A DNA stretch of 64,000 nucleotides, taken from NCBI GenBank assembly GCA_964349945.1, contig CAYGIH010000002.1, positions 125,492-189,491 on the forward strand, read 5' to 3'. Of this stretch, positions 1-64,000 are shown one piece after another. Within the stretch, counting starts at the first letter, position 1. Every line of letters starts with the position of its first letter. The DNA is from an uncultured Candidatus Saccharibacteria bacterium (GTDB taxonomy: Bacteria > Patescibacteriota > Minisyncoccia > Phycocordibacterales > Zambryskibacteraceae). The position numbers were made by a program, and so were the translations under genes. A model generated the notes under the pieces. The model worked only from the letters and a program-made list of their open reading frames with translations. It did no database searches and was not told where the DNA came from.

Positions 1-1494
1 CATAATATTATTGCCTTTAAAAAAACTGCAGAATCTTTGGAAGTGGCAATGCTTGATACAGAAGACCTTACAGCTATAGATTTTGTGAAGAAAAAAGTAG
101 GTTTAAGAATTTTACCAAGGCTTACAGACAACGAGTCTATGAAGTGGGCCTTACTTTCATATCAAAAAAGTCTAAAAGCTGAATTCGGAGATATCATTCA
201 AAAAGAAGTCGGGTCTATTAAAGCTATAAATGACAATCCAGATGGTGAGACGGAGATTGAGGGCGATTTGAAAAAACTTGCAGAAGATGTGCCTGTAGTC
301 AGAATAGTAGATACTCTTCTTAAGCACGCCATTATTCAAGATGCATCGGATATTCACATTGAACCAGAAGAAGGTCAGGTGTTGGTTAGGTACAGAATTG
401 ATGGTCTACTCCATGATGCGATGGTTTTACCGAAAACTACTGCCGCAGGAATCACTGCTAGGATTAAAGTTTTGTCTAATTTAAAACTAGACGAAAAGAG
501 AGTGCCTCAAGATGGTCGCTTTAAAATTGATATGAATGGAGAAAAGGTTTCTTTTAGAGTTTCTACACTCCCTACTTATTATGGAGAGAAAACAGTAATG
601 CGTTTGCTCAGAGAAAATGTTTCAGGGTTCACATTAGAAGGACTTGGCTTTCATGGGTGGGGATTATCAGAAATACACAAAGCCATAAAATATACTACCG
701 GCATGATTCTTACCACTGGCCCAACTGGTTCAGGTAAAACTACTACTCTTTATACAATTTTGGACATTGTGAACACTCCAGACGTGAATATTTCCACCAT
801 TGAGGATCCGATTGAATATCAAATGAAAAGAATAAATCAAACTCAAGTTAGACCTGATATTGGTTTCACTTTTGCTTCGGGGCTACGAACTCTCGTAAGA
901 CAGGATCCAGATATCATTATGGTGGGGGAGATCAGAGACAATGAAACGGCTGCCCTTTCAGTTAATGCAGCCCTTACTGGTCACTTGGTTCTTTCTACTT
1001 TGCACACCAACTCTGCTGCAGGTGCAATCCCGAGACTTCTTGATATGAAAGTTGAACCATTTTTGCTGGTTTCTACAGTAAATATTGTTGTAGCTCAAAG
1101 ACTTATCAGAAAATTATCTGCTAATAAAGAAAAATATTTTTTGAATAAAGAGGAAATAAAATCTTTAAGTACAATCGTAGATCTCGATAGGATGCTCGAT
1201 TTGTTAAAGGCAGAAAATTTAATTGACAAGAAGGCTACTTGGGATAAGGTGCCGTTTTATAAACCAAAGCCCAGTGTCGACAGCGTGGATGGTTATCAAA
1301 GCCGTATAGGGATACACGAAGTTTTGAAAATGACTGATACAATTAGAAATTTAGTTATGAAAGGAGCTACTGCTCATGAGATAGAAGAACAAGCTAAAAA
1401 AGATGGCATGATGACTATGATAGAAGACGGGATATACAAGGCTGTTCAAGGAGTGACAACTATCGAAGAAGTTCTTAGAGTAATTTCAGAATAA
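1..1494 (+). CDS. pilB: Type IV pilus assembly ATPase PilB/GspE, 5'-truncated at window edge
   Basis: Walker A GPTGSGKTTT, Asp box, His box (LSTLHTNSAAG). The reading frame is open from nt 1 upstream of the M at 37, so the N-terminus lies outside the window. Confidence 0.85.
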   Translation, partial: HNIIAFKKTAESLEVAMLDTEDLTAIDFVKKKVGLRILPRLTDNESMKWALLSYQKSLKAEFGDIIQKEVGSIKAINDNPDGETEIEGDLKKLAEDVPVVRIVDTLLKHAIIQDASDIHIEPEEGQVLVRYRIDGLLHDAMVLPKTTAAGITARIKVLSNLKLDEKRVPQDGRFKIDMNGEKVSFRVSTLPTYYGEKTVMRLLRENVSGFTLEGLGFHGWGLSEIHKAIKYTTGMILTTGPTGSGKTTTLYTILDIVNTPDVNISTIEDPIEYQMKRINQTQVRPDIGFTFASGLRTLVRQDPDIIMVGEIRDNETAALSVNAALTGHLVLSTLHTNSAAGAIPRLLDMKVEPFLLVSTVNIVVAQRLIRKLSANKEKYFLNKEEIKSLSTIVDLDRMLDLLKAENLIDKKATWDKVPFYKPKPSVDSVDGYQSRIGIHEVLKMTDTIRNLVMKGATAHEIEEQAKKDGMMTMIEDGIYKAVQGVTTIEEVLRVISE

Positions 1495-1497
1495 TTT

Positions 1498-2712
1498 ATG
1501 ATTAAATATTCTTATCAAGCAAAAGATAAAGACGGCAAGACCTATACAGGTTTTCATGAAGCGAATAATAGAATAGAACTATATTCAAAAATTAGAGAAG
1601 AAGGAGGATCAGTTCTTTCGGTGAAAGAATTAAAAGGAAGTATTGATTTGGATACTATTATCGCGAGTATTTTTGGTGGAGTTAAGACGCATGACAAGAT
1701 ACTTTTAGCTCGTAATCTTGGTTCAATGATCAAAGCGGGGTTAGCGGTAACAAGGGCGCTTGCAGTAATGGAAAAACAAACAAAAAACAAAATACTTGCT
1801 GCTTTGTTGAGTGACCTATCAAACGATGTAAGTAAGGGGGAGACATTATCTGATTCTATGAAGAAACGACCACATGTGTTTTCTCAATTGTTTGTATCCA
1901 TGGTCAAAGCTGGGGAGGAGTCAGGCAACCTTGCTGATTCCCTTGAAATCGTGGCTAGTCAATTAGAAAAGTCGTATACATTAGTGAAAAAAGTACGTGG
2001 GGCATTAATATATCCAACGGTGATTCTCTTCGCAATGGTGGTAATTGCCATTCTCATGCTTATTTATATGGTCCCAACTCTTACTGCAACATTTAGTGGT
2101 ATAGGGATAGATCTTCCTCTTTCAACCAAAATTATTATTTATGTGAGTGATTTTTTAGTTAAACATACCTTTATTGTTGTCAGTGGATTGATCGGCATAA
2201 TTACACTCATTATTATGTTTTTTAGAACTACTACCGGTCATAAAACATTGGATTTGCTTACTATTAAACTCCCAGCCATTGGCACAATCACAAAGGAAAT
2301 ACAGAGTGCGAGGACAGCCAGAACGCTCTCATCACTATTATCAGCGGGTGTAGATGTTGTTGTTGCTATTGGGGTAACTATAGATGTTGTTCAAAATACG
2401 TATTATAAGAAAGTTTTAGAAGAAATAAGGGTTGCTATCCAAAAAGGGGAGCTTATGTCTGGAATATTTGAAAAAAATGATGATTTATACCCCCCGTTTG
2501 TTGGGGAAATGGTGGCAGTGGGAGAGGAGACAGGAAAGATTTCTGGCATGCTTTTAGAGGTAGCGGATTATTATGAAAAAGAAGTTGATGAAGCTACAAA
2601 AGATTTGTCTACAATTATTGAGCCAGTGCTTATGATTATTATCGGATTGGGTGTAGGTATTTTTGCTGTCTCAATGCTTGCCCCTACGTATTCTATGGTT
2701 AATTATATTTAA
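1498..2712 (+). CDS. pilC: Type IV pilus inner-membrane platform protein PilC/GspF
   Basis: About 400 aa with two GspF repeats and 3 TM segments, immediately after pilB. Stop/start overlap with the next gene. Confidence 0.85.
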   Translation: MIKYSYQAKDKDGKTYTGFHEANNRIELYSKIREEGGSVLSVKELKGSIDLDTIIASIFGGVKTHDKILLARNLGSMIKAGLAVTRALAVMEKQTKNKILAALLSDLSNDVSKGETLSDSMKKRPHVFSQLFVSMVKAGEESGNLADSLEIVASQLEKSYTLVKKVRGALIYPTVILFAMVVIAILMLIYMVPTLTATFSGIGIDLPLSTKIIIYVSDFLVKHTFIVVSGLIGIITLIIMFFRTTTGHKTLDLLTIKLPAIGTITKEIQSARTARTLSSLLSAGVDVVVAIGVTIDVVQNTYYKKVLEEIRVAIQKGELMSGIFEKNDDLYPPFVGEMVAVGEETGKISGMLLEVADYYEKEVDEATKDLSTIIEPVLMIIIGLGVGIFAVSMLAPTYSMVNYI

Positions 2713-3182
2713 TGAGAAAAGAAAAATTTATAAGAAAATCTCTTGGGTTTACATTTCTAGAGTTATTAATTGGTGTTGCTGTCTTCTCTCTTTTTGTTGT
2801 TGGAATATACAATGCATATTATTCCTTGCATGGATCAATTTTGGCATCTCATTCAAAAACGGTCGCATTAGATCTTGCAAACGAACAATTTGAACTAATC
2901 AAAAACCTCCCATATTTAAGTTTGGGAACTGTAGGTGGTAACCCCACAGGACTTATACAAGCAAACCAGTCAATTGTTAGAAGTGATATCACCTTTGATA
3001 TAAATACAACTATCCAATACAAAGATGATCCGTTTGATGGAGTGGCTGGTGGTGTTCCGGATGACACCTTACCAAATGATTATAAATTAGTTGAGGTTAC
3101 TGTATCTTGTTCAACATGTAAAAACTTCGTTCCTGTAGTTATAACAGGAAGATTTTCTCCGAAAAATCTTGAAAGTAATTAA
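2712..3182 (+). CDS. Prepilin-type N-terminal cleavage/methylation domain protein (minor pilin/pseudopilin)
   Basis: N-terminal GFTFLELLIGVAVF class III signal motif. ATGA overlap with pilC stop. Confidence 0.6.
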   Translation: MRKEKFIRKSLGFTFLELLIGVAVFSLFVVGIYNAYYSLHGSILASHSKTVALDLANEQFELIKNLPYLSLGTVGGNPTGLIQANQSIVRSDITFDINTTIQYKDDPFDGVAGGVPDDTLPNDYKLVEVTVSCSTCKNFVPVVITGRFSPKNLESN

Positions 3183-3789
3183 TATGAAAAAAAACGGATT
3201 CACTCTAATAGAATTTTTGATGGCAGTTTCTATGGTGACAATTATTATTGTCGTGGTCACTATGTTCATAAAAGATGTTTTTTCATTCAATTCTTCTTCT
3301 CAAGCAAGCATGACTTCAACACTTGAGGGTAGAAAGGTTTTAAGGACAATGGTAGCTGAAATTAGAGCTATCACTCAAGGTGTAGACAATTCTTATGCCA
3401 TAAATACAGCATCTACCAGCACTCTTGTTTTTTATGTAGATACCAACGGAGATAGTCTTTCAGATAAGATAAGATATTACTTGGATGCTCCTTCTAAATC
3501 AATAAAGAGAGGAGTAATCCTTGCTTCTGGGTCTCCCTCTGGATATTCTGCTTCAGAAGATGTTTCAACCTTAATAAATAATGTCTCAAATGGAACCTCA
3601 ACAGCACTATTTGATTACTTTGATGAGGATTATGCAGGCACTACCAGTCCTATGACTATTCCTGTAGATCCGGCTTCAATTAGAATAATTAGGATTACTG
3701 TTAAGATTGATAAAGATATAAATCGTTCTCCTATGTCAGTCACGGTCACCTCTGAAGCTGTGCTTAGAAATTTAAAGGATAATTTATGA
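3169..3789 (+). CDS. Prepilin-type minor pilin
   Basis: N-terminal KNGFTLIEFLMAVSMV prepilin motif. Confidence 0.6.
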   Translation: MKVINMKKNGFTLIEFLMAVSMVTIIIVVVTMFIKDVFSFNSSSQASMTSTLEGRKVLRTMVAEIRAITQGVDNSYAINTASTSTLVFYVDTNGDSLSDKIRYYLDAPSKSIKRGVILASGSPSGYSASEDVSTLINNVSNGTSTALFDYFDEDYAGTTSPMTIPVDPASIRIIRITVKIDKDINRSPMSVTVTSEAVLRNLKDNL

Positions 3790-4964
3790 TCAACAAAAAA
3801 ACAAATGGATACTTTCTGATTCAAGTGCTTGTTTTTGGAGCAGTGGCAACGATAGTTATTTCCGGTTTAATTATGTTTGCAATTACAAATACTAAACTCG
3901 GAAGGAGAGCCGTCTTATCTGAACAAGCCTTCCAGATAGCTGAGGCAGGTGTTGAGTACTACAGATGGCATTTATCGCATGCTCCTAGTGATTTTAAAGA
4001 TGGAACAAATGATGCGGGACCGTATGTGAAAAATTTTTATGATAAGAATGACAATTTGTTAGGCACTTATACACTGACTATCACTCCATCTGCAAATGGT
4101 AGCTCAGTCACTATAAAATCTGTCGGGACATCGAGCGTAGATCCAAGTGTAAAGAGAACTGTTGTTACAAAAGTAACCACCGGTACAGGGGTAACATTTC
4201 ACTATGGAGTACAATCAGGAGTAGGGGGATTTGTTATGGGTGGAAACTCAGTAGTTAATGGAAATGTTTATTCAAACGGAGATATTACTGGAGGTAATGG
4301 TTCCTCTATAACTGGTAGTGCCAATGCAGTTGGGACAATTTCAAACGTTTCTGTGGGAACGAGTCAGACAGGTGTTTTACCTCAAGATATGCCTGTGACA
4401 CAAGCTGAAATAGATGGATGGAAATTAGATGCTGCTACCACAACTTTTGTGGGTAATAAAACAATAAATGGTTCGAATAATAATCTTGGGCCAATGAAAA
4501 TTCAAGGTAACTTAATCCTAAGCAATAATGCTACTTTAACTATTACTGGCACCTTGTGGGTAACAGGAACTATTACTTTAGGAAATAACGCTACAATCAA
4601 TCTTTCTTCAAACTATGGTGCCACTGGTGGAATAGTTATCGCTGATGGTGATATTTCTCTTGGTAATGATGTTAATCTAAGCGGTTCGGGTACAACAGGA
4701 AGTTATCTAATGTTTATATCTCTTTCAACCTCCTCTTTGGCCATAGATATGGGTAATGGCAATGCTGCTACGGTTATGCTTTATGCCCCAAATGGAACAA
4801 TAAATGTGAAAAATAACGCTAGCCTGAGAGCTTTATCGGCTAAAACTATTAATCTGGGGAACAATGTAGAATTAAATTATGTTACAGGGATTATCGATAC
4901 CACCTTCAGCAGTGGACCTTCAGGGGGGTGGAGTATTGATGGTTGGCAAGAAGTAAGTAACTAA
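3786..4964 (+). CDS. PilX-like pilus-associated protein with C-terminal beta-helix-like repeats
   Basis: N-terminal hydrophobic anchor, then repeated G-N-N-A-T-[LI]-T/N-[LI]-S/T-G units (TLTITGTLWVTGTITLGNNATINLSSN). Confidence 0.45.
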   Translation: MINKKTNGYFLIQVLVFGAVATIVISGLIMFAITNTKLGRRAVLSEQAFQIAEAGVEYYRWHLSHAPSDFKDGTNDAGPYVKNFYDKNDNLLGTYTLTITPSANGSSVTIKSVGTSSVDPSVKRTVVTKVTTGTGVTFHYGVQSGVGGFVMGGNSVVNGNVYSNGDITGGNGSSITGSANAVGTISNVSVGTSQTGVLPQDMPVTQAEIDGWKLDAATTTFVGNKTINGSNNNLGPMKIQGNLILSNNATLTITGTLWVTGTITLGNNATINLSSNYGATGGIVIADGDISLGNDVNLSGSGTTGSYLMFISLSTSSLAIDMGNGNAATVMLYAPNGTINVKNNASLRALSAKTINLGNNVELNYVTGIIDTTFSSGPSGGWSIDGWQEVSN

Positions 4965-5000
4965 TGAGCGTCTTCGGTTGGAATCATTTATACTATAGGT

Positions 5001-5756
5001 ATGGTTAAACCCATTCTTGTTGCTAATTGGAAAAATTATCCAAATTCTTTGGAGGAAGTAAGAGATCTTCTTAGAGATATATCCAAAAATCCTACCCAAT
5101 TTAAAAAAGTTAATCTTTTTATTGCTCCTCCATTCGTGTACCTAGAACAAGTCGTTGATAAAATAAAAAAATTTGGTTCTTTGGCCGTTCAAGATGTGCC
5201 ACTTATGTTTGAAGGTACTTACACAGGAGAGTTGAGTATGCATATTCTAAAGAGTTTTGGAGTTAGACTAAGTATTGTTGGCCATAGTGAGAGGAGAAAG
5301 CTGGGGGAAACAAACGAAGTAATAAACCATAAAATAAAAAATATTTTGAGGGCAGGGATGATTCCACTTCTATGTGTTGGTGAGAAGGAAAAAGATTTGC
5401 ATGGAGAACATTTTGAATTTGTTCGAGAACAGATTGTTGCCTGTTTATATAAGATAAAAAAAGAGGATGTTTCTAAAATTATTATCGCTTATGAACCAGT
5501 GTGGACTATAGGTAAACGGGCAAAAGATGCAATGGAAAGAGAAAATATTGAACAGATGGTAATTTATATTAAAAAAATATTAACTGACCAATATTCCAGA
5601 GAAATCGCTGAAAAAATAAAAATTCTCTATGGGGGTTCTGTGGAGCCAACTAACGCAGAATCAATTTTTGGGTCTGGCGTTAATGGTTTCTTGATTGGAC
5701 ATTCATCAATTGATGCAGGATTTTTTAATAAAATTGTTAAAATGCTAAATAATTAA
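5001..5756 (+). CDS. tpiA: Triosephosphate isomerase
   Basis: VANWKNY N-terminus, catalytic GHSERR, YGGSV phosphate loop. Confidence 0.85.
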   Translation: MVKPILVANWKNYPNSLEEVRDLLRDISKNPTQFKKVNLFIAPPFVYLEQVVDKIKKFGSLAVQDVPLMFEGTYTGELSMHILKSFGVRLSIVGHSERRKLGETNEVINHKIKNILRAGMIPLLCVGEKEKDLHGEHFEFVREQIVACLYKIKKEDVSKIIIAYEPVWTIGKRAKDAMERENIEQMVIYIKKILTDQYSREIAEKIKILYGGSVEPTNAESIFGSGVNGFLIGHSSIDAGFFNKIVKMLNN

Positions 5757-5757
5757 T

Positions 5758-6861
5758 ATGGACTTTAAAACTTTGCTCGAGGTCGGTGACTTGGAAGGAA
5801 AACGAGTTTTGGTTCGTGTTGATTGGAATGTACCTATAAAAAACGGCTCTGTAGTTGATGATTTCAGGATTAGAGAAGCATTACCTACTATTGAATATTT
5901 ACTTAAACATGGAGCTAAGGTGACAATTATTAGCCATGCAGAATCTTCTGTTGGTACAGGTATGCAACAAGAAGTTTCACTTGAACCAGTATATGAATGC
6001 GCGAAAAAATTTCTTCCAGAACTTACGTTTAAAAAAGAAAGCGATTTAGTTTTATTAGAAAATTTAAGACATGATGTTGGTGAGAGGGATAATTCAAGAG
6101 AATTTGCACTCACCTTAACAAAAAATATTGATTTATTTGTGAACGAAGCCTTTTCTGCATCGCATAGAGAGCATGCTTCTATAATTGGGGTGCCAAAATT
6201 GTTACCAAGCTTCGCGGGTCTTCGGTTCACAGAGGAAGTGAAGAGATTGTCAAAGGCTTTTTATCCCAAACATCCATTCCTGTTTATTCTTGGGGGAGCA
6301 AAATTTGATACTAAACTTCCTCTCATAGATAAATTTATTCAAATTGCAGATACTTTGTTTGTTGGGGGAGCGCTGGCCCACAATTTTTACAAAGAAATGA
6401 AACATAATATTGGAGATTCCCTTGTTTCTAATAAAGAATTTGGATTATTAGATAAAATTGCTACAGGTAAAATAATTTTACCTGTAGAAGTGGTGGTCAA
6501 AGGACACGACGGTATACGAGCCGAGTCAGTAGATCATGTGGCCGATGGTGATGTTATCTTAGACGCTGGGCCAAGAACCTTAGAAGATTTGGAAACGAAG
6601 ATTCATAATGCACAATTTATTCTTTGGAATGGTCCGTTAGGAAATTATGAGAATGGGTTTAAGGGGGGAACACTAAAATTGGCTCAATTACTGGCAGAAT
6701 CAGGAAAAGAGGTAATTATCGGTGGGGTAGACACCTTGGCTTGTATTGAAGAGCTAGGTTTGTTTAATAAATATTCTTTTGTTTCTACTGGGGGTGGCGC
6801 AATGCTTGATTTTCTGGCTACGGGCACACTTCCTGGCATAGAAGCTCTTAAGAAGATATAG
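5758..6861 (+). CDS. pgk: Phosphoglycerate kinase
   Basis: RVDWNVP N-terminal motif and GGGA C-terminal hinge motif. Confidence 0.9.
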   Translation: MDFKTLLEVGDLEGKRVLVRVDWNVPIKNGSVVDDFRIREALPTIEYLLKHGAKVTIISHAESSVGTGMQQEVSLEPVYECAKKFLPELTFKKESDLVLLENLRHDVGERDNSREFALTLTKNIDLFVNEAFSASHREHASIIGVPKLLPSFAGLRFTEEVKRLSKAFYPKHPFLFILGGAKFDTKLPLIDKFIQIADTLFVGGALAHNFYKEMKHNIGDSLVSNKEFGLLDKIATGKIILPVEVVVKGHDGIRAESVDHVADGDVILDAGPRTLEDLETKIHNAQFILWNGPLGNYENGFKGGTLKLAQLLAESGKEVIIGGVDTLACIEELGLFNKYSFVSTGGGAMLDFLATGTLPGIEALKKI

Positions 6862-7171
6862 GTATCTTGTGTGGAGTAAGGTGAACGTGAACATGTGGTA
6901 CATCAACTCCAACTATAGAAACTTCAATATAATCTGCCGAGTACTCCTTTTTTAGTTTTATGGCCAATGTTTTCATCACTCTCATCATTTTGTCTGATAA
7001 GTCGTTAGGGAGTTCGTAAAACCAACGATAATGTGGAGACGGGATGACTAGGGTGTGCCCAGGATTAGATTGGTTGATATCTAGCATGGACAATATATCG
7101 CCATCTTCATGATGGGTCTTCTCACTTGGTATTTCACCTTTAATTATTTTACAAAAAATGCAGTCATCCAT
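6848..7171 (-). CDS. HIT-family (histidine triad) nucleotide hydrolase
   Basis: HVHVHLTP histidine triad motif in a 107 aa protein. Confidence 0.8.
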   Translation of the reverse strand: MDDCIFCKIIKGEIPSEKTHHEDGDILSMLDINQSNPGHTLVIPSPHYRWFYELPNDLSDKMMRVMKTLAIKLKKEYSADYIEVSIVGVDVPHVHVHLTPHKIPISS

Positions 7172-7172
7172 A

Positions 7173-8129
7173 TTAGTAGGAATAATAATTTACTAATTTA
7201 CCCATATTATCTAATAGAGAGATTGTATCATTGCTCTTTGACCACATTTCAAAACTTCTACCCAAGAAAATTCTCCATGCTGGATAATTAAAGTCCGGGT
7301 CATCTTTGTGGTTATTAATACACATTGCATAAGATGCGTGTTGTTTAATAAAGTTTACACAGGAGCTTGATAAACGAGATTCTCCATCTACACAACCAGT
7401 ACAGACTTCTCCCTTTTGATTTGAACCATCAAATTTTGGGGTGTGACAGCCAGATATCCCAGAAACATAATCTTTGCATTGCTGATCGAGGCTATTAAAA
7501 CCAACCTCTCTTTTCATTAATGGGCAATTTGTTTCGAGTGGAGGAGTAAATTGGTATTCTGGTAGCTTTTCTAAATATCCAGAACATTTATTTTCTCTAA
7601 AATTAACAATCTTATATGGCGAGTTTATCCCTAATGACCCACTACTTACTATCACTCTATCTCCATCATCGAGCACTATATCAACAAAATTATTATTACC
7701 TGTTGGAGAAATATAAGTTGTTGCCCTGGGTATCATTACTGAATCAATACCATAATTTAATGTATTACCACTTATCTCATAAGTTTTGGTGTCCTTAGAA
7801 TTTTTAAGTGTCCAACCGGAGATGTTTATCTTGTTTTTGCCTCTAGTTTCGATGGTGACATACTCATTAAAAGGATCTGATTCATATGAAGCGTTACCCG
7901 GTCCAACTAAAATTCCTGAGGTAAAGATTGAATCCGGTTTTGGCCCATTGTATGAGTTATTAGAAAAATTCCACTGATTTTTATCTCCTACAGTTCTGAA
8001 TATCCCACCAACTGGGCCAAGCTTCTTCTCAGGGATTATAAAGACGAAGATAACAATACAGAGAGCAATTAATATTAAAAGACCATCATCTCCAGCACCA
8101 CCATTAAATTTTCTAAGTATATTTTTCAT
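7173..8129 (-). CDS. Membrane-anchored protein with lamin-tail-like (LTD) domain
   Basis: N-terminal TM helix, NEYVTIETRG...ISGWTLKN resembling the LTD signature, and a Cys-rich C-terminus. Confidence 0.4.
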   Translation of the reverse strand: MKNILRKFNGGAGDDGLLILIALCIVIFVFIIPEKKLGPVGGIFRTVGDKNQWNFSNNSYNGPKPDSIFTSGILVGPGNASYESDPFNEYVTIETRGKNKINISGWTLKNSKDTKTYEISGNTLNYGIDSVMIPRATTYISPTGNNNFVDIVLDDGDRVIVSSGSLGINSPYKIVNFRENKCSGYLEKLPEYQFTPPLETNCPLMKREVGFNSLDQQCKDYVSGISGCHTPKFDGSNQKGEVCTGCVDGESRLSSSCVNFIKQHASYAMCINNHKDDPDFNYPAWRIFLGRSFEMWSKSNDTISLLDNMGKLVNYYSY

Positions 8130-8178
8130 AAGCTAATCATAATACAAACAGTGATTGCCTGCATGCTAGAATGAATAA

Positions 8179-9837
8179 ATGGAAGTCCTACATTTCGCTC
8201 AAATTTTCGCCTCTATGCTCGAGGAAAGGGGTATTTTCCATGAACAAGCAGAGGAATTTTTGAACCCCAGCTATTCTAAACTACATAATCCACTGCTTCT
8301 ACCAGACATGGAGAAGGCTCGAGATAGGGTAATAGAGGGGGTAAAGAACAAAGAACACATAGTGGTTTTTTCTGATTATGATGCAGATGGTATACCTGGA
8401 GCCGTAGTAATGGCTGACTTTTTTAAACGAATAAATTATGAAAATGTTTCTTTTTATATACCTCATAGACATGATGAAGGTTTTGGATTGAATGAAGAGG
8501 CTGTAAACGAGATAGAGAAAAGGGGAACGAAACTTCTTATCACTGTAGATTGTGGGACAGCCGACCATTTTGAAGTTGAGCATGCTCAAAAGGCGGGTAT
8601 AGATGTGATTATCACGGACCATCATGAATCAGATGAACTACCTAAGGCGTATGCGATAGTGAATCCAAAGAGAAAGGATTCAAATTATCCTTTTAAAGAA
8701 CTTTGTGGAGCTGGGCTGGCATTTAAATTAGTACAAGCCATATTAGAAAAAGAAAAATTTGGGGTGAAGGAAGGGATGGAGAAATGGTCCTTGGATATGG
8801 TGGCTATAGCCACGCTTTCTGACATGGTCCCACTTGTGGGTGAGAACAGAATTTTGGCTAAATTTGGATTAAATGTTCTCCGTAAATCTCCTCGCCTTGG
8901 ACTCTCTGCACTTTTTAGGATTATGAAAATGGATCAAGCGAATCTTTCTGAAGATGATGTGGCTTTTATGATTACCCCAAGGATTAATGCAGCATCAAGA
9001 ATGGGTGTGCCTATGGATGCATTTAATCTACTATCAACTACGAATCAACTAGAGGCAGAAAAATATGCAATGCACTTAGAGCAAATAAATAATGAACGCA
9101 AAGGCATCGTGGCTCAATTGGTAAAAGATGCGAAGCATAAATTATCTTTGAGGCAAGATATTCCTGATGTGATAGTGATTGGTAATCCAGATTGGAAACC
9201 AAGTTTACTAGGTCTTGTAGCTAATTCACTTGTAGAAGATTATCTTCGACCGGTGTTTGTATGGGGAAGAGATGGTGACGGAGTGATAAAAGGTTCGTGT
9301 AGGTCTTATGATGGGATAGATTTGTATGAGCTTATGAAAGGTGCCAAGAAAGCCTTCATTGAATATGGAGGACACACAGGAGCAGGTGGGTTTTCTTGTA
9401 CACTTGAACAGATTGGAGTGCTTGAGGGAAAATTATCTAAAGTGGTCGGGAAACATTCGATGTTAAAAGATTCTCAAACATCGAATGTTGAGGAGACCAG
9501 AATTAAAATTCAAATAGATGATGTTGGGGAGAATCTTTGGAACACCATCGCTCCCTTCGCACCATTTGGGATGGGGAATCCAAAGCCAGTGTTTTATTTA
9601 AAGAATGCAGAAATAAAATCAGCCAAGAATTTTGGGAAGAAAGGAGACCATATGGAAATAATCTTTAAAACCAAAGACGGAAGAAGCATAAAGGCTATTC
9701 AATTCTTTACTACTATAGAAGACCAAAAAACTCCTATCACTGCTGGTTCACATGCCTCCTTTACTGCCCACCTTGAAAAGTCCTTCTTTATGAACCGCCC
9801 AGAGGTTCGTCTACGCATCCTAGAAATAGGGTTATAA
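8179..9837 (+). CDS. recJ: Single-stranded-DNA-specific exonuclease RecJ
   Basis: DHH motifs (DYDADGI, ITDHHE) and a DHHA1 region. Confidence 0.85.
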   Translation: MEVLHFAQIFASMLEERGIFHEQAEEFLNPSYSKLHNPLLLPDMEKARDRVIEGVKNKEHIVVFSDYDADGIPGAVVMADFFKRINYENVSFYIPHRHDEGFGLNEEAVNEIEKRGTKLLITVDCGTADHFEVEHAQKAGIDVIITDHHESDELPKAYAIVNPKRKDSNYPFKELCGAGLAFKLVQAILEKEKFGVKEGMEKWSLDMVAIATLSDMVPLVGENRILAKFGLNVLRKSPRLGLSALFRIMKMDQANLSEDDVAFMITPRINAASRMGVPMDAFNLLSTTNQLEAEKYAMHLEQINNERKGIVAQLVKDAKHKLSLRQDIPDVIVIGNPDWKPSLLGLVANSLVEDYLRPVFVWGRDGDGVIKGSCRSYDGIDLYELMKGAKKAFIEYGGHTGAGGFSCTLEQIGVLEGKLSKVVGKHSMLKDSQTSNVEETRIKIQIDDVGENLWNTIAPFAPFGMGNPKPVFYLKNAEIKSAKNFGKKGDHMEIIFKTKDGRSIKAIQFFTTIEDQKTPITAGSHASFTAHLEKSFFMNRPEVRLRILEIGL

Positions 9838-9844
9838 TGACCAA

Positions 9845-10318
9845 ATGATAATTATTTATACAGACGGATCTTCTAGAGGGAATCCTGGACCGGGGGGTTG
9901 GGGGGCAATAATTGCAGATGAGAAGAAGGTTAGGGAACTTGGTGGGAAAGAAGAACATACTACGAATAATAGGATGGAATTAACTGCGGCCATTCGAGCG
10001 ACTCAATCACTTGAACAAGGTGCAGAAGCCACAATCTTTTGTGACGCTTCTTATGTGGTGAAGGGAATTACAGAATGGATTCATGGGTGGCATAGGAACA
10101 ATTGGAAGACTGCAGGCAAGAAGCCAGTGGAGAACAAAGATTTATGGATTAACTTGTTTGAAGCCATTCAAGGTAAAAAATTACATTGGAAACTCATCGC
10201 AGGTCACGCAGGTATAGAAGGGAACGAGAGGTGTGATGTGATAGCCACAGGCTTCGCAGATGGAGAACATATAGATTTATACGATGGGGCAAGGAGCAAA
10301 TATAAAATTAAACTTTAA
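9845..10318 (+). CDS. rnhA: Ribonuclease HI
   Basis: IYTDGSSRGNPGPGGWG and NNRMEL catalytic motifs. Confidence 0.9.
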   Translation: MIIIYTDGSSRGNPGPGGWGAIIADEKKVRELGGKEEHTTNNRMELTAAIRATQSLEQGAEATIFCDASYVVKGITEWIHGWHRNNWKTAGKKPVENKDLWINLFEAIQGKKLHWKLIAGHAGIEGNERCDVIATGFADGEHIDLYDGARSKYKIKL

Positions 10319-11795
10319 TAAATTCATTAACTCCCCACATGCGGGAGTTTTTGTTTTCATTTGGAGTTTTATTTTAGCTATTTTAATTTCATCATACGTA
10401 ACTATTACTCCAATATATAGTTTGGTTTTAATTTGTTTTGGTTTAATCGGAAGTATTGTTTATATTTTTATTAGAAATAAAGTTAGTATTTTATTTTTAA
10501 TAATTTCCTTAATTATTTTTGGTTTTGGTTTAGGAGTGATGAGGTATGCGGTGAAAGATTTCCATGAATCAGATAATTATCTAGTTTCAAATATTGATAA
10601 AAGAATCACTATAAAAGGTTTAACAGTGAATGAACCAGAACATAGAGAAAATGATATACGTATAGTAGTAGATACGGGCATAGATAGGGTATTGGTTAGT
10701 ACTAATTTGTTCTCAAAGGTGAATTATGGAGATGAGGTCGAAGTGGTTGGAAAGCTAGCATTGCCAGGCAAGTTTGTAAGCGATGCAGGTAGGGATTTTG
10801 ATTATGGAGCTTATTTATCCAAAGAAAATATTTATTACACTATTAGCTTTGCACAAATAAAAATCCTTGAATCAAATAAGGGAAATAAAATAAAAACATT
10901 TCTTTATAAAATTAAGAGCGCCTTCACGAATAAAATAAACGAGATTTTAGTAGAACCAGAATCCAGTTTACTCGCAGGACTTTTGGTGTCTGGGAAACAG
11001 GCATTACCAAAAAATATTTTAGAGGAATTTAGGCGAGCAGGAGTGGTGCATATAGTAGTTTTGTCTGGGTATAACATCACCATTGTGGCTGAGTTTCTAA
11101 AAAAGATTTTTGGATTTCTCTCCCTGCGTTTAGCCACAAGCGCATCAGTATTTGGGATAATTTTCTTCACTATTATGACCGGTGCGACAGCCACAGTGGT
11201 GAGGGCATCGATAATGGTTCTCATAGTTGTTTTGGGTAAGTCTATGGGTCGGACTTATTCTGTCCCCCGAGCATTACTCACAGCCGGGTTTTTTATGCTT
11301 CTTGAGAATCCAAAGATTTTGGTTTTTGATGCATCCTTCGAGCTAAGTTTCCTCGCAGTACTTGCACTCGTTTATGTTGAACCGATTGTATTGAAATATC
11401 TAACAAAAGTCCCAGAGAAATTCGGGCTTCGTTCGATTCTTTCTACAACCATAGCTACACAACTCACTGTCCTGCCATTCCTGCTATATCTCATGGGGAA
11501 TTTTTCTAATGTTTCAGTTTTTTCTAACATTCTAATTCTTATGTTTATACCAATCACTATGTTTGTTGGTTTTTCTGCTGTTGGACTTTCCTTTATAAAT
11601 TATTATTTGGCTCTACCTCTTTCATATATATCGCACTTGTTTCTAATGTGGATTTTGGGTGTCGCGCATTATTTAGGCAATCTGCCTTTCGCTCAATTAA
11701 GTATAAAAAACTTTCCATTATGGCTGGTATTATTTTTATATATTCTATTTATTTTCTTTATTTATAAGCAGAAAAAAACTAAGCAGCTTTTTTGA
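10284..11795 (+). CDS. comEC: ComEC/Rec2 DNA-internalisation channel, membrane (competence) domain only
   Basis: Polytopic membrane protein with the ComEC core (VVHIVVLSGYNIT). No MBL domain in this ORF. The exact start is uncertain because it overlaps the rnhA end. Confidence 0.7.
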   Translation: MGQGANIKLNFNKFINSPHAGVFVFIWSFILAILISSYVTITPIYSLVLICFGLIGSIVYIFIRNKVSILFLIISLIIFGFGLGVMRYAVKDFHESDNYLVSNIDKRITIKGLTVNEPEHRENDIRIVVDTGIDRVLVSTNLFSKVNYGDEVEVVGKLALPGKFVSDAGRDFDYGAYLSKENIYYTISFAQIKILESNKGNKIKTFLYKIKSAFTNKINEILVEPESSLLAGLLVSGKQALPKNILEEFRRAGVVHIVVLSGYNITIVAEFLKKIFGFLSLRLATSASVFGIIFFTIMTGATATVVRASIMVLIVVLGKSMGRTYSVPRALLTAGFFMLLENPKILVFDASFELSFLAVLALVYVEPIVLKYLTKVPEKFGLRSILSTTIATQLTVLPFLLYLMGNFSNVSVFSNILILMFIPITMFVGFSAVGLSFINYYLALPLSYISHLFLMWILGVAHYLGNLPFAQLSIKNFPLWLVLFLYILFIFFIYKQKKTKQLF

Positions 11796-12120
11796 TGAGT
11801 AGGTGGTGAGCTAATGCGTCTATTTCCTCTGTAACTCTTACTAGATGTTCTGTCACCTCATTTGCATCATAATTTCTTATTGATTCATCTCCAATGGTCC
11901 ATTCATGGTGAGTATCAGTGCTTTGGGTGGCATCAAGGTGAGGAATAAACATTTCTCTTTGGAGAATGCCTCGAACTGCTTCATCATAAGCTTCTACTTC
12001 TCTGCTAGTATGGGCATCAAAACTAATAGTCCAATTTCTTTCTCCTTTAGGTTGGATGATTTGTAAAATACTTTCTTGTTCCTTTTCTTTTGGTTGTTCT
12101 TCGTGAAAATCTATAGACAT
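11779..12120 (-). CDS. Hypothetical protein
   Basis: 113 aa ORF at native GC. No recognisable motif. Confidence 0.35.
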   Translation of the reverse strand: MSIDFHEEQPKEKEQESILQIIQPKGERNWTISFDAHTSREVEAYDEAVRGILQREMFIPHLDATQSTDTHHEWTIGDESIRNYDANEVTEHLVRVTEEIDALAHHLLIKKAA

Positions 12121-12124
12121 ATTT

Positions 12125-12727
12125 TTATTGTATTCGTTTATAATTTTCTTCTATTTTCTTCCAATTTATATTGGCAAAAAAATCTTCCACGTATTGTTTC
12201 TTACCACTTGGGAGATAATCTGCGACGTATGAATGTTCCCACATATCAAGACCCAAAATCATCTCACACCCGTTTAATTGTCCAAGGTGTTGTTCGTCTA
12301 CCCAAGAGATCAATAACTCTTGGTCTTTCTTATCGTACCAAAGTACTGCCCAACCAACACCACGAGTAAGGGCGAGAGCTTTAATATTAGAAAGAAAAGT
12401 CTCTACAGAACCGAAAGTTTCAGAAAGTTTCTTTGAAAGTTCACTTTCTGGATTGAGGGCCTTGGCACCATCAGATAGAGAGTCAAAATACACTTCATGG
12501 TTTCTCATACCATTGTATTCAAAAGAGAATCTACGTCCTAATTCTCCAACTACATAAGGCGCGAAAGCATCTTGAGTTGCATATCCTTGATATTCAGGAG
12601 TCTTTTCTAATATGGAGTTCGCATTCTTCACATAACCAGTATAGAGCTTTAAATGTTCTTCGATAGTCTTTGCGCTAATTCCTTTTAATTCCCCAATATT
12701 AAATTTTTTTTCTTCAAATGTAGTCAT
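12125..12727 (-). CDS. Fe/Mn superoxide dismutase
   Basis: DMWEHSY signature near the C-terminus. N-terminal His ligands sit in EEHLKLYTGYV. Confidence 0.8.
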   Translation of the reverse strand: MTTFEEKKFNIGELKGISAKTIEEHLKLYTGYVKNANSILEKTPEYQGYATQDAFAPYVVGELGRRFSFEYNGMRNHEVYFDSLSDGAKALNPESELSKKLSETFGSVETFLSNIKALALTRGVGWAVLWYDKKDQELLISWVDEQHLGQLNGCEMILGLDMWEHSYVADYLPSGKKQYVEDFFANINWKKIEENYKRIQ

Positions 12728-12747
12728 ATGAGAATTATACTATAGGT

Positions 12748-13602
12748 ATGAGTTCTCTAAGACAAAGCTGGAAGAAGCTATTTTTGGTTTTTTTGGTCAT
12801 TTCTAACCTAGTAGTATGGACAGCCGTATATGAGAGGCAACCAGGGAATCTCCATGTTTATTTCTTCGATGTGGGTCAAGGGGATTCAATCTTCATAGAT
12901 TCTCCAACACATGGGAGGGCGCTCGTAGATGGGGGGCCAAATACAAAAGTACTCACAGAGTTAGGAAAAATTTTACCTTTCGGAGATAGACGAATAGATG
13001 TGGTCATAGAAACACATCCAGATAAAGATCATATCGGTGGATTGACTGATGTGGTCTCAAGGTACTCTGTAGGGAAATTTTTGGAACCTGGAGTGGAATC
13101 ACCGAGTAAGGTTGATGATAACTTGAGGGCTGAATTAAAAAATAAAAATATTGAAAGTATTTTGGCACGAAGGGGAATGGTAGTGAATTTTAATGATGGA
13201 GTCAGACTCGAAATACTTTTCCCTGACCGAGATGTATCCAAATGGGAAACGAATCAGGCATCGGTGGTGGCTAAGTTAGTTTATGGAGAGAAATCCTTCC
13301 TTCTCACTGGAGATTCTCCAAAAAAATCTGAATATATGATTATGGAATACGGCAAGAAAGAATTGAAGAGTAATGTATTGAAAGTGGGGCATCACGGCTC
13401 AAAAACTTCTACAGCAATCGCCTTTGCAAGCTTAGTTCGACCGGAGTACGCGGTTATCTCAGCAGGTTTAAACAATAGATATGGTCATCCAAATCAAGAA
13501 ACTTTAGATACTTTAAATAAATTAGGTGTAAAAATCCTTTCAACCATAGAAAAAGGCACTATAGAATTTGAAACAGATGGAAAGAATTTAATTTTAAAAT
13601 AA
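12748..13602 (+). CDS. ComEC C-terminal metallo-beta-lactamase-fold domain protein (stand-alone)
   Basis: N-terminal TM helix, then the MBL fold (FFDVGQGDS, HPDKDHIGG, GHHGS). Confidence 0.7.
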   Translation: MSSLRQSWKKLFLVFLVISNLVVWTAVYERQPGNLHVYFFDVGQGDSIFIDSPTHGRALVDGGPNTKVLTELGKILPFGDRRIDVVIETHPDKDHIGGLTDVVSRYSVGKFLEPGVESPSKVDDNLRAELKNKNIESILARRGMVVNFNDGVRLEILFPDRDVSKWETNQASVVAKLVYGEKSFLLTGDSPKKSEYMIMEYGKKELKSNVLKVGHHGSKTSTAIAFASLVRPEYAVISAGLNNRYGHPNQETLDTLNKLGVKILSTIEKGTIEFETDGKNLILK

Positions 13603-13788
13603 AAATCCCTACCGGTGATTTGGTGGGATTGGGGTGTTGAGTCGTCTCCATTGTATGCCGGCCGAGATAGGAATCAGGCAAACAAAAAGTCCGAAAACAA
13701 TGAAAAGTCCAATAAATACCCAAAGCATGAAGGTCTCCAGGCAGAGTGTCTGTTTCAGTAATACTATTTAAAATACGTAGAGTCAACT

Positions 13789-14031
13789 CTAGATTAGTCC
13801 TGCCTTGGAGAGAGTTTTGTGGGCACCACGCTTGTTGATGGTCTTGATAGCCTTAGTAGAAAGGATAAGAGTGACAGTTTTCTTTAGTTCAGGTATATAA
13901 ACACGCTTCTTTTGGAGGTTGGGATACTTACGAACCATTCCTGTTGGGTTGAATTGGGTAGCACGAGTACGGTTAGAGTAGCCTCCACCAATTTTTGACC
14001 CCTTTTTAGTTACTGGACAGATTCTTGCCAT
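13789..14031 (-). CDS. rpmB: Ribosomal protein L28
   Basis: MARICPVTKK...FNPTG pattern typical of L28. Confidence 0.8.
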   Translation of the reverse strand: MARICPVTKKGSKIGGGYSNRTRATQFNPTGMVRKYPNLQKKRVYIPELKKTVTLILSTKAIKTINKRGAHKTLSKAGLI

Positions 14032-14714
14032 ATATTTGTATAGGTGAATATCCTAACACGATTATTGAGTATTGCAAAGTTTGGTATACTGGCCTTATGC
14101 AAATAGATTTTGTCTTTCAAATAGCAGTTCTAATCATGTCTGTGGTTATCCATGAGGTCAGTCACGGCTATATGGCTTATTATCTTGGTGATCCTACAGC
14201 CAAGTATCAAAATAGGTTAACTTTGAACCCATTTAGACATTTAGAGATTTTTGGTTCACTTATTGTGCCAGCTCTTTGTTATATGACCGGAGGATTTATT
14301 TTCGGTTGGGCTAAACCAGTGCCATATAACCCACATAACCTAAAGCCAGGGAGGTGGTCAGAAGCTCTTGTGGCTCTCGCTGGACCGGCATCCAATCTAT
14401 TTTTGGCTCTAGTTTTTGGAATATTTCTTCGTTTTTATGCCCTTGGAGCATCAGCCAACCCAGCAGTCATACATATCACCGCACTTATAGTTTTTATTAA
14501 CATTATCCTTATGGTTTTTAATCTTGTACCCATTGCTCCTCTTGATGGTTCAAAGATTCTTTATGCGATTTTCCCTGAAAGGATGTACCAATTCCGTGAA
14601 TTTTTCGAAAGATATGGATTTATGTTGGTTATAATCTTTATATTCTTTGGATGGCAATATGTTGCTCCGCTCGCCGGTGTATTCTTTAGATTGATAACTG
14701 GGGTGAATATTTAG
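14025..14714 (+). CDS. Peptidase M50 / site-2 protease-like membrane metalloprotease
   Basis: HEVSHG zinc motif and NLVPIAPLDGSKIL (LDG) motif. Multi-TM. Confidence 0.7.
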   Translation: MPYICIGEYPNTIIEYCKVWYTGLMQIDFVFQIAVLIMSVVIHEVSHGYMAYYLGDPTAKYQNRLTLNPFRHLEIFGSLIVPALCYMTGGFIFGWAKPVPYNPHNLKPGRWSEALVALAGPASNLFLALVFGIFLRFYALGASANPAVIHITALIVFINIILMVFNLVPIAPLDGSKILYAIFPERMYQFREFFERYGFMLVIIFIFFGWQYVAPLAGVFFRLITGVNI

Positions 14715-14776
14715 CTATAAGCTTGCGTTAATCCGTTCTTTTTAGTAGAGTATGGGTCTCCGTTTGGAGGTTTTTT

Positions 14777-15190
14777 ATGTCAACAATCAATCAGCTAGTC
14801 AAGAGAAAAAGAAGCAAAACTACTCGCAAATCAAAGGCGATTGCCCTTACTCGTGGCTTTAATACTATTAAAAACCGCCCAATCTACTTTAACTCTCCAT
14901 TCAAGCGTGGTGTTTGTACCAAGGTGACCACCAAGACTCCAAAGAAACCTAACTCCGCTGTTCGAAAGATTGCCCGTGTTCGTCTATCGAATGGCCAAGA
15001 AGTGACTGCCTACATCCCAGGAGAAGGACACAACCTACAAGAACACTCAGTGGTGGTTATCCGCGGAGGTCGTGTGAAGGACCTTGGAGTTAGATACACT
15101 ATTGTACGAGGACTCCTCGATGCTCAAGGCGTAGAGAAGAGACGACAGTCAAGAAGCCAATATGGAACTAAGAAGCCTAAGGCCAAATAA
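14777..15190 (+). CDS. rpsL: Ribosomal protein S12
   Basis: PTINQLV-like N-terminus and conserved PKKPNSA. One of the few native genes with a GGAGG SD. Confidence 0.95.
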
Positions 15191-15195
15191 TTTTT

Positions 15196-15666
15196 ATGCG
15201 AAGAAAACTCAAAGCCAAACCAAAAATAACCCCAGATTCAGTCTATGAATCAGAAAAAGTAGCGAAGTTTATTAACTACACCATGCTTGAAGGTAAGAAA
15301 ACTACTGCTCGAGGAGTAGTTTATAGAGCGCTTGATGAGATAAAGGAGAAGGCCAAGGTGACTGATCCTATGGAAATCTTTGAACTTGCTTTGAAGAACA
15401 CTGGTCCTACTATGGAAGTTCGTTCTCGAAGAGTTGGAGGTGCGAACTACCAAATCCCACGTGAAGTTCGCCCAGAGAGACGACAACAGCTATCTATGAA
15501 ATGGATTATTGAAGCTGCTCGAAGCAAGAAAGGCAAGCCAATGCATGAGAAACTCGCAGAAGAAATTATTTTGGCTTCAAACAATGAAGGGGATGCAGTG
15601 AAGAAGCGTGAGACTACGCACCGAATGGCTGAAGCCAACAAGGCCTTCGCCCACTTCGCTTGGTAA
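15196..15666 (+). CDS. rpsG: Ribosomal protein S7
   Basis: Conserved S7 sequence and operon position. Confidence 0.95.
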
Positions 15667-15703
15667 TTATTTATTAATATTGTTTTTTTAATTTGTTATT
15701 TAA

Positions 15704-17869
15704 ATGGAACGAGATTATCCACTAGAGAGAGTTAGAAACTTCGGTATCATTGCGCATATTGATGCGGGTAAAACCACAACTTCAGAGCGAGTGCTTTTTT
15801 ATACTGGTGCCCAACACTCAATCGGTGAAGTTCATGAAGGAGATACCACTACTGACTGGATGGAACAAGAGCGAGAGCGAGGTATCACCATCACCGCTGC
15901 GGCCATCACTTGTTTTTGGGCTCCTACATACTTGACCAAAGAGCAACACGAGAAGAAAGAAAATAAATATCGTTTTAATATCATCGATACCCCAGGGCAC
16001 ATCGACTTTACTGTAGAAGTGAAGCGTTCTCTCCGCGTGCTCGACGGTGCAGTTGTGGTTTTCGATGGTGTAGCTGGAGTAGAGCCTCAATCAGAAACAA
16101 ACTGGCGTTATGCAGAAGATGCCAAGGTGCCTCGCGTATGTTTCATCAACAAACTTGACCGAACAGGTGCATCTTTTGAACGTTCATACAAATCTATTTT
16201 GGACAGACTTTCAAAGAAAGCAGTTAGAATGCAAATCCCTATAGGAGAAGAAGATAAACATGAGGGAGTTGTTGATCTTCTAAAAATGAAGGCTTACTAC
16301 TTCGAAGGTAATATGGGTAATCAAGTGGTTGAGAAGGAAATCCCAGCAGAATATCTAGAAACTGCTACAAAATATCGTGCTGACCTCGTAGAAAGAATCG
16401 TAGAAAACGATGAGCACCTCATGAATGCTTACCTTGAAGGTAAGGAAATTTCTCTTGAAGCTCTAAAGGAAACTCTTCGTAAGGCAGTTATCACTAATAA
16501 AATTTTCCCTGTTTATGCTGGTTCAGCTTTGAAGAACAAAGGTGTTCAACTCGTCCTCGATGCAGTGGTTGAACTGCTTCCTTCACCTTTGGACATCCCT
16601 CCTGTTTCTGGTATTGACCCAAACACAGGACTTGAAATCCTTAGACACGCATCTGATTCTGAACCATTTTCAGCACTAGCCTTTAAACTTCAAGCAGACC
16701 CATTCGTTGGTCAGCTTACATTCTTCCGTGTGTATTCAGGAACAATTGAATCAGGAAGTTATATTTACAACTCAACTACAGGCAACAAAGAGAGACTTGG
16801 TCGTATTGTAAGGCTTCAGGCCAACGACAGAGAGGAAGTGAAAAAAGTTTATGCAGGAGAAATCGCCGCCGCAGTAGGCTTGAAGGAAGCCAAGACTTCT
16901 CATACTTTCTCTGATGAAAATTCTCCAATCATCCTCGACCAAATCACATTCCCTGAACCAGTTATTTCTCTCCGTATTGAACCAAAGACAAAAGCTGACC
17001 AAGAGAAAATGGGATTTGCATTGAAGAGACTTTCGGATGAAGACCCAACTTTCAAAATTAAATCAGATTCAGAAACTGGTGAGACAGTTATCATGGGTAT
17101 GGGTGAACTTCACTTAGAAATCCTTGTAGACAGAATGAAGAGAGAATTCTCTGTGGAAGCCAATGTAGGTAAACCTCAAGTGGCTTACAAGGAAACTATC
17201 CAAGGTGAAGCAGAAGTTGATAACAAATACATCAAGCAAACAGGAGGTAAGGGACAATACGGTCACGTACGAATCAAGATTAAACCTCTACCTAAATATG
17301 ATCCAGAAGAGAAAGTACCAAAGAATGCTCATAGGGAAGAAGGTTTCGAATTCATTGATGCTATTAAGGGAGGAGTTATCCCTCAAGAATTTATCCCTGC
17401 AGTAGAGAAGGGAGTGAAGGAAGCTATGGAACGTGGAATCCTCGCAGGCTACAAGATGGTAGATATTTCTTGTGAATTGAATTTCGGTTCTTCACACGAT
17501 GTGGACTCATCAGAAATCGCTTACAAGATTGCTGCCTCTCAAGCATTTCAAGAAGCGGCCAAGAAGGCTCGACCAGTTATCCTTGAACCTATTATGAAAG
17601 TAGAAGTAGTAGTACCTGAGAAGTTCATGGGAGACATCACTGGAAACCTTAGCGGTAAGCGTGGACAGATAGAAGCTATGGAAGACAGAAACGAACTCAA
17701 GGTGGTCCGAGCGATGGTGCCTCTTTCAGAAATGTTCGGATACGTCACCGCTCTTCGTTCTATGACCGAAGGTCGTGGTTCATCCACTATGGAGTTTGAT
17801 CACTATGCTATCGTTCCTCCAAACGTAGCCACAGCTATTATTGAGCAGAGAACAGGAGCAAAGGCTTAA
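15704..17869 (+). CDS. fusA: Elongation factor G
   Basis: G1 motif AHIDAGKTT, DTPGHIDF, 721 aa. Confidence 0.95.
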   Translation: MERDYPLERVRNFGIIAHIDAGKTTTSERVLFYTGAQHSIGEVHEGDTTTDWMEQERERGITITAAAITCFWAPTYLTKEQHEKKENKYRFNIIDTPGHIDFTVEVKRSLRVLDGAVVVFDGVAGVEPQSETNWRYAEDAKVPRVCFINKLDRTGASFERSYKSILDRLSKKAVRMQIPIGEEDKHEGVVDLLKMKAYYFEGNMGNQVVEKEIPAEYLETATKYRADLVERIVENDEHLMNAYLEGKEISLEALKETLRKAVITNKIFPVYAGSALKNKGVQLVLDAVVELLPSPLDIPPVSGIDPNTGLEILRHASDSEPFSALAFKLQADPFVGQLTFFRVYSGTIESGSYIYNSTTGNKERLGRIVRLQANDREEVKKVYAGEIAAAVGLKEAKTSHTFSDENSPIILDQITFPEPVISLRIEPKTKADQEKMGFALKRLSDEDPTFKIKSDSETGETVIMGMGELHLEILVDRMKREFSVEANVGKPQVAYKETIQGEAEVDNKYIKQTGGKGQYGHVRIKIKPLPKYDPEEKVPKNAHREEGFEFIDAIKGGVIPQEFIPAVEKGVKEAMERGILAGYKMVDISCELNFGSSHDVDSSEIAYKIAASQAFQEAAKKARPVILEPIMKVEVVVPEKFMGDITGNLSGKRGQIEAMEDRNELKVVRAMVPLSEMFGYVTALRSMTEGRGSSTMEFDHYAIVPPNVATAIIEQRTGAKA

Positions 17870-17875
17870 TTAATC

Positions 17876-17900
17876 AAAAAAACCGCTTCGGCGGTTTTTT
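17876..17900 (+). terminator. Intrinsic terminator after fusA (AAAAACCGCTTCGGCGGTTTTTT)
   Basis: GC stem CCGC-TTCG-GCGG followed by a T-run. Confidence 0.7.
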
Positions 17901-17942
17901 GAATGGTGTATAATTGATTCATTAATAAATATACATAAAAAT

Positions 17943-18332
17943 ATGGCTGGAAATAAATATGAACCAACCCCAGATGAATTAGCCGATGGGGAAGAAAATT
18001 TAACTGAATACCAGACTCAACTATCAAGAGATAGAAGAGAAATGATGAAAGGTGTTGACTTGGAGCTATTAAAAAAATGTAATTTAGAACTTAATGCTAA
18101 CGGTATGGCGATTATGGGTACGATAGATGGGACTGCAATCAGACTCAGGCTTACACCAGAGGGAGGGTATGGAGGAGGAATAGGGGATCCAGAAGTATTT
18201 TTAGACAATGATATGGCGGAGAAACTTTGGCAAAAATACTATCCGATTGCAAAAATAATAAAACATGATGGTGAGATGGAAACAACCGGAGAGCAAGCAA
18301 AACTTGAGGCGTCTAGATTGTTAAGTTTATAA
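17943..18332 (+). CDS. Hypothetical protein (native GC)
   Basis: 129 aa ORF preceded by a TATAAT box. No SD, as is typical of native genes here. Confidence 0.5.
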   Translation: MAGNKYEPTPDELADGEENLTEYQTQLSRDRREMMKGVDLELLKKCNLELNANGMAIMGTIDGTAIRLRLTPEGGYGGGIGDPEVFLDNDMAEKLWQKYYPIAKIIKHDGEMETTGEQAKLEASRLLSL

Positions 18333-18402
18333 TAGTAAAATAAGTTTTCAACAAAAAAACGGCTTAACAAGGCTGTTTTTTGTTATATTTGAGGCTAAAT
18401 GC

Positions 18403-18431
18403 TTGACATTTAATACTGACTGTGCTATTAT
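18403..18431 (+). promoter_or_regulatory. Near-consensus sigma70 promoter TTGACA-N17-TATTAT driving high-GC cassette gene
   Basis: TTGACA at 18403-18408, 17-nt spacer, TATTAT at 18426-18431. GGAGG SD at 18475-18479. Confidence 0.6.
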
Positions 18432-18485
18432 ACACAAGTACAGATGTCCTTTCCCACTACAACGGCCTAGCGCCGGAGGTATCCC

Positions 18486-19106
18486 GTGAACCGGTTTGAG
18501 AAGCTCCTGAACGCCCTGTTGGCGAAGATCGAGTCCGTCCGCGCCCTGTGCGCTGACATCCCGACCGACGTGGCGACGAAGGTGAGCGAAGAGCTCGCCC
18601 ACGTCGTGAAGGTTCTGCGTGACCCGCAGGCCATCACGACCGGTCGCAACGTCGGCTACGTCGGCGCCCTCGCGGAGGAGGCTCTGAGGGATCTGCGCTC
18701 GAACGAGCGTCGGTTCCTCATCACCCTCGGCACGATCAACGGTCTGCGAGAGCGGATCGGTGCGCTTCACCCGCAGACGCCCATGAAGATGGGGGTCTCG
18801 GACGCCATCACGCTCTACGACATCTCGCGCCAGAATCATGACACGGGGACCGCTGTGCTCCGCACGGAGTACGACGGCATCCTGTTCCTCATGGAGGAGG
18901 CCGAGACCCAGTCCCGGCTTCTGCGCTCGCGCGAAGCGGACGAGCGGATTCGCGAGACCATCGCGAACGGCGTCGTCGGCGCGATCAAGCCGGCCAAGCG
19001 CGGTCGGGCTGCAGGCAAGAGACTTGCTGATGCTGAACGTCGTTCCCAGATGAAGGGCAAGACGAACGGCGGTGGCAAGAACAACCGCAAGCAGAAGACG
19101 GCGTAG
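18486..19106 (+). CDS. High-GC (about 65%) hypothetical protein with basic C-terminal tail; GTG start
   Basis: GGAGG, 6 nt, then GTG. Private promoter and terminator. Composition is foreign to the genome. The antisense ORF 18348-19274 is judged to be a GC artefact. Confidence 0.55.
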   Translation: MNRFEKLLNALLAKIESVRALCADIPTDVATKVSEELAHVVKVLRDPQAITTGRNVGYVGALAEEALRDLRSNERRFLITLGTINGLRERIGALHPQTPMKMGVSDAITLYDISRQNHDTGTAVLRTEYDGILFLMEEAETQSRLLRSREADERIRETIANGVVGAIKPAKRGRAAGKRLADAERRSQMKGKTNGGGKNNRKQKTA

Positions 19107-19107
19107 T

Positions 19108-19168
19108 CGGGGTTCGCCCCACGAAAAGTTCCCACGGATTCCCGTGAGCACTATTCGTGGGGCTTTTT
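19108..19168 (+). terminator. Compound hairpin terminator (GGGGTTCGCCCC ... CCCCACGAA/TTCGTGGGG + T-run)
   Basis: Nested GC hairpins ending in CTTTTTG. Confidence 0.55.
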
Positions 19169-19224
19169 GTTTTCCTAAAAATGTGTAATATAGCCAGAGG
19201 CCCCATAACCAGAGGAGTATGCGC

Positions 19225-19575
19225 ATGTATAATGGTCCGGATTCTGATGTGCAAGGAGTGCCAGTAGTTCCCACTGCATCAGGCCTGTCGAAGGTTCATC
19301 ACAGCGATCTTACGGGTCTTACCCAACCAACGATCAGAGAAGTGGATGCCATGGTGGCCCACTTCAAGGGATGGAAGATGCCATCCCTTGTGGTCGCTCT
19401 TGCTGAGACGGGTTTCGTACATCGTGCGGCATGGTCGCACGGGGAAACCAAGGTTACTCAGGATGAACTCGATCGCGCGAATCGCTGTCTCTCGAAGCAC
19501 ATCACTGGTCAAATCAGGATGAATCGGGAGTACATCTGGTTTGCCAAGACGGGCGGATCAAATCCGGTGAACTAA
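19225..19575 (+). CDS. Mid/high-GC hypothetical protein, second gene of the island
   Basis: GAGGAG SD 7 nt upstream of ATG 19225. Followed by terminator AGGCCCC-AAC-GGGGCCTTTTTT. Confidence 0.45.
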   Translation: MYNGPDSDVQGVPVVPTASGLSKVHHSDLTGLTQPTIREVDAMVAHFKGWKMPSLVVALAETGFVHRAAWSHGETKVTQDELDRANRCLSKHITGQIRMNREYIWFAKTGGSNPVN

Positions 19576-19578
19576 CCC

Positions 19579-19602
19579 AAGGCCCCAACGGGGCCTTTTT
19601 TC
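19579..19602 (+). terminator. Intrinsic terminator
   Basis: GGCCCC/GGGGCC stem plus T6. Confidence 0.65.
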
Positions 19603-19840
19603 TTTAATGAATATTGCCCATTGGATATTGACTATTTTAGTAGTTTTGCGTAAGATAGCCCTTACGCGTCATGTGCCGTTTTTAATTTGCTCTTTGAGAT
19701 CTTTTCTTAATAGACCGAATGAAAATATGGCTTTATTACGCGCTCAATCTAATTCTAGGTCGAAGAGAGCAAATGTTCTCGCGCGCTCCCTTCGTTTTAG
19801 AATTTACCCTTATTTAATTTAATAATAATTATTTACTCAA

Positions 19841-21031
19841 ATGGCAGAATTTAATCGTTCAAAGCCACACCTCAACGTAGGAACCATTGGACACGTTGAC
19901 CACGGCAAGACAACCCTTACAGCAGCAATTTTGAATGTGCTTCACCGCGCAGGCAAGACAGCTACAGTAAAATCAGTAGGTGATATTGATAAGAGTCCTG
20001 AAGAAAAGGCTCGAGGTATTACTATTTCTCTTTCACACAGCGAATACGAGTCAGATGCTCGTCACTACGCTCACGTGGATGCTCCCGGCCACGCCGACTA
20101 CATTAAAAACATGATTACTGGTGCCGCTCAAATGGACGGTGCTATTCTCGTGGTAGCAGCAACAGACGGGGTGATGCCTCAAACTCGTGAACACATCCTA
20201 CTTGCAAAGCAAGTTGGAGTGCCAAAGATTATTGTGTTCTTGAACAAGTGTGACATGGTTCCTGATCCAGAACTCATCGACCTCGTTGAAGAGGAAATCA
20301 GAGAATTGCTCACCAAATACGAATTCGACGGTGCAAATGCTCCTATCATTCGTGGCTCAGCCCTAAAAGCTCTTGAAGCTACAGGTACTGATGATGAATG
20401 GTCAAAGAAAATCCTTGACCTCGTCAACGCCTTGGACACTTACTTCCCAATCCCTGTTCGTGAAGTAGATAAGCCATTCCTAATGCCTATCGAAGACATC
20501 TTCTCTATTGAAGGTCGAGGTACAGTGGTTACTGGTCGTATTGAAAGAGGTATCTGTAAGATTGGTGAAGAAGTAGAAATTGTTGGTATTGAAGCTACTT
20601 CAAAGACAACCATTACTGGTATTGAAATGTTCAACAAACAACTCCAAGAAGGACAAGCTGGAGACAATGCCGGAATCTTGCTCCGTGGTGTGAAGAAAGA
20701 AGAATTGCATCGAGGACAAGTGCTTGCTAAACCAGGAAGCGTAACTCCTCATACAGAGTTCACAGCAGAAGTTTACATCTTGAAGAAGGAAGAAGGGGGA
20801 AGACACACTCCATTCTTCACTGGATACAAGCCTCAGTTCTATGTCAGAACAACTGACGTGACTGGAGAAGTAACTCTTGCTGAAGGAGTAGAAATGGTTA
20901 TGCCTGGAGATACAGTGACCTTCAAAGTTAAGCTCGTAGCACCAGTGGCCCTTGAGGAGCAGACTCGTTTCGCTATCCGTGAAGGAGGCAAGACAGTAGG
21001 TGCCGGAGTGGTAACAAAGGTTATCGCCTAA
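19841..21031 (+). CDS. tuf: Elongation factor Tu
   Basis: [19 protein letters not shown] motifs. 396 aa. Confidence 0.95.
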
Positions 21032-21053
21032 GCATTAATCAACCGCACATTAC

Positions 21054-21437
21054 ATGGCCAAGGAAACAACAAAACCGAAAGAGAAATCAAAAGCAAAGAC
21101 AAAAAGTACCGCAGTGAAGGCTGAAGAAGGCATTTCAATGTTGCGTATTAGAGTCAGAGCTTATGAATCTAAGATTCTGGATGTTTCTGTGAAGCAGATT
21201 ATAGACACAGCACTTCGCTATGATGCAGAAGTGATGGGTCCGATACCTCTGCCAACCGAAATAAAGAAATATACGGTGAATCGTGCTGCATTCGTCTACA
21301 AAAACGCGCGAGAACAGTTTGAGATGCGAATACACAAGAGACTCATCGATATCAAGAATCCAAATCAGAAAATTATTGAATCTCTTACGAACATGAATCT
21401 TCCTTCCGGTGTAAACATAGACGTAAAGCTCGTCTAA
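21054..21437 (+). CDS. rpsJ: Ribosomal protein S10 (with N-terminal Lys-rich extension)
   Basis: S10 core from about residue 28 (LRIRVRAYE...). Confidence 0.9.
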   Translation: MAKETTKPKEKSKAKTKSTAVKAEEGISMLRIRVRAYESKILDVSVKQIIDTALRYDAEVMGPIPLPTEIKKYTVNRAAFVYKNAREQFEMRIHKRLIDIKNPNQKIIESLTNMNLPSGVNIDVKLV

Positions 21438-21455
21438 TAATTCAGAAAATCCAAT

Positions 21456-22073
21456 ATGAAATTCCTTCTCGCCAAAAAGGTGAATATGACTCAAGTCTTC
21501 GATGAAAAGGGCGCGACCTATCCGGTCACGATCCTTTCTGCTACTCCAGTTAAGGTCACCAACATAAAAGATATGGCTCGAGATGGATATAAGGCTGTTC
21601 AAGTAGGATTTGGTGAGAAGCGCGAGAAGAACATCACTAAAGCTCGTCTAGGACAAATGGGAGGTAATAAATTCGAACATCTAAAGGAATACAAACTTAA
21701 AGATGCGGATACCATCCCTGCAGTTGGTGACTCAATCGACCTCTCTATCTTTAGTGAAGGAGACAAGGTTGAAGTGACTGCTGTTTCTAAGGGTAAAGGA
21801 TTCCAAGGAGTGGTGAAGAGACACAAGTTTGGTGGAGGCCGACGTTCACACGGACAGAAACACTCTGAACGTGAACCAGGTTCTATTGGTGGAGGTGCTC
21901 GTGCAGGAGGTCGTGTAGCCAGAGGATTAAGGATGGCTGGCAGAATGGGGAGTGATCGTGTTACAGTGTCAAACCTAAAGATTATAAAAATCTTACCTGA
22001 CACCAATGAGATTATGGTTCATGGAGCTGTCCCTGGGAAGAAGGGGACACTAGTGGAAATCTGGTCAAAGTAA
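21456..22073 (+). CDS. rplC: Ribosomal protein L3
   Basis: Conserved L3 sequence and S10-operon order. Confidence 0.9.
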   Translation: MKFLLAKKVNMTQVFDEKGATYPVTILSATPVKVTNIKDMARDGYKAVQVGFGEKREKNITKARLGQMGGNKFEHLKEYKLKDADTIPAVGDSIDLSIFSEGDKVEVTAVSKGKGFQGVVKRHKFGGGRRSHGQKHSEREPGSIGGGARAGGRVARGLRMAGRMGSDRVTVSNLKIIKILPDTNEIMVHGAVPGKKGTLVEIWSK

Positions 22074-22082
22074 TTCAAAAAC

Positions 22083-22799
22083 ATGGAAGCAAAAGTCTAC
22101 GACATAAATGCCAAAGAAAAATCATCAATCTCTCTCCCAGAGAATCTTTTTGGACTTCCATGGAATTCTGACCTTGTTCACCAAGTTGCAACCTCTCTAA
22201 ATTCATCAAAGAGAAAAACCGTCGCTCATACAAAGAACCGATCAGAGGTTCGTGGTGGAGGCAAGAAGCCTTGGCAACAAAAGGGCACAGGTCGCGCTCG
22301 ACACGGATCAACTCGTTCCCCAATTTGGGTAGGTGGAGGTGTTGCTCATGGACCAAGGAACGAAGAGAACTTTGACCGCAAGGTTTCAAAGAAAATGAAA
22401 GCCAAGGCTTTCTACACTATTCTCTCAAGGAAGTTCAAGGACGGAGAAGTGCTCTTTGTAGACTCTATTTCTTTCAAGGAACCAAAGACCAAGCTTGCCA
22501 TAGGAGCTATGAAGAAGCTTGAAGGCATCAAAGGTTTTGAGATGATTTTCAAGAAGAAAAATAATTCTGCAGTCATTGCTCTTGGAGAGAAAAATACTTC
22601 TACAGAGAAAGCTATTTCAAATCTTTCAAATATGGAAGTGATTGAATCCAGAAACTTGCACCCACTTGCACTTCTAAAATACAAATATTTGGTTATAGAA
22701 AATCCAGAAGTTTCTCTAAAGAACCTCCCGGGCCAACTTACCAAGAAGGTTATGGAGAAAGAAGCTCCAAAGAAAAAAGTAGTAGCCAAGAAAAAATAA
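22083..22799 (+). CDS. rplD: Ribosomal protein L4
   Basis: Conserved L4 core with a Lys-rich C-terminal extension. Confidence 0.9.
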   Translation: MEAKVYDINAKEKSSISLPENLFGLPWNSDLVHQVATSLNSSKRKTVAHTKNRSEVRGGGKKPWQQKGTGRARHGSTRSPIWVGGGVAHGPRNEENFDRKVSKKMKAKAFYTILSRKFKDGEVLFVDSISFKEPKTKLAIGAMKKLEGIKGFEMIFKKKNNSAVIALGEKNTSTEKAISNLSNMEVIESRNLHPLALLKYKYLVIENPEVSLKNLPGQLTKKVMEKEAPKKKVVAKKK

Positions 22800-22803
22800 A
22801 TTT

Positions 22804-23094
22804 ATGACTACCCACATCCAACCAGCAACAGTTCTACTTCGTCCAAGAGTGACAGAGAAAGCAGCGCTCAAAGCAGACAAATCAAACATCTATGTTTTTG
22901 AGGTGACGAAGGGTGCTACCAAGAAACAAATCATCGCTTCTATAAAGGATGCATACAAGGTGACTCCTATATCTGTTCATCTCCTAGCTATCCCTAGGAA
23001 GGAAGTTTTTCGCAGAGGTAAGTCAGGTATAAAGGGGGGAGGCAAGAAAGCTTATATTGAATTAAAAAAGGGAGATAAAATCGAAGTAATATAA
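22804..23094 (+). CDS. rplW: Ribosomal protein L23
   Basis: Operon position and conserved sequence. Confidence 0.9.
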   Translation: MTTHIQPATVLLRPRVTEKAALKADKSNIYVFEVTKGATKKQIIASIKDAYKVTPISVHLLAIPRKEVFRRGKSGIKGGGKKAYIELKKGDKIEVI

Positions 23095-23104
23095 TACAAA
23101 TTTT

Positions 23105-23944
23105 ATGAAGAAATACAGACCAACATCTCCATCAAGACGACAAACTTCAAACGTTGAATTCAAAAAATTCACCACTACAAACGAACCTTTGAAGTCTTTA
23201 ACCAAGGGTTTTAGACGAGCCAATGGACGCAACAATACAGGTAGAATCACCACTCGACACAAAGGGGGAGGACACAAAAGACTTTTTAGAGAAATAGACT
23301 TTACATACAACAAACTCAATGTGCCTTTCACTATTAAAACTGTTGAATACGATCCAAATCGTTCTGGTTTCATTGGACTTGTGGCTTATAAGGATGGAGA
23401 GAGACGATATGCACTTCTACACAAAGGAGTTAAAATTGGGGAAACATTTGTAGCCGGAGAAAATGCTCCTTTGGTGCCTGGGAACAAACTACCTCTAAAG
23501 AATATCCCTGTTGGAACATTCGTATACAACGTAGAACTAAAGCCAAATGGTGGAGCTCGCATCGCTCGCTCTGGAGGAAACTATGTAGAAGTGAGTGCGA
23601 AGGATGGTGGTTATGTAGATGTGAAGATGCCTTCATCAGAAGTTCGAAAAGTTATTGAAACTGCTTATGCAACTATCGGTGAAGCTTCAAATGATGAGAA
23701 CCGTCTTACAAATCTAGGTAAGGCAGGGAGAAATAGATGGTTAGGAGTTCGTCCAACTGTCCGAGGTACTGCTCAAAACCCAGTAGACCACCCACATGGA
23801 GGAGGAGAAGGAAGACAAGGAAGAGGACGCAGACGAGCAATCTCTGTTTATGGGAAGCCAACAGGCAAGGGACAAAAATCTCGACGCTCAAAGAAATATT
23901 CAAACAAACATATTGTCAGAAGACGAAAAGTTGGCAAGAAATAA
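23105..23944 (+). CDS. rplB: Ribosomal protein L2
   Basis: Conserved L2 (GGGHK, HPHGGGEG). Confidence 0.95.
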   Translation: MKKYRPTSPSRRQTSNVEFKKFTTTNEPLKSLTKGFRRANGRNNTGRITTRHKGGGHKRLFREIDFTYNKLNVPFTIKTVEYDPNRSGFIGLVAYKDGERRYALLHKGVKIGETFVAGENAPLVPGNKLPLKNIPVGTFVYNVELKPNGGARIARSGGNYVEVSAKDGGYVDVKMPSSEVRKVIETAYATIGEASNDENRLTNLGKAGRNRWLGVRPTVRGTAQNPVDHPHGGGEGRQGRGRRRAISVYGKPTGKGQKSRRSKKYSNKHIVRRRKVGKK

Positions 23945-23949
23945 AATCA

Positions 23950-23974
23950 AAAATCCCCACTCGGGGATTTTTTG
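23950..23974 (+). terminator. Intrinsic terminator after rplB (AAATCCCC-ACTC-GGGGATTTTTT)
   Basis: Perfect 6-bp GC stem plus T-run. Unexpected here, because rpsS normally follows directly. Confidence 0.7.
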
Positions 23975-24025
23975 TAACACACTTCGGGGTTATACTTTCA
24001 ACAGACACTTAACCGAGGATTGATT

Positions 24026-24268
24026 ATGAGTGAAGCTCAAGAAAAAAATCCTTGGATTAGGTTTGTATATAGTCCATGCGATGATGATCATCGAGTAGTA
24101 GTTGATTTTGTGAACCAACATGAACTGCCGGTCATACTTGATTCAAATGAATGCGCTCCACATCCAGAACTTCGGGTGAATCATGGAGAGATTCTGACTG
24201 GCGCTGATAAAATCATAAACCACTTGAAGGCACAGTTTGCCCACCTCATCACCCCAATGCCTAGTTAG
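24026..24268 (+). CDS. Small thioredoxin-fold (GST-N/glutaredoxin-like) protein
   Basis: GAGGA SD 6 nt before ATG. FVYSPCDDDHRVVVDFVNQHELPVILD resembles the GST-N beta-alpha-beta core. Weak call. Confidence 0.35.
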   Translation: MSEAQEKNPWIRFVYSPCDDDHRVVVDFVNQHELPVILDSNECAPHPELRVNHGEILTGADKIINHLKAQFAHLITPMPS

Positions 24269-24400
24269 GCATTTTTTTGTTTATATTGACAAATATTATA
24301 CATATTGTAATGTTTCTTTGTTTCCGATAGGTGAAGAACACTTTACTCATGGAGCAGATCTCCTTGAGCCACAACGGCGGAACAGTTCTTTGGGGGTTCT

Positions 24401-24799
24401 ATGAGTGAAATTGCTGGATTCATCGGGTGGTGCATCATTGTCATGCTATTTGGTAGCGTTATTATCATGATCCTCGAGATGATCAAAAACTGGTTTACTC
24501 AGAACTCTCGGTTCATTGATGAGTTTGTTGATCAAGGAACGGTCAACTTCAAGATCAGGAATCTCGCTATCGAACTCAAGGATCTCTTTGATCAGCAGAT
24601 CGAAGAGCAAAAGAGGTTTTCTGGGGACTCTCTCCATCAGCGCGAGCACAACATCAATTCGTTTTCTGAGCTTGTTTCTGAAAAGAAGGGGAAGTTTTGG
24701 AAGGTGGTCAATCTGGCCAAGAAGGTCGGCTTCGACACTCCCAGCACCATCGAAGAAGCGCTCGTATTGCCGATTGTCTTTGAAGAAGACGACGATTGA
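24401..24799 (+). CDS. Hypothetical N-terminally membrane-anchored acidic protein
   Basis: TTGACA-type promoter at about 24287, long leader, GGGGG before ATG, one TM helix, terminator at about 24822-24850. Confidence 0.45.
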   Translation: MSEIAGFIGWCIIVMLFGSVIIMILEMIKNWFTQNSRFIDEFVDQGTVNFKIRNLAIELKDLFDQQIEEQKRFSGDSLHQREHNINSFSELVSEKKGKFWKVVNLAKKVGFDTPSTIEEALVLPIVFEEDDD

Positions 24800-24996
24800 T
24801 CTAGTAATCGTCATTATGTCTTTGGCCATCCGTAAGGGTGGTTTTTTCATTGACAAAAACCTAAAATCCTATAAAGTATCCGCATAAGGTCAAAGACAAG
24901 AGGCGAACAATAAGTCCTCTCGAGACTACTCTCTCTGCAATAGCGGACGTTGAGACCTTATATAGGTCGATTTTTTTAGCCAAAAAACAAAACCAA

Positions 24997-25485
24997 ATGG
25001 CAATATCAAGAACCAAAAAAGGAGAAATAATTGATAAGCTCCAAGGAGCGCTCAAGGGTGCCAAGTCTCTTGTTTTCGTGAACTTCCATGGTTTAAAAGT
25101 TTCTGATGCCACCGCGATGCGCCGAGCCCTCAAGGGCGAAGGTGTCTCATACGCAGTGACTAAGAAAAGTTTAACCAAAAGAGTTTTAGCAGATGAGAAG
25201 TTTGAAGGTACGCAACCAGAGCTCACAGGTGAACTGGCAATGGCTTGGTCAGAAGACCTCATTGCCCCAGCCCGTGGAGTTTACGGCTTCCAAAAAAAAT
25301 TCCCAGAAGGTATTCAAATCCTCGGTGGAGTTTTCGAAGGACGATACATGGATAAGAAGGAGATGGAAGGCATCGCCACCATCCCAACTACAGATGTACT
25401 CCGTGGAATGTTTGTGAACATCATCAATTCTCCAATACAGCGTTTCGCTATCGCGCTCAATGAGGTAGCAAAAACTAAGAACTAA
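24997..25485 (+). CDS. rplJ: Ribosomal protein L10
   Basis: Conserved L10 sequence. About 145-nt structured leader upstream. Confidence 0.9.
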   Translation: MAISRTKKGEIIDKLQGALKGAKSLVFVNFHGLKVSDATAMRRALKGEGVSYAVTKKSLTKRVLADEKFEGTQPELTGELAMAWSEDLIAPARGVYGFQKKFPEGIQILGGVFEGRYMDKKEMEGIATIPTTDVLRGMFVNIINSPIQRFAIALNEVAKTKN

Positions 25486-25498
25486 TTAATTATAAAAT

Positions 25499-25861
25499 AT
25501 GACACAAGAACAAATCATCGAAGCTGTAGAGAAGTTGAGTGTACTAGAACTCAACACTCTAGTGAAGGCTATTGAAGAAAAGTGGGGTGTTTCAGCTACA
25601 GCCGTAGCGGCCGCAGGACCTGCAGCAGCCGGTGAAGCAGTAGAAGCCAAGTCAACAGCAGATGTAGAACTTACAGACGCTGGTGCCAATAAGATTGCAG
25701 TTATCAAGGTAGTGAAGGAAGTGCTCGCCCTAGGCCTCAAAGAAGCCAAGGATCTCGTAGATGCAGCACCTTCAATGCTTAAAGCAGGAATGAAGAATGA
25801 TGAAGCCGCAGATCTCAAGAAAAAGATTGAGGAAGCAGGCGGAAAGGTTACTTTAAAGTAA
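25499..25861 (+). CDS. rplL: Ribosomal protein L7/L12
   Basis: Ala-rich hinge and conserved C-terminal domain ([18 protein letters not shown]). Confidence 0.92.
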
Positions 25862-25881
25862 TAAATCATTTGTTCCGATTC

Positions 25882-25906
25882 AAAAAACCGCTTAGGCGGT
25901 TTTTTG
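25882..25906 (+). terminator. Intrinsic terminator after rplL (AAAAAACCGCTTAGGCGGTTTTTTG)
   Basis: Near-identical to the fusA terminator. Confidence 0.7.
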
Positions 25907-25963
25907 TTGACACTGAAACTCACAAGAGTAATCTATCTATAGACGGTCCCCCAAGGAGGAACG

Positions 25964-26221
25964 GTGCGTGCCACCCTAATGGATGTAAGGATCTTGTGGC
26001 TCGTCTGGTTGTATGAGAACAGACGGCCTGCGCGGAGTAAGACGCGCAAGGATCTGAACGCGCGTTTCCTCGGAATGTTCAAGGAAATTGCGAAGATAAC
26101 CAGGAAGAAGATTGGCTTTCCTGGTCGACCAGACGACGAGGTGCCTCTGGACGAGAAGTCGGATGCCCTCTACTGTCGAATGGAAAAAGAGTGGGACAGA
26201 GTCATGTCCCGCAAGAGGTGA
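25964..26221 (+). CDS. High-GC small basic hypothetical protein (85 aa), GTG start
   Basis: TTGACA at 25907-25912. AAGGAGG SD at 25953-25959, then GTG. Terminator AAACCCTATCGCTTTGATAGGGTTTTT follows. Confidence 0.45.
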   Translation: MRATLMDVRILWLVWLYENRRPARSKTRKDLNARFLGMFKEIAKITRKKIGFPGRPDDEVPLDEKSDALYCRMEKEWDRVMSRKR

Positions 26222-26288
26222 AACCCTATCGCTTTGATAGGGTTTTTACTTACTGGCATTCCTTATAGATTGTGAGTAGAATGGCCGT

Positions 26289-26849
26289 ATGACAAAGTCA
26301 GTATCCAATATCTTCGGCGGTGAAGCCAAGGTGAAAATAATGCGTTTATTCATATTTAATCCAGGCACTATTTTCGAAGCTTCAGCTGTATCAGATAGAA
26401 CCCAAGAAAGACGTGCGGTAGTAGCCAGAGAAATTCGCAATTTAATGAAGGGAGGTTTACTCAGAAAAAAAGGTAAGGGTTATACATTAAATTATGATTA
26501 TCCTTTTGTTGAAGCCTTGAATAGTTTCCTCATAGATGCGAGTCCTATTTCAGAAAAGGAAATAATCAAAAAGGTTTCTCGTGCAGGAACGATGAAGCTC
26601 ATTTTAATTTCTGGGGTATTCCTTCATGATCCAGAAGCCAGAGTTGATATGCTCGTAGTGGGGGACCATCTAAAGAAAGGTGTTTTGGTTCAAGCTATTA
26701 GTTCTATTGAAGCCATGCTCGGCAGGGAAATTCGCTATGCATCGTTTGAAACGGCTGATTTTCAATATAGATTAGGTCTCTATGACAAGCTCGTTCGAGA
26801 TATCCTCGACTTCAACCACAAGAAAATCCTTAATAAATTAGGAGTTTAG
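26289..26849 (+). CDS. Hypothetical protein (possible winged-helix N-terminal domain)
   Basis: 186 aa at native GC. No confident family assignment. Confidence 0.4.
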   Translation: MTKSVSNIFGGEAKVKIMRLFIFNPGTIFEASAVSDRTQERRAVVAREIRNLMKGGLLRKKGKGYTLNYDYPFVEALNSFLIDASPISEKEIIKKVSRAGTMKLILISGVFLHDPEARVDMLVVGDHLKKGVLVQAISSIEAMLGREIRYASFETADFQYRLGLYDKLVRDILDFNHKKILNKLGV

Positions 26850-26981
26850 CTTTATTTATTATCCACAAACCCTATACAATCATTGTTTTTATGGTTTTTG
26901 GCGGTGTATAATAAAGCATACCCCTAAAAAGAGGTAACATTAATAATAAGTGCATTTGCACAGACCCTCAGTCAAGAACAT

Positions 26982-27671
26982 ATGTTGATTAATACATGGG
27001 GACAAGTTCTCACACTTTCATTCCAGAATCTTTGGATGGGAGTTGTAGCCTTTGTTCCACAGTTAGTTGTCGCAATTATTATCCTCATCCTCGGATGGCT
27101 CATCGGCGCATTATTTGGCCGAGCTGTCTGGCAGGTGTTCCGTTCTCTAAGAGTTGATGAAGCTCTAAGACGAGCAGGTTTTGAAACATTCCTTCGCCGA
27201 GGAGGACTAAACCTCGATTCTGGTGCTTTCATTGGCGGACTTGTTAAGTGGTTTGTGATCCTTGTTTTCCTTATTGGATCATTCAACGTTCTAGGTCTCA
27301 GCCAAGTTAACGCATTCATTAGTGATGTTGTTCTTCTTTACCTCCCTCGCGTAATTGTCGCTGCCCTCATCCTACTTGTAGGAGGAGTAGTTGGTGATGT
27401 TATCGATCGAGTAGTAGTCACAGCAGCTAAGACAGCTGAAATTCGTTCAGCACACTTCGCTGGTTCACTTTCAAAGTGGGCAGTTTGGGTATTTGCTATC
27501 CTTGTCGCGCTTAGTCAGCTCGGCATCGCGGCAGCCTTTAGTCAAACTCTCTTCACAGGTATTGTTATAGCTATCTCTCTTGCACTAGGCCTTTCATTTG
27601 GTCTTGGAGGTCAAGAAGCAGCGGCTCGATTTATCGAGAAGCTACGTGGAGAGATGAGTGGGAATAAGTAA
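26982..27671 (+). CDS. Conserved-TM-helix repeat membrane protein (MscS-related TM_helix family-like)
   Basis: Four similar amphipathic/TM repeats (LVVAIIILILGWLIGALFGRAV..., VIVAALILLVGGVVGDVIDRVV...). Confidence 0.5.
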   Translation: MLINTWGQVLTLSFQNLWMGVVAFVPQLVVAIIILILGWLIGALFGRAVWQVFRSLRVDEALRRAGFETFLRRGGLNLDSGAFIGGLVKWFVILVFLIGSFNVLGLSQVNAFISDVVLLYLPRVIVAALILLVGGVVGDVIDRVVVTAAKTAEIRSAHFAGSLSKWAVWVFAILVALSQLGIAAAFSQTLFTGIVIAISLALGLSFGLGGQEAAARFIEKLRGEMSGNK

Positions 27672-27752
27672 AAAGAAGTATTATAGCTAGATAATACTTC
27701 AACTTGCATAAAAGGGCCCTATTTAGGGCTCTTTTATGTATTATAAATGTCC

Positions 27753-27781
27753 TTGACTTTATACATCAAGTATGCTATTAT
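27753..27781 (+). promoter_or_regulatory. Consensus sigma70 promoter TTGACT-N17-TATTAT
   Basis: TTGACT at 27753-27758, 17-nt spacer, TATTAT at 27776-27781. Preceded by terminator AAAAGGGCCCTATTTAGGGCTCTTTT. Confidence 0.6.
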
Positions 27782-27835
27782 AGACAGGTACGCTCTTTAG
27801 TTATACTCCCTTTAACGTATTACCACGGAGTAGCC

Positions 27836-28408
27836 ATGACGGTTGCGATGATGCAGGACCAGAGCTCGTCCGAAGGCCTTTGCCTCAAGGACGTGAACAC
27901 GGTGCTGGTGAATTTCAACTTCACCAACCCGCGAGTTGTGCCGCAGGGTCTGCGACATGTCGAACGCAAGAGCGAGCGCGAGCTCCTCGAGCGTCGCAAG
28001 CAGCAGGGCGTTGGTACCGGCCATCAGGTCGTGAACAATGCTCAGCAGACGCAGGTCGCGATGCTCCGCAAGGGTCTCTCGTCGAATGGCTTCCACCTCG
28101 TGGACAGCCACACGACCGAGATCGCGCGTCCGGGCCGCCAGAAGAAGTACCGGGTCGTGCTGCAGTTCCGGCGTATGGAGGCCGGCGAACAGGCTCCTGA
28201 GATTCCTTCGGAAGCTCTCGCCGATCTGCGCAGTCTCGCCACTGACGCTGTCTGGTCCGGCCACGTCTGGTCGAACCCGAACGGCGTGGCGGCGGTGGAC
28301 CTTGTCCAGCGCCAGCCGGGCACCCTTCCGAAGCATGCGTTCGTCACCCGCAAGGGGTGGATCGTGGCGGAGCCGGTGAGCCAGCTCGTTGCGGAAGACG
28401 GGGAGTAA
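27836..28408 (+). CDS. High-GC (about 63%) hypothetical protein, 190 aa
   Basis: GGAG SD at 27827-27830, ATG at 27836. Terminator at 28436-28462. The antisense ORF 27812-28480 is rejected as a GC artefact. Confidence 0.55.
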   Translation: MTVAMMQDQSSSEGLCLKDVNTVLVNFNFTNPRVVPQGLRHVERKSERELLERRKQQGVGTGHQVVNNAQQTQVAMLRKGLSSNGFHLVDSHTTEIARPGRQKKYRVVLQFRRMEAGEQAPEIPSEALADLRSLATDAVWSGHVWSNPNGVAAVDLVQRQPGTLPKHAFVTRKGWIVAEPVSQLVAEDGE

Positions 28409-28435
28409 TTCGCACAAGGGACTGTTCTGGGTCCA

Positions 28436-28462
28436 AGGTCGTCTGAAAAGGCGACCTTTTTT
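28436..28462 (+). terminator. Intrinsic terminator (AGGTCGTC-TGAAAAG-GCGACCTTTTTT)
   Basis: Hairpin plus T6. Confidence 0.65.
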
Positions 28463-28473
28463 CTTATAATAGT

Positions 28474-28502
28474 TTGACAATACGCCTTGATTTCTATACT
28501 AT
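28474..28502 (+). promoter_or_regulatory. Consensus promoter TTGACA-N17-TACTAT directly upstream of rpsS, with 5'-UTR hairpin AAGCTC-TCTCTC-GAGCTT (28511-28528)
   Basis: Seen directly in the sequence. A private rpsS promoter is unusual. Confidence 0.5.
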
Positions 28503-28539
28503 ATCTTCCTAAGCTCTCTCTCGAGCTTCTTTATTTCTC

Positions 28540-28881
28540 ATGACCAGATCATCGAAGAAAGGCCCATATGTAGACCCTCGAGTCTTGAAAAAGATTGAAG
28601 GCAAAAAGCCCGGCGAAACCGGTGTTATTAAGACTTGGGCCCGAGCATGTCAGATTGCTCCAGAAATGGTTGGTTTTACTTTCGGTGTTCATAATGGCAA
28701 GGACCACATCGAGGTTTTTGTCACCGAAGACATGGTTGGTCACCGATTAGGAGAGTTTTCTCTTACTCGCAAGTTTAATAAACACGGAGGAAAGATGCAG
28801 AAAGAGCTCGAGATGAAAAAGAAAGAATCAGAACTAGCAGCAGCCAAGGCGGCCAAAGGTTCAGCAGATGCGAAGAAATAA
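28540..28881 (+). CDS. rpsS: Ribosomal protein S19 (with Lys/Ala-rich C-terminal extension)
   Basis: [13 protein letters not shown]...[23 protein letters not shown] core. Confidence 0.9.
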
Positions 28882-28890
28882 TAAACTACT

Positions 28891-29283
28891 ATGGCCGAAG
28901 CAAAAGCAACATTATCAGATTATAGACAGTCACCACGAAAAGTTCGCATTGTCGCAGATATGGTTCGAGGTAAAAAAGTGGAGGATGCAATCATCACTCT
29001 TTCTTTTATCCCAAAGCGTTCTGCTCTTCCTCTGCAGAAACTTCTTGCTTCAGCAGTAGCTAATGCGAAGAATCTCTCTATCCCTATGGAGAACCTTGTA
29101 GTGAAGGAGATTAGGGTGGATGGAGGAAAAATTTTATACCGCAGACTGCCTATGTCTCGAGGTCGTGCCTTTTCAATAAGAAAGAGAACTACTCATGTGA
29201 ACATTACCCTTGCAGAAGTAGCTCCAAAAGTTAAAAAGTCTAGAGCTAACAAGATAGCCAAAGATTTAAAAGCCAAAAAATAA
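28891..29283 (+). CDS. rplV: Ribosomal protein L22
   Basis: Conserved L22 sequence and order. Confidence 0.9.
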   Translation: MAEAKATLSDYRQSPRKVRIVADMVRGKKVEDAIITLSFIPKRSALPLQKLLASAVANAKNLSIPMENLVVKEIRVDGGKILYRRLPMSRGRAFSIRKRTTHVNITLAEVAPKVKKSRANKIAKDLKAKK

Positions 29284-29284
29284 T

Positions 29285-29962
29285 ATGTCACACACAGTCC
29301 ACCCATATTCACATAGATTAGGAATCCTACGAGACTGGAAGTCACGATGGTTTTCTACTAAAGAAAAATACAAAGAATTTCTACGAGGCGATGTATTAGT
29401 GAGAGAATATTTGGAGAAAAAGCTCAAGGGTTTCTATGTTTCTGATGTAGAAATAGAGAGAAGTGAGAAGGCCATGAGAGTTATTATCATGACTTCTCGT
29501 CCAGGTATGATCATTGGTCGTCAGGGAGATGGGGCAGTTAAACTCCGAGACACAGTTATAAAACTTCTAAAGAAACACAATCTCCATGATCCAAAGATTG
29601 AAGTAAAGCTTGATATTAAAGAAATTCGTTCTCCAGAATCAAACGCTTCTATTGTTAGCCAAATGGTTGTAGAAGGTTTAGAGAAGCGTCTTCCGTTTCG
29701 AAGAGTGATGAAGTCAACACTCGAGAAAGTTATGGCTAACCGCGATGTTCTAGGAGTGCGAGTGCTCTGTTCTGGTCGACTTGGAGGAGCCACTATGTCT
29801 CGTTCAGAGGATAGAAAACTTGGACGACTCCCGCTTCAGACTTTCCGTGCTGATGTTGATTATGCTTGTAACCGTGCTCGTATGCCTTATGGCACCATTG
29901 GTGTGAAGGTTTGGATATACAAAGGAGATATTTTTGATAAAGATATTCTCATAAAGAAATAA
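29285..29962 (+). CDS. rpsC: Ribosomal protein S3
   Basis: KH domain and conserved S3 C-terminus. Confidence 0.92.
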   Translation: MSHTVHPYSHRLGILRDWKSRWFSTKEKYKEFLRGDVLVREYLEKKLKGFYVSDVEIERSEKAMRVIIMTSRPGMIIGRQGDGAVKLRDTVIKLLKKHNLHDPKIEVKLDIKEIRSPESNASIVSQMVVEGLEKRLPFRRVMKSTLEKVMANRDVLGVRVLCSGRLGGATMSRSEDRKLGRLPLQTFRADVDYACNRARMPYGTIGVKVWIYKGDIFDKDILIKK

Positions 29963-29972
29963 TTTTAATACT

Positions 29973-30392
29973 ATGTTAGCTCCAAAAAAAGTTAAATATC
30001 GAAAGTGGCACACTATGCGCAAGAATCCAAAGAAGGTTGGAGCTGCTACTCGTGGAGTGACCATTGCTTTTGGTTCTTTTGGGATAAAGGCTCTTGCTCC
30101 TATGCGTATTCGTTCAAATCAACTTGAAGCAGCTAGAAAAGTACTTTCAAAAGCTTTGGGTAAAACTGGTCGTCTTTGGATTCGCATTTTCCCCGACATG
30201 CCTTATACTGCAAAGCCAGCCGAAGTGAAATTAGGAAAGGGTAAGGGAGATTTGCAAGGCTATGTAGCTCCAGTTCGAGCAGGAACAGTCATTTTTGAAG
30301 TAGATGGGGTGACTGATGCTGTGGCCAAGGAGGCACTTCGCAAGGCGGGCACCAAGCTTCCGGTGAAGGTTAAAATCGTAGCCCGAATGTAA
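29973..30392 (+). CDS. rplP: Ribosomal protein L16
   Basis: Conserved L16 sequence. Confidence 0.92.
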   Translation: MLAPKKVKYRKWHTMRKNPKKVGAATRGVTIAFGSFGIKALAPMRIRSNQLEAARKVLSKALGKTGRLWIRIFPDMPYTAKPAEVKLGKGKGDLQGYVAPVRAGTVIFEVDGVTDAVAKEALRKAGTKLPVKVKIVARM

Positions 30393-30398
30393 TATTTT

Positions 30399-30584
30399 AT
30401 GAAAAAGACAACCTACCTCAATAAACCAACAGCCGAACTACAGAAAACTCTAAAGGAAAAGAGAGTGGTTCTTCGAGATTTTCGTTTTGCTGTGGCTGGT
30501 TCAAAGACCAGAAATGTGAAGGAAGGAAAACAGGCACGCAAGGAAATTGCACGTATAATGACAGAAATCAATAGACAGAAATAA
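30399..30584 (+). CDS. rpmC: Ribosomal protein L29
   Basis: 61 aa with the L29 helical pattern. Operon position. Confidence 0.85.
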   Translation: MKKTTYLNKPTAELQKTLKEKRVVLRDFRFAVAGSKTRNVKEGKQARKEIARIMTEINRQK

Positions 30585-30589
30585 ATTTT

Positions 30590-30832
30590 ATGACTAAAAA
30601 AACCCTTACAAAGAAAAAAACTTTCACTGGTACCGTCGTCTCAGACAAGATGAAGGATACTGTGGTAGTGCTTGTAGAAAGATATGAAAAGCATCCAAAG
30701 TACGGTAAGTTTGTGAAGCACAAGAAGAAATTCAAGGCTCATGATGCAGGTAATACGAAGAAAATTGGAGAGAAAGTTTCTATCCAAGAAACAAAACCAA
30801 TTTCAAAGGATAAGAAATTCATAATTATTTAA
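30590..30832 (+). CDS. rpsQ: Ribosomal protein S17
   Basis: GTVVSDKMKDTVVVLVER pattern. Confidence 0.9.
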   Translation: MTKKTLTKKKTFTGTVVSDKMKDTVVVLVERYEKHPKYGKFVKHKKKFKAHDAGNTKKIGEKVSIQETKPISKDKKFIII

Positions 30833-30838
30833 ACTTTT

Positions 30839-31210
30839 ATGGTTCAACCACAATCAATAGTTCAAATAGCTGACAACTCTGGAGGAAAAATCGGAAGAGT
30901 TTTCAAAGTGCTTGGTTCATCAAAGAAACGCTATGCAACCATCGGTGAGATTGTGGTTCTTTCTGTTCAAAAAGCAGAACCTAGAAAGACAGTGAAGAAA
31001 AAAGATATCCTCTATGCAGTAGTCGTTCGACAAGTGGCTCCGTTTCGTCGAGCTGATGGTTCGTATATAAGGTTTGATGAGAATGCAGTGGTGATTTTGG
31101 ATAAAGCTAAAAAGGAACCTCAAGCAGGACGTGTGTTCGGTCCAATCCCTAGGGAAATTGGAGAAAAAGGTTTCCAAAAGATTATTTCCTTGGCCCAAGA
31201 AGTTGTATAA
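30839..31210 (+). CDS. rplN: Ribosomal protein L14
   Basis: MVQPQSIVQIADNSG N-terminus. Confidence 0.95.
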   Translation: MVQPQSIVQIADNSGGKIGRVFKVLGSSKKRYATIGEIVVLSVQKAEPRKTVKKKDILYAVVVRQVAPFRRADGSYIRFDENAVVILDKAKKEPQAGRVFGPIPREIGEKGFQKIISLAQEVV

Positions 31211-31214
31211 ATAT

Positions 31215-31472
31215 ATGAAAATCAAAAAGAACGACAACGTCATAATCCTCTCAGGCAAAGACAAAGGCAAAACAGGCAAGGTTTTGAAGGCTCTTCCTCG
31301 TGAACTTAAAATAGTTGTAGAGGGTATAAATATTCGTAAGATGCACAAGAAGGCCACTAGAGCAGAAGGCAAGGGTCAGATTATAGAGCGAGCTTATCCA
31401 ATCCACGCTTCAACAGCATCACTTATTGATCCAAAGACAAACAAGGCTACTCGCAAGCGACCTCTAAAATAA
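31215..31472 (+). CDS. rplX: Ribosomal protein L24
   Basis: MKIKKNDNVIILSGKDKGKTGKV (KOW motif). Internal start chosen over the longer ORF 31131. Confidence 0.88.
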   Translation: MKIKKNDNVIILSGKDKGKTGKVLKALPRELKIVVEGINIRKMHKKATRAEGKGQIIERAYPIHASTASLIDPKTNKATRKRPLK

Positions 31473-31476
31473 ATTT

Positions 31477-32010
31477 ATGGAAACATTAAAAACAAAAATT
31501 GAAAAGGCATTTGATACTTTGAAGAAGACTCAAGGTTATAAGAACAAAATGCAATCACCAAAGATTAAAAAGGTGGTTATTTCTGTTGGAGTTGGTTCAA
31601 TCAAGGATAAGGCTAAAATAAAACTCATTGCTGATAGGTTGGCAAAAATCACAGGTCAAAAAGCAGCAGAGAGAACAGCCAAGATTGCTATCGCTGGATT
31701 TAAATCAAGACAAGGAGATATGATTGGATACCAAGTGACTCTTCGTGGTGCGAGAATGTATGATTTCCTTGAGAAGCTTATTCATATCTCTCTTCCTAGA
31801 ACCAAAGACTTCAGAGGTATTAATCGAGATTCAGCTGATGGGATGGGGAACTATACTCTAGGTATCAAAGAACATACTATCTTCCCAGAAACTGCAGATG
31901 AAGATATCAAGGATGTTTTTGGTTTGGCTATCACTATTGTCACTACAGCCAAATCAAAGTCAGAAGTACAAGCCTTTCTCGACTATCTCGGTTTTCCTTT
32001 CAAAAAATAG
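31477..32010 (+). CDS. rplE: Ribosomal protein L5
   Basis: Conserved L5 sequence. Confidence 0.92.
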   Translation: METLKTKIEKAFDTLKKTQGYKNKMQSPKIKKVVISVGVGSIKDKAKIKLIADRLAKITGQKAAERTAKIAIAGFKSRQGDMIGYQVTLRGARMYDFLEKLIHISLPRTKDFRGINRDSADGMGNYTLGIKEHTIFPETADEDIKDVFGLAITIVTTAKSKSEVQAFLDYLGFPFKK

Positions 32011-32029
32011 AACTCAATAAATAGTTATC

Positions 32030-32058
32030 TTGACAATACACCTCAAACGGTGTATTTT
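32030..32058 (+). promoter_or_regulatory. Promoter TTGACA-N17-TATTTT with palindrome ACACC-N6-GGTGT (32038-32053) in the spacer; second palindrome GGTGT-GTG-ACACC (32085-32097) over SD/start codon
   Basis: Seen directly in the sequence. Operator-like dyads overlap the promoter and the translation start. Confidence 0.5.
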
Positions 32059-32089
32059 CTTTTGAGAAAAACCTAACGCCGGAGGGTGT

Positions 32090-32710
32090 GTGACACCAAA
32101 CATTAGTTTTTGGATGCAGGTGTTGGGTGGTACTTTTTACACTCTGAATAAGATCTTCTTCAGCTTTAAGGAGAGAAGTAGTGGAGAAAGAGCGCGTCAG
32201 TGGAGAATCTGGGCCTGGATTGTGTATATCATCGGCTTGGCTCCCTGGCTCGTGATTCTCTCACACGAGAGGAATTGGATGGTGACCTTCGTCGAAGCGG
32301 GCGGAGCTCCTGCAATGTTTCTTGGGCTCATCCTTGCTTTTCGTAGGGCTGATGATCATCCAAGTGAACAGAACAAAAGGCTCGAGAACTTTTTCGACAA
32401 GTTTGCCCGAGTTGCAGCGGTTCTCGGTATCGCCTTTAGTCTTTATGATGTTGGCTTGATGAAGTCGTGGACACAGTGGGCTGAGCTTGGAGTGACGATT
32501 GGTTTCTTGGTTGGGACATATCGTTTGGCCAAGGATCATTTGGATGGTTACCTCTGGTTCTTACTCATGAATTTTTCCTGCTGTGTGCTCATGAACCTAC
32601 AAGGATACAAGTGGCTGGCATTTCAGCAGTTGTTGTCCCTTGTGTTTGTCCTCGATGCTTACAAGGTGAAGAAGTACAGACCCACAGATCCATATTGGTA
32701 TGTTCCTTGA
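32090..32710 (+). CDS. High-GC (about 52%) polytopic membrane protein, GTG start; family unclear (weak PnuC-like features)
   Basis: GGAGG at 32081-32085, GTG at 32090. 5-6 TM helices, Trp-rich (WRIWAW, ERNWMV). Confidence 0.5.
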   Translation: MTPNISFWMQVLGGTFYTLNKIFFSFKERSSGERARQWRIWAWIVYIIGLAPWLVILSHERNWMVTFVEAGGAPAMFLGLILAFRRADDHPSEQNKRLENFFDKFARVAAVLGIAFSLYDVGLMKSWTQWAELGVTIGFLVGTYRLAKDHLDGYLWFLLMNFSCCVLMNLQGYKWLAFQQLLSLVFVLDAYKVKKYRPTDPYWYVP

Positions 32711-32735
32711 CCGACGATGTTGTCGGTCTTTTTAT
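32709..32735 (+). terminator. Intrinsic terminator GACCGAC-GATGTT-GTCGGTCTTTTT
   Basis: Perfect 7-bp stem plus T5. Confidence 0.7.
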
Positions 32736-32763
32736 TGACTATATTTTGCTATAAGGTTATATT
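32735..32763 (+). promoter_or_regulatory. Consensus promoter TTGACT-N17-TATATT
   Basis: TTGACT at 32735-32740, TATATT at 32758-32763. Confidence 0.6.
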
Positions 32764-32803
32764 TTGTCGAGATTTTTTGTTCACATGTACATTTGGAGGA
32801 AGG

Positions 32804-33097
32804 ATGCCGAAACGTTTTGTGATTCTTAGCAACCCGAGCGAGTTTGAACTCATCATGTCGCTCTGGGACAGGAAATCTGGTCCGAGATCAGTACGTTTTG
32901 ACTGTATCGAGAACATTGAAGACGATGCAGACAAGGAAGTGACTTTCGAAGTTCACATCCTTCTCCTGAGGCGGGATCGTACGAACTCTCATGAATGGAC
33001 CTTCAGGGGAGTAATTGAGGAGACCAACGAGGAAGTTAGTGGTCTTTGTTCCACTGATTCTGAAGATCGAGGAGAGTACGTTCTCATCTTTGCTTAA
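32804..33097 (+). CDS. Mid-GC small acidic hypothetical protein (98 aa)
   Basis: GGAGG at 32795-32799, ATG at 32804 (MPKRFVILSN...). Terminator at 33098-33121. Confidence 0.5.
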   Translation: MPKRFVILSNPSEFELIMSLWDRKSGPRSVRFDCIENIEDDADKEVTFEVHILLLRRDRTNSHEWTFRGVIEETNEEVSGLCSTDSEDRGEYVLIFA

Positions 33098-33152
33098 CCA
33101 CGCTCTGGTCGTGGTTTTTTTATATAAAAAATCCGCCTAGTTTCAGGCGGAT
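33098..33152. terminator. Back-to-back terminators (+: ACCACG-CTCTGGT-CGTGGTTTTTTT; -: ATCCGCCT-GAAACT-AGGCGGATTTTTT)
   Basis: Convergent cassette genes end here. Confidence 0.6.
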
Positions 33153-33334
33153 GTTGCGTGGACTGGGACGGGCTTAGGTTCTTGTATTTCGGATTCTTCT
33201 TGATCTGGGAAGCAGATCATCGCGAAGCCTTCAGCAGCAGCTTCCAAAAAGAGGATAGCATCCTCTGCGCTACTGGTTAGGGCTTTCATGAGGTCTCTTA
33301 CTTCCTGATCATCTTCGGACCAAGCAGGCGCCAT
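33143..33334 (-). CDS. Small acidic hypothetical protein (63 aa)
   Basis: Minus-strand promoter TTGTCA (33397-33402)-N17-TATATT (33374-33379). GGAG SD 5 nt before ATG at 33334. The longer ORF to 33511 is rejected. Confidence 0.45.
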   Translation of the reverse strand: MAPAWSEDDQEVRDLMKALTSSAEDAILFLEAAAEGFAMICFPDQEESEIQEPKPVPVHATSA

Positions 33335-33458
33335 CACGTCTCCATGTGTTGAGGAACTGGGGGGTCCAGGCTCAATATAGCTAAAATCACTAGGTTTGAC
33401 AAGATAGGGCTTTATGATAAGCTGAATTACCAGCTTTTCGAAGCTATTTTTATTCAAT

Positions 33459-33644
33459 ATGGCCAAAACGTCAGTTAAAGCTAGAGCAAGAAAAACACCC
33501 AAGTTCAGCACTCGGGCTACTCATCGTTGCTTTAAATGTGGCCGAGGACGGGGCTATATGAGGGATTTCGACCTTTGCCGTATATGTTTTAGAGAATTGG
33601 CTAATGAGGGCAAAATCCCAGGGATAAAGAAATCTTCTTGGTAA
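33459..33644 (+). CDS. rpsN: Ribosomal protein S14 (zinc-binding type Z)
   Basis: 61 aa with CxxC...CxxC (CFKCGR...CRICFRE). Confidence 0.9.
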
Positions 33645-33657
33645 TTCAATAAAAACT

Positions 33658-34044
33658 ATGGATCCTATCGCAAACATGATTACTCAGATAAAAAATGCCG
33701 GCAACGCTGGCAGAGACACTGTTTTGGTGCCATTTTCTAGTATTAAAGAAAATATTGCCAACGTTTTAAAGGCAGAAGGTTTTATAAAGTCAGCAGAAAA
33801 GAAAATGGTTCTAAAGAAGCCAATGCTTGAAATAGGTCTTATTATTGAGAATCGTATTCCAAAAGTTAAAGGTGTCCAAAGAATTTCAAAGACTTCAAAG
33901 AGAATTTACAAAAAATCATCAGAAATTCGTCCAATTAAAAATGGTTATGGTGCTCTCGTTCTTTCTACCCCCAAGGGTGTGATGAGTGGTAGAGATGCAA
34001 GGAAAGCTAAACTAGGCGGGGAAGTCCTCTTTTCAATCTGGTAA
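33658..34044 (+). CDS. rpsH: Ribosomal protein S8
   Basis: MDPIANMITQIKNA N-terminus. Confidence 0.92.
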   Translation: MDPIANMITQIKNAGNAGRDTVLVPFSSIKENIANVLKAEGFIKSAEKKMVLKKPMLEIGLIIENRIPKVKGVQRISKTSKRIYKKSSEIRPIKNGYGALVLSTPKGVMSGRDARKAKLGGEVLFSIW

Positions 34045-34050
34045 AAATAT

Positions 34051-34584
34051 ATGTCACGAATCGGAAAACAAATTATAAATATCCCAACAGGCACAGAAGT
34101 AAAACTCTCTGGTTCTTTGGTTAGCGTGAAGGGTCCTCTTGGAGAACTTACAAAAACTTTTGATCCTATAATCGAAGTGAATATAAATGGCGCAGAAGTC
34201 ACTCTTGTTCCCAAGAAGGAAACTCTAGAATCAAGAGCTCTTTGGGGTACATATGCTGCCCATTTGAAAAACATGGTTAATGGCGTGAACAAACCTTTTG
34301 AACGCAAGCTCATCCTTGAAGGTATTGGTTTCAAATCAGAAGTAAAGGGAGAGGTGATCAATCTCGCTCTTGGTTTTTCTCATCCTGTGAATGTTCAAAT
34401 ACCAGCAGGGTTAAAGGTCACTGCAGAAAAAAATCTCATTACTATTTCAGGTATGAACAAGGAAGCAGTGGGACAATTTGCAGCCCAACTTCGTGCTTTA
34501 AAGAAACCAGAACCATATAAGGGCAAGGGTATGCGCTATGATGACGAAGTCATTAAACGCAAGCAAGGCAAGAAATCAGCATAA
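34051..34584 (+). CDS. rplF: Ribosomal protein L6
   Basis: MSRIGKQIINIP N-terminus with two L6 repeats. Confidence 0.92.
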   Translation: MSRIGKQIINIPTGTEVKLSGSLVSVKGPLGELTKTFDPIIEVNINGAEVTLVPKKETLESRALWGTYAAHLKNMVNGVNKPFERKLILEGIGFKSEVKGEVINLALGFSHPVNVQIPAGLKVTAEKNLITISGMNKEAVGQFAAQLRALKKPEPYKGKGMRYDDEVIKRKQGKKSA

Positions 34585-34588
34585 AAAC

Positions 34589-34912
34589 ATGTCTAAAACT
34601 CCAACAACAAAAGAAAAACGAGTTCGCAAGCATAAGAAAATTCGTACTGAAGTTTCTGGTACTGCTACCCGACCAAGACTTTGTGTTTTCAAATCAAACA
34701 CCGCTCTTTATGCACAACTCATTGATGATGTCGCGGGTAAAACTCTTGTAGAAGCACATGGCAAGGATGCGAAGAAAGTTGGAGCAGACATAGCCAAAGC
34801 GGGTTTGGCTAAAAAGATAGAAGCAGTAGTGTTTGATAGAGGCGGATATATTTATACAGGCAAAGTTAAGGAGCTTGCAGAAAGTGCCAGAACTGCCGGA
34901 CTTAAATTTTAA
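34589..34912 (+). CDS. rplR: Ribosomal protein L18
   Basis: Start chosen at ATG 34589 (MSKTPTTKEK...), after rplF. The longer ORF 34538 overlaps rplF. Confidence 0.85.
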   Translation: MSKTPTTKEKRVRKHKKIRTEVSGTATRPRLCVFKSNTALYAQLIDDVAGKTLVEAHGKDAKKVGADIAKAGLAKKIEAVVFDRGGYIYTGKVKELAESARTAGLKF

Positions 34913-34916
34913 AATT

Positions 34917-35534
34917 ATGGATGACACACTAAAAATTACAGAAGAAATAATCCCAACAACTGATGCTGTTGTGGCTGTTGTTGATGCTCCCAAAGACAAA
35001 CGTCCAGAGAGAGGAGACAGAGGTCGTGGAGGTAAGGGAGGTAATCGTCGTGGACCAAGACGAGATGGACAACGAACTAAACCAGAATTCGACCAAAAGA
35101 TTGTCAGTTTAAGGAGAGTGACTCGTGTGACTTCAGGAGGACGACGCTTCGCTTTCTCTGTTTGTGTTGTGGCCGGAAACAGAAAGGGTATGGTGGGTGT
35201 GGGACAAGGAAAGGCTTCAGATACTCCACTAGCCATAGAGAAAGCCTTTAGGGATGCTCGCAAGAATATGATTACTGTGAACACCACAAAGAATATGTCT
35301 ATCCCTCATGAGATAAATGCCAAGTATGCAGCTTCAGTAGTGAAGATTATGCCCGCTCCAGGCAAGGGAATCCTTGCAGGAAGTTCAGTGAGAACAGTGC
35401 TCGAGCTCGCGGGTCTAAAAGAAATTTCTTCAAAACTTCTGTCTCGTTCAAAGAATAGTGTGAACAATGCCTATGTAGCCATCGCAGCACTCAAGAAGCT
35501 TGATCATACTAAAATCAGACAATCATCTAAATAA
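34917..35534 (+). CDS. rpsE: Ribosomal protein S5
   Basis: Start at ATG 34917 (MDDTLKIT...). S5 dsRBD and C-terminal domain. Confidence 0.88.
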   Translation: MDDTLKITEEIIPTTDAVVAVVDAPKDKRPERGDRGRGGKGGNRRGPRRDGQRTKPEFDQKIVSLRRVTRVTSGGRRFAFSVCVVAGNRKGMVGVGQGKASDTPLAIEKAFRDARKNMITVNTTKNMSIPHEINAKYAASVVKIMPAPGKGILAGSSVRTVLELAGLKEISSKLLSRSKNSVNNAYVAIAALKKLDHTKIRQSSK

Positions 35535-35539
35535 ATTTT

Positions 35540-35980
35540 ATGCAGACACATTCATTAAAGGCTAGAACAAAACGCGTTACTTCTCAGCAAGTTGGACGTG
35601 GAGGCACAAGAGGTAAGACTAGTGGCAAGGGAACCAAAGGTCAAAATGCTCGTGCAGGACGCAAGAAACGTCCAGAACTCCGAGACTTTATCAAGCGTTT
35701 TCCTAAACTACGAGGTCGTGGTATTTCAGCTTTCAAGTCAATTCAAACCAAGCCACTGGCAGTAAACCTTGGTTCTATAGAATTAGCATTTTCAAATGGT
35801 GAGACAGTAAACAAAGCATCGATTATATCCAAAGGAATTCTCAGCCCAAAGAATAGCAAGAAATCATCAGTAAAAATCCTTGGAGCAGGAACCTTATCGA
35901 AGAAACTAAACTTCGAAGGAGTGTTGGTTTCAGCAAGTGCCAGAAAGGCAATTGAAGCGGTTGGTGGTACTATAAAGTAA
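35540..35980 (+). CDS. rplO: Ribosomal protein L15
   Basis: Gly/Arg-rich N-terminus typical of L15. It follows rpsE directly, so no L30 gene is present. Confidence 0.9.
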   Translation: MQTHSLKARTKRVTSQQVGRGGTRGKTSGKGTKGQNARAGRKKRPELRDFIKRFPKLRGRGISAFKSIQTKPLAVNLGSIELAFSNGETVNKASIISKGILSPKNSKKSSVKILGAGTLSKKLNFEGVLVSASARKAIEAVGGTIK

Positions 35981-35984
35981 ATTT

Positions 35985-37256
35985 ATGAATGCGTTAGTAC
36001 AAAAATTAAAACTGGTGTTCGGGGATCCGACGCTCAGAACTCGTTTACTTATTACTCTTGGGATTTTAGTTGCGACCAGAGTACTTGCAGTTATACCTAT
36101 CCCAGGGATAGATGCTCTTAAACTTCAGAGCCTTTTCGCTGGTAACCAATTTTTGAGTCTTTTGAATATGTTTTCAGGAGGAGGACTTTCTACTCTTTCT
36201 ATAGTGATGCTCGGTGTTGGTCCATACATCACCGCTTCTATCATCATGCAACTCATGACTCTTATGGTGCCAAAACTCAAATCAATGTATCAGGAGGAAG
36301 GAGATGCTGGTCGAAGGAAATTTGCCCAGTGGTCAAGGATTATTACTATCCCTCTTGCTTTAATCCAAGGTTACAGCTTTATACTACTTTTCCAGAAACA
36401 AGGAGTGTTGCCAGCGCTTTCTATGTCTGCTCTCGCTCTTGATTTGTTAGTAATCGTCGCCGGTTCAATGTTGCTTGTTTGGTTAGGAGAACTTATTAGT
36501 GAGTTTGGAGCAGGAAACGGAGTTTCCCTTATTATCTTTGCTGGTATAGTTTCGACCTTCCCTGCAAACTTGGGACAACTAGCATTTACTTTTGATCCAT
36601 CTCAGATACCGGTATATGTTGCATCATTAGTTCTTACTCTTCTGGTTATATTCGGTGTCGTCTATGTGACAGAAGCAGAGAGACCAATCCCAGTCACTTA
36701 TGCAAAACAATCAAGGACCGGAGCTTCTACTGGTGGCATAGCTTCATATCTTCCACTCCGGGTAAATCAAGCGGGAGTTATCCCTATAATCTTCGCACTT
36801 TCGATTTTACTCTTTCCTCAAATGATTCTACAGTTCCTTACTGGTGCAAAGGTGGTGGCTGTGGCAAACGCTGCCTCTGTGCTTTTGGGAATTCTTTCTA
36901 ATCAAATATTCTATGCTTGTGCATACTTCGTATTAGTTTTTGCTTTCACTTACTTCTACACTGCAGTTACGTTTGATCCAGATCAGATTGCCACCAATCT
37001 ACAGAAATCTGGAGCCTTTATCCCTGGAGTTCGTCCTGGAGAATCAACTGCACAACATATCTCAAAGATTCTTACTCGCTTAACTCTAGTTGGAGCACTT
37101 TTCCTTGGAGCTATTGCGGTTTTACCTCTAATTCTAAGAGGTATTACTGGGAATCAATCTTTGGCTATTGGTGGTACAGCTCTCCTCATCGTTGTTTCAG
37201 TGGTTATAGATTTGGTGAAGAAAATTGACGCCCAAATTTCAGCTCGCGAATATTAA
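35985..37256 (+). CDS. secY: Preprotein translocase SecY
   Basis: 10-TM SecY with conserved plug/hinge regions. Confidence 0.95.
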   Translation: MNALVQKLKLVFGDPTLRTRLLITLGILVATRVLAVIPIPGIDALKLQSLFAGNQFLSLLNMFSGGGLSTLSIVMLGVGPYITASIIMQLMTLMVPKLKSMYQEEGDAGRRKFAQWSRIITIPLALIQGYSFILLFQKQGVLPALSMSALALDLLVIVAGSMLLVWLGELISEFGAGNGVSLIIFAGIVSTFPANLGQLAFTFDPSQIPVYVASLVLTLLVIFGVVYVTEAERPIPVTYAKQSRTGASTGGIASYLPLRVNQAGVIPIIFALSILLFPQMILQFLTGAKVVAVANAASVLLGILSNQIFYACAYFVLVFAFTYFYTAVTFDPDQIATNLQKSGAFIPGVRPGESTAQHISKILTRLTLVGALFLGAIAVLPLILRGITGNQSLAIGGTALLIVVSVVIDLVKKIDAQISAREY

Positions 37257-37270
37257 GGTAGAATGGAGGT

Positions 37271-37867
37271 ATGCTCCATACAGTAATTTTTATTGGTCGT
37301 TCTGGTTGTGGTAAGGGAACTCAAGCCGGGCTCTTCAAAGATCTCATCTATAAACAGGATTTGGATAGACGTCCAATTCTTTATGCAGAGACTGGAGAGA
37401 GGTTTAGGAGATTTATTAAAGGCACCAGTTTCTCAGCAGATCTTTCAAACAAAATTTACGCTTCTGATGAACGTCAGCCAGATTTTCTTGCCTGTCTAAT
37501 GTGGGGTGGACTTTTGGTTGAAGAGTTAGAGGATAATATGCATTTGGTTTTCGATGGAGCTCCAAGATCAAAAAATGAAGCAGAGATACTCATGACTGCT
37601 CTGGAATTCTATAAGAGAGAAAATGTTACTGTCATTCATATTGATGTCAGTCGCAAATGGTCCGAAGACAGATTGCTCGCAAGAGGAAGAATGGATGATG
37701 TAAATTTGGTGAAAATAAACAAAAGACTTGATTGGTTTGATGCTGATGTGAAGCCTGCGCTTGAATATTTTAAGTCTTTAAAGAATTGTAAATATATAGA
37801 AGTGAATGGTGAACAAACCATAGAAAATGTCTTCAAAGAAATTATAGAGAAGTATAAAAATAAATGA
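37271..37867 (+). CDS. adk: Adenylate kinase
   Basis: P-loop GRSGCGKGTQ in a 198 aa protein. Confidence 0.85.
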   Translation: MLHTVIFIGRSGCGKGTQAGLFKDLIYKQDLDRRPILYAETGERFRRFIKGTSFSADLSNKIYASDERQPDFLACLMWGGLLVEELEDNMHLVFDGAPRSKNEAEILMTALEFYKRENVTVIHIDVSRKWSEDRLLARGRMDDVNLVKINKRLDWFDADVKPALEYFKSLKNCKYIEVNGEQTIENVFKEIIEKYKNK

Positions 37868-38631
37868 TTAAGTTAAAATCTAAAGAAGAAATAGAGATAA
37901 TGAAAGTAGGCGGCGCTCGTCATGCAGAAATTTTAAATGAACTTTCTAAATTGGTAGAGCCAGGAGTCTCAACATTAATATTAGAAGAAGAGGCTAGGAG
38001 ATTAATAAGAGAAAAGGGTGATAAACCCGCCTTTTTGGGGTATCAACCATCTGGAGCCAAAAGACCTTATCCTGCAGCGCTGTGTGTATCCATAAACGAT
38101 GAAATAGTCCACGGAGTACCAAATGAAGCAGAGAGAATATTGAAGCAGGGAGACATTGTTTCTCTTGATTTAGGGCTAATTCATAAAGGGTTGATTACGG
38201 ATGCAGCCATAACCGTACCTGTAGGAGCCATAGATGATGAAGCCAAAGAACTTATAAGGATTACAAAAAAAGCACTTGAAGCGGGGATCAGAGAAGCTAA
38301 GGGAGGCAATACTGTTGGGGATATAGGTCAGGCTATTATGGATGAAGTAAAAAAAACAAAATTTTCTCTAGCCGAAGATTTGGCTGGACACGGAGTTGGT
38401 TATAATGTTCATGAAGATCCATTTGTCCCAAATATTGGGAGAGCAGGTGAAGGAGAAAAATTAGTAGAGGGAATGGTGATTGCTATAGAGCCGATGGTCA
38501 ATGTTGGGAAGGTAGGGATAAAAGTTGCAAGTGATGGTTATACGATTAAAACCAGAGATGGTTCTCGCTCTGCGCATTTTGAACATACTGTAGCAATTAC
38601 AAAAAACGGGAATATTGTTTTAACAAATTAA
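37864..38631 (+). CDS. map: Methionine aminopeptidase type I
   Basis: Pita-bread-fold metal ligands (D, D, H, E, E pattern; HGVGYNVHE). Confidence 0.9.
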   Translation: MIKLKSKEEIEIMKVGGARHAEILNELSKLVEPGVSTLILEEEARRLIREKGDKPAFLGYQPSGAKRPYPAALCVSINDEIVHGVPNEAERILKQGDIVSLDLGLIHKGLITDAAITVPVGAIDDEAKELIRITKKALEAGIREAKGGNTVGDIGQAIMDEVKKTKFSLAEDLAGHGVGYNVHEDPFVPNIGRAGEGEKLVEGMVIAIEPMVNVGKVGIKVASDGYTIKTRDGSRSAHFEHTVAITKNGNIVLTN

Positions 38632-38665
38632 TCTGTTATAATCTCTTTTCAATATAATTATTTTT

Positions 38666-39265
38666 ATGCATCCAAAAAAACAAAGAACATTCGTCGCGGT
38701 TAAACATGATGGAGTACAAAGAGGATTAATAGGAGAAGTTATCACACGTATTGAACGTACAGGATTAAAAGTTATTGCTTTAAAAATGTTTGTACCCACT
38801 CGAGAGAAGGCGATTGAACATTATGGTAAGGATGATGCGTGGTGCGAAGAAAAAGGTGGTCATCTGGTGGAGGGTATGAAAGCCAAAGGAGAAACACCAA
38901 CAAAATCTGCTCTTGAATACGGTCGAGGAATAGTAGAAACAGTTATAAATTATTTCACTATGGGTCCAGTAGTTGGTTTTATCGTTGAAGGAGCTCATGC
39001 GGTTGATGTGGTGAAAAAGTTAGCTGGTAGTACAGAGCCAAGTAAGTCAGATGTAGGGACAATTCGAGGAGACTACAATATTGATTCTTATCTAACAGCT
39101 AATCTTGATAACCGTGCAGTTAGAAATATTTTACACTGCTCTGATAAACCAGAAGAAGCAGAGAGAGAAATAAATATTTGGTTTAAACCAGAGGAGATAA
39201 TCAACTACAGACACATCCAAGAAGAAATTCTCTATGATGTAAATATTGACGGTATTTTGGAGTAG
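38666..39265 (+). CDS. ndk: Nucleoside diphosphate kinase-like protein (long form)
   Basis: TFVAVKHDGVQRGLIGEVI N-terminus and NILHCSD active-site His region. Confidence 0.75.
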   Translation: MHPKKQRTFVAVKHDGVQRGLIGEVITRIERTGLKVIALKMFVPTREKAIEHYGKDDAWCEEKGGHLVEGMKAKGETPTKSALEYGRGIVETVINYFTMGPVVGFIVEGAHAVDVVKKLAGSTEPSKSDVGTIRGDYNIDSYLTANLDNRAVRNILHCSDKPEEAEREINIWFKPEEIINYRHIQEEILYDVNIDGILE

Positions 39266-39555
39266 TTATGTACTTGAATAGGCAGGGACTCATATAATGA
39301 AAATCTGGGGATTAGAATAAATTTTTTACTTTCATTCTCTTCTATGAGGGATATAATTTATTCAGGGTTATTTGAGGTATTATCTAGCAAATATATTTCA
39401 GGGAGCCAACCGTATTATCAAACTTCGGTTCGATGATCGAGGCACCCACCTTAGTTTTTTACTAGGGTATACTGAAAATAACCCCACTAAAGTTCTGCTC
39501 AGAGGAGCAGATTTTTAGTTTAAGAGAAGCAATTCATATCTGGTATAATTAAAAA

Positions 39556-39951
39556 ATGAAAAAATCACTCTTGAATACAAGTTTTTTAGTTTTAATTTGT
39601 ATTTTAATAATTCATCTTATAGGAATAAAATTTTATTTTTATTGGGATTCAAGGTGGTTTGATAATTTGGCTCATTTTACTGGAGGTTTGGGTGTCAGTC
39701 TGCTTTCGCTTTGGATTTTGTTTGTTTCAGGAGTGTTTGGTAAACATAAACCAAGTAAAAAACAAATTTTGTTTGCCAGTATTTTTTGTGGATTGATAAT
39801 AGGTATAGGTTGGGAAGTTTTTGAATTTATAAATGATATAGCTGGGCCGATAGAGAGTTATCAATTGGACACAGCTTGGGATTTGTTTATGGACCTAGTT
39901 GGGGCATCAGTTGCATATTTAATCGCCAGAGATGGAGAATACTATGAGTAA
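39556..39951 (+). CDS. Hypothetical membrane protein
   Basis: 3-4 TM helices. A TGGTATAAT extended -10 sits only about 6 nt before the ATG, so the mRNA is leaderless or has a short leader. Confidence 0.45.
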   Translation: MKKSLLNTSFLVLICILIIHLIGIKFYFYWDSRWFDNLAHFTGGLGVSLLSLWILFVSGVFGKHKPSKKQILFASIFCGLIIGIGWEVFEFINDIAGPIESYQLDTAWDLFMDLVGASVAYLIARDGEYYE

Positions 39952-41308
39952 ACCAACTCTTACTTGTTGGGGTGGAGTTGGTGCGGTCACTGGTGCTAAT
40001 TTTTTGTTTGAGACAGGCACTAAGAAAGTTTTAATTGATTGTGGTCTTCTCCAAGGTCTTCCTAGTGCAGAAAACATTAACGCAGAAAAATTTGATTATG
40101 AACCAACATCAATAGATTTTCTTTTTATTACCCATGCTCATATAGATCATATAGGCAAAGTTCCTAAATTAGTTAAGGATGGGTTCAAGGGTATTATTTA
40201 CTCTACAGGAGAGACAAGGGCCATCGCAGAATTAATGCTTGCAGACATGGCCAAAATAAATACATCTAATGCTCATGGGACAGGGTCAGAGCCACTATAC
40301 GGACATGATCATGTGGTCAAGGCCTTGAGTTTGTGGCAGACGATTAATTATCATGAACAAAAGGATTTTGGGGATTTTAGTCTTGAATTGTTTGATGCTG
40401 GACACATACTTGGCTCAGCCATGTATAAATTCACCTTTAAAAGCGGTAAAACTATGCTTTTCACTGGTGACTTGGGCAATTCGCCTTCTCCGCTCCTCAG
40501 GGATAATGAAAGGGTTTCTGGGCTCAGTTATCTCCTTATGGATTCGGTTTATGGAGACAGAAACCATGAAGATAAAACAGAAAGAGACAGAAAATTTAAA
40601 GAAATTATTGAGAGGACAGCCAAGGAGGGTAGAACACTTCTTGTCCCTGTTTTTTCTCTTGAACGAACACAAGTTTTGCTTTATGAATTAAATGAATTAT
40701 TTGAATCCAAACAAGTGACACAAATTCCTGTTTTCCTTGATTCACCTTTGGCTATTCATGTGACCGAGATTTATGAACGCATCACCAAAGAGTATAAAAA
40801 GACTGTGCAGGATGATATAAGGGGTGGGGATGATATCTTTGTTTTCCCTAAACTTCGTTCTATAACTGAATCACGCGAGTCTAGAGAAATAGTAAATATT
40901 AAAGGTCCAAAGATAATCATGGCTGGTTCAGGGATGTCTACGGCTGGGAGAATTGTGGGGCACGAAGAGATATACCTTCCAGATCCAAAAGCAACCATTC
41001 TCTTTGTTGGGTATCAAGCCCCAGGGACACTAGGTAGACAAATATCAGAAGGTGCAAAAAATGTAATGATAAAAGATAGGGGTGTCGAAGTGAGAGCAGA
41101 AGTGATACAAATCGATGGATTTTCTGCTCATGCGGATTCTGATGCTTTGGTAAATTTTGTCTCGAACACTGCCGAAACATTAAAAAATGTTTTTGTCACT
41201 ATGGGTGAACCAAAATCAGCTATGTTCCTTGCTCAAAGACTTAATGATGAGCTAAATGTGAAAGCTATCATGCCTGAGAGAGGGAAGAGATATGAATTAG
41301 ATTTATAA
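39932..41308 (+). CDS. MBL-fold beta-CASP RNA-metabolising hydrolase (RNase J / CPSF-like)
   Basis: HAHIDHIG motif, beta-CASP region, 458 aa. Confidence 0.75.
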   Translation: MENTMSKPTLTCWGGVGAVTGANFLFETGTKKVLIDCGLLQGLPSAENINAEKFDYEPTSIDFLFITHAHIDHIGKVPKLVKDGFKGIIYSTGETRAIAELMLADMAKINTSNAHGTGSEPLYGHDHVVKALSLWQTINYHEQKDFGDFSLELFDAGHILGSAMYKFTFKSGKTMLFTGDLGNSPSPLLRDNERVSGLSYLLMDSVYGDRNHEDKTERDRKFKEIIERTAKEGRTLLVPVFSLERTQVLLYELNELFESKQVTQIPVFLDSPLAIHVTEIYERITKEYKKTVQDDIRGGDDIFVFPKLRSITESRESREIVNIKGPKIIMAGSGMSTAGRIVGHEEIYLPDPKATILFVGYQAPGTLGRQISEGAKNVMIKDRGVEVRAEVIQIDGFSAHADSDALVNFVSNTAETLKNVFVTMGEPKSAMFLAQRLNDELNVKAIMPERGKRYELDL

Positions 41309-41333
41309 AAAACCGGCACTGCCGGTTTTTTTG

Positions 41334-41678
41334 TTATTTGGTTGCTTCGTAAACTTTTTTGAAAATTTCTGGGTGTTTCTCTGCGAGTTGAGCGAGAATT
41401 TTCCTATCTAGTGCAATCTGCTTCTTCTTTAGAGCTGGGATAAATTTTGAATAAGATGTACCAAGATCCTTGAGGATAGCACTGATGCGAACGTTCCAAA
41501 GTCGGCGCATATCTCCCTTCTTATCCTTTCTGTGGGCAAATGAGTAAGTACCTGCGTGGAAAATGGCTTCGTTTGCTTGTCTCTCCTTGGTACCTCGACC
41601 ATGCCTATAACCCTTAACTTTTCTGAGGATATTTCGTCTTGTTTTGAGAGCGTTTACTCCTTTTTTAACTCTTGTCAT
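41334..41678 (-). CDS. rplT: Ribosomal protein L20
   Basis: MTRVKKGVNALKTRRN... Confidence 0.92.
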   Translation of the reverse strand: MTRVKKGVNALKTRRNILRKVKGYRHGRGTKERQANEAIFHAGTYSFAHRKDKKGDMRRLWNVRISAILKDLGTSYSKFIPALKKKQIALDRKILAQLAEKHPEIFKKVYEATK

Positions 41679-41687
41679 AGGGTTTGA

Positions 41688-41900
41688 TTATAGATTAACT
41701 AGATAACGGCTTCTTTCTTTGTTAGACATATGAAATTCAACCTTACCACTTTTTCCTCCTTTGCTTGCGTGACGCTCCTTGGCATTAAAGTGATTTTGGC
41801 CAGTTTTTCTAGCTAAAATCTTGCCACTTTTGGTGACTTTTAGGCGTTTGCTATATGATTTATTGGTTTTCATAGCCATTTCGGTAGGTTTTAGCTTCAA
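41688..41900 (-). CDS. rpmI: Ribosomal protein L35
   Basis: Small basic protein between infC and rplT. Confidence 0.8.
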   Translation of the reverse strand: MKLKPTEMAMKTNKSYSKRLKVTKSGKILARKTGQNHFNAKERHASKGGKSGKVEFHMSNKERSRYLVNL

Positions 41901-42001
41901 GGTTTTAGCTGTCAGCTTAGGTGCTCTATATTACTCATTTATGCTGTATTTGTCCAGTATTTCAAGCTAGAAAGCTAATTAGCTAATTAGCCGAAAGCCA
42001 C

Positions 42002-42511
42002 CTATGCTCTTTCTACGATAATTGTCATACCCTTAGGGCTTTTGACTGCAGGAGCAGCTGTTTTGTACTCCACAGTGAGGAGCTTCAGCATTCTTTCAAG
42101 GCGTTCTTGGAGGAATTTATTATCCAAATATTTGGCTCTCCCGGGGAGAAAAAGATCTATTTTGACTCGGTTGCCTTCAGCGAGCCACTCACTTGTCTTC
42201 CTGGCTTTGAGGGCGAGGTCATGGTCACCTGTGCCGAGCTTCACTTGAACGGTCTTAATTTCCACAGAGTGAGACTTCGATTTGGCTTGTTTAAGCTTTT
42301 TATTCTCTTCATATTGATACTTACCAAAATCAGCTATCTTGGCCACTGGGGGGACAGCGTTCGGAGATATCTCTATAAGGTCGAGGCCGAGGTCGGTGGC
42401 TTTCTTGAAAGCTTCTTCAAAGCTAATAACACCAAAATTTTCACCCTTAGGTCCGATGACACGGAGTTCACGTGCCCTTATTTGCATATTAAACCTGACG
42501 TTTGTACTCAA
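42002..42511 (-). CDS. infC: Translation initiation factor IF-3
   Basis: IRARELRVIGPKGENFGVIS core. Non-ATG (TTG) start at 42511, or alternatively ATG at 42487. Confidence 0.85.
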   Translation of the reverse strand: MSTNVRFNMQIRARELRVIGPKGENFGVISFEEAFKKATDLGLDLIEISPNAVPPVAKIADFGKYQYEENKKLKQAKSKSHSVEIKTVQVKLGTGDHDLALKARKTSEWLAEGNRVKIDLFLPGRAKYLDNKFLQERLERMLKLLTVEYKTAAPAVKSPKGMTIIVERA

Positions 42512-42582
42512 CTTTTTTGTTTTATTATTGCGGAGATTATAACAGTTTAAAGTGACCTCTACAAGGAGTATAATATTCGGAT

Positions 42583-42816
42583 ATGGAATACAGACACCGA
42601 GTGCCTACCTTAGACGAATTGAGGCAAAACAGAGTTGATTCAAGGCGAAAGACCAACAAACCAAAGTCTAAGTTATTTGGTAATGGGAACAAAGAATTAG
42701 AAGCGATAGAGAAATTGAAGGAAAGGATAGAAATAGAGAACGACATCATCCTTGCTCACCTTGAGAATCAAAACGAGCTTTTGCTTGAGATGATTAGAAA
42801 AATAGAGAGGAAATAA
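42583..42816 (+). CDS. Hypothetical coiled-coil protein
   Basis: 77 aa charged helical protein at native GC. Confidence 0.4.
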   Translation: MEYRHRVPTLDELRQNRVDSRRKTNKPKSKLFGNGNKELEAIEKLKERIEIENDIILAHLENQNELLLEMIRKIERK

Positions 42817-42825
42817 AAGCCGCGG

Positions 42826-43020
42826 TTAGGCGGTTTTGTTGGGTCGACATTCTGGGCAACGTCCATCCACGAGGTACTGTACTCGTACTGCGAGGTGACA
42901 GTTGATGCAGTAAGCAGCCATCTTCAAGAGAATCAAATCAGATTCTCTGGTGGATGCAGATTCTTGGAGATAAGGACTTTTCCTCGCTGGTATCACTGAA
43001 GTGGTCACCTGTTTCTCCAT
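42826..43020 (-). CDS. Possible small zinc-ribbon protein
   Basis: CINCH...CPEC pair. No convincing SD or promoter, so this is a weak call. Confidence 0.25.
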   Translation of the reverse strand: MEKQVTTSVIPARKSPYLQESASTRESDLILLKMAAYCINCHLAVRVQYLVDGRCPECRPNKTA

Positions 43021-43128
43021 TTGAAGTGTCTGAAATAAATTTACTCCATATAGGATAAAAAATCATTTCAAATTGTGTATAACAAAAAAGCCCCGACAGA
43101 AGCCAAGGGCTAATCTGCGGGGCTGAGC

Positions 43129-43359
43129 TTAGAAAAGCGAAGTCAGAGGCAAGGTCAAGAAATATCCGGCCCACTTGAAGAGTACCCCAGTTATCCAGAG
43201 AATTACTCCGATCAGTGGGATGCTAATCGCGACGGTGGCTACCCGACCGGCGGGGCCGAGCGGATATCCGTCTGCAGTGATTGAGTCTCTGTTTACATAT
43301 GCCGTCAACATGGCGACAATGTACAGACACCACGCCAGTATTACGAGAAGGGTGTGCAA
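43129..43359 (-). CDS. Small 2-TM membrane protein (paralog of 43816-44061), TTG start
   Basis: Promoter TTGACA-N17-like at about 43390-43420 (minus). GAGGT-tccc-TTG. Leader and protein align with the 44061 paralog (…AM…SIT…P[IL]G…). Terminator repeat R1 at 43084-43124. Confidence 0.5.
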   Translation of the reverse strand: MHTLLVILAWCLYIVAMLTAYVNRDSITADGYPLGPAGRVATVAISIPLIGVILWITGVLFKWAGYFLTLPLTSLF

Positions 43360-43448
43360 GGGAACCTCGTTTGTGTGAGAGGACGAAGAGTATCTAACTA
43401 GTATTAGATACCTACTTAGACCATTTGTCAAGTAATAAAAAACCCGCA

Positions 43449-43697
43449 TTACTTGCGGGGTTGCTTGCTGACTGTGGTGACCTCAATACGAATTCGCGGT
43501 TCTTCTTCTTGCATTGTCCAAAGAAACGCCATGGCGAGACCAACTTTGCTACCCTTAACTACTAGCCAATCACCCTTGCGTTTGTAGAGCGGGTTAGGGA
43601 TACGTTCCATAATCCATGTGCCCGCAGACAACATGACTCGTTTGCGGTTGCTTCCATCGATGAGTTGAACAGTGATAGGGAAGGTGACTTTGTACAA
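43449..43697 (-). CDS. Small hypothetical protein (82 aa), TTG start
   Basis: GAGGT-gtcac-TTG. Own terminator CAACCCCGCAAGTAATGCGGGTTTTTT (minus) at about 43436-43462. Confidence 0.45.
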   Translation of the reverse strand: MYKVTFPITVQLIDGSNRKRVMLSAGTWIMERIPNPLYKRKGDWLVVKGSKVGLAMAFLWTMQEEEPRIRIEVTTVSKQPRK

Positions 43698-43815
43698 GTG
43701 ACACCTCGTCGAGCGGGTTGAACAGTCTTTTATTACCTTACGCTTAATATAAAAAATGTAAAACAGAAAAGCCCCGACAGAAGCCGAAGCAAATCTGTGG
43801 GGGCATGGAGAAGAA

Positions 43816-44061
43816 CTACTCCTTATTGATGCGCGTTAGGCGTGGGTCGTTCGCTCGAATGTTGAGCACCCAATCGTAGCTCAAGATGAAGATCATGCAG
43901 CCGGCGACCATGATGAGCAAGCTGATGATGGTTGCTCCGATGGGATCGGCGACATTCCCGGTGATGCTGTGACCCAAGCAATCCGCACCGAGTACCGCCA
44001 TGCACATGGCCGGAAAACCGACGAGGAAAAGCAGGAGCAGTGACTTCACAAACACGGACAT
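43816..44061 (-). CDS. Small 2-TM membrane protein (paralog of 43129-43359)
   Basis: Perfect minus-strand promoter TTGACA (44127-44132)-N17-TATAAT (44104-44109). GAGGT-cacg-ATG at 44061. Terminator repeat R2 at 43767-43803. Confidence 0.6.
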   Translation of the reverse strand: MSVFVKSLLLLFLVGFPAMCMAVLGADCLGHSITGNVADPIGATIISLLIMVAGCMIFILSYDWVLNIRANDPRLTRINKE

Positions 44062-44179
44062 CGTGACCTCGGCGTGAGAGAACAGGAAGATACTCTACCT
44101 TATATTATATACCTATTTATCCTATTTGTCAAGTAGAAAATATGCCTAATATACTAGGTTTATTTGCTACAATAAATCA

Positions 44180-44479
44180 ATGACATCACCCGAACAAAAT
44201 TTTTTTAATGACAAGGATATACACGAAGTAGTTATAAACGGTTTACCTGAAGTAGAAGATTTAAAAAAGATTGATAAGGAGTTAGATAAACAAGACGCTC
44301 TTGAGCAAATGTTTGGTGGGAGTATTAAAGAAGATGATAGAGCAGGGAAACAAAGAGCAGAAAGTTCGTGGGACAGATTTTTTAAAAAAGGCTGGCAGAA
44401 AATTAAACCTTCAAAAGCAGAAATAATAGAAGATACAGAGATTACCAGAGCCCAGAGACAAAGCCCAAGGAATCAATAA
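44180..44479 (+). CDS. Hypothetical charged protein
   Basis: 99 aa at native GC. Ends at the bidirectional hairpin 44484-44507. Confidence 0.4.
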   Translation: MTSPEQNFFNDKDIHEVVINGLPEVEDLKKIDKELDKQDALEQMFGGSIKEDDRAGKQRAESSWDRFFKKGWQKIKPSKAEIIEDTEITRAQRQSPRNQ

Positions 44480-44511
44480 ATTAAAAATCCCCAATTGGGG
44501 ATTTTTAATTA

Positions 44512-44905
44512 TGGTGGAGATGCCGGGAATCGAACCCGGGTGCAAAGAGAGATTCAAGTGAAGTCTACGCGAGGTAGGATGCTTCATTTAGTTCGAACAG
44601 AAAGATACAAAACAAACGAAAGCTCTTTCAATTCTATTCCCTTAATCTGAGAGTCAGTCGAGAAACACAAACTCCGAGTCTCTAGTTATTACGCACGCTT
44701 ATGAGTCAGAGGCACCCATCATAAGGCACGGTCGCACGCGAACTGTTAAGCTCGAGCGTAAGCGAACTGGAAATCATTCACACCGAAGTATGGTGATATC
44801 CTTGCAACAGTTTTGTTTGCAATTGTTTTTGAAGCGGATTAAAGAGTCACTTCGGCTCTCTCGCGCATCACTCGAATGAATCTCCTTGTCTAGGCCGATC
44901 ATCCC
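44512..44905 (-). ncRNA. ssrA: tmRNA (SsrA)
   Basis: 3' end ...CCGGGTTCGATTCCCGGCATCTCCACCA (T-arm plus acceptor plus CCA). 5' GGGGATG pairs with the 3' acceptor and gives a G3:U70 wobble. Internal tag ORF ends ...FAYARA-TAA. Adjacent to smpB. Confidence 0.8.
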
Positions 44906-45004
44906 CCTAAAACATTTTTGTATACAAAAATGTTCGGGCGATCGATTTGTAAACAAATCGATTTAGCCATAAAGCATCCTTGTATAAATGTTCGGGCGAA
45001 CAAA

Positions 45005-45274
45005 TTAATGGCTCGCCCTACTTTGTTTGTATTTATCTAGTATTTTCTTCTTTTCTCTCGCGCCCCACAAACTTTTTAGAAATCTTTCTCTATTGAACGC
45101 TTCAGTCTTATCTTCAAATTTTTCACTATGGATAAGACTGAGCGGTCTGCGAGATTTAGTTGCTTGCACGGCTCCATTGTTGTGTCGCACTAATCTTTTC
45201 TCAAGATTAGTGGTGCAACCAACATAAAGTTTGTGGTCTTTAGAACTTAGAAGGATATAAACAAAGTAGGGCAT
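45005..45274 (-). CDS. GIY-YIG nuclease superfamily protein (YhbQ-like)
   Basis: FVYILLSSKDHKLYVGCTTNLEKRLVRHN GIY-YIG motif. 89 aa. Confidence 0.75.
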   Translation of the reverse strand: MPYFVYILLSSKDHKLYVGCTTNLEKRLVRHNNGAVQATKSRRPLSLIHSEKFEDKTEAFNRERFLKSLWGAREKKKILDKYKQSRASH

Positions 45275-45284
45275 ACCATACTTA

Positions 45285-45722
45285 TTATTTCAATTTACGA
45301 TTCAGGTCTCTCTCGACATCGCGTTTCTTGATGGATTCGCGTTTGTCGAATTTTTTCTTGCCTCGCGCAATGGCGAGGTCAAGCTTTAGAAACCTACCTT
45401 TATTATACACCGAAAGAGGCACGATTGTCAAGCCTTTAGTCCCTTCAGCTTTTTCTAATTCACCAAGCTCTGCCTTGGTTAGAAGTATTTTCCTTGCCCT
45501 AGTTGATTCATAGTCCGCAGGGGCGTTTTTTGGCTGATAGGCTGGGATGTCAGCATTGAGGAGGAAGGCTTCTTTACCTCGGATGGTCACATAAGCCCCA
45601 GAGAGGGAAATGTGCCCAGCCCGAACAGACTTCACTTCTTGGCCAGTTAGCTCGAGCCCAGCCGTGAACTTCTCAAGGATTTCATAATCAAATGTCACTT
45701 TTCTGTTCTGTGCGAGTGCCAT
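45285..45722 (-). CDS. smpB: SsrA-binding protein SmpB
   Basis: Conserved SmpB core (GLELTGQEVKS, SGAYV). Confidence 0.9.
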   Translation of the reverse strand: MALAQNRKVTFDYEILEKFTAGLELTGQEVKSVRAGHISLSGAYVTIRGKEAFLLNADIPAYQPKNAPADYESTRARKILLTKAELGELEKAEGTKGLTIVPLSVYNKGRFLKLDLAIARGKKKFDKRESIKKRDVERDLNRKLK

Positions 45723-45767
45723 GGGCTAATCATAGCAAAGTATCTGTTTTTAGGTATAATATGCCCC

Positions 45768-47717
45768 ATGACAACACCTAAAATACCCAAGAATAAAGAG
45801 AAAAAGAGCGCAGGGAAGTCGTTTAAGCTTGTGATAAAAAAGGGTGCAGGAAGTGCGACCAAGGGGCCAATTAATCAGGGCATTATGGCTATCCTGATTT
45901 TTCTTATACTCATCACCATATATTCGATGGTGAGTGATGTTTCGAAGAAAAAGGAAGTCATCTCTATCTCTGAACTTTCTCAAAACATCCAAAAATCTCT
46001 AGTCACTTCTATTGCTGTGAAGGGAGACAACCTCGATATTGTTTATAAGGATGGGGCAGAGAAAACTTCCAAGAAAGAAGAGGGAACCCCCATCACCACT
46101 ACTTTCAAAAATTATGATGTCACACCAGAAGCCCTTTCTGCAGTGAAGATAGATGTACAGAATAATCAAGGGCTTGGATATTGGGTGCTCAACCTCCTTC
46201 CAATTCTCCTCCCAATCGGCTTCATACTTTTCTTCATTTGGTTTTTATCTAGACAGGTGAAAGGTGCGGGTATGCAAGCGATGTCCTTTGGACAATCAAA
46301 GGCGCGCATGACTCTCCCAGATGATAAGAAAAATCTAGTTACCTTCAAGGACGTGGCTGGGGCGAAGGAAGCCAAGGAAGAACTCACAGAAATAGTAGAC
46401 TTCCTAAAAAATCCTAAGAAGTTTCTGGATATTGGTGCCCGTATCCCAAAAGGTATCCTGCTCATGGGTGCACCGGGGACAGGTAAGACTTTGCTCGCTC
46501 GAGCGGTGGCTGGGGAAGCAGGTGTGGCTTTCTTCTCCATCTCCGGTTCTGAATTCGTAGAGATGTTCGTGGGTGTTGGAGCATCACGAGTGCGTGATTT
46601 GTTTGATATGGCCAAGAAGTCGAGTCCTGCGATAATCTTCGTCGATGAGATAGACGCAGTTGGAAGAGTACGTGGAGCAGGAATGGGTGGAGGCAATGAT
46701 GAACGAGAGCAAACTTTGAACCAAATCCTTGTGGAGATGGATGGCTTCGAACCAAATGAGAAGGTGATAGTCATGGCGGCCACTAACCGTCCAGATGTTC
46801 TTGACCCAGCTTTGCTTCGTCCTGGACGCTTTGATAGACGAGTGACTTTGGATCTTCCGGACAGAGGTGATCGTGAAGAGATTTTGAAAATCCATGCACG
46901 ACAGAAGCCTTTTGCAGAAGATGTTCATCTCCCTCTTATTGCTGAACGAACACCTGGATTTTCTGGTGCAGATTTGTATTCACTTATGAATGAAGCGGCT
47001 ATCCTCGCAGCCAGAGAGAATAGAACCAAAGTCAGTCAGTTTGATTTAATTCGCTCCATAGAGAAGGTGATGCTTGGTCCAGAACGAAGGTCACATATCC
47101 TTTCTAAGAAAGAAAAGGAACTCACTGCTTACCATGAAGCAGGGCACGCAATTTTGGCCTCGGTTCTTCCTTATGCTGACCCAGTGCACAAGATTTCTAT
47201 AATTGCCCGCGGTCGAGCAGCCGGATATGTCCTCAAACTTCCACTTGAAGATACCAAACTCCAATCCAAGAAAGAATTTATAGATGACATCACCGTGGCC
47301 CTCGGAGGATATGTGGTGGAGAAAATGATTTATAAAGATTTGACCACTGGTCCATCAAACGATCTGCAAGTTTCTACTGCTCTTGCTCGAGATATGGTGA
47401 CCAAATATGGGATGAGTGAGAAACTTGGACCAATAGCTCTCGAAGGTGCGGGAGGACGAGTGCTCTTTGGTTCTGGAGTAGAAAACAAAGAATATTCTGA
47501 GAGAGTCAGTGCAGAAATAGATGCAGAAGTGTCTAAGATTATGAACGAAGCGATGAAGAAAGCCGAAGAAATCATCAAACAACATGAGAATTTGCTTGAG
47601 GTCATAGCCAAAAGATTAGTTGTGGTAGAGACAATAGAACAAAAGGAATTTGAAGAACTACTCATAGCCAACGGAGTCACTCCAAAGAAAAAGAAAGACA
47701 TCGAACATCAAGCTTAG
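45768..47717 (+). CDS. ftsH: ATP-dependent zinc metalloprotease FtsH
   Basis: AAA Walker A GPPGTGKT, SRH, HEAGH zinc motif, N-terminal TM pair. Confidence 0.95.
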
Positions 47718-48009
47718 TATAATTATCTGGTGTTAAGGAAAACTATAATCATCGGTGTTGCGGTTTATGCGGTCTCTATGTTTCTTGGATTTTTTGTCTA
47801 TAGAAATGTTTATTTGGCCCAGTCCTTGGAAGGGACACAAGATTATCTGGCTTCAGTGTTTTTGGCCTTGAGAAATTTATTTTTTTAAATAACAAAAAAC
47901 CATTTTTCTTTGCACGATAGTTTTCTACTGAAAACTTCTCTGCTCAAGCCAAGCTTTCAGCAAGGCACGAAAAATGGTTTTTTTGTATTACTTCTTTATG
48001 TCGTCCATA

Positions 48010-48213
48010 TTACATCTTTGCCTCACAAGCCTTACAACAATTCTTGTGATTAAATACTTCGTACAATGCAGAAATGCCCACTAAGACGTAAACAATCCTA
48101 GCTACTGTGGTGCCTACATACGTGGCAAGATCCCATCCACCTACGAGAGCTACAAGCAACCAATTCAAACCTCCGATAACCAACAAAACAAATGCAATTT
48201 TATGAAGCTTCAT
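48010..48213 (-). CDS. DUF378-family small membrane protein
   Basis: KIAFVLLVIGGLNW...IVYVLVGISALY matches the DUF378 pattern. Confidence 0.6.
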   Translation of the reverse strand: MKLHKIAFVLLVIGGLNWLLVALVGGWDLATYVGTTVARIVYVLVGISALYEVFNHKNCCKACEAKM

Positions 48214-48343
48214 ATTTTAATTAACAATTAAAACAATTATTTATAAACCTTGTTAATTATAGCATCCCCTAGACTTTGGAAATTTTTTTTCCACAACCTA
48301 TTTATAAGAAAAAATGCCGAGCAACTACGCTCGGCATCTAGTG

Positions 48344-49066
48344 TCATCCCCAACCACGGTGTCGTTCGATGACTCGGTCCACATACTCTACGACAAAAAT
48401 GAACAAGTCGTACAGAAAGTGAACCAAGATTGCCGCCGGCAACCCGTATTTGAACATGAGGTAAAAGAAAAACATGCCACCGAACCAGGAATTTATCATG
48501 CCGATGATACCTTGGTACGCATGACCATTCCTGAAGTCTCCATTCACGCTGATAACTGCAGCACCCACAGCCCACCCGAAGCCATTCATGAGGATTGGCT
48601 TCAGATAGCCTAGAGTAAAGAAGTTGGCAACTGGGATGAAGAAGTGTGTGTAGAACCATTCGGCGATTCCAAAGCCGGCCCAGCCGAAGAATAGCCAGTT
48701 AACGATTTTCAGAGATACCATAGCTCCGAAGAAAAGAATCCAACGGAAGCAGATTTCCTCCATGACACCGGCCTTGATGCTGACGAGGAGACCATTGAGA
48801 AGGTGATCCTCAGCATAACGGTTTTCCTCACGGCTGTTCCTTGTGAAGACTGAAACGAGCGTGGTGATGCCCGTGCCCCACAAGAGCAGTATCCATGAGT
48901 GCTTGACCGCTTCAATCAGAGAGCCACCAATCTTCCAGAAATGGAAGAAATCAAATGGGATAGTCTGTGGGCGGATTGCCTTAACGATGGTGATGAACAC
49001 CAACGTCGATATGGCAATAGAAATGTAACTCCGCTTCTTTTCTTCGGCGGTTATTCTTCGTGACAC
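48344..49066 (-). CDS. CPBP-family intramembrane glutamic endopeptidase (CAAX protease/Abi domain), high GC, GTG start
   Basis: Motifs EExxxR (EEICFR), FxxxH (FRNGH), HxxxD (HFLYD), multi-TM. Minus-strand promoter TTGACT (49155-49160)-N17-TAATAT (49132-49137). GGAGG-6nt-GTG. Terminator GCCGAGC-GTAGTT-GCTCGGCATTTTTT (minus) at 48310-48340. Confidence 0.7.
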   Translation of the reverse strand: MSRRITAEEKKRSYISIAISTLVFITIVKAIRPQTIPFDFFHFWKIGGSLIEAVKHSWILLLWGTGITTLVSVFTRNSREENRYAEDHLLNGLLVSIKAGVMEEICFRWILFFGAMVSLKIVNWLFFGWAGFGIAEWFYTHFFIPVANFFTLGYLKPILMNGFGWAVGAAVISVNGDFRNGHAYQGIIGMINSWFGGMFFFYLMFKYGLPAAILVHFLYDLFIFVVEYVDRVIERHRGWG

Positions 49067-49419
49067 ACATCCTCCGTGGAAATAAGTCAGGGAACTGGTG
49101 AATCAGTGAGATTCCAGCGAGTCTAATGTGAATATTAGCACATAATATGTAAAAAGTCAAGATAAATCCACTTGTCGTCACATGCTTTTAACGTGTCGTC
49201 ACAAGTATTTTTCTGCTGAAAAATCTCGCGACCCCGACTCAGCCCGTCGGCTTCTGTCTCGGACAAGTAAAAAACCGTGTCCCACAAGCTTTTTTACTTG
49301 TCCGCCCTCTTGGAATCTTCACACCTAGGAAACCCACGGTTTTCCCAATCCTTCCTTCACGGGAGACCAGATGTTCTCCCGACCCCTCTCCGTTCGAATC
49401 CAAGAGGATTCACTTCGTG

Positions 49420-49493
49420 TCCGCCCTCTTGGATTCGAACCAAGGACCCCAGAGGTATAAGCTCTGTGCTCTAACCAACTGAGCTAAGGGCGG
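49420..49493 (-). tRNA. tRNA-Ile (anticodon UAU)
   Basis: Cloverleaf: acceptor CCGCCCT/AGGGCGG, D GCTC/GAGC, anticodon stem CAGAG/CTCTG with loop CTTATAC, T arm CTTGG-TTCGAAT-CCAAG. No encoded CCA. Confidence 0.7.
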
Positions 49494-49523
49494 AGTAGGA
49501 ATACTATATAGCAAAATAGACTC

Positions 49524-51680
49524 TTATTCAAAATGCACTTTTTTAATCTGACTTTCTAGATAATTTTTTAGGTTTTTATGATCGTTGAGGGTTGGATCTT
49601 CTTCTATTATTTTTGTAGCTTCAAGGCGGGCGGCCTCAACCATTTTGATATTTTTGATAGCTTCCATCGCAAGGTCACTCACTCCCCATTGTTTACCTCC
49701 ATAGAGTTCGCCTGAACCTCGTTGCTTGAGGTCAAACTCTGCGAGTTCAAAGCCATTTTTGGCAGTCTTGAGGGCATTTAGCCTTTCAATAGTTTTATCT
49801 GTTTTAGAGTCAGCGAAGACAAAGCAGTATGGTTGATGTGTGCCTCGTAGTACTCGTCCACGAAGTTGGTGTAGTTGGGCGAGGCCAAACCGCTCTGCGC
49901 CTTCGATGATGATGAGTGAGGCATTGACTACGTTCACTCCTATTTCTACAACCGATGTGGCGACCAAAATATCTAATTTTTTATCTTTGAACTCTAGCAT
50001 TATTTTTTCTTTCTCCGTTGGCTTCATTTTGGAATGCAAAATACCGATGTTGTATTCAGGGAAGATATTTCTTTTTAATCTTTTAGCCTCTTCTTTAACT
50101 GATTTAACCAATATGGCCGTTTCTTTCTCCGGATCTGGTTCATCTATGCGTGGACAAATTACATAAAGTTGTCTGCCTGCTTGCATCTCCTCACGTATCT
50201 TTTCATAAGTATTTTCTCTCTTATCTTTAGTGACTATTTCTGTGATAATTTGTTTGCGTCCTTCGGGCATTTGATCAAGGAGGGAGAGATCAAGGTCGCC
50301 GTAGAAGGTGAGGGCAAGGGTGCGAGGAATAGGTGTGGCTGTCATAGAGAGCAAATGTGGGACTATGCCTTCTTTACTTATTAATTTTTGCCTTTGAGCT
50401 GTACCGAATCGGTGTTGTTCATCAATGATGGCAAGGGCTAGATGTTTAAACTTCACACTTTTTTGAATAAGAGCATGTGTGCCTATAAGTATGGCTATTT
50501 CACCATTCGCCACCCACTTGAGGAGTTGTGGGCGAGAGATGTTTGTCCAACCTTCTGGGTTGAGTTTAGAAGGAAATTTTCTACAGCCTGTTCCAGTGAT
50601 GAGAGCAATGTTTATAGGTAGGTGTTTGAAATATTTTATAAATGATTCAAAGTGTTGCTGAGCGAGGATTTCTGTGGGGACCATATAAGCGGTTTGAAGG
50701 GTGCCGAAACTCTGGCCCTTAGGTTTGGAAGTAGTGACAGCATAAGCAGCGGCTGCGGCCACAGCAGTTTTACCTGAACCCACATCTCCTTCAAGGAGTC
50801 TACTCATAGGATATCCTCGTCGAAAGTCGTCCAAAATATGTTGAATAGTTTTATATTGTGCCTCGGTCGCTTTGAAGGGAAATCTTTCTATAAACTTTTC
50901 CATCTCATCAAAATTTTTGTCTATCACAAATGATTTTTGCTCTTTGAATTCTTGTTTTATTTTTTGTTTTTCTAATTGAATGAAAAATATTTCTTCAAAA
51001 GCAAACCTTTTTCGCGCAGATTCAGCATCAGCCAAACTGTGTGGAGTATGAATCCATACTAGAGCGGTGCGGAGAGTGGGGAGATTATATTTATTAATAA
51101 TTTCCTCTGGGATTGGGTCAACGAGAGTATCTAAAGCGCCAGATGTGAAAATATTTTGAATTTTATGATAAATCCAATTAGAAGTGACGCCTCGTGTCTC
51201 TGGATAAACTGGATACAAAGTATGCTTTTCATTTTTAGTGCCAAACAATGAATCCCCAATATCAATAGGTAGTTTGGGTATAGTTTCAATTTTTGGATTA
51301 GAAAAATATAATTCACCTTTGCGCTCACTAATTTTCCCCTCTACACGAACAAACGAATCTTCGGTGAGCATTTTGGCGAGGTATGCTTGGTGGAACCAAA
51401 CTATTTTTATTCTCCCAGTCTCGTCTGTTACCCAAGCTTCAGACATGGGGATTCTAGTCCTAAATCCTTTGGAAGTTTTTAGTCCACTGATTTGTCCAAA
51501 TACTACAGCTTCAGTGCCTTTGGTTAAGGTGTTCACATATGTCACTTTGGCTGTATCTCCGTATCTGGTAGGAAAGTAGTAGAGTAAATCCTCCACGGTT
51601 AATACGCCTATTTTCTTTAGAGCATTGGCCTGTACGGGTAAGATACGAAATACAGATGAGAGGTTATCTCTAATATTCAT
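49524..51680 (-). CDS. recG: ATP-dependent DNA helicase RecG
   Basis: Wedge domain plus helicase motifs (GDVGSGKT, DEQHRFG). 718 aa. Confidence 0.9.
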   Translation of the reverse strand: MNIRDNLSSVFRILPVQANALKKIGVLTVEDLLYYFPTRYGDTAKVTYVNTLTKGTEAVVFGQISGLKTSKGFRTRIPMSEAWVTDETGRIKIVWFHQAYLAKMLTEDSFVRVEGKISERKGELYFSNPKIETIPKLPIDIGDSLFGTKNEKHTLYPVYPETRGVTSNWIYHKIQNIFTSGALDTLVDPIPEEIINKYNLPTLRTALVWIHTPHSLADAESARKRFAFEEIFFIQLEKQKIKQEFKEQKSFVIDKNFDEMEKFIERFPFKATEAQYKTIQHILDDFRRGYPMSRLLEGDVGSGKTAVAAAAAYAVTTSKPKGQSFGTLQTAYMVPTEILAQQHFESFIKYFKHLPINIALITGTGCRKFPSKLNPEGWTNISRPQLLKWVANGEIAILIGTHALIQKSVKFKHLALAIIDEQHRFGTAQRQKLISKEGIVPHLLSMTATPIPRTLALTFYGDLDLSLLDQMPEGRKQIITEIVTKDKRENTYEKIREEMQAGRQLYVICPRIDEPDPEKETAILVKSVKEEAKRLKRNIFPEYNIGILHSKMKPTEKEKIMLEFKDKKLDILVATSVVEIGVNVVNASLIIIEGAERFGLAQLHQLRGRVLRGTHQPYCFVFADSKTDKTIERLNALKTAKNGFELAEFDLKQRGSGELYGGKQWGVSDLAMEAIKNIKMVEAARLEATKIIEEDPTLNDHKNLKNYLESQIKKVHFE

Positions 51681-51700
51681 ACCCTATATTGTGTACTAAT

Positions 51701-52138
51701 TTATTTCGCTGCGACAGTCACGTAGCCACCAAGGTTAGGTTGCATATGGTTGTGGTAACCCCAAACTCCCATTTTGTTGAAGGTGAAGACAAATGTTTTT
51801 TCTCCCTTATACTCTGTCTTGTATTGGTCAAATTGTGGGAAGAAAGTGTGTCCTGGGTGTGGGTTGGAGGCAACGGACATTGCTTGAGATGATTCGTTGA
51901 TGAATGTGACAGATTCACCTTGCTTCACAGTAATACCTTCAGGAACGAAACCTTTGTCTGTATAGGTAACAGTTTTAATCTCTGGAACGGTTGGAGCAGC
52001 TTCAGTAGCTGAAGCTGTATTTGGATTAGGAGTTAGTTCAGGTTTGCTGTCTGTTGGTGCGTATTTCCAAACCAAAAACCCAACGACTAATATTGCCAAA
52101 ATGATTATAATTTCTTTCTGCTTCATTTTTTTATTCAT
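51701..52138 (-). CDS. Secreted cupredoxin-like domain protein (no Cys ligand)
   Basis: Signal/TM anchor. His-rich beta-sandwich-like C-terminus (SNPHPGH, GYHNH). Weak call. Confidence 0.35.
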   Translation of the reverse strand: MNKKMKQKEIIIILAILVVGFLVWKYAPTDSKPELTPNPNTASATEAAPTVPEIKTVTYTDKGFVPEGITVKQGESVTFINESSQAMSVASNPHPGHTFFPQFDQYKTEYKGEKTFVFTFNKMGVWGYHNHMQPNLGGYVTVAAK

Positions 52139-52214
52139 TAAATAACTAATTTACGTATACATTATTCTAGCACAATATGAAAAGTCAAAGAAATATGCTA
52201 ATTTAGGCTGTACT

Positions 52215-52303
52215 GGAGACGTGTCAGAGTGGTCTAACGTACCTCTTTGCTAAAGAGGCAAGCCTCTTAAAGGGCTTCGAGGGTTCGAATCCCTCCGTCT
52301 CCG
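52215..52303 (+). tRNA. tRNA-Ser (anticodon GCU), class II with long variable arm
   Basis: Acceptor GGAGACG/CGTCTCC, anticodon stem CCTCT/AGAGG with loop TTGCTAA, variable arm AAGCC...GGCTT, T arm GAGGG-TTCGAAT-CCCTC. Terminator at 52321-52345. Confidence 0.75.
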
Positions 52304-52544
52304 CAAATATAAAAAATACAGGCTTCTGCCTGCATTTTTTATATTCTGCGTTGAGGTAGGAGGGAGAGAAAGACGGAGCACGACGGTGCGAGTCGGGGTA
52401 GCGGAAAATTTCAGTAGAAATTTATCCGTGACCGAATCCCTCCGTCTCCGCAAATTGAAAGAAAAATGAGTGGTGGGTTGTATTAAGGATAGAAAGACAA
52501 TAGAAATCTAAAATCTTTCTTAATTTAACTTCTAACCTTAAAAC

Positions 52545-52916
52545 ATGAAAAAAACAACAATAGGATTAACCTTAATGGTATTTGTGATTGGGCTAACAGC
52601 TATTTCAGCCAGCTCAGCCATGGCTTATAGAGGAGACCCAGCAGTAAAAGGGCCAAATTATTCAGTAGAACGTCACACTGCGATGGCCAAGGCACTTGAG
52701 ACCAAGGATTATACAGCTTGGAAACTACTTATGGGGAACAAAGGCAGAGTAACTCAGATAATCACCGAAGCCAATTTCGCCAAGTTTGCAGAAGCTCACA
52801 ACCTTGCCCTACAAGGGAAAACAGCCGAAGCTCAAAAGATCCGTCAGGAACTTGGACTGGGAACACAAAATAGTCCAAAGGGAAACAGAGGTTGTATGAT
52901 GGGTGTATGGAAATAG
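52545..52916 (+). CDS. Secreted small hypothetical protein (signal peptide)
   Basis: N-terminal signal peptide. 123 aa. Confidence 0.4.
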   Translation: MKKTTIGLTLMVFVIGLTAISASSAMAYRGDPAVKGPNYSVERHTAMAKALETKDYTAWKLLMGNKGRVTQIITEANFAKFAEAHNLALQGKTAEAQKIRQELGLGTQNSPKGNRGCMMGVWK

Positions 52917-53455
52917 GAGAGATAGAAAAACTTTCTGACGAGGAGATAGTAGAAAAGGTTTGTTTGAACAACCGAGACCTTTATGCTGTCATAATCGAAA
53001 GGTATAAAAATAAGCTTTTGAGGTATACAACAAACTTGGTACATGATGAAGACAAAGCGAGTCACATCACCCAAGATTCCTTAGTGAAAGCGTATATTAA
53101 CCTCAAAGGTTTTGATGTAAAAAAGAAATTTTCTAGCTGGATATACCGTATTGCTCACAATGAGGCAATGAATGTGGTTAAGAAATACGAGAAAGAAATA
53201 CAAATACCAGATGATTTTGACTATGAGAGTGAGGAAAACATAATAGAAAATTATGAGAAAAAAGAAGTCATTATACTTGTGGAAAAGTGTCTAAATTCTA
53301 TGCCTATAATTTATTCAGAACCACTAAGTCTTTATTATCTAGATAACAAATCGTATGAAGAAATAAGTGAGATTCTAAGGATTCCTATGGGCACAGTGGC
53401 TACTCGGATTAGCCGAGCGAAGAAATTAATGAAACATATATGTCAAAAGAACTAA
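52892..53455 (+). CDS. ECF-type RNA polymerase sigma factor
   Basis: Sigma region 2 (YRIAHNEAMNVVKKY) and region 4 HTH (YEEISEILRIPMGTVATRISRAKK). The true start is probably M at about 52907. Confidence 0.75.
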   Translation: MYDGCMEIGEIEKLSDEEIVEKVCLNNRDLYAVIIERYKNKLLRYTTNLVHDEDKASHITQDSLVKAYINLKGFDVKKKFSSWIYRIAHNEAMNVVKKYEKEIQIPDDFDYESEENIIENYEKKEVIILVEKCLNSMPIIYSEPLSLYYLDNKSYEEISEILRIPMGTVATRISRAKKLMKHICQKN

Positions 53456-53922
53456 AACAAATTACAGACAACATTATGGACCAAATCCACAATGAGAAGA
53501 TTAAAATGCGTCCAAAAATATATTTTATTATTGGCTCTATCTTAACCTTAGTAGGACTCGTATCTTCGGTAGTCTTCTCAATTTTTTTGGTTGGATTGAC
53601 TCGGTTTTCTCTGCGTTCACACGGACCAATGGCGAATTACAGAATGGATCAAATTATTTCAAGCTTCCCTTGGTGGGCTCCCATACTCGCGGTTATTGGT
53701 TTAATCATAGGTATACAACTACTCCGTAAATATGATTTTTCTTTCAAAACAAATTTCAAGTTAGTGGTTATAGGATTTATTTTCTCTGTTTTTGTTGGAG
53801 GATGGATAGTAGACAGTATTGGATTAAATGATACTTTGGCTCGACGTGGACCAATGCGAGGAATGATGAGGCAATATATGCAAGAAAATTACAATCAAAA
53901 CAATTTCGAGTGGCGACGCTAA
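53440..53922 (+). CDS. Putative membrane anti-sigma factor
   Basis: Immediately downstream of, and overlapping, the ECF sigma gene. Multi-TM. Confidence 0.4.
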   Translation: MSKELKQITDNIMDQIHNEKIKMRPKIYFIIGSILTLVGLVSSVVFSIFLVGLTRFSLRSHGPMANYRMDQIISSFPWWAPILAVIGLIIGIQLLRKYDFSFKTNFKLVVIGFIFSVFVGGWIVDSIGLNDTLARRGPMRGMMRQYMQENYNQNNFEWRR

Positions 53923-53951
53923 ATGAATTTTTGGTGGTGTATACTTAATCT

Positions 53952-54449
53952 ATGCCAAATGAAGAATATCAAAAACTAGGTTGGAAGACTTTCTGGGTCT
54001 TTTTATCCGAGAGGTTAAAGATAGCCATCCTTATCGGATTTATTGCTCTTGCTTTTATTGTTTTCAAGATTCCTTATGCTGGTTGGATTGCTTTAGCTTT
54101 TGTTTTAGCCTCAATTATCACAGCAGTTATCACTTGGGTTGATTATTCGGGTTATGGTTACCAACTTGGACCAGACGCTCTAAAGCTTCGACGAGGGACT
54201 TTCCACAAAGATGAGACAGCTATACCATATAGGCAAATACAAAACATAGGGATAGAGAGGCCTTTTCTATATGTATTATCTGGTACCTCAAAATTAGTTA
54301 TTCTAACTGCCGGTCACGAAGATAAAGATAGTGCAGCAGGTGATGCTGAATCAGAAGGGATAATCCCTATTATAGACAAAGATTTGGCCATTAGGCTTCA
54401 AAACGAGCTTCTTAGTAGAGCCAATATCCAAAAAGTAGTTCAAGCATAA
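53952..54449 (+). CDS. Bacterial PH-domain (bPH_2/YdbS-like) membrane protein
   Basis: Two N-terminal TM helices followed by a bPH_2-like domain. Confidence 0.5.
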   Translation: MPNEEYQKLGWKTFWVFLSERLKIAILIGFIALAFIVFKIPYAGWIALAFVLASIITAVITWVDYSGYGYQLGPDALKLRRGTFHKDETAIPYRQIQNIGIERPFLYVLSGTSKLVILTAGHEDKDSAAGDAESEGIIPIIDKDLAIRLQNELLSRANIQKVVQA

Positions 54450-54451
54450 AT

Positions 54452-55108
54452 TTAGTGCGCCACTGCTACGCACAAAATTTTTCTAGCCCCTGCTTGTTTT
54501 AGCGCACGCTTGGCTTCTGTGAAAGTAGCTCCTGATGTGGTGACATCGTCTAAAAGAATAATATTTTTATCTTTAATTGAATTATTAGCTTGCATTGAAT
54601 TCTTTAAATTTTCATCACGTTCTCGTTTGGTTGCATGAGTCCTCGCTTGGCTTTCCGTATAAAGAGTTTTTTTCAACAAATTAGAGGAATAAACAAATAA
54701 ATTATTTATATCTAATTTTTTTATTTCTTCACCTAATATTTCAGTTTGATTCCATCCTCGTTCACGACGACGTTTGTCTGCAATAGGCATAGGGATGAGT
54801 AGGGGATTTATAAAATTTTCAAAAAGAGCTCTTTCAGCCAATTCATGTTCTAAAACATCAATAAGTATTTGGGCAATTTTTTGAGCGATTCTTTTATTAC
54901 CCTTATATTTGAGTTCCCAAACCAAGGTTTTTACATCTTCATTTTTATAATCAAATAACACAATCATTCTTTCATCTTTTATTTCTCTTGCTTGAGGTAG
55001 ATGATTTAAAAGGTCACCAATACTCATATTTTCTAAAATTTCCACAGCAAGGTTTTTAGGGAAGAGAAAATCTAAAAAATATTCATAGATAGATTTGAGT
55101 TTATCCAT
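54452..55108 (-). CDS. comF: ComF-family phosphoribosyltransferase-domain competence protein
   Basis: C-terminal PRTase motif IILLDDVTTSGATF. Confidence 0.75.
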   Translation of the reverse strand: MDKLKSIYEYFLDFLFPKNLAVEILENMSIGDLLNHLPQAREIKDERMIVLFDYKNEDVKTLVWELKYKGNKRIAQKIAQILIDVLEHELAERALFENFINPLLIPMPIADKRRRERGWNQTEILGEEIKKLDINNLFVYSSNLLKKTLYTESQARTHATKRERDENLKNSMQANNSIKDKNIILLDDVTTSGATFTEAKRALKQAGARKILCVAVAH

Positions 55109-55149
55109 ATATCTATAATAAACGAATATTCACATGTTATACTTAGAAT

Positions 55150-56268
55150 ATGTCGTTTTTCTCGAATATTTTTTCTGCTAAGCAAGAACAAAGTGTCTTG
55201 GGGATAGATATAGGTTCTTCGGCCATAAAAGTAGTCCAAATTAAGCGCCAAAATGGTCAGGCGGTCCTAGAGACATACGGTGAATTGGCCTTGGGTCCAT
55301 ATGCAGGAGGGACCATAGGTCAGGCAGTGGTAATGTCTCCAGAAAAGATTGCTCAAGCTTTAGTAGATCTTATAAAAGAAAAAGAAGTAAATATCACCAC
55401 CAGAAAGTGTGGAGTCTCAATTCCTTTCGCCTCAAGTCTCATGTCTATTGTAGAAATGCCAGAAGTTTCGAATAAGCAGTTGTCTGTTATGGTCCCTATA
55501 GAAGCACGCAAATATATCCCTGTGCCAATTTCTGAAGTAGTTCTTGATTGGTCATTAATTCCCAAAACAGAAGTAGCTGTAGAAGAAACAAACAATACCC
55601 CAGAATCTAATTTACAAAAATCAGCTAGAAAGATAGATGTTTTGGTGGTTGCTATTCATAAAGATACTATTTCTCGCTATGAAGAAATTATTTCTAAGGC
55701 AGGACTTGAAGCCAGTTTCTTTGAGATAGAAATATTTAGTACTATGCGCGCTGTTTTGGATGATTCTCTCACACCTGTGATGATTATGGATATGGGAGCC
55801 GCATCAACAAAGCTTTATATTATTGAAAGGGGGGTTATCAAATCGTCTCATACAGTCAATAGAGGTTCACAAGATATTACTTCCACAATCTCCAAATCAC
55901 TTGGGCTTACTCTTGAACGTTCTGAAGTGATGAAGAGGACTATTGGTGCTACGGGTGAAGATAAAACCTTAACTAGCGTTATTTCTCTCACACTTGATTA
56001 TATTTTTGAGGAGGCCAACAGGATTTTGCTTTCTTTTGAGAAAAGATATAACAAAACAGTTACTAAAGTAATCCTTGTTGGTGGAGGAGCCTCGCTCAAA
56101 GGTTTGAGTGATTTGGCAAAAAATAATTTCAAGACAAATGCAGTGACTGGCGATCCGTTTAACAAACTTTCAAGTCCAGCATTTCTTGATTCAATCCTAA
56201 AAGAGACCGGCCCTGAATTTGCTGTGGCTATAGGAGCTGCTCTTCGTAAACTTTCAGAAGAAGAATAA
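55150..56268 (+). CDS. pilM: Type IV pilus assembly ATPase-like protein PilM
   Basis: Actin-like fold (LGIDIGSSAIKVV, VGGGASL). Confidence 0.8.
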   Translation: MSFFSNIFSAKQEQSVLGIDIGSSAIKVVQIKRQNGQAVLETYGELALGPYAGGTIGQAVVMSPEKIAQALVDLIKEKEVNITTRKCGVSIPFASSLMSIVEMPEVSNKQLSVMVPIEARKYIPVPISEVVLDWSLIPKTEVAVEETNNTPESNLQKSARKIDVLVVAIHKDTISRYEEIISKAGLEASFFEIEIFSTMRAVLDDSLTPVMIMDMGAASTKLYIIERGVIKSSHTVNRGSQDITSTISKSLGLTLERSEVMKRTIGATGEDKTLTSVISLTLDYIFEEANRILLSFEKRYNKTVTKVILVGGGASLKGLSDLAKNNFKTNAVTGDPFNKLSSPAFLDSILKETGPEFAVAIGAALRKLSEEE

Positions 56269-56336
56269 GTTGTTATAAACACCCTAGGGACTTCTATTCT
56301 TTATTAAACATTGTTTCTAGTCTATAATTTGTCTAG

Positions 56337-57014
56337 ATGGATCCGAAATTTCAATCATCATTTATACCAAAGGGGCCTGTCGCTTCTCCGGCGTCTTTTA
56401 CAACACCCAAGAAATCTGGCGGTTTGTTCGGTTTTATTGCCTCAGTAATTTTCTTTATTGCTGTGGCTATTTCTGCTGGGCTTTTTGGTTATGAGAAATA
56501 CCTACTCTCAAGTATCGCTCAAAGAGGTGATGACTTAAAACAAGCCAAAGAAGCACTTAATCCAGATTTGATTAAAGATCTTTTGAAGCTAAATTCTCGT
56601 ATAAATTCTACTGAGGACATCCTTTCTAAACATACCGTACTTTCTCCATTATTTGATTTCCTAGAGAGTTCTACCTATAAATCAGTTCGATATACTTCGT
56701 TTAAATTTTCAAATGATAAGGAATTGACTATTTCTATGGGCGGACAAGCTCGTGGTTATGCCGCTGTGGCCCTGCAAGCAGATACTTTGAGTCGAAGCAA
56801 ATATATAAAAAATCCTGTTTTCTCTGATCTTTTGCTAGATGATAAGGGGAATGTTTTGTTTAGTTTTAAGGCAACATTGAATCCTGATATTATTTCCTAC
56901 AAGAGACAAATAGAGAGTGGTGAATTGGAGATAAACAAAACTCCGGTAAAAGTTTCAACACCAGTTGCTACCACCACTCCAGCTGTTCAAGCGACAACCA
57001 CAACACCAAAATAA
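56337..57014 (+). CDS. pilN: PilN-like pilus assembly protein
   Basis: Single TM then a periplasmic coiled-coil. Position after pilM. Confidence 0.55.
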   Translation: MDPKFQSSFIPKGPVASPASFTTPKKSGGLFGFIASVIFFIAVAISAGLFGYEKYLLSSIAQRGDDLKQAKEALNPDLIKDLLKLNSRINSTEDILSKHTVLSPLFDFLESSTYKSVRYTSFKFSNDKELTISMGGQARGYAAVALQADTLSRSKYIKNPVFSDLLLDDKGNVLFSFKATLNPDIISYKRQIESGELEINKTPVKVSTPVATTTPAVQATTTTPK

Positions 57015-57015
57015 T

Positions 57016-57549
57016 ATGAAAAATTCTACTGCCATAATCGTAATTCTCATTGCTGGAGCCCTCTTTTATACTTTTATTGCACCCGAGTACAGCAAAGTTC
57101 AAGCTCTTAGAGAAAATTTAATAGAGTATGAAAATATTATTCAAAATGTCTCAAGTTTAGCCAAACAAAGAGATAATCTTTTGATTAAATATAATGCTGT
57201 TCCTAATTCGGAAATCACTCGTCTAACCAAGGCATTACCAGACTATATTGATACCGTAAGGCTGGCTATGGACTTTGATAACATTTCTGCAAAATATGGT
57301 ATTTCTATAAAGAGTTTTCAAGTGGTTGATAACAAAACTACTTCAATAGCTGATGCTGTTTCAAATAAGCCCTATAATGCCACTACTGTTTCATTTAGTT
57401 TTGTGACAACCTATCCTAATTTCAGAAAATTTATGAAAGATATAGAGCAAAGTTTGAGAATTATTGATGTGAAGAATGTATCATTTTCAGCCAGCGATAA
57501 TGGTTTGAATGAATATAGTGTTTCGATCCAAACATATTGGCTCAAATAA
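57016..57549 (+). CDS. pilO: PilO-like pilus assembly protein
   Basis: ATG at 57016 (MKNSTAII...). TM helix plus coiled-coil. Confidence 0.55.
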   Translation: MKNSTAIIVILIAGALFYTFIAPEYSKVQALRENLIEYENIIQNVSSLAKQRDNLLIKYNAVPNSEITRLTKALPDYIDTVRLAMDFDNISAKYGISIKSFQVVDNKTTSIADAVSNKPYNATTVSFSFVTTYPNFRKFMKDIEQSLRIIDVKNVSFSASDNGLNEYSVSIQTYWLK

Positions 57550-57552
57550 AAT

Positions 57553-57897
57553 ATGAAAAACTTTCTACAAAACAACAAGAATATCATTATAACCATCATT
57601 ATTTTTGTTATTGGTTTTTATGTTTTCAAATATTTTAAAAACACAACCTCACCAACCGAATCTTTGGATACTAGTGTAGTTTCTGCTGGTAAGGATGTGG
57701 TGGATTTGAGTAATAGTATTAAAACTGCCACCTTGAATAATTCACTTTTTTCTATTCCTGCCTATAAAGCATTACAGGATTTCAGCACAGAAATCATGTC
57801 ACAACCAATGGGTAGAACGAATCCTTTTAGCCCCATTGGTTCAGAAAGCGTTCAGCAAGTAGTTACACCTGCACCAAGTACTTCAACTAAAAAATAA
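57553..57897 (+). CDS. Small membrane-anchored pilus-locus protein (PilP-like?)
   Basis: TM helix plus a Ser/Thr-rich periplasmic region. Confidence 0.35.
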   Translation: MKNFLQNNKNIIITIIIFVIGFYVFKYFKNTTSPTESLDTSVVSAGKDVVDLSNSIKTATLNNSLFSIPAYKALQDFSTEIMSQPMGRTNPFSPIGSESVQQVVTPAPSTSTKK

Positions 57898-59628
57898 ATG
57901 AGCATACTAGATGTTCTGAAAGAGAAAAAGATAATAAAGGAAGGAGATGTCACATCGATTGAGTCTGAGTCGGTTTCTTCGGGTCTTTCTGTTGAGCAGG
58001 TTCTGCTATCAAGAGGAGTAACCCCAGAACAAATCCTTGAGAGTAAGGGAGAGGCGCTCGACATCCCGACTAGGAGTTTAAAGGGCGTAGATATACCAGG
58101 CAAGATTTTGAACTACATCCCTGAAGAATCAGCCAGGCATTATCGTTTGATTGCTATAGGAGTCACGGATGGAGTTTTGGAGGTTGGAATTGTTGATCCT
58201 GATGATATGGAAGGGAGAGATGCATTAAATTTTATTTCTTCTAGAATAGGCATGCCTTATAAATTGTTTTTAATTAGTGAGGAAGATTTAGAACACGAAC
58301 TCGAGCTTTATAAAGGTATTTCTGGAGAAGTGACGAAGGCCCTTTCAGAACTTGAATCAGAATTATCAGAAAAAATTGCAGAACAAAAAATAAGCGAAGA
58401 AGGAGTCGGAGAGAATCAGGGGGGTAAATTAGAACCAAAAATCGTTGAAGATGCACCGGTGACAAAGATTGTGGCCACAATTTTGTCATACGCATCAGAC
58501 GGCAATGCCTCAGATATTCACATCGAACCAATGTTCGAAAACATTAGGGTCCGTTTTCGTGTAGATGGAGTGCTTAATACATCACTAACTTTACCATCCA
58601 AAGTTCACTCGGCTCTTGTTGCTCGAATAAAAATTCTCACAAACAGCATGCGCTTAGATGAGAAGCGTAAACCCCAAGACGGCAGATTTTCTGCCAAGAT
58701 CGAAGGGAAGAAAATTGATTTTCGTGTCTCAACATTCCCCACATACTATGGAGAAAAAGTGGTGATGAGAATTCTGGATCAACAAAGAGGGGTGAACAAA
58801 CTTGATGATATGGGTCTATCTCCAAAAAATCTCGCTTTAATAAAAGATGCTATTAAGCGCCCATACGGACTCATTTTGATTTCTGGTCCGACTGGTTCAG
58901 GAAAATCTACCACCCTATATTCAATGTTAAACGAAGTAGACAAGGATCATATGAACGTTTTGTCTCTTGAAGACCCTATTGAATACAATATGGAAGGAGT
59001 ATCTCAGTCCCAAGTTCATCCAGAGATTGATTATACTTTTGCCACAGGACTCAGAACTACCCTTCGTCAGGATCCAGACATAATTATGGTGGGGGAGATT
59101 AGAGATAAAGAAACTGCCCAACTGGCAATTCAGGCTGCACTTACTGGACACCTAGTGCTTTCAACCATCCATACCAACAACGCCCTTGGAGTTATTCCTC
59201 GTCTCATAGACATGGGCGTTGATCCTTATCTCATTGCCCCTACACTTATTTTGGCTATGGCTCAACGATTAGTCAGAACACTTTGTCCTGGTGGAGGTAA
59301 ACCAATCCCAGTAGAGGACAGCATTAAAATGCTAATCGAAAGAGAGTTTGCTGATTTGCCAGCAGAGTTTCGTAAGGAAATTCCATTTGGAAACGAGATT
59401 TATGAGCCGTTAGTTACTCCAACCTGTCTAAATGGAACTTCTGGTAGAACAGCGGTAATGGAAGTTTTGGATATGAATAAAGATGTTGAGGCGGTTATAT
59501 TAAAGAATCCTACTGAACAAGAATTAAGAAAAGTTGCCAGAAAGAACGGCATGCTATTCATGAAAGAAGACGCCATTCTCAAGGCCTATAATAGGGTCAT
59601 TCCATTTGAGGAGGTAAATACGCTATAA
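57898..59628 (+). CDS. pilB: Type IV pilus extension ATPase PilB (full length)
   Basis: N-terminal GSPII_E_N domain plus ATPase core (GPTGSGKSTT). Paralog of the gene at 1-1494. Confidence 0.9.
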   Translation: MSILDVLKEKKIIKEGDVTSIESESVSSGLSVEQVLLSRGVTPEQILESKGEALDIPTRSLKGVDIPGKILNYIPEESARHYRLIAIGVTDGVLEVGIVDPDDMEGRDALNFISSRIGMPYKLFLISEEDLEHELELYKGISGEVTKALSELESELSEKIAEQKISEEGVGENQGGKLEPKIVEDAPVTKIVATILSYASDGNASDIHIEPMFENIRVRFRVDGVLNTSLTLPSKVHSALVARIKILTNSMRLDEKRKPQDGRFSAKIEGKKIDFRVSTFPTYYGEKVVMRILDQQRGVNKLDDMGLSPKNLALIKDAIKRPYGLILISGPTGSGKSTTLYSMLNEVDKDHMNVLSLEDPIEYNMEGVSQSQVHPEIDYTFATGLRTTLRQDPDIIMVGEIRDKETAQLAIQAALTGHLVLSTIHTNNALGVIPRLIDMGVDPYLIAPTLILAMAQRLVRTLCPGGGKPIPVEDSIKMLIEREFADLPAEFRKEIPFGNEIYEPLVTPTCLNGTSGRTAVMEVLDMNKDVEAVILKNPTEQELRKVARKNGMLFMKEDAILKAYNRVIPFEEVNTL

Positions 59629-59635
59629 TTCTAAT

Positions 59636-60025
59636 ATGAACAAAAAATATTCAATACTCATAGTTGATGATGATAAATTTCTTCTAGATATGTATAGAAA
59701 GAAGTTTGAACACTATGGGATTCTCCCAGAGCTTTCAGTTGGGTCAAATGATGCTCTTAGTAAGCTCAGAGGTGGTTTAAAAGTCGATGTTTTGGTTTTA
59801 GATATTATTATGCCTAGTATGGACGGCTTGGAGCTCCTTGAGACTATAAGGAAAGAAAAGTTATGCTCAACCGCTGTTGTTATTATGCTTACCAATGAAG
59901 GTGATGGGGTGAAAATAGACAAAGCAAAATCTCTCGGTGCAGTGGGTTATATAGTGAAGGCTACCAGTATTCCTTCAGAGGTAACAGAAGAAATTATTCG
60001 CATAGCTGATGCTCATATAAAATAA
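59636..60025 (+). CDS. Stand-alone response-regulator receiver (CheY/PilH-like)
   Basis: ILIVDDD...LVLDIIMPSMDG...K receiver motifs. Confidence 0.8.
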   Translation: MNKKYSILIVDDDKFLLDMYRKKFEHYGILPELSVGSNDALSKLRGGLKVDVLVLDIIMPSMDGLELLETIRKEKLCSTAVVIMLTNEGDGVKIDKAKSLGAVGYIVKATSIPSEVTEEIIRIADAHIK

Positions 60026-60031
60026 ACCAGG

Positions 60032-61096
60032 ATGGCTTTTACAGAAAAATTTTTTGATGAACTTGTAGATATTGTGATCAAGGAAGGGGCTTCTGATTTG
60101 CATTTGACCGAAGGTAGAAGACCAACTATTCGAGTAGCCGGCTTTCTTATTCCTCTTATGAAGATGGAGGTTTTGTCCAAAGAAAATATTGATGGTTTGG
60201 TGGATTTATTCCTAACAACAGAAAATCGAAAGATTTTTGATGTGGAAAAGGAGGCAAATTTCGCTTATACACACAAATCTATAGGGAGGTTTAGGGGTAA
60301 TGTATATATGGAGCTAGGGAAAACTTCTATAGCTTTGCGCCTCGTTGTCTCCAAGATAAAGACACTTGCTGAATTAAATTTACCTTCAGTATTAGAAACT
60401 TTCACTAAATTAAAACAAGGGTTCTTCTTAGTAGTAGGTCCGGCAGGTCAAGGTAAGTCCACAACACTAGCCAGTATGATGGAGATAATCAACGAAGAAA
60501 GGCTTGATCATATTATCACCATAGAAGATCCAATAGAGTATATCTTCGAAGAAAAAAAAGCTCTTATTAATCAACGAGAGGTGAGAGCGGACACTCCTGA
60601 TTTCCACACAGCGCTCCGTGGTGTCTTTAGGCAAGATGCTGATGTGATAATGGTTGGAGAAATGAGAGATCCAGAAACTATGTCTACAGCAGTGACCGCC
60701 GCAGAGACTGGACATTTGGTTTTCTCCACCCTACACACAAACACTGCTGCTCAAACCATTGATCGTATTATTGATTCTTTCCCAGCTGATCAACAGGCTC
60801 AAATTCGAATACAACTTTCAAACAGCCTAGTGGGGATTTTCTCCCAAAGATTAGTACCAAGGATTTCTGGTGGATTGATACCTGCGTATGAACTCCTCAT
60901 AAATAACAACGCTGTTTCGAATTTGATTAGAGAAAACAGGACACATGAGATAACTTCTGTTATAGAGACTGGTTCAGAGGATGGTATGATTGATATGAAT
61001 AGATGTTTGGCTGGTTTAGTAAAAAATGGTGAAGTTACCATAGAAAATGCTATGAGTTTCTCAACCAATCCAAAAACACTAGAAAGATTGATTTAA
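60032..61096 (+). CDS. pilT: Twitching-motility retraction ATPase PilT
   Basis: GPAGQGKSTT Walker A and conserved PilT motifs. 354 aa. Confidence 0.9.
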   Translation: MAFTEKFFDELVDIVIKEGASDLHLTEGRRPTIRVAGFLIPLMKMEVLSKENIDGLVDLFLTTENRKIFDVEKEANFAYTHKSIGRFRGNVYMELGKTSIALRLVVSKIKTLAELNLPSVLETFTKLKQGFFLVVGPAGQGKSTTLASMMEIINEERLDHIITIEDPIEYIFEEKKALINQREVRADTPDFHTALRGVFRQDADVIMVGEMRDPETMSTAVTAAETGHLVFSTLHTNTAAQTIDRIIDSFPADQQAQIRIQLSNSLVGIFSQRLVPRISGGLIPAYELLINNNAVSNLIRENRTHEITSVIETGSEDGMIDMNRCLAGLVKNGEVTIENAMSFSTNPKTLERLI

Positions 61097-61100
61097 AATT

Positions 61101-62309
61101 ATGCTCTATAACTACAAAGCATTAGAGAGTTCAGGTGAATCAAAAAAGGGTTCTATTGAAGCGGTCTCCATTGATGTGGCTATAGAAAGTCTTCAAAAAA
61201 GAGGTTTAATTATTGCTAATATAGAGCCAGCAGAAAAACCATCTTTCTTCTCAAAATTTTATTCTAGTTCAGGTATTTCAAGTAGAGAAATAGTTATTCT
61301 CTCTCGTCAGATGGCCACGCTTTTCGAAGCTCAAGTTTCTGCTTTGAAAATTTTCGCCCTTCTTTCAGCAGAAGTAGAAAATCAGAATTTACACAAGATT
61401 CTTTCTGAAATTGCAGAAGATTTACAAGGAGGAAGTTCTATTTCCAAGGCTTTAGCCAAACATCCTGATGTTTTCTCTGACTTTTATGTGAATATGGTAA
61501 AGTCTGGTGAAGAAACGGGGAAACTCAATGAGACATTTAATTACCTCGCAGATTATTTGGACAGAAACTATGAGATTGTTACCAAAGCTAAAAACGCTTT
61601 AGTTTATCCTATTTTCGTCATTGGTGTTTTTATAAGTGTGATGGTTCTCATGTTTACTTTTATTATCCCTAAAATTAGCGTTATCTTGCTTGATTCTGGG
61701 CAGGCAGTACCGTTTTATACCAAGATAGTTTTCGCTATTTCTAACTTGTTTGTGAACTATGGGGCCTTACTCCTTGCTGCTATTGTAATTCTTATCTTTT
61801 TTATTGTGAGGTTTATAAGGACTGATGAAGGTCGTAGTGATTTTGCCAAATTTAAACTAGGAGTTCCATATGTTGGTGATTTGTATAAGAAACTTTATCT
61901 TTCTATCATTGCAGACAACCTTAACACTATGATTCATGCGGGTATTCCTATGGTCAGAGCACTTGAGGTAACCTCAAAGGTGGTGGGGAACGACGTTTAT
62001 AAACAAATTCTTGAGGAAAGCTTGGCAGCAGTAAAAAGTGGAAGCTCTCTTTCCCAATCCTTGTCTCAATACGAAGAAATCCCAGGGATGCTTGTACAAA
62101 TGATACGTATTGGAGAAGAAACAGGGGGACTCGCGAGTGTATTAAAGACGATGGCGCATTTTTACCAAAGAGAAGTGATAAATACAGTAGACACATTAGT
62201 TAGCCTTATTGAGCCCGTGATGATTGTGGCACTTGGTTTGGGTGTAGGAACTCTTCTCGCCTCAGTGCTTATCCCTATATACAACATTGCTAACTCTGCT
62301 GGAGCATAG
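61101..62309 (+). CDS. pilC: Type IV pilus platform protein PilC (second copy)
   Basis: GspF repeats in a 402 aa protein. Confidence 0.85.
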   Translation: MLYNYKALESSGESKKGSIEAVSIDVAIESLQKRGLIIANIEPAEKPSFFSKFYSSSGISSREIVILSRQMATLFEAQVSALKIFALLSAEVENQNLHKILSEIAEDLQGGSSISKALAKHPDVFSDFYVNMVKSGEETGKLNETFNYLADYLDRNYEIVTKAKNALVYPIFVIGVFISVMVLMFTFIIPKISVILLDSGQAVPFYTKIVFAISNLFVNYGALLLAAIVILIFFIVRFIRTDEGRSDFAKFKLGVPYVGDLYKKLYLSIIADNLNTMIHAGIPMVRALEVTSKVVGNDVYKQILEESLAAVKSGSSLSQSLSQYEEIPGMLVQMIRIGEETGGLASVLKTMAHFYQREVINTVDTLVSLIEPVMIVALGLGVGTLLASVLIPIYNIANSAGA

Positions 62310-62383
62310 GGAGTTATCCACAAGAAGTAATAAAAACCATTAATAGGGTATATAATAGATAGGTAATTAAAATTAATAATAAA

Positions 62384-62845
62384 ATGTCAATAAGATTAAA
62401 TAATAAAAAGGGTTTTACCCTCATTGAACTATTGGTGGTTATCGCCATCATCGGTATTCTATCGTCAGTTGTGCTCGCATCTCTTAACACTGCAAGAGGC
62501 AAGGGAAATGATGCCAAGGTTAAAGCTCAGCTTGCTGGATTAAGAGGAGCAGCAGAGGTTTACTATGATACTAATGGTAATTATGGTGCTGCGGCTGGTG
62601 CTGCATGCAACGCTGGGATGTTTGCTGATACAACATCAGGAATGGCAGCTTACACAAATACAACGGGAGCATTCCCAACAGGAGCTACACTTACTTGTGT
62701 TTCAGTTGGTACCCCATCAACATCATATGCAGTTTCAGCCCTTCTTCCAGGTGCTGGTGGAACAAAATCGTGGTGTGTTGATAGTACAGGCAAGTCAATT
62801 CCAACAGATACTGTTACGATTGGTGCGGGAGACGCTGCGTGTTAA
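62384..62845 (+). CDS. pilA: Type IV major pilin
   Basis: KGFTLIELLVVIAIIGIL prepilin leader, C-terminal Cys pair. Ala/Gly-rich, which explains the locally higher GC. Confidence 0.85.
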   Translation: MSIRLNNKKGFTLIELLVVIAIIGILSSVVLASLNTARGKGNDAKVKAQLAGLRGAAEVYYDTNGNYGAAAGAACNAGMFADTTSGMAAYTNTTGAFPTGATLTCVSVGTPSTSYAVSALLPGAGGTKSWCVDSTGKSIPTDTVTIGAGDAAC

Positions 62846-62875
62846 TCATTTAGTTCTGTCTGGTATACTTAAAGG

Positions 62876-63619
62876 ATGACAACAGTCATCCTTTTTGTTT
62901 TAGGTCTTATTATAGGCAGTTTTCTCAATGTTTTAGGATTAAGGTGGAACTCGGGTCGAGGGGTTGGGGGCAGATCGTTTTGTGTGGTGTGTGAGAAGAC
63001 TTTACCTTGGTATGAACTTGTCCCCGTAGTAAGTTTTCTAGGATTAGGAGGTAAATGCTCAAGGTGCAAAACGAAGATTTCATGGCAATACCCTCTGGTA
63101 GAGCTTTGGACGGGGTTAATTTTTGCTACCGTACCCATCTTAGCTATCCCTATCTTTTGTATTTATGTAGTGATAACCATATATGATCTTAGGCACAAGA
63201 TAATTCCAGACAATCTGGTTTATTCAGCTATCATTCTTTCTATTTTTTATAGATACATAACTGGTGGAGGAATGATTGATTGGTTAATGGGTCCTATTAT
63301 CTTTTCTTTCTTTGGACTTATATGGTTAGCCTCAAAGGGTCGGGCCATTGGATTTGGTGATGCGAAGCTCGGCCTCTCCATTGGACTGCTCCTTGGGGGT
63401 TCTTTGGGTGCTTCGGCTTTTGCTCTGGCGTTTTGGATAGGAGCTTCTGTTTCTCTTCTAATTTTACTCTTTGGGAAGCTCGGTTTTTCTTTGTTTAAGA
63501 GGGCAAAAGGGCTTACAATGAAGAGTGAGATACCCTTTGCACCATTCTTGATTTTGGGTGCATGGTTGGCGGTTGTGTATCAATTAGATATTCTTCATGT
63601 CGCATATTTCTTCAATTAA
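62876..63619 (+). CDS. pilD: Prepilin peptidase PilD (A24 family)
   Basis: CxxC...CxxC zinc-binding N-terminus. Catalytic Asp in FGDAKL. Confidence 0.85.
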   Translation: MTTVILFVLGLIIGSFLNVLGLRWNSGRGVGGRSFCVVCEKTLPWYELVPVVSFLGLGGKCSRCKTKISWQYPLVELWTGLIFATVPILAIPIFCIYVVITIYDLRHKIIPDNLVYSAIILSIFYRYITGGGMIDWLMGPIIFSFFGLIWLASKGRAIGFGDAKLGLSIGLLLGGSLGASAFALAFWIGASVSLLILLFGKLGFSLFKRAKGLTMKSEIPFAPFLILGAWLAVVYQLDILHVAYFFN

Positions 63620-64000
63620 ATTAACTAAAGGATTCACGCTTGTAGAATTGATAGTTTCAATTGCTATTATGGGAATAATTCTAACCACAGTGGTGTCTAG
63701 TCAGACCAACTATACTTCTGGGTCAGCTCTTAGGCAGATTGCTGATGATATCAGTCTCTCCCTACGACAAGCCCAAGTATATGGGATAAGTGTCAGTCAA
63801 CTTTCCCCAGGAAATTTTGATATTGGTTATGGGATAGAGTTTCGTATGGAAAGTGCGGGTGGGAGTGATGGTGCTTATATATTGTTTGCTGACAAGAGTC
63901 CGTATAATTATGTTTTTGACGGTTCTTGGGCTAATTGTGATAACGAGTGTTTACAGAAAACTACTTTAACCAGAGGCAACAAAATAAAAAAATTATGTGC
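63597..64000 (+). CDS. Prepilin-type pilin-like protein, 3'-truncated at window end
   Basis: ATG at 63597. TKGFTLVELIVSIAIMGIIL prepilin motif. The frame is open to nt 64000. Confidence 0.6.
   Translation, partial: MSHISSIKLTKGFTLVELIVSIAIMGIILTTVVSSQTNYTSGSALRQIADDISLSLRQAQVYGISVSQLSPGNFDIGYGIEFRMESAGGSDGAYILFADKSPYNYVFDGSWANCDNECLQKTTLTRGNKIKKLC

Follow-up and report, generated by a model that had tools for sequence, protein, structure and literature searches.

The islet between rplE and rpsN

The locus described here lies in a 64,000-nt stretch of DNA, referred to as the window. Within it, three self-contained units break the spc gene order between L5 and S14, every unit comprising a promoter, its ORF and a terminator, as a preliminary description of the sequence had stated. 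A sequence scan assigns every one of the three ORFs a promoter-like site, a Shine-Dalgarno sequence (SD) and a terminator-like hairpin. The two ACACC/GGTGT dyads of that description are likewise present, dyad 1 at 32038-32053 and dyad 2 at 32085-32097. The features, many of them predicted, are as follows.

31477-32010, plus strand: rplE (uL5), left conserved flank, with Pfam Ribosomal_L5 and L5_C
32011-33392, no strand: variable accessory-gene islet, probably in an L5-S14 hotspot, marked by GC contrast and a variable gap in relatives
32030-32058, plus strand: P1, promoter-like TTGACA-17-TATTTT for ORF1, 10/12 matches
32035-32064, plus strand: dyad 1 hairpin, AATACACC-TCAAAC-GGTGTATT then TTTCTTTT, probable rplE terminator or attenuator inside the P1 spacer
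32085-32097, plus strand: dyad 2, GGTGT-GTG-ACACC, from the end of the SD to the GTG start, with no evidence of a function
32090-32710, plus strand: ORF1, 206 aa, seven-TM PnuC-fold membrane protein of a distant Pnu-like family
32709-32733, plus strand: T1, predicted intrinsic terminator of ORF1 (hairpin 32709-32728), from the terminator scan
32735-32763, plus strand: P2, promoter-like TTGACT-17-TATATT for ORF2, 10/12 matches, kept in relative L090
32804-33097, plus strand: ORF2, 97-aa acidic alpha+beta protein of an orphan family
33096-33123, plus strand: T2, predicted intrinsic terminator of ORF2 (hairpin 33096-33116), kept in L090
33131-33152, minus strand: T3, terminator hairpin of the convergent unit, overlapping the last ORF3 codons, kept in L090
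33143-33334, minus strand: ORF3, 63-aa acidic ORF, coding status unsupported
33374-33402, minus strand: P3, promoter-like TTGTCA-17-TATATT for ORF3, 10/12 matches
33396-33423, plus strand: rpsN promoter, TTGACA-16-TGaTAAGCT with extended -10, conserved in 7 genomes
33432-33458, plus strand: rpsN leader, small hairpin AGCTT-TTCG-AAGCT then a U-run, in all 7 close relatives
33459-33644, plus strand: rpsN (zinc-type uS14), 61 aa, right conserved flank, Pfam Ribosomal_S14 at 82 bits

The insert is compositionally foreign, with a GC content of 45-51% against ~38% in the flanks and a GC3 of 0.47-0.55 against ~0.30 in the flanking ribosomal genes. In the nearest relative (L010), similarity to the window picks up again at ~33393.

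A variable interval in an otherwise compact cluster

Among 80 relatives from the Paceibacteria, a group of ultra-small bacteria, that were retrieved with rplE, the gap between L5 and S14 has a median of 611 nt and ranges from 23 nt to >5 kb. It exceeds 300 nt in 43/61 relatives and 1 kb in 21/61, and eight further relatives have no S14 inside 3 kb. Between S19 and SecY, by contrast, none of the 14 other junctions has a median above 38 nt, and the maximum is 371 nt. The cargo found in these relatives is a set of unrelated genes, including ECF sigma factors, PaaX-like, DUF559, NADAR and ParB_N proteins, HigB, and an RT with bAvd; most of the cargo proteins have no Pfam match. We rejected an assembly artefact as the source of the insertion: the islet is identical, base for base, in three independent assemblies, and the closed genomes CP060229 (1309 nt) and CP174359 (351 nt) are gapped at the same junction.

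We consider it probable that the islet is a small set of accessory genes occupying a lineage-wide insertion hotspot of a split S10-spc cluster. The hotspot is common to genomes whose uL5 is 59-81% identical to that of the window and is thus not confined to one species. In the mechanism we propose, the cluster of Paceibacteria-type Patescibacteria would be transcriptionally split after rplE, with a terminator past rplE and a separate promoter and leader for rpsN. Because of this split, the slot could accept and swap foreign genes while ribosomal protein expression goes on undisturbed. The highly conserved flanking genes could act as recombination arms for the slot, and its cargo would then be exchanged by homologous recombination.

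Oliveira et al. 2017 (PMC5635113) described chromosomal intervals between conserved core genes that are hotspots of horizontal gene transfer; since many of them have no recognisable mobile-element genes, the cargo may plausibly arrive by homologous recombination in the flanks. The L5-S14 slot resembles these hotspots in that a single core-gene interval gathers unrelated accessory genes with fast turnover. It differs from them in lying inside the S10-spc cluster, normally among the most rigid of bacterial gene orders, and in holding mostly one to few very small genes. A second precedent comes from Bacilli, where recombination has replaced rpsN inside the spc operon (Brandis 2021, PMC8046335); there, too, the rplE-rpsN-rpsH segment tolerates exchange at the level of genes with its neighbours unaffected. 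The exchange in Bacilli is a swap of S14 isoforms, whereas here non-ribosomal genes are inserted, rpsN is intact, and the inserted genes of the window bring their own promoters and terminators. Our literature search returned no account of an L5-S14 hotspot or of PnuC-like genes in Patescibacteria.

Transcription around the slot

Dyad 1, noted at first as ACACC-N6-GGTGT, extends to AATACACC-N6-GGTGTATT (32035-32056) with 8-bp arms. Its stem starts 25 nt past the rplE stop and is followed directly by the U-rich tract UUUCUUUU; the RNA folds at -10.8 kcal/mol (z -3.2) and is flagged as terminator-like in the terminator scan. In relative L091, the same place holds AATAGCGC-GAAG-GCGCTATT and TTTGTTT, with 3/8 pairs altered on both sides in a compensatory manner, and the stem AGCGC/GCGCT stands where the window has ACACC/GGTGT. 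The positional P1 homologue there, TTGACT-17-TATTTT, also contains the hairpin and T-run within the same 17-nt spacer. L090 carries ACCACC-TTCG-GGTGGT and a T-run after rplE, with the CACC/GGTG core in the same place. Across relatives, a terminator lies within 130 nt of the rplE stop in 41/66 (62%), compared with 40/400 control segments (10%).

Dyad 1 therefore has both the stem-loop and the U-rich tract past a stop codon that mark rho-independent terminators, and it is its structure, not its sequence, that is conserved; the structural case draws on one orthologue (L091) and on the general pattern among relatives. We conclude that dyad 1, which lies within the P1 spacer, is probably the terminator or attenuator of rplE, and that transcripts may terminate at this hairpin. 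Termination may be weak, since the stem has only 3 G-C pairs and the T-run is interrupted, so that a weak intrinsic terminator or attenuator would end the rplE transcripts. P1 transcripts would start downstream of the hairpin because it sits inside the P1 spacer.

For the other end of the islet, it had been suggested that rpsN might be driven by readthrough. Three terminators and a convergent unit intervene, and rpsN has a conserved promoter of its own directly adjacent (33396-33423), which makes readthrough unlikely as its main drive. In 7 genomes with differing cargo, the motif TRTGNTAAGCT does not vary, and a -35-like hexamer stands 16-17 nt ahead of it. The leader hairpin of the window folds at -4.7 kcal/mol (z -2.6), with weak covariation. 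In five relatives, covarying helices in the rpsN leader enclose the AAGUC / GAUACU internal loop that belongs to the S8 site of helix 21; no mimic of the S8 site was found near rpsN in the window, and the S8-site-like leader has no Rfam entry. In E. coli, S8 autoregulates the spc operon by way of an mRNA structure that imitates helix 21 of 16S rRNA (Cerretti et al. 1988, as cited in PMC4176348). Compared with that system, the leaders of the relatives are alike in carrying the helix 21 S8-site loop but unlike in their position, upstream of rpsN instead of at the rplE start as in E. coli, and the window differs further in having only a small hairpin as its rpsN leader.

ORF1 is a PnuC-fold membrane protein

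ORF1 starts with GTG, has GGAGG 5 nt upstream and contains 11 Trp residues, and the hairpin of its terminator T1 folds at -12.4 kcal/mol (z -4.5). Members of the Pnu family share a conserved seven-TM core of two three-helix repeats and a linker helix and work by facilitated diffusion with metabolic trapping (PMC5749112). ORF1 has the same 3+1+3 arrangement of seven helices. Among structural matches to ORF1, PnuC, which the preliminary description had proposed for comparison, ranks clearly first. The Pfam PF04973 score of 25.2 bits falls under the gathering score of 27.3. Matches to PF04973 at E <= 0.01 occur in 20/37 ORF1 homologues (best 7e-6), and the homologue P0006 has a precomputed PF04973 match. 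A profile search of PDB sequences does not recover 4QTN.

The ligand-binding motif in TM6 of the Pnu family is WxxW(x)3D/N (PMC5749112). TM6 of ORF1 (residues 153-170) opens with GYLWFLLMN, which has a single Trp (W156) and an Asn at +5, and this sequence is the consensus of the ORF1 family. No substrate kinase adjoins ORF1 in the window or its homologues in L004, L005, L008 and L091. We found no riboswitch or other known RNA upstream of ORF1 in the islet at the Rfam gathering threshold (matches at E <= 5 being noise), and no Rfam riboswitch in 20 ORF1-homologue loci. Homologues of ORF1 occur at ~90 other loci in unrelated contexts, and at the L5-S14 junction only in the window and in L091/L092.

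Thus, relative to PnuC (PDB 4QTN) and PnuT (PMC5749112), ORF1 is alike in its helical core, its richness in Trp and a PF04973 similarity that is weak but consistent. It is unlike them in its ~10% sequence identity and sub-threshold Pfam score, in the GYLW(x)4N of its TM6, and in being without an adjacent kinase or known riboswitch. ORF1 is a PnuC-fold protein, a distant relative of vitamin-uptake transporters. It is most likely a facilitator whose facilitated diffusion would bring in a small metabolite of vitamin-like or nucleoside-like type; with the Pnu motif missing and no kinase adjacent, both this function and the substrate class are inferred.

ORF2 and ORF3

The acidic character ascribed to the second gene is borne out by a net charge of ~-9, although its product has 97 residues and not the 98 first reported. 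In L090, rplE and a terminator are followed by P2 and ORF2, and ORF1 is absent. Between the window and L090, ORF2 differs at 4.8% of nucleotides, compared with 12.0% for the flanking rplN, rplX and rplE (Fisher p = 1e-4), and 12 of the changes in ORF2 are synonymous and 2 non-synonymous. ORF2 is under purifying selection and is a genuine conserved orphan gene, whose product would be a conserved orphan cytosolic protein. A 113-aa ORF of L091 was considered as a counterpart of ORF2 and rejected, the two being unrelated on comparison.

The frame of ORF3 extends mechanically to a GTG at 33511 within rpsN, but the start that agrees with promoter and SD is the ATG at 33334, with GGAG 5 nt upstream and P3 at 33402-33374. 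The -35 elements of P3 and of rpsN share 5 bp (TTTGACAA at 33395-33402). A word-indexed search returned no ORF3 homologues, nor were there cluster variants, and the convergent 80-aa ORF of L091 proved unrelated and was rejected as an equivalent. The coding status of ORF3 is doubtful on this sequence evidence, with no support from conservation.

Alternative explanations of the dyads and the islet

Dyad 2 results incidentally from a strong SD (GGAGG-GTG) beside codons 2-3 (ACA CCA), and it has no demonstrable role. One may ask instead whether this dyad, like comparable stems of close homologues, serves as a translational attenuator that holds the GTG in a loop and part of the SD in a stem, so that an mRNA hairpin would keep transporter expression low or condition-dependent. 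A 5-7 bp stem does surround the GTG start in each of the three closest homologues, with differing sequences (GGTGT/ACACC in the window, AGAG/CTCT in L091, GGTGAC/GTCATC in L004), and GTG or TTG starts stand behind strong extended SDs in 34/72 family members. Yet the hairpin of the window, at -5.3 kcal/mol (z +0.17), is no more stable than shuffles, and dyad 2 is not conserved among ORF1 homologues. Pairing of the SD to coding sequence is found in 61% of family members and 53% of control genes (p = 0.41), and mean folding energies of the start region are -7.8 and -7.5 kcal/mol, respectively (p = 0.20). With no difference from control genes, we rejected a hairpin over the SD and start as a trait of the family, and an attenuator at ORF1 seems unlikely.

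The preliminary description had taken the dyads as a sign of a dedicated repressor whose gene lies elsewhere. In this model both would be operators bound by a dimeric protein, the spacer dyad blocking RNA polymerase and the dyad over the SD and start of the transporter gene serving as a roadblock or translational block; the description had tied this idea to the recurrence and conservation of the dyads. The same half-site does occur in both dyads within 60 nt, once between -35 and -10 and once over the start codon, and a palindrome in a promoter spacer is in the classical position for an operator. Moreover, dedicated regulators, NiaR or NadR for example, often control Pnu-family genes. Neither dyad type by itself is unusual in 64 kb: one was found once against 0.29 expected (25/100 shuffles reach 1), the other twice against 0.29 (4/100 reach 2). 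Pairs of dyads with a common half-site at most 80 nt apart number 14 in the window, where first-order Markov simulations that count all 5-mers expect 2.7 per 64 kb. The 13 other pairs are A/T-rich and the ACACC/GGTGT pair alone contains GC; under a simple background model, two dyads with a common GC-containing half-site within 60 nt are uncommon.

Against an operator, the half-site is neither repeated at other promoters of the window nor conserved at homologues. The search for further dyads, run within the 64-kb window, yielded a sole other copy, at 3051 inside a coding ORF, and the extended dyad 1 has no further copy in the window with <3 mismatches. The half-site is missing upstream of ~70 homologous genes. 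In L091, the stem differs and the hairpin-bearing promoter drives not the ORF1 homologue but a 62-aa ORF; that homologue has another promoter, free of dyads. The islet holds no cognate DNA-binding (HTH) gene, and the structure of dyad 2 does not exceed that of shuffles. We therefore regard a dedicated repressor as very improbable. Dyad 1 is better explained as a terminator hairpin, and dyad 2 as a chance match, than as repressor sites, and the specific operator hypothesis can be set aside.

Least probable of all is that a discrete site-targeting mobile element (an integron cassette array, transposon or phage remnant) makes up the islet or gave rise to it: every islet gene is a compact unit with a terminal hairpin, short A/T-rich repeats lie at the borders (TTTTTATTGACTAT at 32729 and TTTTTATTCAATAT at 33447; TCAATAAATAG at 32014 and CTTTTTATTGA at 32728), and the cargo of relatives includes an RT with bAvd, a HigB toxin and nucleases, but no integrase, transposase or phage genes were found in the islet. 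Its hairpins are 20-22 nt long with T-runs and are thus terminators, whereas attC sites span 57-141 nt, and a promoter-like site at each ORF likewise sets the islet apart from integron cassettes. No convincing flanking repeats were found at the islet, and the module-border repeats are short, of low complexity and may be due to chance. A phage or defence origin was rejected, since PHROGs and PADLOC returned nothing bar a 12-bit noise match for ORF3.

Implications

An accessory-gene hotspot after rplE, the reading we favor, invites a broader one, for which we see about even chances: the S10-spc superoperon, otherwise universally conserved, may in Paceibacteria be cut into three autonomous units (S10 to L2, S19 to L5, and S14 to SecY), with both cut points, L2-S19 and L5-S14, acting as slots for small accessory genes that are exchangeable by recombination and the islet being one allele. 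Such slots would be clade-wide and insulated by compact composites of terminator and promoter, among them the promoter past rplE with a hairpin in its spacer; some members of the clade would have gained insulation of the same kind from a new leader that binds S8 ahead of rpsN. With that S8 mimic, the relatives would provide a ribosomal leader new outside Gammaproteobacteria.

The S10-spc cluster is the textbook case of a frozen gene order, and phylogenies of uncultivated bacteria use its genes as standard markers. With the L5-S14 junction expanded in >90% of related genomes, operon architecture in these reduced genomes is more plastic than assumed, and binning or synteny-based tools may mis-handle the region. 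The slot also offers a defined place to search for strain-specific genes of Patescibacteria, including PnuC-like transporters, and this PnuC-like family may show what Patescibacteria symbionts draw from their hosts.

The L5|S14 junction across relatives

Among 80 relatives' loci fetched with uL5, in which 16 cluster genes were looked for by tblastn, the gap between the L5 and S14 genes has a median of 611 nt (range 23-5232 nt). It exceeds 100 nt in 57 of 61 loci and 1 kb in 21 of 61, S14 not being found within 3 kb in eight additional loci, while all other junctions from S19 to SecY have medians of at most 38 nt and maxima of at most 371 nt. Two closed genomes carry such gaps. The gap ORFs are mutually unrelated, lie on both strands and mostly lack a Pfam match; those with one include ECF sigma factors, PaaX-like, DUF559 nuclease, NADAR, HigB and ParB_N proteins and a reverse transcriptase with bAvd. 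Because the cargo pooled over relatives includes retroelement-type, HigB-like toxin and nuclease genes, selfish or defence-type genes also enter this slot. A reverse transcriptase accompanied by a bAvd-like accessory protein is a signature of diversity-generating retroelements. The largest gaps (2.9-5.2 kb; loci L051, L056, L064, L066 and L083) hold ORFs of up to 1054 aa.

The three-gene insert and its exchange

The window carries a ribosomal gene cluster of low GC content (about 38-40%) from a member of the Patescibacteria; its closest uL5 proteins in a species-level genome collection, at no more than 81% identity, come from Paceibacteria/Parcubacteria-type MAGs. The 1448-nt rplE-rpsN interval contains the three genes of the preliminary description, each with the promoter (sigma-70-like, 10/12, 17-nt spacer) and hairpin-plus-T-run terminator claimed for it and with a Shine-Dalgarno (SD) sequence:

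Features of the rplE-rpsN interval
ends 32010: rplE
32038-32053: dyad 1, ACACC-N6-GGTGT
32085-32097: dyad 2, GGTGT-GTG-ACACC
32090-32710: ORF1, GTG start, 206 aa, 11 Trp
32804-33097: ORF2, 97 aa, acidic
33143-33334, minus strand: ORF3, convergent, 63 aa
33396-33423, plus strand: rpsN promoter TTGACA-16-TGaTAAGCT, directly upstream of rpsN, then a small hairpin and U-run
starts 33459: rpsN, zinc-type

The insert is base-identical across three assemblies, and its GC content lies above that of its flanks (GC3 0.47-0.55 versus about 0.30 in flanking genes). Its proposed cassette nature is supported, and the modules have independent distributions. The ORF1 family comprises at least 45 clusters, with members in about 90 loci of unrelated context, and ORF1 lies between rplE and rpsN only in the window and in the relatives' loci L091/L092 (75% identity). 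In the related genome L090, ORF2 occupies the equivalent position but ORF1 is missing, the order there being rplE, classic terminator, ORF2 promoter. Between the window and L090, ORF2 DNA is 95.2% identical and the adjacent rplN, rplX and rplE 88.0% (Fisher p = 1e-4), with 12 synonymous and 2 non-synonymous changes in ORF2. ORF2 is therefore a real gene under purifying selection, and its sharing by the two genomes is more recent than that of its flanks. This difference in divergence is direct evidence for cargo exchange, which may proceed by recombination in the conserved flanks.

Short A/T-rich repeats also occur at the module borders, namely the direct repeats TTTTTATTGACTAT and TTTTTATTCAATAT (32729-32742 / 33447-33460), which bracket ORF2 plus ORF3, and the inverted repeats TCAATAAATAG and CTTTTTATTGA (32014-32024 / 32728-32738), which bracket the ORF1 module. 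These could be microhomology used for module gain, or chance.

The rplE flank and the dyads

Dyad 1, flagged in our terminator scan, reads AATACACC-TCAAAC-GGTGTATT, then TTTCTTTT, and starts 25 nt past the rplE stop; its RNA fold (-10.8 kcal/mol, z -3.2) is similar to that of the ORF1 terminator (-12.4). The L091 locus has the same promoter after rplE, as TTGACT-17-TATTTT, and the spacer of this promoter contains AATAGCGC-GAAG-GCGCTATT, a hairpin that retains the outer AATA/TATT pairs of dyad 1 with three inner pairs altered on both sides. This hairpin-bearing promoter drives a gene other than the ORF1 homologue, which has a separate promoter without a dyad. L090 has, in the same place, a terminator with a CACC/GGTG core, and a terminator-like hairpin lies no more than 130 nt from the rplE stop in 41 of 66 expanded-gap relatives versus 40 of 400 control segments. 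Dyad 1 thus appears to be conserved in structure rather than sequence and to belong to the rplE 3' flank, not to the transporter gene, and for these reasons we read it as a putative weak terminator or attenuator for transcripts of rplE, sitting inside the first cargo promoter's spacer.

Both dyads are present as the preliminary description reported, but its proposal that they are operators of a dedicated repressor is not supported. The two do share one GC-containing half-site no more than 60 nt apart, an uncommon arrangement under a simple background model and one noticed post hoc. Nevertheless, the dyad 1 stem differs in sequence in L091 with its structure kept, and dyad 2 folds no better than shuffles (-5.3 kcal/mol, z +0.17). 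Neither dyad recurs at another promoter within the 64-kb window, where further ACACC/GGTGT dyads were sought, or upstream of ORF1 homologues. In dyad 2, the left arm extends a strong SD and the right arm coincides with codons 2-3. Small start-region stems are seen in close homologues, yet control genes have them just as often (53%, against 61% in the family; p = 0.41).

The rpsN flank

Three terminators and one convergent unit separate rplE from rpsN. A TRTGNTAAGCT block with a -35-like hexamer 16-17 nt before TAAGCT is kept in seven genomes with wholly different cargo; covariation in the window-type leader hairpin is weak. The rpsN promoter (plus strand) and the ORF3 promoter (minus strand) both use the palindromic TTTGACAA (33395-33402) as their -35; they are divergent and overlap by 5 bp. 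With their -35 hexamers overlapping on opposite strands, the two promoters may compete and be mutually exclusive.

The rpsN leader of five more distant relatives carries a hairpin whose invariant internal loop, AAGUC / GAUACU, is identical in every base to the S8-binding core in helix 21 of 16S rRNA (E. coli 595-599 AAGUC, 639-645 GAUACUG), the core of which has been defined (PMC4176348). The hairpins lie 24-34 nt upstream of rpsN:

S8-like leader hairpins in relatives' loci
L026: 6683-6723
L040: 7793-7833
L048: 4031-4071
L058: 8603-8644
L089: 7983-8023

Covariation is seen in the helices on either side of this loop (92% paired), with both bases altered in 7 of 13 pairs and no equally good result among 500 shuffles. 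The hairpin matches no Rfam family, and the motif is absent from the window. We regard it as a candidate new S8 autoregulatory leader, which differs from the E. coli system in standing before rpsN rather than at rplE. These leaders support the view that in this clade rpsN heads a unit with its own regulation. A second conserved leader type, consisting of GATTGGAAGC, a variable hairpin, GCTAACCAATC and a U-run, occurs in the 100 nt or so preceding rpsN in L019, L033, L037, L055, L059 and L078.

The predicted products

The suggested PnuC relationship of ORF1 is supported. Its predicted model is confident (pLDDT 91) with seven helices, and 20 of 37 family members match the Pfam NMN_transporter HMM, all below threshold. 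The Pnu TM6 motif is WxxW(x)3D/N (PMC5749112), in place of which ORF1 has GYLWFLLMN, and neither a linked kinase nor a riboswitch was found in the window or in the homologue loci checked. By analogy with Pnu facilitators, ORF1 would most plausibly work by passive uptake followed by intracellular trapping; we stop short of assigning it to the Pnu family. In the literature searched, no account of PnuC-like genes from Patescibacteria was found. In loci L117, L107, L114, L129, L131, L104, L133 and L134, several ORF1 homologues have an extended 5' UTR, seen in the upstream 60-70 nt, that contains hairpins and a shared GCACAUUUC...AAAGGAGGU segment ahead of TTG starts; none of these UTRs matches Rfam at the gathering threshold. 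They could be cis-regulatory RNA, which would hint at the substrate, or reflect mere close relatedness.

ORF2 has one distant homologue (33% identity), adjoining infC-rpmI-rplT in another Patescibacterium, and a confident alpha+beta model (pLDDT 84) for which a fold search gave no informative match. ORF3 has no homologue or variant in anything searched, and its last codons enter its own terminator stem, so that we treat it as a putative coding gene of doubtful status.

Other interruptions and relation to known hotspots

At L2|S19 the gaps of relatives have a median of 1221 nt and exceed 300 nt in 27 of 33, which makes this junction a second clade-wide hotspot like L5|S14. In the window it contains:

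Features of the rplB-rpsS (L2|S19) interruption
23945-28539: whole interruption, 4.6 kb
24997-25861: rplJ-rplL
26982-27671: MscS-like membrane protein
about 27800-28480: stretch of 65% GC

Two small ORFs and further ORFs also lie there. Within the window, a fusA-tuf insertion (17943-19575; three ORFs of 129, 206 and 118 aa, about 52% GC) is a third break in the translation-gene cluster.

No published description of an L5|S14 hotspot was found in our literature search. Conceptually, the slot comes closest to hotspots of horizontal transfer flanked by core genes (PMC5635113), and for exactly this locus the nearest precedent is the exchange of rpsN isoforms by recombination in Bacilli (PMC8046335). 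The main interest lies in the slot that is occupied, more than in the three genes inside it.

Follow-up and report, generated by a model that had tools for sequence, protein, structure and literature searches.

Putative small membrane protein cassettes with a common promoter-terminator shell and unrelated coding sequences in the ssrA-infC spacer of a Parcubacteria chromosome

Gene content of the islet

The DNA analysed in our study, a stretch of 64 kb referred to as the window, is part of a Parcubacteria (CPR) chromosome and carries a small islet (positions 42826-44135) within the spacer between ssrA and infC. The tmRNA gene ssrA (44512-44906, minus strand) has the variable spot on its 3' side, and infC (42002-42511, minus strand) served as the conserved right-hand anchor for synteny comparison. 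Variable DNA starts behind the ssrA terminator at 44479, and its foreign GC-rich part at 44135. Because the islet sequence is identical across two independent assemblies, it is not an assembly artefact.

Four small minus-strand genes, A, C, B and D, are located between infC and ssrA as described in the initial annotation, an 82-aa soluble ORF (C) and a Zn-ribbon ORF (D) being interleaved with A and B. The ORFan A (43816-44061) encodes 81 amino acids; the protein contains two hydrophobic segments as well as an acidic loop, and its C-terminal tail is basic. It is preceded by a predicted promoter (44104-44132) with the sequence TTGACA-N17-TATAAT, matching the consensus at 12 of 12 positions, with the spacer AAATAGGATAAATAGGT. 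The CU-rich, unstructured 5'UTR (44062-44097) contains a GAGG Shine-Dalgarno sequence (44070-44067) 5 nt before the ATG, and an intrinsic terminator with a hairpin of -18.8 kcal/mol and a U-tract (43760-43804) follows the gene. ORF C (43449-43697) has a TTG start with a GAGG Shine-Dalgarno sequence and a terminator (43437-43462; hairpin of -10.1 kcal/mol and U-tract) that abuts the predicted promoter of cassette B.

This second promoter (43403-43431) reads TTGACA-N17-TCTAAT and has no A at position 2 of the -10 box. It is followed by a 5'UTR (43360-43396) homologous to that of cassette A through the GAGG Shine-Dalgarno sequence (43368-43365), by the ORFan B (43129-43359), which encodes 76 amino acids with two hydrophobic segments from a TTG start, and by an intrinsic terminator (43081-43123; hairpin of -23.7 kcal/mol and U-tract). 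Judged from the deviating -10 box, promoter B is probably weaker than promoter A, and this weakened box together with the TTG start may indicate that B is decaying. ORF D (42826-43020) encodes 64 amino acids with a Zn-ribbon (CxxC...CPEC). The islet genes are flanked by two ORFs on the plus strand. ORF E (44180-44479; 99 aa), which is AT-rich with a GC3 of 0.26, is oriented divergently to cassette A and occupies the gap between the islet and ssrA. ORF F (42583-42816; 77 aa) is an internally deleted copy of a DUF1003 gene.

The shell shared by cassettes A and B

The homology of the A and B leaders noted in the initial annotation was confirmed and proved to extend beyond the stretch described there, taking in both promoters. 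The upstream repeat comprises about 67-80 nt with about 75% identity and spans both promoters, the entire 5'UTR and the Shine-Dalgarno sequence GAGG located 5 nt ahead of each start codon. Its scores of 73-77 compare with a null of 15.9 ± 3.3 obtained from the rest of the window. The perfect promoter announced for one of the genes was found by a consensus scan in front of A, and its spacer is kept in cassette B. The repeated terminator, too, is present behind both ORFs (29 nt, 93% identity, with an exact common 19-mer). Promoter and terminator motifs each occur at only these two sites in the window, where 0 would be expected by chance.

The terminator hairpins of A and B are stable (z of -4 and -5, respectively), and each is followed by its U-tract. 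For the leaders of A and B, folding energies of -3.5 and -3.9 kcal/mol were obtained, which do not surpass those of shuffled sequences (z of +1.65 and +0.17). Between the two copies, the repeats are spaced by 701 and 681 nt. Similarity of the cassettes ends at the start codon and returns at the terminator hairpin; in the following, the conserved part is called the shell and the enclosed gene the cargo. C and D have no recognisable promoter and no share in the shell, the similarity of their upstream regions to possible decayed copies of the shell promoter being not significant.

The same shell around other cargo

Among the matches listed, this shell is present in at least three copies, namely those of A and B and one at a further locus, L085. 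There, the shell promoter (85% over 41 nt, including the spacer of cassette A) and the shell terminator (93% over 46 nt between the terminator of cassette A and that of the enclosed gene) surround a gene encoding a multi-TM protein of 217 aa. Beyond the shell, L085 and the window have nothing in common. L085 comes from a putatively different metagenomic genome and may represent either another species or another part of the same genome; the samples containing it do not overlap with those containing the window.

The 217-aa protein belongs to a family with 18 conserved members. Genes of this family follow lepA, adjoin rpmF, precede mraZ or lie downstream of ssrA. The last position applies to the loci L100, L101 and L113 of three further relatives; in L102 the gene lies beside infC. 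Score matrices of the shells yielded two groups, one consisting of the L085 217-aa gene, A and B, the other of the 217-aa family genes of L101 and L102 and an 88-aa lipoprotein-like gene of L101. The terminator of the L100 family gene is the same as those of a 118-aa and an 86-aa gene in L113. Promoter and/or terminator modules are common to the 217-aa family genes and unrelated adjacent cargo downstream of ssrA in L101 and in L100/L113, which are other Parcubacteria. Furthermore, L104 contains an array of at least seven genes, each located behind a repeat of about 72 nt.

For the terminator 19-mer, 16 of the 17 listed metagenome matches were chance hits or generic terminators. One of these 16, in L095, belongs to an unrelated array of outer-membrane-protein paralogues. 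Phage and plasmid records gave no DNA match, a tblastn search with C and D against phages returned nothing significant, and viral contigs contained neither shell motifs nor relatives of C, D or the 217-aa family.

The proteins encoded by A and B

The initial annotation regarded A and B as paralogues. They might have arisen by tandem duplication, maybe of a two-gene unit (A with C and B with D), followed by diversifying selection on the coding sequences while the flanks were kept. Both proteins are 76-81 aa long and contain, as annotated, two hydrophobic segments separated by a short loop with the motif SIT...P[IL]G, a very short match at comparable positions. The leader homology reaching the start codon via the Shine-Dalgarno sequence and the repeat spacing would also fit a tandem duplication. 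The coding sequences, however, speak against it: BLASTP found an E-value of 0.22 over 10 residues, a Smith-Waterman comparison with composition shuffles gave a z of 0.25, and the nucleotide alignment of the coding sequences (z = -1) as well as all 9 reading-frame combinations showed no similarity, compared to 75-93% in the flanks. C and D are unrelated by eye, too. Moreover, parallel replacement of cargo is certain in other cases (217-aa versus 81-aa protein; 205-aa multi-TM versus 88-aa lipoprotein-like protein). We consider divergence from a common ancestral gene unlikely. The annotated duplication of small membrane proteins with private promoters holds for the two cassettes with their promoters, leaders and terminators, but not for the coding sequences, which are unrelated in all comparisons.

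Among 5.8 billion proteins only self matches were obtained for A and B, and an exhaustive HMMER search with A found A itself and the spurious repeat protein P0021. None of the ORFs A to F matched the Pfam, PHROGs, NCBIfam or PADLOC family libraries above threshold. An assignment of A to the TrbC/VirB2 pilins (PF04956) or to IncF (PF17626) was rejected, since the scores of 13.5 and 15.9 bits lie below the Pfam gathering cut-offs of 27.9 and 27; these matches reflect similarity of hydrophobic segments only. Neither A nor B resembles the 2-TM segment absent from the truncated DUF1003 gene F, nor are they out-of-frame remnants of the 217-aa gene, as the family HMM finds nothing in the six-frame translations. 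According to their sequence, A and B would be transcribed and translated, and the products are probably inserted into the membrane with N-in/C-in topology. Our best guess is an accessory function in the envelope, e.g. exclusion of phages or competitors or modulation of host contact.

Alternatively it might be that A and B are toxic membrane peptides, i.e. type I toxins, holin-like proteins or abortive-infection effectors, the expression of which would be restrained by a hidden antisense RNA or by a partner protein, C or D. Multi-copy type I toxin loci such as hok/sok, ldr/rdl and ibs/sib contain several copies of a short hydrophobic ORF, the untranslated regions of which are conserved on the 5' and on the 3' side, and A and B likewise are small, hydrophobic, multi-copy genes with conserved untranslated regions, each followed by a small soluble gene. 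In addition, A carries a charged C-terminal tail (NIRANDPRLTRINKE) as in class II holins, that of B being hydrophobic, and has a weak sub-threshold match to the CARF_TM model (E = 0.009). In contrast to the multi-copy toxin loci, the coding sequences of A and B are unrelated. The perfect-consensus promoter of A, the unstructured leaders and the free Shine-Dalgarno sequences are the opposite of repressed, structured type I toxin mRNAs, and two-TM proteins of 76-81 aa exceed the size of typical type I toxins.

No convincing antisense unit of promoter and terminator was detected, the only signal being a weak 9/12 promoter-like site within B (43292-43320, plus strand) without a terminator. The likeness to type I toxins proposed in the initial annotation is not borne out by these data. 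The same applies to the proposed likeness to holins: no endolysin, lysis cassette or phage gene is located nearby, and searches of the PHROGs, of phage records and of viral contigs gave no match. Altogether, we regard a toxic function of this kind as quite improbable.

Foreign composition and coding signature

The GC content at third codon positions is 0.76 in A and 0.61 in B compared to 0.30-0.47 in host genes. At the codon positions 1, 2 and 3 the values are 0.50, 0.38 and 0.76 for A and 0.51, 0.44 and 0.61 for B, indicating that both are real, compositionally foreign genes. The cassette units as a whole have a GC content of 0.52-0.57 compared to about 0.40 for the genome. Such values fit the GC-rich hosts (L113, L102) but are foreign in the AT-rich ones (L101 and the window).

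GC-rich islands with their own promoter and terminator in a genome of 0.40 GC could also be structured or regulatory RNAs, which would explain GC-rich transcripts in an AT-rich genome; the ORFs, having no homologues, would then be accidental. This is very unlikely in view of the strong three-base GC periodicity in the frames of A and B, the GAGG conserved 5 nt ahead of each start codon and the membrane-protein hydropathy of the translated sequences. Folding of the whole transcripts (z of -0.35 and -1.9) and the Rfam matches, which were limited to tmRNA and two tRNAs, argue against it, too. Hardly more credible is the bacteriocin/immunity locus suggested in the initial annotation, in which A and/or B would be leaderless bacteriocins or confer immunity. 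The variable region and the small membrane proteins, which occur in more than one copy and have strong promoters of their own, would be in line with it, but positions 41000-46000 contain no double-glycine or other leader, precursor, transporter or processing gene, the neighbours are infC, DUF1003, ssrA and smpB, and there is no Pfam or NCBIfam family match.

The ssrA-infC spacer in related genomes

Among relatives, the ssrA-infC spacer varies from about 0.2 kb (230 nt) to about 5.5 kb, and its contents differ in each. A tblastn comparison (E ≤ 1) with 80 related infC loci recovered F and SmpB, but none of A, B, C and D.

Islands associated with tmRNA genes have been described as tandem ssrA islands in Dehalococcoides (PMC3146451) and among the Islander/TIGER islands (PMC4383910). 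Like these, the window contains strain-specific variable DNA directly downstream of ssrA; a position directly 3' of the target tDNA is one of the features by which Islander defines islands. Two others, a displaced copy of the tDNA 3' end at the far boundary and a tyrosine or serine integrase, were not observed in the window islet: similarity to the ssrA 3' end within 42512-44478 did not go beyond chance, and no integrase or other mobility gene was found in the islet. The islet also differs from tmRNA-gene islands in its length of only about 1.3 kb. These islands comprise several kb, whereas each of the units described here holds a single gene and measures 0.4-1 kb.

In L101, the tmRNA 3' end lies on one side of the 217-aa-family cassette and an exact copy of 18-19 nt of it on the other; directly behind this copy, the 88-aa cassette begins. 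Copies of the ssrA 3' end flank tandem or accreted tmRNA-gene islands in the same way, and the arrangement in L101 is a signature of site-specific integration at ssrA. By analogy, the window islet may have been integrated at ssrA as well. For such islands, it has been noted that the repeats can be lost through deletion and amelioration (PMC3146451), and a loss of this kind would fit the islet in the window.

Origin of the cassettes

In our opinion, the islet probably consists of horizontally acquired, lineage-specific, moron-like self-contained cassettes with swapped cargo. A and B would each represent a monocistronic unit composed of a near-consensus sigma-70 promoter, an open leader of about 36 nt, the ORF and a strong terminator, and their products would be two-helix membrane mini-proteins. 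The shell of A and B would have been duplicated and, since the coding sequences within the shared shells are unrelated, the cargo replaced rather than diverged. From the base composition, the cassettes have probably moved from GC-richer into AT-richer Parcubacteria, where they would have been deposited beside ssrA. Recombination taking place within conserved sequences of the shells might then re-assort them.

The cassettes would accordingly behave like phage morons, i.e. as portable accessory genes ready for expression; morons are transcription units of their own that have been inserted into prophage genomes (Cumby et al. 2012, PMC3594210). Like morons, A and B are units with their own promoter, gene and terminator, as predicted from the sequence, and with a base composition unlike the flanking genes, inserted between conserved genes. 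Small accessory, often membrane, proteins are common to both, and one unit, that of the 217-aa gene, recurs in varied contexts. Unlike morons, the cassettes are located outside any recognisable prophage and have no relative in phage or viral collections; the re-use of a shell around unrelated cargo lies outside the moron concept.

Integron cassettes likewise form arrays of single-ORF units with unrelated functions and related 3' repeats, the closest parallel being the L104 array. However, the 3' element in our study consists simply of a G+C hairpin and a U-tract and lacks the R''/L''-L'/R' core sites, each cassette has its own promoter, and neither an IntI integrase nor attI is visible.

The small foreign islet and the re-use of its shell suggest that these genomes trade ready-to-express gene cassettes. 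Going further, one might speculate that Parcubacteria possess an undescribed system which puts single-gene units of 0.4-1 kb 3' of the tmRNA gene. The shells would act both as expression parts and as homology arms, and unrelated ORFs would be swapped precisely between start codon and terminator hairpin. This would amount to an integron-like function without attC and IntI, with built-in expression, represented by A and B of the window, both L101 cassettes, the L100/L113 terminators and the L104 array. We attach a low probability to this extended model.

The genomes of CPR bacteria are tiny, their lifestyles are obscure, and the ways in which they acquire and express new genes are poorly understood. 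If the shell-cargo pattern were general, it would provide them with a simple route to trade ready-to-express membrane proteins, the class most probably involved in contacts with hosts and phages, and the ssrA-infC spacer would be a site to seek CPR accessory genes. The shells with their near-consensus promoter, open leader and strong terminator would be candidate natural expression parts for CPR genetics. At present, the case is that of a small ORFan islet, the modular architecture of which is unusual but thinly sampled.

The accompanying ORFs

For C and E no homologues were found, and the structure prediction for C (pLDDT 46.5) was too poor for a fold search. D shows no similarity to a Zn-ribbon-like 65-aa ORF of L101. 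D does have a homologue, an ORF of 73 aa (z = 9.9), within the L113 islet downstream of ssrA. F is a shortened copy, without both TM helices, of a 151-aa DUF1003 gene, which in relatives is located divergently upstream of infC; F marks where the variable region ends on the right.

Small ORFs between infC and the tmRNA gene

Between infC (42002-42511) and the tmRNA gene ssrA (44512-44906) four small ORFs are located on the minus strand: A (81 aa, 44061-43816), C (82 aa, 43697-43449), B (76 aa, 43359-43129) and D (64 aa, 43020-42826), the latter containing a CxxC...CPEC motif. They are bracketed by two plus-strand ORFs, F (77 aa, 42583-42816) and E (99 aa, 44180-44479). None of the six ORFs gave anything above threshold in Pfam, PHROGs, NCBIfam or PADLOC, and the predicted structure of C (pLDDT 46.5) was not of usable quality.

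A duplicated regulatory shell around genes without detectable similarity

A repeat search revealed that A and B are enclosed by the same regulatory sequences, a 67-nt 5' repeat (43373-43439 and 44074-44140, 75% identity) and a 29-nt 3' repeat (43076-43104 and 43757-43785, 93% identity). The aligned 5' repeat extends from the start codon back to about 10 nt upstream of the -35 box and comprises TTGACA, a conserved 17-nt spacer, the -10 box (TATAAT for A, TCTAAT for B), a CU-rich leader and GAGG 5 nt upstream of the start codon, which is ATG in A and TTG in B. Its alignment score of 73-77 compares with 15.9 ± 3.3 for 80-nt windows from the rest of the sequence, and promoter and terminator motifs each occur at these two sites alone in the 64-kb window (0 expected). 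The terminators fold with -18.8 (A) and -23.7 kcal/mol (B; z = -4.1 and -5.1) and are followed by U-tracts. Thus, the homologous leaders and repeated terminators reported in the initial annotation are borne out and are part of a larger duplication including the promoters. The leaders are unstructured (-3.5 and -3.9 kcal/mol for A and B, no better than shuffles), and the whole transcripts are not unusually structured either (z = -0.35 and -1.9). The -35 box of promoter A (44104-44132, minus strand) overlaps base-for-base the TTGTCA of a plus-strand promoter-like site facing ORF E (TTGTCA-N18-TATACT, 44126-44155); the two may be back-to-back divergent promoters with one common -35 region.

The similarity of 75-93% ends precisely at the start codon, beyond which it is no better than random, and resumes 5-11 nt past the stop codon. 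The proteins themselves had been proposed to be paralogous, but this relationship is undetectable: BLASTP yielded a single match of 10 residues (E = 0.22), Smith-Waterman alignment against composition shuffles gave z = 0.25, none of the nine reading-frame combinations was significant, and the coding sequences lack nucleotide similarity (z = -1 against codon shuffles). Both contain two hydrophobic segments; the acidic loop and basic C-tail of A suggest an N-in/C-in topology.

A and B are probably real genes of foreign origin. Their GC contents at codon positions 1/2/3 are 0.50/0.38/0.76 and 0.51/0.44/0.61, respectively, compared to a GC3 of 0.30-0.47 in host genes and a mean GC of 0.40 in the window. 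An assembly artefact is ruled out by the 100% identical region in two other assemblies (ENA ERZ27247817, Logan ERR3094292). No homologue of A or B was found among 5.8 billion proteins; an exhaustive HMMER search with A returned only itself and one spurious repeat protein, and Rfam had no match for either unit. A second assembly of the locus (L001) is 100% identical over the islet holding A-D (42826-44135), ssrA and infC. Its positions 52-130, corresponding to 45360-45416 in smpB, contain 8 clustered mismatches in 57 nt and the first 51 nt do not align, which could stem from recombination between strains at this point or from an artefact of the contig end.

The same shell with different cargo

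A metagenome scan with a 19-mer of the terminator yielded 17 loci, 16 of them chance matches or generic terminators. The remaining one, L085, has both elements: its promoter ACTTGACAAATTAGATAAATAGGTGTATACT is 85% identical to that of A over 41 nt and its extended terminator 93% identical over 46 nt, bringing the shell to at least three copies. The enclosed cargo is a gene for a 217-aa multi-TM protein (GC3 0.60) located after lepA in a genome of GC 0.41. Neither L085 nor its longer version L106 showed any further match to the islet. L085 and the window locus were found in non-overlapping samples; L085 may belong to another species or to another place in the same genome.

The 217-aa protein (L085 856-1509) belongs to a conserved, unannotated family of Parcubacteria (homologues P0003-P0020; 18 members, 205-219 aa, 53-100% identity), in which the motif LKSLPQF is invariant. 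Pfam, NCBIfam and PADLOC yielded no match, and the PDB only a weak one (E = 0.11), to the 100-aa chain 4x5m (deposited as 'uncharacterized protein'), which we take to be E. coli SemiSWEET. A and B were considered as relatives and rejected, there being no similarity in any frame. In every case the gene has its own promoter and hairpin terminator. It is located downstream of ssrA in L100, L101 and L113, adjoins infC in L102 and L103, and lies after lepA, beside rpmF or upstream of mraZ in other genomes.

The genome bearing the L085 cassette also contains, after a tRNA gene (L106 3529-3609), an element 88% identical to 81 nt just past ftsH in the window (47904-47984, plus strand, inside a long AAAAAACCATTTTTC/GAAAAATGGTTTTTT stem). 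Rfam has no entry matching this element, which could be a small RNA or else a conserved repeat resembling a terminator; a 19-mer related to it is found at 49206-49224.

A variable spot downstream of ssrA

IF3 places the organism in the Parcubacteria/Paceibacterota, the closest relatives being 84-85% identical. A search of 80 related infC loci recovered F and SmpB, whereas A, B, C and D were absent even at E <= 1 and the islet DNA was not found. In 23 of the 80, infC and the tmRNA gene are no more than 6 kb apart. Spacers measured in loci sharing the gene order of the window range from 230 nt to about 5.5 kb, and their content differs each time, e.g. a 140-aa ORF in L004 or a phospholipase-D-like gene and a 208-aa ORF in L003. 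F corresponds to a 151-aa DUF1003 gene with an internal deletion; in relatives that gene occupies the same position and runs divergently from infC. F matches only the N- and C-terminal parts, and the missing central 74 residues or so contained both TM helices. The islet thus lies in a variable spot 3' of ssrA. The 3' side of ssrA is a classical integration target (PMC4383910, PMC3146451). We found no displaced ssrA fragment in the window and no integrase in the islet.

A stand-alone 89-aa GIY-YIG ORF (45005-45274, minus strand) lies between ssrA and smpB. Similar ORFs occur in two of the 80 loci, L074 (68% identity) and L056, and ssrA and smpB are adjacent in L004, which suggests a putative selfish insert. 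Furthermore, about 125 nt past the tRNA-Ile(UAU) gene its 3' end, TCCGCCCTCTTGGATTC, occurs a second time as TCCGCCCTCTTGGAATC (49296-49313 and 49419-49493), resembling an integration scar; the stretch between the copies contains the 11-mer CGGCTTCTGTC, also present in the cassette terminators.

Recurrence in other loci

Local-alignment matrices of the flanks gave two clear clusters, one of A, B and the 217-family gene of L085, the other of the 217-family genes of L101 and L102 and an 88-aa lipoprotein-like gene of L101. In L101 (JGI Ga0373622_0010265, 1-1120, downstream of the tmRNA 3' end) two adjoining cassettes with unrelated cargo have homologous promoters and leaders and a common, 100% identical 54-nt terminator. 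The 217-family cassette is flanked on one side by the tmRNA 3' end and on the other by an exact 18-19 nt copy of it, GATTCCGCCCATCTCCAC; the 88-aa cassette starts 3 nt past this copy, and a more degenerate ssrA-like repeat is found upstream of the first cassette. Downstream of the tmRNA 3' end GATTCCGCCCATCTCCAC thus recurs in exact form, here ending in CCA, and an inverted tRNA-like 3' end fragment lies at about 80-105. Taken together, the exact and degenerate copies and the inverted fragment point to presumptive repeated integration at ssrA, with rearrangement, of cassettes of about 1 kb that lack an integrase.

The terminator of the 217-aa gene of L100 recurs behind unrelated 118-aa and 86-aa genes of L113. 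ORF D is homologous to a 73-aa Zn-ribbon ORF of the L113 islet (BLASTP E = 2e-7; Smith-Waterman z = 9.9, a score reached by 0 of 5000 shuffles), both being reciprocal best matches among the loci compared. The GC3 of cassette genes is 0.5-0.7 everywhere. Such values resemble the native composition in the GC-rich L113 and L102 but are foreign to the AT-rich L101 and the window, which points to a possible transfer of the cassettes from GC-richer Parcubacteria.

In L104 (Logan SRR29305604, 1-4850) seven or more unrelated genes form an array, among them genes for a 217-family member and a NUDIX protein as well as several ORFans. In front of each gene lies a repeat of about 72 nt, ATCTCAAGTCGAACTTCATTCCACATGTGGAGC (with the palindrome CCACATGTGG), followed by a promoter of its own. 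This resembles an integron, but attC and integrase are not visible in the array.

Nature of the cassettes

On the available evidence, A and B are best interpreted as moron-like expression cassettes, each self-contained, within an islet that was acquired horizontally at a variable spot next to ssrA. The shell would have been duplicated and its cargo replaced, most likely when cassettes that circulate among related genomes recombined within their shell sequences of 40-80 nt. Likeness to holin or bacteriocin-type loci, also proposed initially, is disfavoured by the absence of lysis, phage, bacteriocin and transport genes. Against the type I toxin analogy count the unstructured leaders and the near-consensus promoter, which argue for a predicted straightforward constitutive expression of A and B. 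As morons and small islets usually carry such genes, our guess for the two mini-proteins would be an accessory envelope function.

Follow-up and report, generated by a model that had tools for sequence, protein, structure and literature searches.

The interval between recG and ftsH within the 64,000-nt stretch of DNA analysed here (the window) is probably a mosaic of three layers, ancestral, repeat and recent, and not one island. In this lineage, which is related to Parcubacteria/Paceibacteria, the ancestral layer would consist of recG, a tRNA-Ile(UAU) gene, a DUF378 gene and the convergent ftsH, the last two sharing a bidirectional terminator hairpin. [quoted passage not shown] The recent layer would be a GC3-rich segment of ~0.9 kb, carrying one gene, encoding a CPBP protein, together with a site that resembles a promoter and a hairpin that resembles a terminator.

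A preliminary description of the region took the CPBP and DUF378 genes to be a single acquired island, delimited by hairpins, controlled through a regulator site made of TGTCGTCACA repeats, and serving in bacteriocin immunity or abortive infection. All the items it flagged were found in the sequence where it had placed them. Its reading draws on real features: the CPBP gene is compositionally foreign and adjoins a tRNA gene, the two hairpin elements are related, and the repeats lie just upstream of a promoter-like site. Comparison with related genomes separates these features from one another.

The recG–ftsH interval and its older residents

The relatives surveyed comprise 80 genome and 80 metagenome loci. 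The order recG–tRNA-Ile(UAU)–variable DNA–ftsH–smpB, with 0.45-8 kb of variable DNA, is kept in ~60 of 80 relatives, as judged by synteny. The conserved left-hand anchor is recG (49524..51680, minus strand; Pfam RecG_wedge, DEAD and Helicase_C), and the right-hand anchor is ftsH (45768..47717, plus strand; Pfam Peptidase_M41, AAA and AAA_lid_3), which is convergent with DUF378. The tRNA-Ile(UAU) gene (49419..49493, minus strand; DNA anticodon TAT; found by ARAGORN and Rfam) is a fixed resident, present in every interval examined in one orientation or the other. The DNA adjoining it is highly variable, and the interval is a real gene-flux hotspot. Ten of the larger or most recurrent ORFs among the cargo of these intervals were considered as recombinases and rejected by Pfam scan: they match bPH_2, HTH/LAGLIDADG-like, DUF2784, ribonucleotide reductase, vault-like, NUDIX and HD_3 families, and two have no Pfam hit.

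In the closest relative, L207, RecG is 89% identical. Its interval runs from an identical tRNA-Ile through the hairpin, B (90% identity) and 24 nt to the DUF378 promoter and gene. It lacks both A and CPBP, and it carries a single copy of TGTGACGACA.

The DUF378 gene (48010..48213, minus strand) encodes a small membrane protein of 67 aa with a clear match to PF04070 (E=8.5e-14), a family of two-helix small membrane proteins within which it shows nothing unusual. The gene has a conserved promoter to itself, of the extended −10 type (TGCTATAAT, 48256-48264), and promoter and gene together align with L207 at 76%. The GC3 of the gene, 0.40, is typical for the window. A tblastn search of the 80 recG loci found DUF378 next to ftsH in ~20 relatives, all without CPBP. 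DUF378 is thus an ancestral neighbour of ftsH, kept beside it, unlinked to CPBP and outside the insert, and these relatives together with L207 undo the proposed union of the two genes in one island.

In the gap between DUF378 and ftsH lies the left hairpin (47888..47989, minus strand), a bidirectional terminator-type structure identified by its inverted repeat, its fold and a covariance model. Its arms (47888-47908 / 47969-47989) are 21 nt long and 90% complementary, enclosing a loop of 60 nt, and its folding z-score is -5.4 to -5.8. The loop is a degenerate element of the B family, variant B2, without GGGGUCGC. A covariance model built from copies of the right-hand type matches it at 47982-47894 on the minus strand (21.7 bits, E=3e-5), so the kinship that the preliminary description saw between the two hairpin elements is borne out. 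The role of island boundary that it gave them is not. A near-identical B2 hairpin occupies the same place between DUF378 and ftsH in L208-210, and the variant is there also in L021 and L030, all with intervals that lack CPBP; in most other relatives the gap holds a plain hairpin. The right-hand element, for its part, is present in L207. Both elements pre-date CPBP and therefore do not mark the limits of an island.

The CPBP gene and its insertion

What sets the CPBP gene apart from its surroundings is its composition. Its GC is 0.485 and its GC3 0.613, where ORFs of the window average 0.342 in GC3 (sd 0.099); the high GC first remarked on is thus confirmed, and the gene is compositionally foreign. 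It lies within a lineage-specific insertion at ~48308..49184 (~0.9 kb, minus strand), recognised by GC3 and by comparison with L207 and holding no other cargo gene. BLAST puts the span without homology at 48276-49184, and L207 has 24 nt in place of the insertion. None of the 80 genome relatives (0/80) has CPBP at the recG locus. CPBP alone is new, brought by a recent insertion of ~0.9 kb between B and the DUF378 promoter.

The insertion contains a hairpin resembling an intrinsic terminator of the CPBP gene (48312..48339, minus strand), with a 12-bp stem followed by a T-run, and a promoter-like site (49132..49160, minus strand) found by consensus scan as TTGACT-17-TAATAT with an upstream TG, which may serve as a promoter. 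A possible TTAWAA duplication can be read by eye at both ends of the insert; it is A/T-rich and could be due to chance.

The gene itself (48344..49066, minus strand) has a GTG start and encodes a protein of 240 aa, a divergent homologue of the glutamate-type CPBP (Rce1-like) intramembrane proteases. That family, the type II CAAX prenyl endopeptidases of PF02517, has solved representatives in MmRce1 (4CAD) and S. aureus SpdC/LyrA (6U0O), and its known roles include immunity, SagB-type scaffolding and CAAX processing. All three expected motifs are present, as had been noted, and they are conserved in an alignment of 33 homologues. EExxxR appears in a transmembrane helix as EEICFR (E103-E104-ICF-R108), with E103, E104 and R108 invariant; FxxxH appears as FRNGH (F178-RNG-H182), with F178 and H182 invariant; and HxxxN/D appears as HFLYD, with H216 invariant and D220 at least 90% conserved. 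PF02517 is the sole family hit of the protein, at 17.4 bits (E=0.0055), below the gathering cut-off of 22.4, and it matches 15 of the 33 family members at E<=0.01, the best at 1.2e-5. The fold is like that of solved CPBP structures. A PDB profile search with the 33-member alignment gave nothing at E<=10, a Foldseek search found nothing, and no NCBIfam model matches either the 33 members or DUF378. The protein belongs to a very divergent, CPR-wide subfamily of ~240 aa, mostly below the gathering score of PF02517, which, as against known CPBP proteins, lacks both an NCBIfam model and a sequence hit in PDB. It most likely works as a protease embedded in the membrane or as a scaffold to which a partner would bind.

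The context suggested for it, bacteriocin immunity or abortive infection, did not materialise. The cassette contains no bacteriocin, lantipeptide or defence ORF, the neighbours of the five homologues examined are unrelated and none recurs, and PADLOC gives no hit for CPBP or DUF378. A 67-aa gene that follows the homologue in L002 was considered as a second CPBP–DUF378 pairing and rejected: its product is hydrophilic, has no Pfam hit and is not DUF378. None of the known CPBP roles can be assigned, since neither a bacteriocin nor a two-component system nor a hydrolase partner lies next to the gene. Taken alone the gene is ordinary, another solo member of a divergent CPR-wide family gained at a hotspot.

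The TGTCGTCACA repeats were put forward as a dedicated operator. There are indeed two exact copies, at 49173 and 49194, spaced 21 bp apart, and shuffled sequence is expected to give 2.18 with one mismatch allowed, so that the repeat is not significant on its own. The motif is not specific to the promoter. The first copy (49194) combines the 3′ base of helix P3 of B with a copy of the tRNA terminal nucleotides (GUGAC + GACA), and this conserved end of B is kept in genomes without CPBP. The second (TGTGACGACA in the minus-strand reading, 49173..49182) is an exact repeat, missing from L207. Situated where the CPBP insert ends on its upstream side, it is either a duplicate from the junction or a remnant of a B 3′ end. 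The pair is explained as a local duplication. Entry of CPBP most likely would have proceeded by illegitimate or microhomology-mediated recombination in the tRNA-linked hotspot, and would have left the 10-nt duplicate of the B end.

Taken as a whole, the single hairpin-delimited island with its own regulator site and immunity function is barely credible. Relatives without CPBP have both the pairing of DUF378 and the left hairpin and that of the tRNA hairpin and B, and L207 and L208-210 contradict it directly. Furthermore, the flanking repeats are common at unrelated genes, with B-family members occupying terminator loops as well as the 3′ ends of tRNA and tmRNA genes, a circumstance that the preliminary description itself had named as telling against its reading.

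Repeats at the 3′ ends of tRNA and tmRNA genes

Element A (49300..49418, minus strand) is an insertion of 119 nt between the 3′ end of tRNA-Ile and the hairpin that follows it, recognised by a direct repeat, an inverted repeat and the empty site in L207. It begins with an 11-nt linker, continues with an inverted copy of the T-loop, T-stem and acceptor (49392-49407, identical at 16/16 nt) and a conserved core, and closes with 15 nt that repeat the tRNA 3′ end in direct orientation (49300-49314). The direct repeat is exact (49300 and 49419, with 0.09 such repeats expected). Neither the direct nor the inverted copy had been remarked on in the preliminary description. L207 provides one filled/empty pair, in which the site is cleanly empty; this shows A to be a discrete insertion, with 15 nt of the tRNA duplicated. 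Seven further copies of A were found, behind 3′ ends of tRNA-Ile, tRNA-Ser and tmRNA type. A search for a third, degenerate repeat of the tRNA 3′ end beyond CPBP, with up to 2 mismatches, found none.

This architecture extends beyond A. Among 156 tRNA and tmRNA genes, a direct copy of the 3′ end occurs downstream of 23 and upstream of 1, an inverted copy downstream of 33 and upstream of 8, and the two in the order inverted then direct at 15. The length of the duplication varies from 4 to 43 nt, which fits a single site-specific mechanism untidily.

A direct repeat that starts in the T-loop is the mark of one class of att site under the Islander principle (PMC4383910), and the 15-nt repeat does begin in the T-loop. 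One might accordingly suppose that a classical tyrosine-integrase island entered at the 3′ end of tRNA-Ile, brought in CPBP and was later deleted, leaving att scars and arm-type sites (the two copies of TGTGACGACA). Longer partial duplications of the tRNA, from anticodon to 3′ end, in L040 and L043 would be in keeping with such a history, which I nonetheless consider quite improbable. The repeats enclose only the 119 nt of A, with CPBP outside them, and L207 reveals A and CPBP as separate insertions with B between. No integrase was found in the interval of the window or among the ten scanned cargo proteins, nor any recombinase near copies of A and B (~±10 kb per genome), and 56 ORFs (not Pfam-scanned) near 43 A/B hits form no recurrent protein cluster, all being singletons apart from the anchor genes. 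Finally, the same short element stands behind different tRNAs, each time with the sequence of the local tRNA, which excludes a single attP. The likeness to Islander-type islands in tRNA and tmRNA genes thus amounts to an intact tRNA gene with a displaced direct 3′ copy from the T-loop, and to the targets (tRNA-Ile, tRNA-Ser and tmRNA). The differences are a span between repeats of only 80-160 nt, the lack of an integrase, an inverted tRNA copy inside, and one core serving at several tRNAs, always with the local sequence.

The core of element B lies at 49198..49260 (minus strand), within a covariance-model hit at 49278-49179 of 85 bits. It is made up of P1 (GAC/GUC), a hairpin P2, the linker GGGGUC, a long A/U-rich hairpin P3 (TTTTCTGCTGAAAA) and the end GUGAC + GACA, and it is 90% identical in L207, which itself lacks CPBP. 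B follows the terminator-type hairpin of tRNA-Ile (49260..49304, minus strand; arms 49260-49280 / 49284-49304; identified by inverted repeat and fold), the structure first reported as a 12-bp palindrome. In its outer stem GGACAAGU, a copy of the tRNA terminus, pairs with ACUUGUCC. The hairpin is kept in L207, directly after the tRNA, and equivalent stems at other loci covary with tRNA nucleotide 72.

A second full B stands behind tRNA-Ser(GCU) (52305..52455, plus strand, 81 bits), in the order hairpin (52309-52348), inverted copy in degenerate form, B core (52371-52433) and, last, 23 nt that repeat the 3′ end and trailer of tRNA-Ser in direct orientation. The covariance-model scores of copies in the window are thus 85, 81 and 21.7 bits. 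The sequence TTTTCTNCTGAAAA occurs in the 64-kb window only at 47921 and 49209. Elsewhere B is found behind tRNA-Ile(UAU, GAU), tRNA-Ser(GCU, ACU) and tmRNA genes, mostly after a terminator-like hairpin, and also in terminator loops. Across 23 copies its fold of 20 base pairs is paired in 97.4% of cells, and the covariation score of 0.596 compares with 0.189 in shuffles (0/500 reach it) and at most 0.135 with partners slid; one G·U pair is invariant in 23/23 copies. B is a family with a strand-specific, covarying fold.

A phage origin of B was considered, on account of its 14-mer in 120 IMG/VR stretches, and rejected: on the 80 loci listed the covariance model gave nothing credible, only one 18-bit match in DNA of 68% GC, and these stretches are therefore taken as chance. 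The A 18-mer has no match in IMG/VR.

The nature of the repeats

The repeats share a common plan: a 3′ segment X of the target, then a short loop or else a terminator, X′ as its inverted copy, a folded conserved core of 60-90 nt, and a direct X. I would tentatively regard A and B as insertion elements that are non-autonomous and function as single strands in a folded state, with a closing stem X′:X that would imitate the segment of the target from T-loop to 3′ end, in the way that an integron attC or the hairpin attP of CTXphi imitates its target. The likeness to integron attC and CTXphi attP(+) lies in the succession of site, cargo, inverted site, structured spacer of ~60-90 nt and site, in stems that keep structure over sequence, and in a strand-specific fold. 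It is an analogy only, and one that stops short of IntI or XerCD. The "cargo" that lies between the first site and the inverted copy is only 11-60 nt; unlike the loops of attC, moreover, the cores of A and B are conserved in sequence. With REP/BIME, Correia/NEMIS, RUP and ERIC repeats they have in common that they are short, multi-copy, hairpin-forming and non-coding, often lie at gene 3′ ends or terminators, and vary in presence among relatives. They differ from REP and MITE-like repeats in having as flanks copies of the adjacent tRNA or tmRNA 3′ end in place of fixed terminal inverted repeats, in lacking a short fixed target duplication, and in having no known RAYT or transposase. A search of the literature for repeats in CPR genomes, integration at tRNA genes and folded attP sites found no description of these elements.

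The covariation and the G·U pair of B are as compatible with a functional RNA as with single-stranded DNA that folds, and A and B could instead be functional non-coding RNAs, for example ones processed out of read-through precursors of tRNA or tmRNA, or ones whose targets are tRNA 3′ ends. In that case selection would keep them beside tRNAs, and the flanks would stem from gene conversion or selection for pairing, not from insertion. Strong compensatory covariation with an invariant, strand-specific G·U speaks for this, as does the core of A, which hardly varies between genomes with a RecG identity of only 65-80% and contains a hairpin insert of variable length, typical of structured RNAs; orientation, too, always follows that of the upstream tRNA where one is present. 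It is possible but rather unlikely, given the clean filled/empty pair of A with its exact 15-nt duplication, the patchy presence at orthologous tRNA genes, the tandem B units in L084, and the copies that occupy terminator loops or lie on the other strand from a nearby tRNA (L057, L084). Most copies, besides, follow terminator-like hairpins and no Rfam family matches: the Rfam 15 covariance models gave no hit at E<=1 in 44000-53000 and none of note at E<=10 in 49150-49430. Likeness to RNase P, SRP, ribozymes or TnpB/IscB guide RNAs was considered and dropped because there was no Rfam support and no associated protein.

Palindromes might also grow with no dedicated element or function, if template-switching in replication at terminator hairpins copied the tRNA 3′ end first inverted and then direct. 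Nested palindromes of the form X-loop-X′-core-X, whose stems extend terminator hairpins into the tRNA (L045 is an example), and the variable duplication lengths would follow naturally. This account leaves unexplained the conserved, covarying cores (A, B and a further one, C) that occur at different tRNAs in genomes with RecG identity of 62-89%, and the conserved core sequence seen at many independent sites makes palindrome growth improbable as the sole cause.

The reading of A and B as insertion elements can be carried further, to a more doubtful proposal. A and B, with related cores C and D in relatives, may form a new class of integrase-less elements of ~80-160 nt that act through a single-strand fold, whose closing stem copies the target from T-loop to 3′ end and whose insertion duplicates that segment. 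If so, CPR bacteria would harbour a form of mobility that is new and directed at their tRNA and tmRNA genes, and the elements would help make intervals of the recG–ftsH type hotspots for the gain and loss of single genes such as CPBP.

Genomes of CPR/Patescibacteria are tiny and thought to be poor in mobile elements. Of the tRNA and tmRNA genes sampled in one clade, ~10-15% bear small elements, conserved and covarying, that are flanked by inverted and direct copies of the genes' 3′ ends, and these repeats weigh more than the CPBP gene. Their covariance models can be used on complete genomes and metatranscriptomes. Should A and B be mobile, their insertion mechanism would be of a new kind, recognising tRNA T-arm sequences; should they be RNAs, they would be structured families, hitherto undescribed, that go with tRNA and tmRNA genes. 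In both cases they explain many of the odd hairpins that lie beside tRNAs in such genomes.

The recG-ftsH interval

The region considered here (47.7-49.5 kb) is flanked by recG (49524-51680, minus strand) and ftsH (45768-47717, plus strand) and carries, all on the minus strand, tRNA-Ile(TAT) (49419-49493), a GTG-started ORF of 240 aa (48344-49066, the CPBP gene) and an ORF of 67 aa (48010-48213) that is DUF378 (E = 8.5e-14). The preliminary description was accurate in its observation of sequence features as a whole, and every hairpin and repeat it reported was found in its place. A candidate 52-aa hydrophobic ORF straight after ftsH (47730-47888, plus strand) is matched only in contigs from the same organism; in L209 (L-numbers denote compared loci or contigs of relatives) ftsH stops right at the hairpin, and the status of the ORF as a gene is uncertain. 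Between smpB and the tmRNA gene lies a gene for an 89-aa GIY-YIG-only protein (45005-45274, minus strand), placed likewise in at least seven relatives (L021, L042, L049, L054, L056, L062 and L085).

The relatives of its RecG place the window in the Parcubacteria/Paceibacteria, near Zambryskibacteria. An interval of 0.45-8 kb is bracketed by recG and ftsH-smpB in about 60 of 80 genomes, and tRNA-Ile(TAT) is found in every such interval, on either strand and at any position. The other cargo consists nearly entirely of singletons (for example bPH_2, DUF2784, ribonucleotide reductase, vault-like, NUDIX and HD_3 proteins), with no integrase among the ten cargo proteins scanned. The interval of L020, a Parcubacteria genome, contains an 837-aa ORF (92-2605, minus strand) with Major Vault Protein shoulder, Vault_3 and SPFH domains. 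Partial duplications of tRNA-Ile, from the anticodon to the 3' end, occur in L040 and L043; together with the variable strand and position of the tRNA, they suggest repeated inversion or integration at this gene. Abutting tRNA-Ile in L020, L023, L026, L051 and L074 is a protein of ~220 aa that starts with an HTH_23 domain and has a LAGLIDADG-like motif (LAGLFLYWGEGGK); it may be a free-standing homing endonuclease and a contributor to the hotspot.

Contig L288 (ena:ERZ27247817 k141_504357) is 99.96% identical to positions 49414-51825, through recG and tRNA-Ile, and diverges completely 5 nt past the tRNA, into DNA encoding a membrane protein, an ECF S-component and a ribonucleotide reductase. 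The acceptor 3' strand of its tRNA-Ile is altered by a G-to-A change, giving a C4:A69 mismatch, hybrid-like. L288 may be a strain-level recombinant broken in the 3' part of the tRNA or an assembly chimera, and it is in keeping with the differing orientations of tRNA-Ile in the relatives.

The CPBP gene and the layered history of the locus

The sole family match of the 240-aa protein is PF02517 (Rce1-like), with a score of 17.4 bits, below the gathering cut-off of 22.4. Its 215 homologues are for the most part unnamed CPR proteins (Woesebacteria, Kaiserbacteria, Parcubacteria). When 33 of these were aligned, E103, E104, R108, F178, H182 and H216 proved invariant, with D220 conserved to at least 90%; PF02517 is matched by 15 of the 33 and no other family by any. 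The AlphaFold model made from this alignment has a pLDDT of 91, and neither Foldseek nor a PDB sequence search returned a counterpart. I accept the protein as a divergent member of the CPBP fold with its motif set intact and putative protease activity. The proposal that it serves in immunity or abortive infection found little to sustain it: PADLOC gave no match for the locus, no small precursor-like ORF was found, and the gene neighbors of five homologues are unrelated to one another. The gene is an ordinary solo CPBP acquisition.

Little is left, either, of the island that CPBP and DUF378 had been thought to form. DUF378 adjoins ftsH in about 20 of the 80 genomes surveyed, and CPBP is present in the intervals of none. 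(A CPBP-DUF378 pairing considered in L002 was rejected, the 67-aa gene after the homologue not being DUF378.) In composition the CPBP gene stands apart (GC3 0.613 vs. 0.342±0.099 for the ORFs of the window), and DUF378, at 0.397, does not. Two other ORFs of strongly atypical composition (27704-28408, plus strand, and 18348-19274, minus strand; GC 0.59, GC3 0.72 and 0.57, respectively) have no Pfam match; they may represent either more foreign DNA or artefacts that do not code for protein.

The anatomy of the locus is settled by comparison with its closest relative, L207 (RecG 89% identical, tRNA-Ile 100%). There the hairpin and the right-hand element (90% identity) come immediately after the tRNA, and the promoter and gene of DUF378 come 24 nt later, without CPBP. 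Compared to L207, the window carries two independent insertions: element A, 119 nt between the tRNA 3' end and the hairpin (49300-49418), and a segment of ~0.9 kb (48276/48308-49184) in which CPBP lies with a promoter-like site and a terminator-like hairpin. In metagenome contigs L208-210 (RecG 78%), the left hairpin that comes after DUF378 is almost the same as in the window, and the interval does not contain CPBP. The history of the locus is layered, the A and CPBP insertions being discrete. No terminal inverted repeats or att-type repeats surround the CPBP segment, whose most likely route into this hotspot is illegitimate recombination.

Structured elements behind tRNA and tmRNA genes

Element B, first recognized as a recurrent element in the DNA downstream of relatives' tRNA-Ile, was sought with an nhmmer profile and then a covariance model (R1). 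Copies lie in the window at 49278-49179 (minus strand, 85 bits), at 52352-52451 behind tRNA-Ser(GCU) (plus strand, 81 bits) and in the loop of the left hairpin at 47982-47894 (minus strand, 21.7 bits, E = 3e-5); outside it, R1 has 39 matches in genome loci and 25 in metagenome loci. Copies examined lie behind genes for tRNA-Ile (UAU, GAU), tRNA-Ser (GCU, ACU) and tmRNA, others in terminator loops, in tandem or occasionally on the strand opposite to the tRNA. Three tandem units follow tRNA-Ile in L084 (12521-12830, period ~109 nt), each opening with a copy of the hairpin 3' strand, and a fourth B lies upstream of the tRNA on the opposite strand, as also in L057. Between DUF378 and ftsH, most relatives have a plain bidirectional terminator; in the window, L021, L030 and L208-210, a degenerate variant of B (B2) occupies the loop. 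The hairpins taken to bound an island are indeed related, since R1 matches both, but both occur without CPBP in relatives and do not mark a boundary.

The fold comprises helix P1 (3 bp) and two hairpins, the variable P2 and the A/U-rich P3 of 14 bp, the latter with GUCGC/GYGAC at its base. Paired cells amount to 97.4%, two-sided changes are seen in 18 of 20 pairs, and the covariation score is 0.596, as compared to 0.189 for shuffled alignments (0 of 500 reach 0.596); with partners slid, it does not exceed 0.135. One G·U pair is kept in all 23 copies and makes the fold specific to the tRNA-sense strand. GUGAC is followed by N-ACA, where N agrees with nucleotide 72 of the local tRNA (G, C or U, according to the genome). 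The palindrome, the TTTTCTGCTGAAAA hairpin and the first TGTCGTCACA are parts of the tRNA hairpin and B, and the second repeat (TGTGACGACA, 49173-49182) lies within the edge of the CPBP insertion and is missing in L207, which leaves little room for the earlier reading of the two repeats as an operator.

Behind tRNA-Ser(GCU) (52215-52304), the full B element (52305-52455, plus strand) consists of a hairpin, the B core and a 23-nt direct repeat of the tRNA 3' end and trailer (CGAATCCCTCCGTCTCCGCAAAT); the conserved B motif GAGACGGAG is complementary to the acceptor 3' strand of this tRNA. Element A is built of an 11-nt linker, an inverted copy of the T-loop/T-stem/acceptor segment (16 nt, exact, 49392-49407), a conserved core and a direct repeat of 15 nt from the tRNA 3' end. 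Seven further copies occur behind tRNA-Ile, behind tRNA-Ser(ACU) (L007) and, in L011 and L021, next to 3'-end copies of tmRNA type, the flanks of each having the sequence of the local gene. The inversion is genuine, with a match in L077 of 19/19 that includes the non-palindromic T-loop. If X is the 3' segment of the target gene and X' its inverted copy, the plan is X, X', core, X. B behind tRNA-Ser and tmRNA genes conforms to it (with a direct repeat of ~43 nt in L049), as do two other core families, found in other relatives downstream of tRNA-Ser or tRNA-Ile: C (GAAGCCCGATTGAGATATTTTAT...ATAAAATATCCAATTGGGGTACTGA-hairpin-TCGAA; L032, L040, L044, L045, L056, L059) and D (L074). In L028, a B core and then the tail of a C core precede the direct repeat.

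Such elements are in excess at tRNA/tmRNA 3' ends. In a set of 156 tRNA/tmRNA genes, direct 3'-end copies number 23 downstream vs. 1 upstream and inverted copies 33 vs. 8, with the canonical order at 15 of the genes; many orthologous tRNA genes have no such element.

Origin of the elements

The succession of site, short cargo, inverted site, structured spacer and site would be the product of inserting a recombination site that folds as a single-strand hairpin, of which integron attC and CTXphi attP are known examples. The topology of A and B appears to be the same, and it favors, tentatively, their being non-autonomous insertion elements that would fold as single strands. The growth of palindromes through template switching may contribute. 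The main rival, that A and B are functional non-coding RNAs, I consider somewhat less likely. B is structured and strand-specific, and no Rfam family matches A or B. The covariance model gave no credible copy of B among the IMG/VR loci run, no protein gene recurs beside the elements, and I found no description of such elements in the literature. The elements flanking the CPBP gene belong to families of structured repeats associated with tRNA/tmRNA genes that are apparently undescribed and deserve follow-up.
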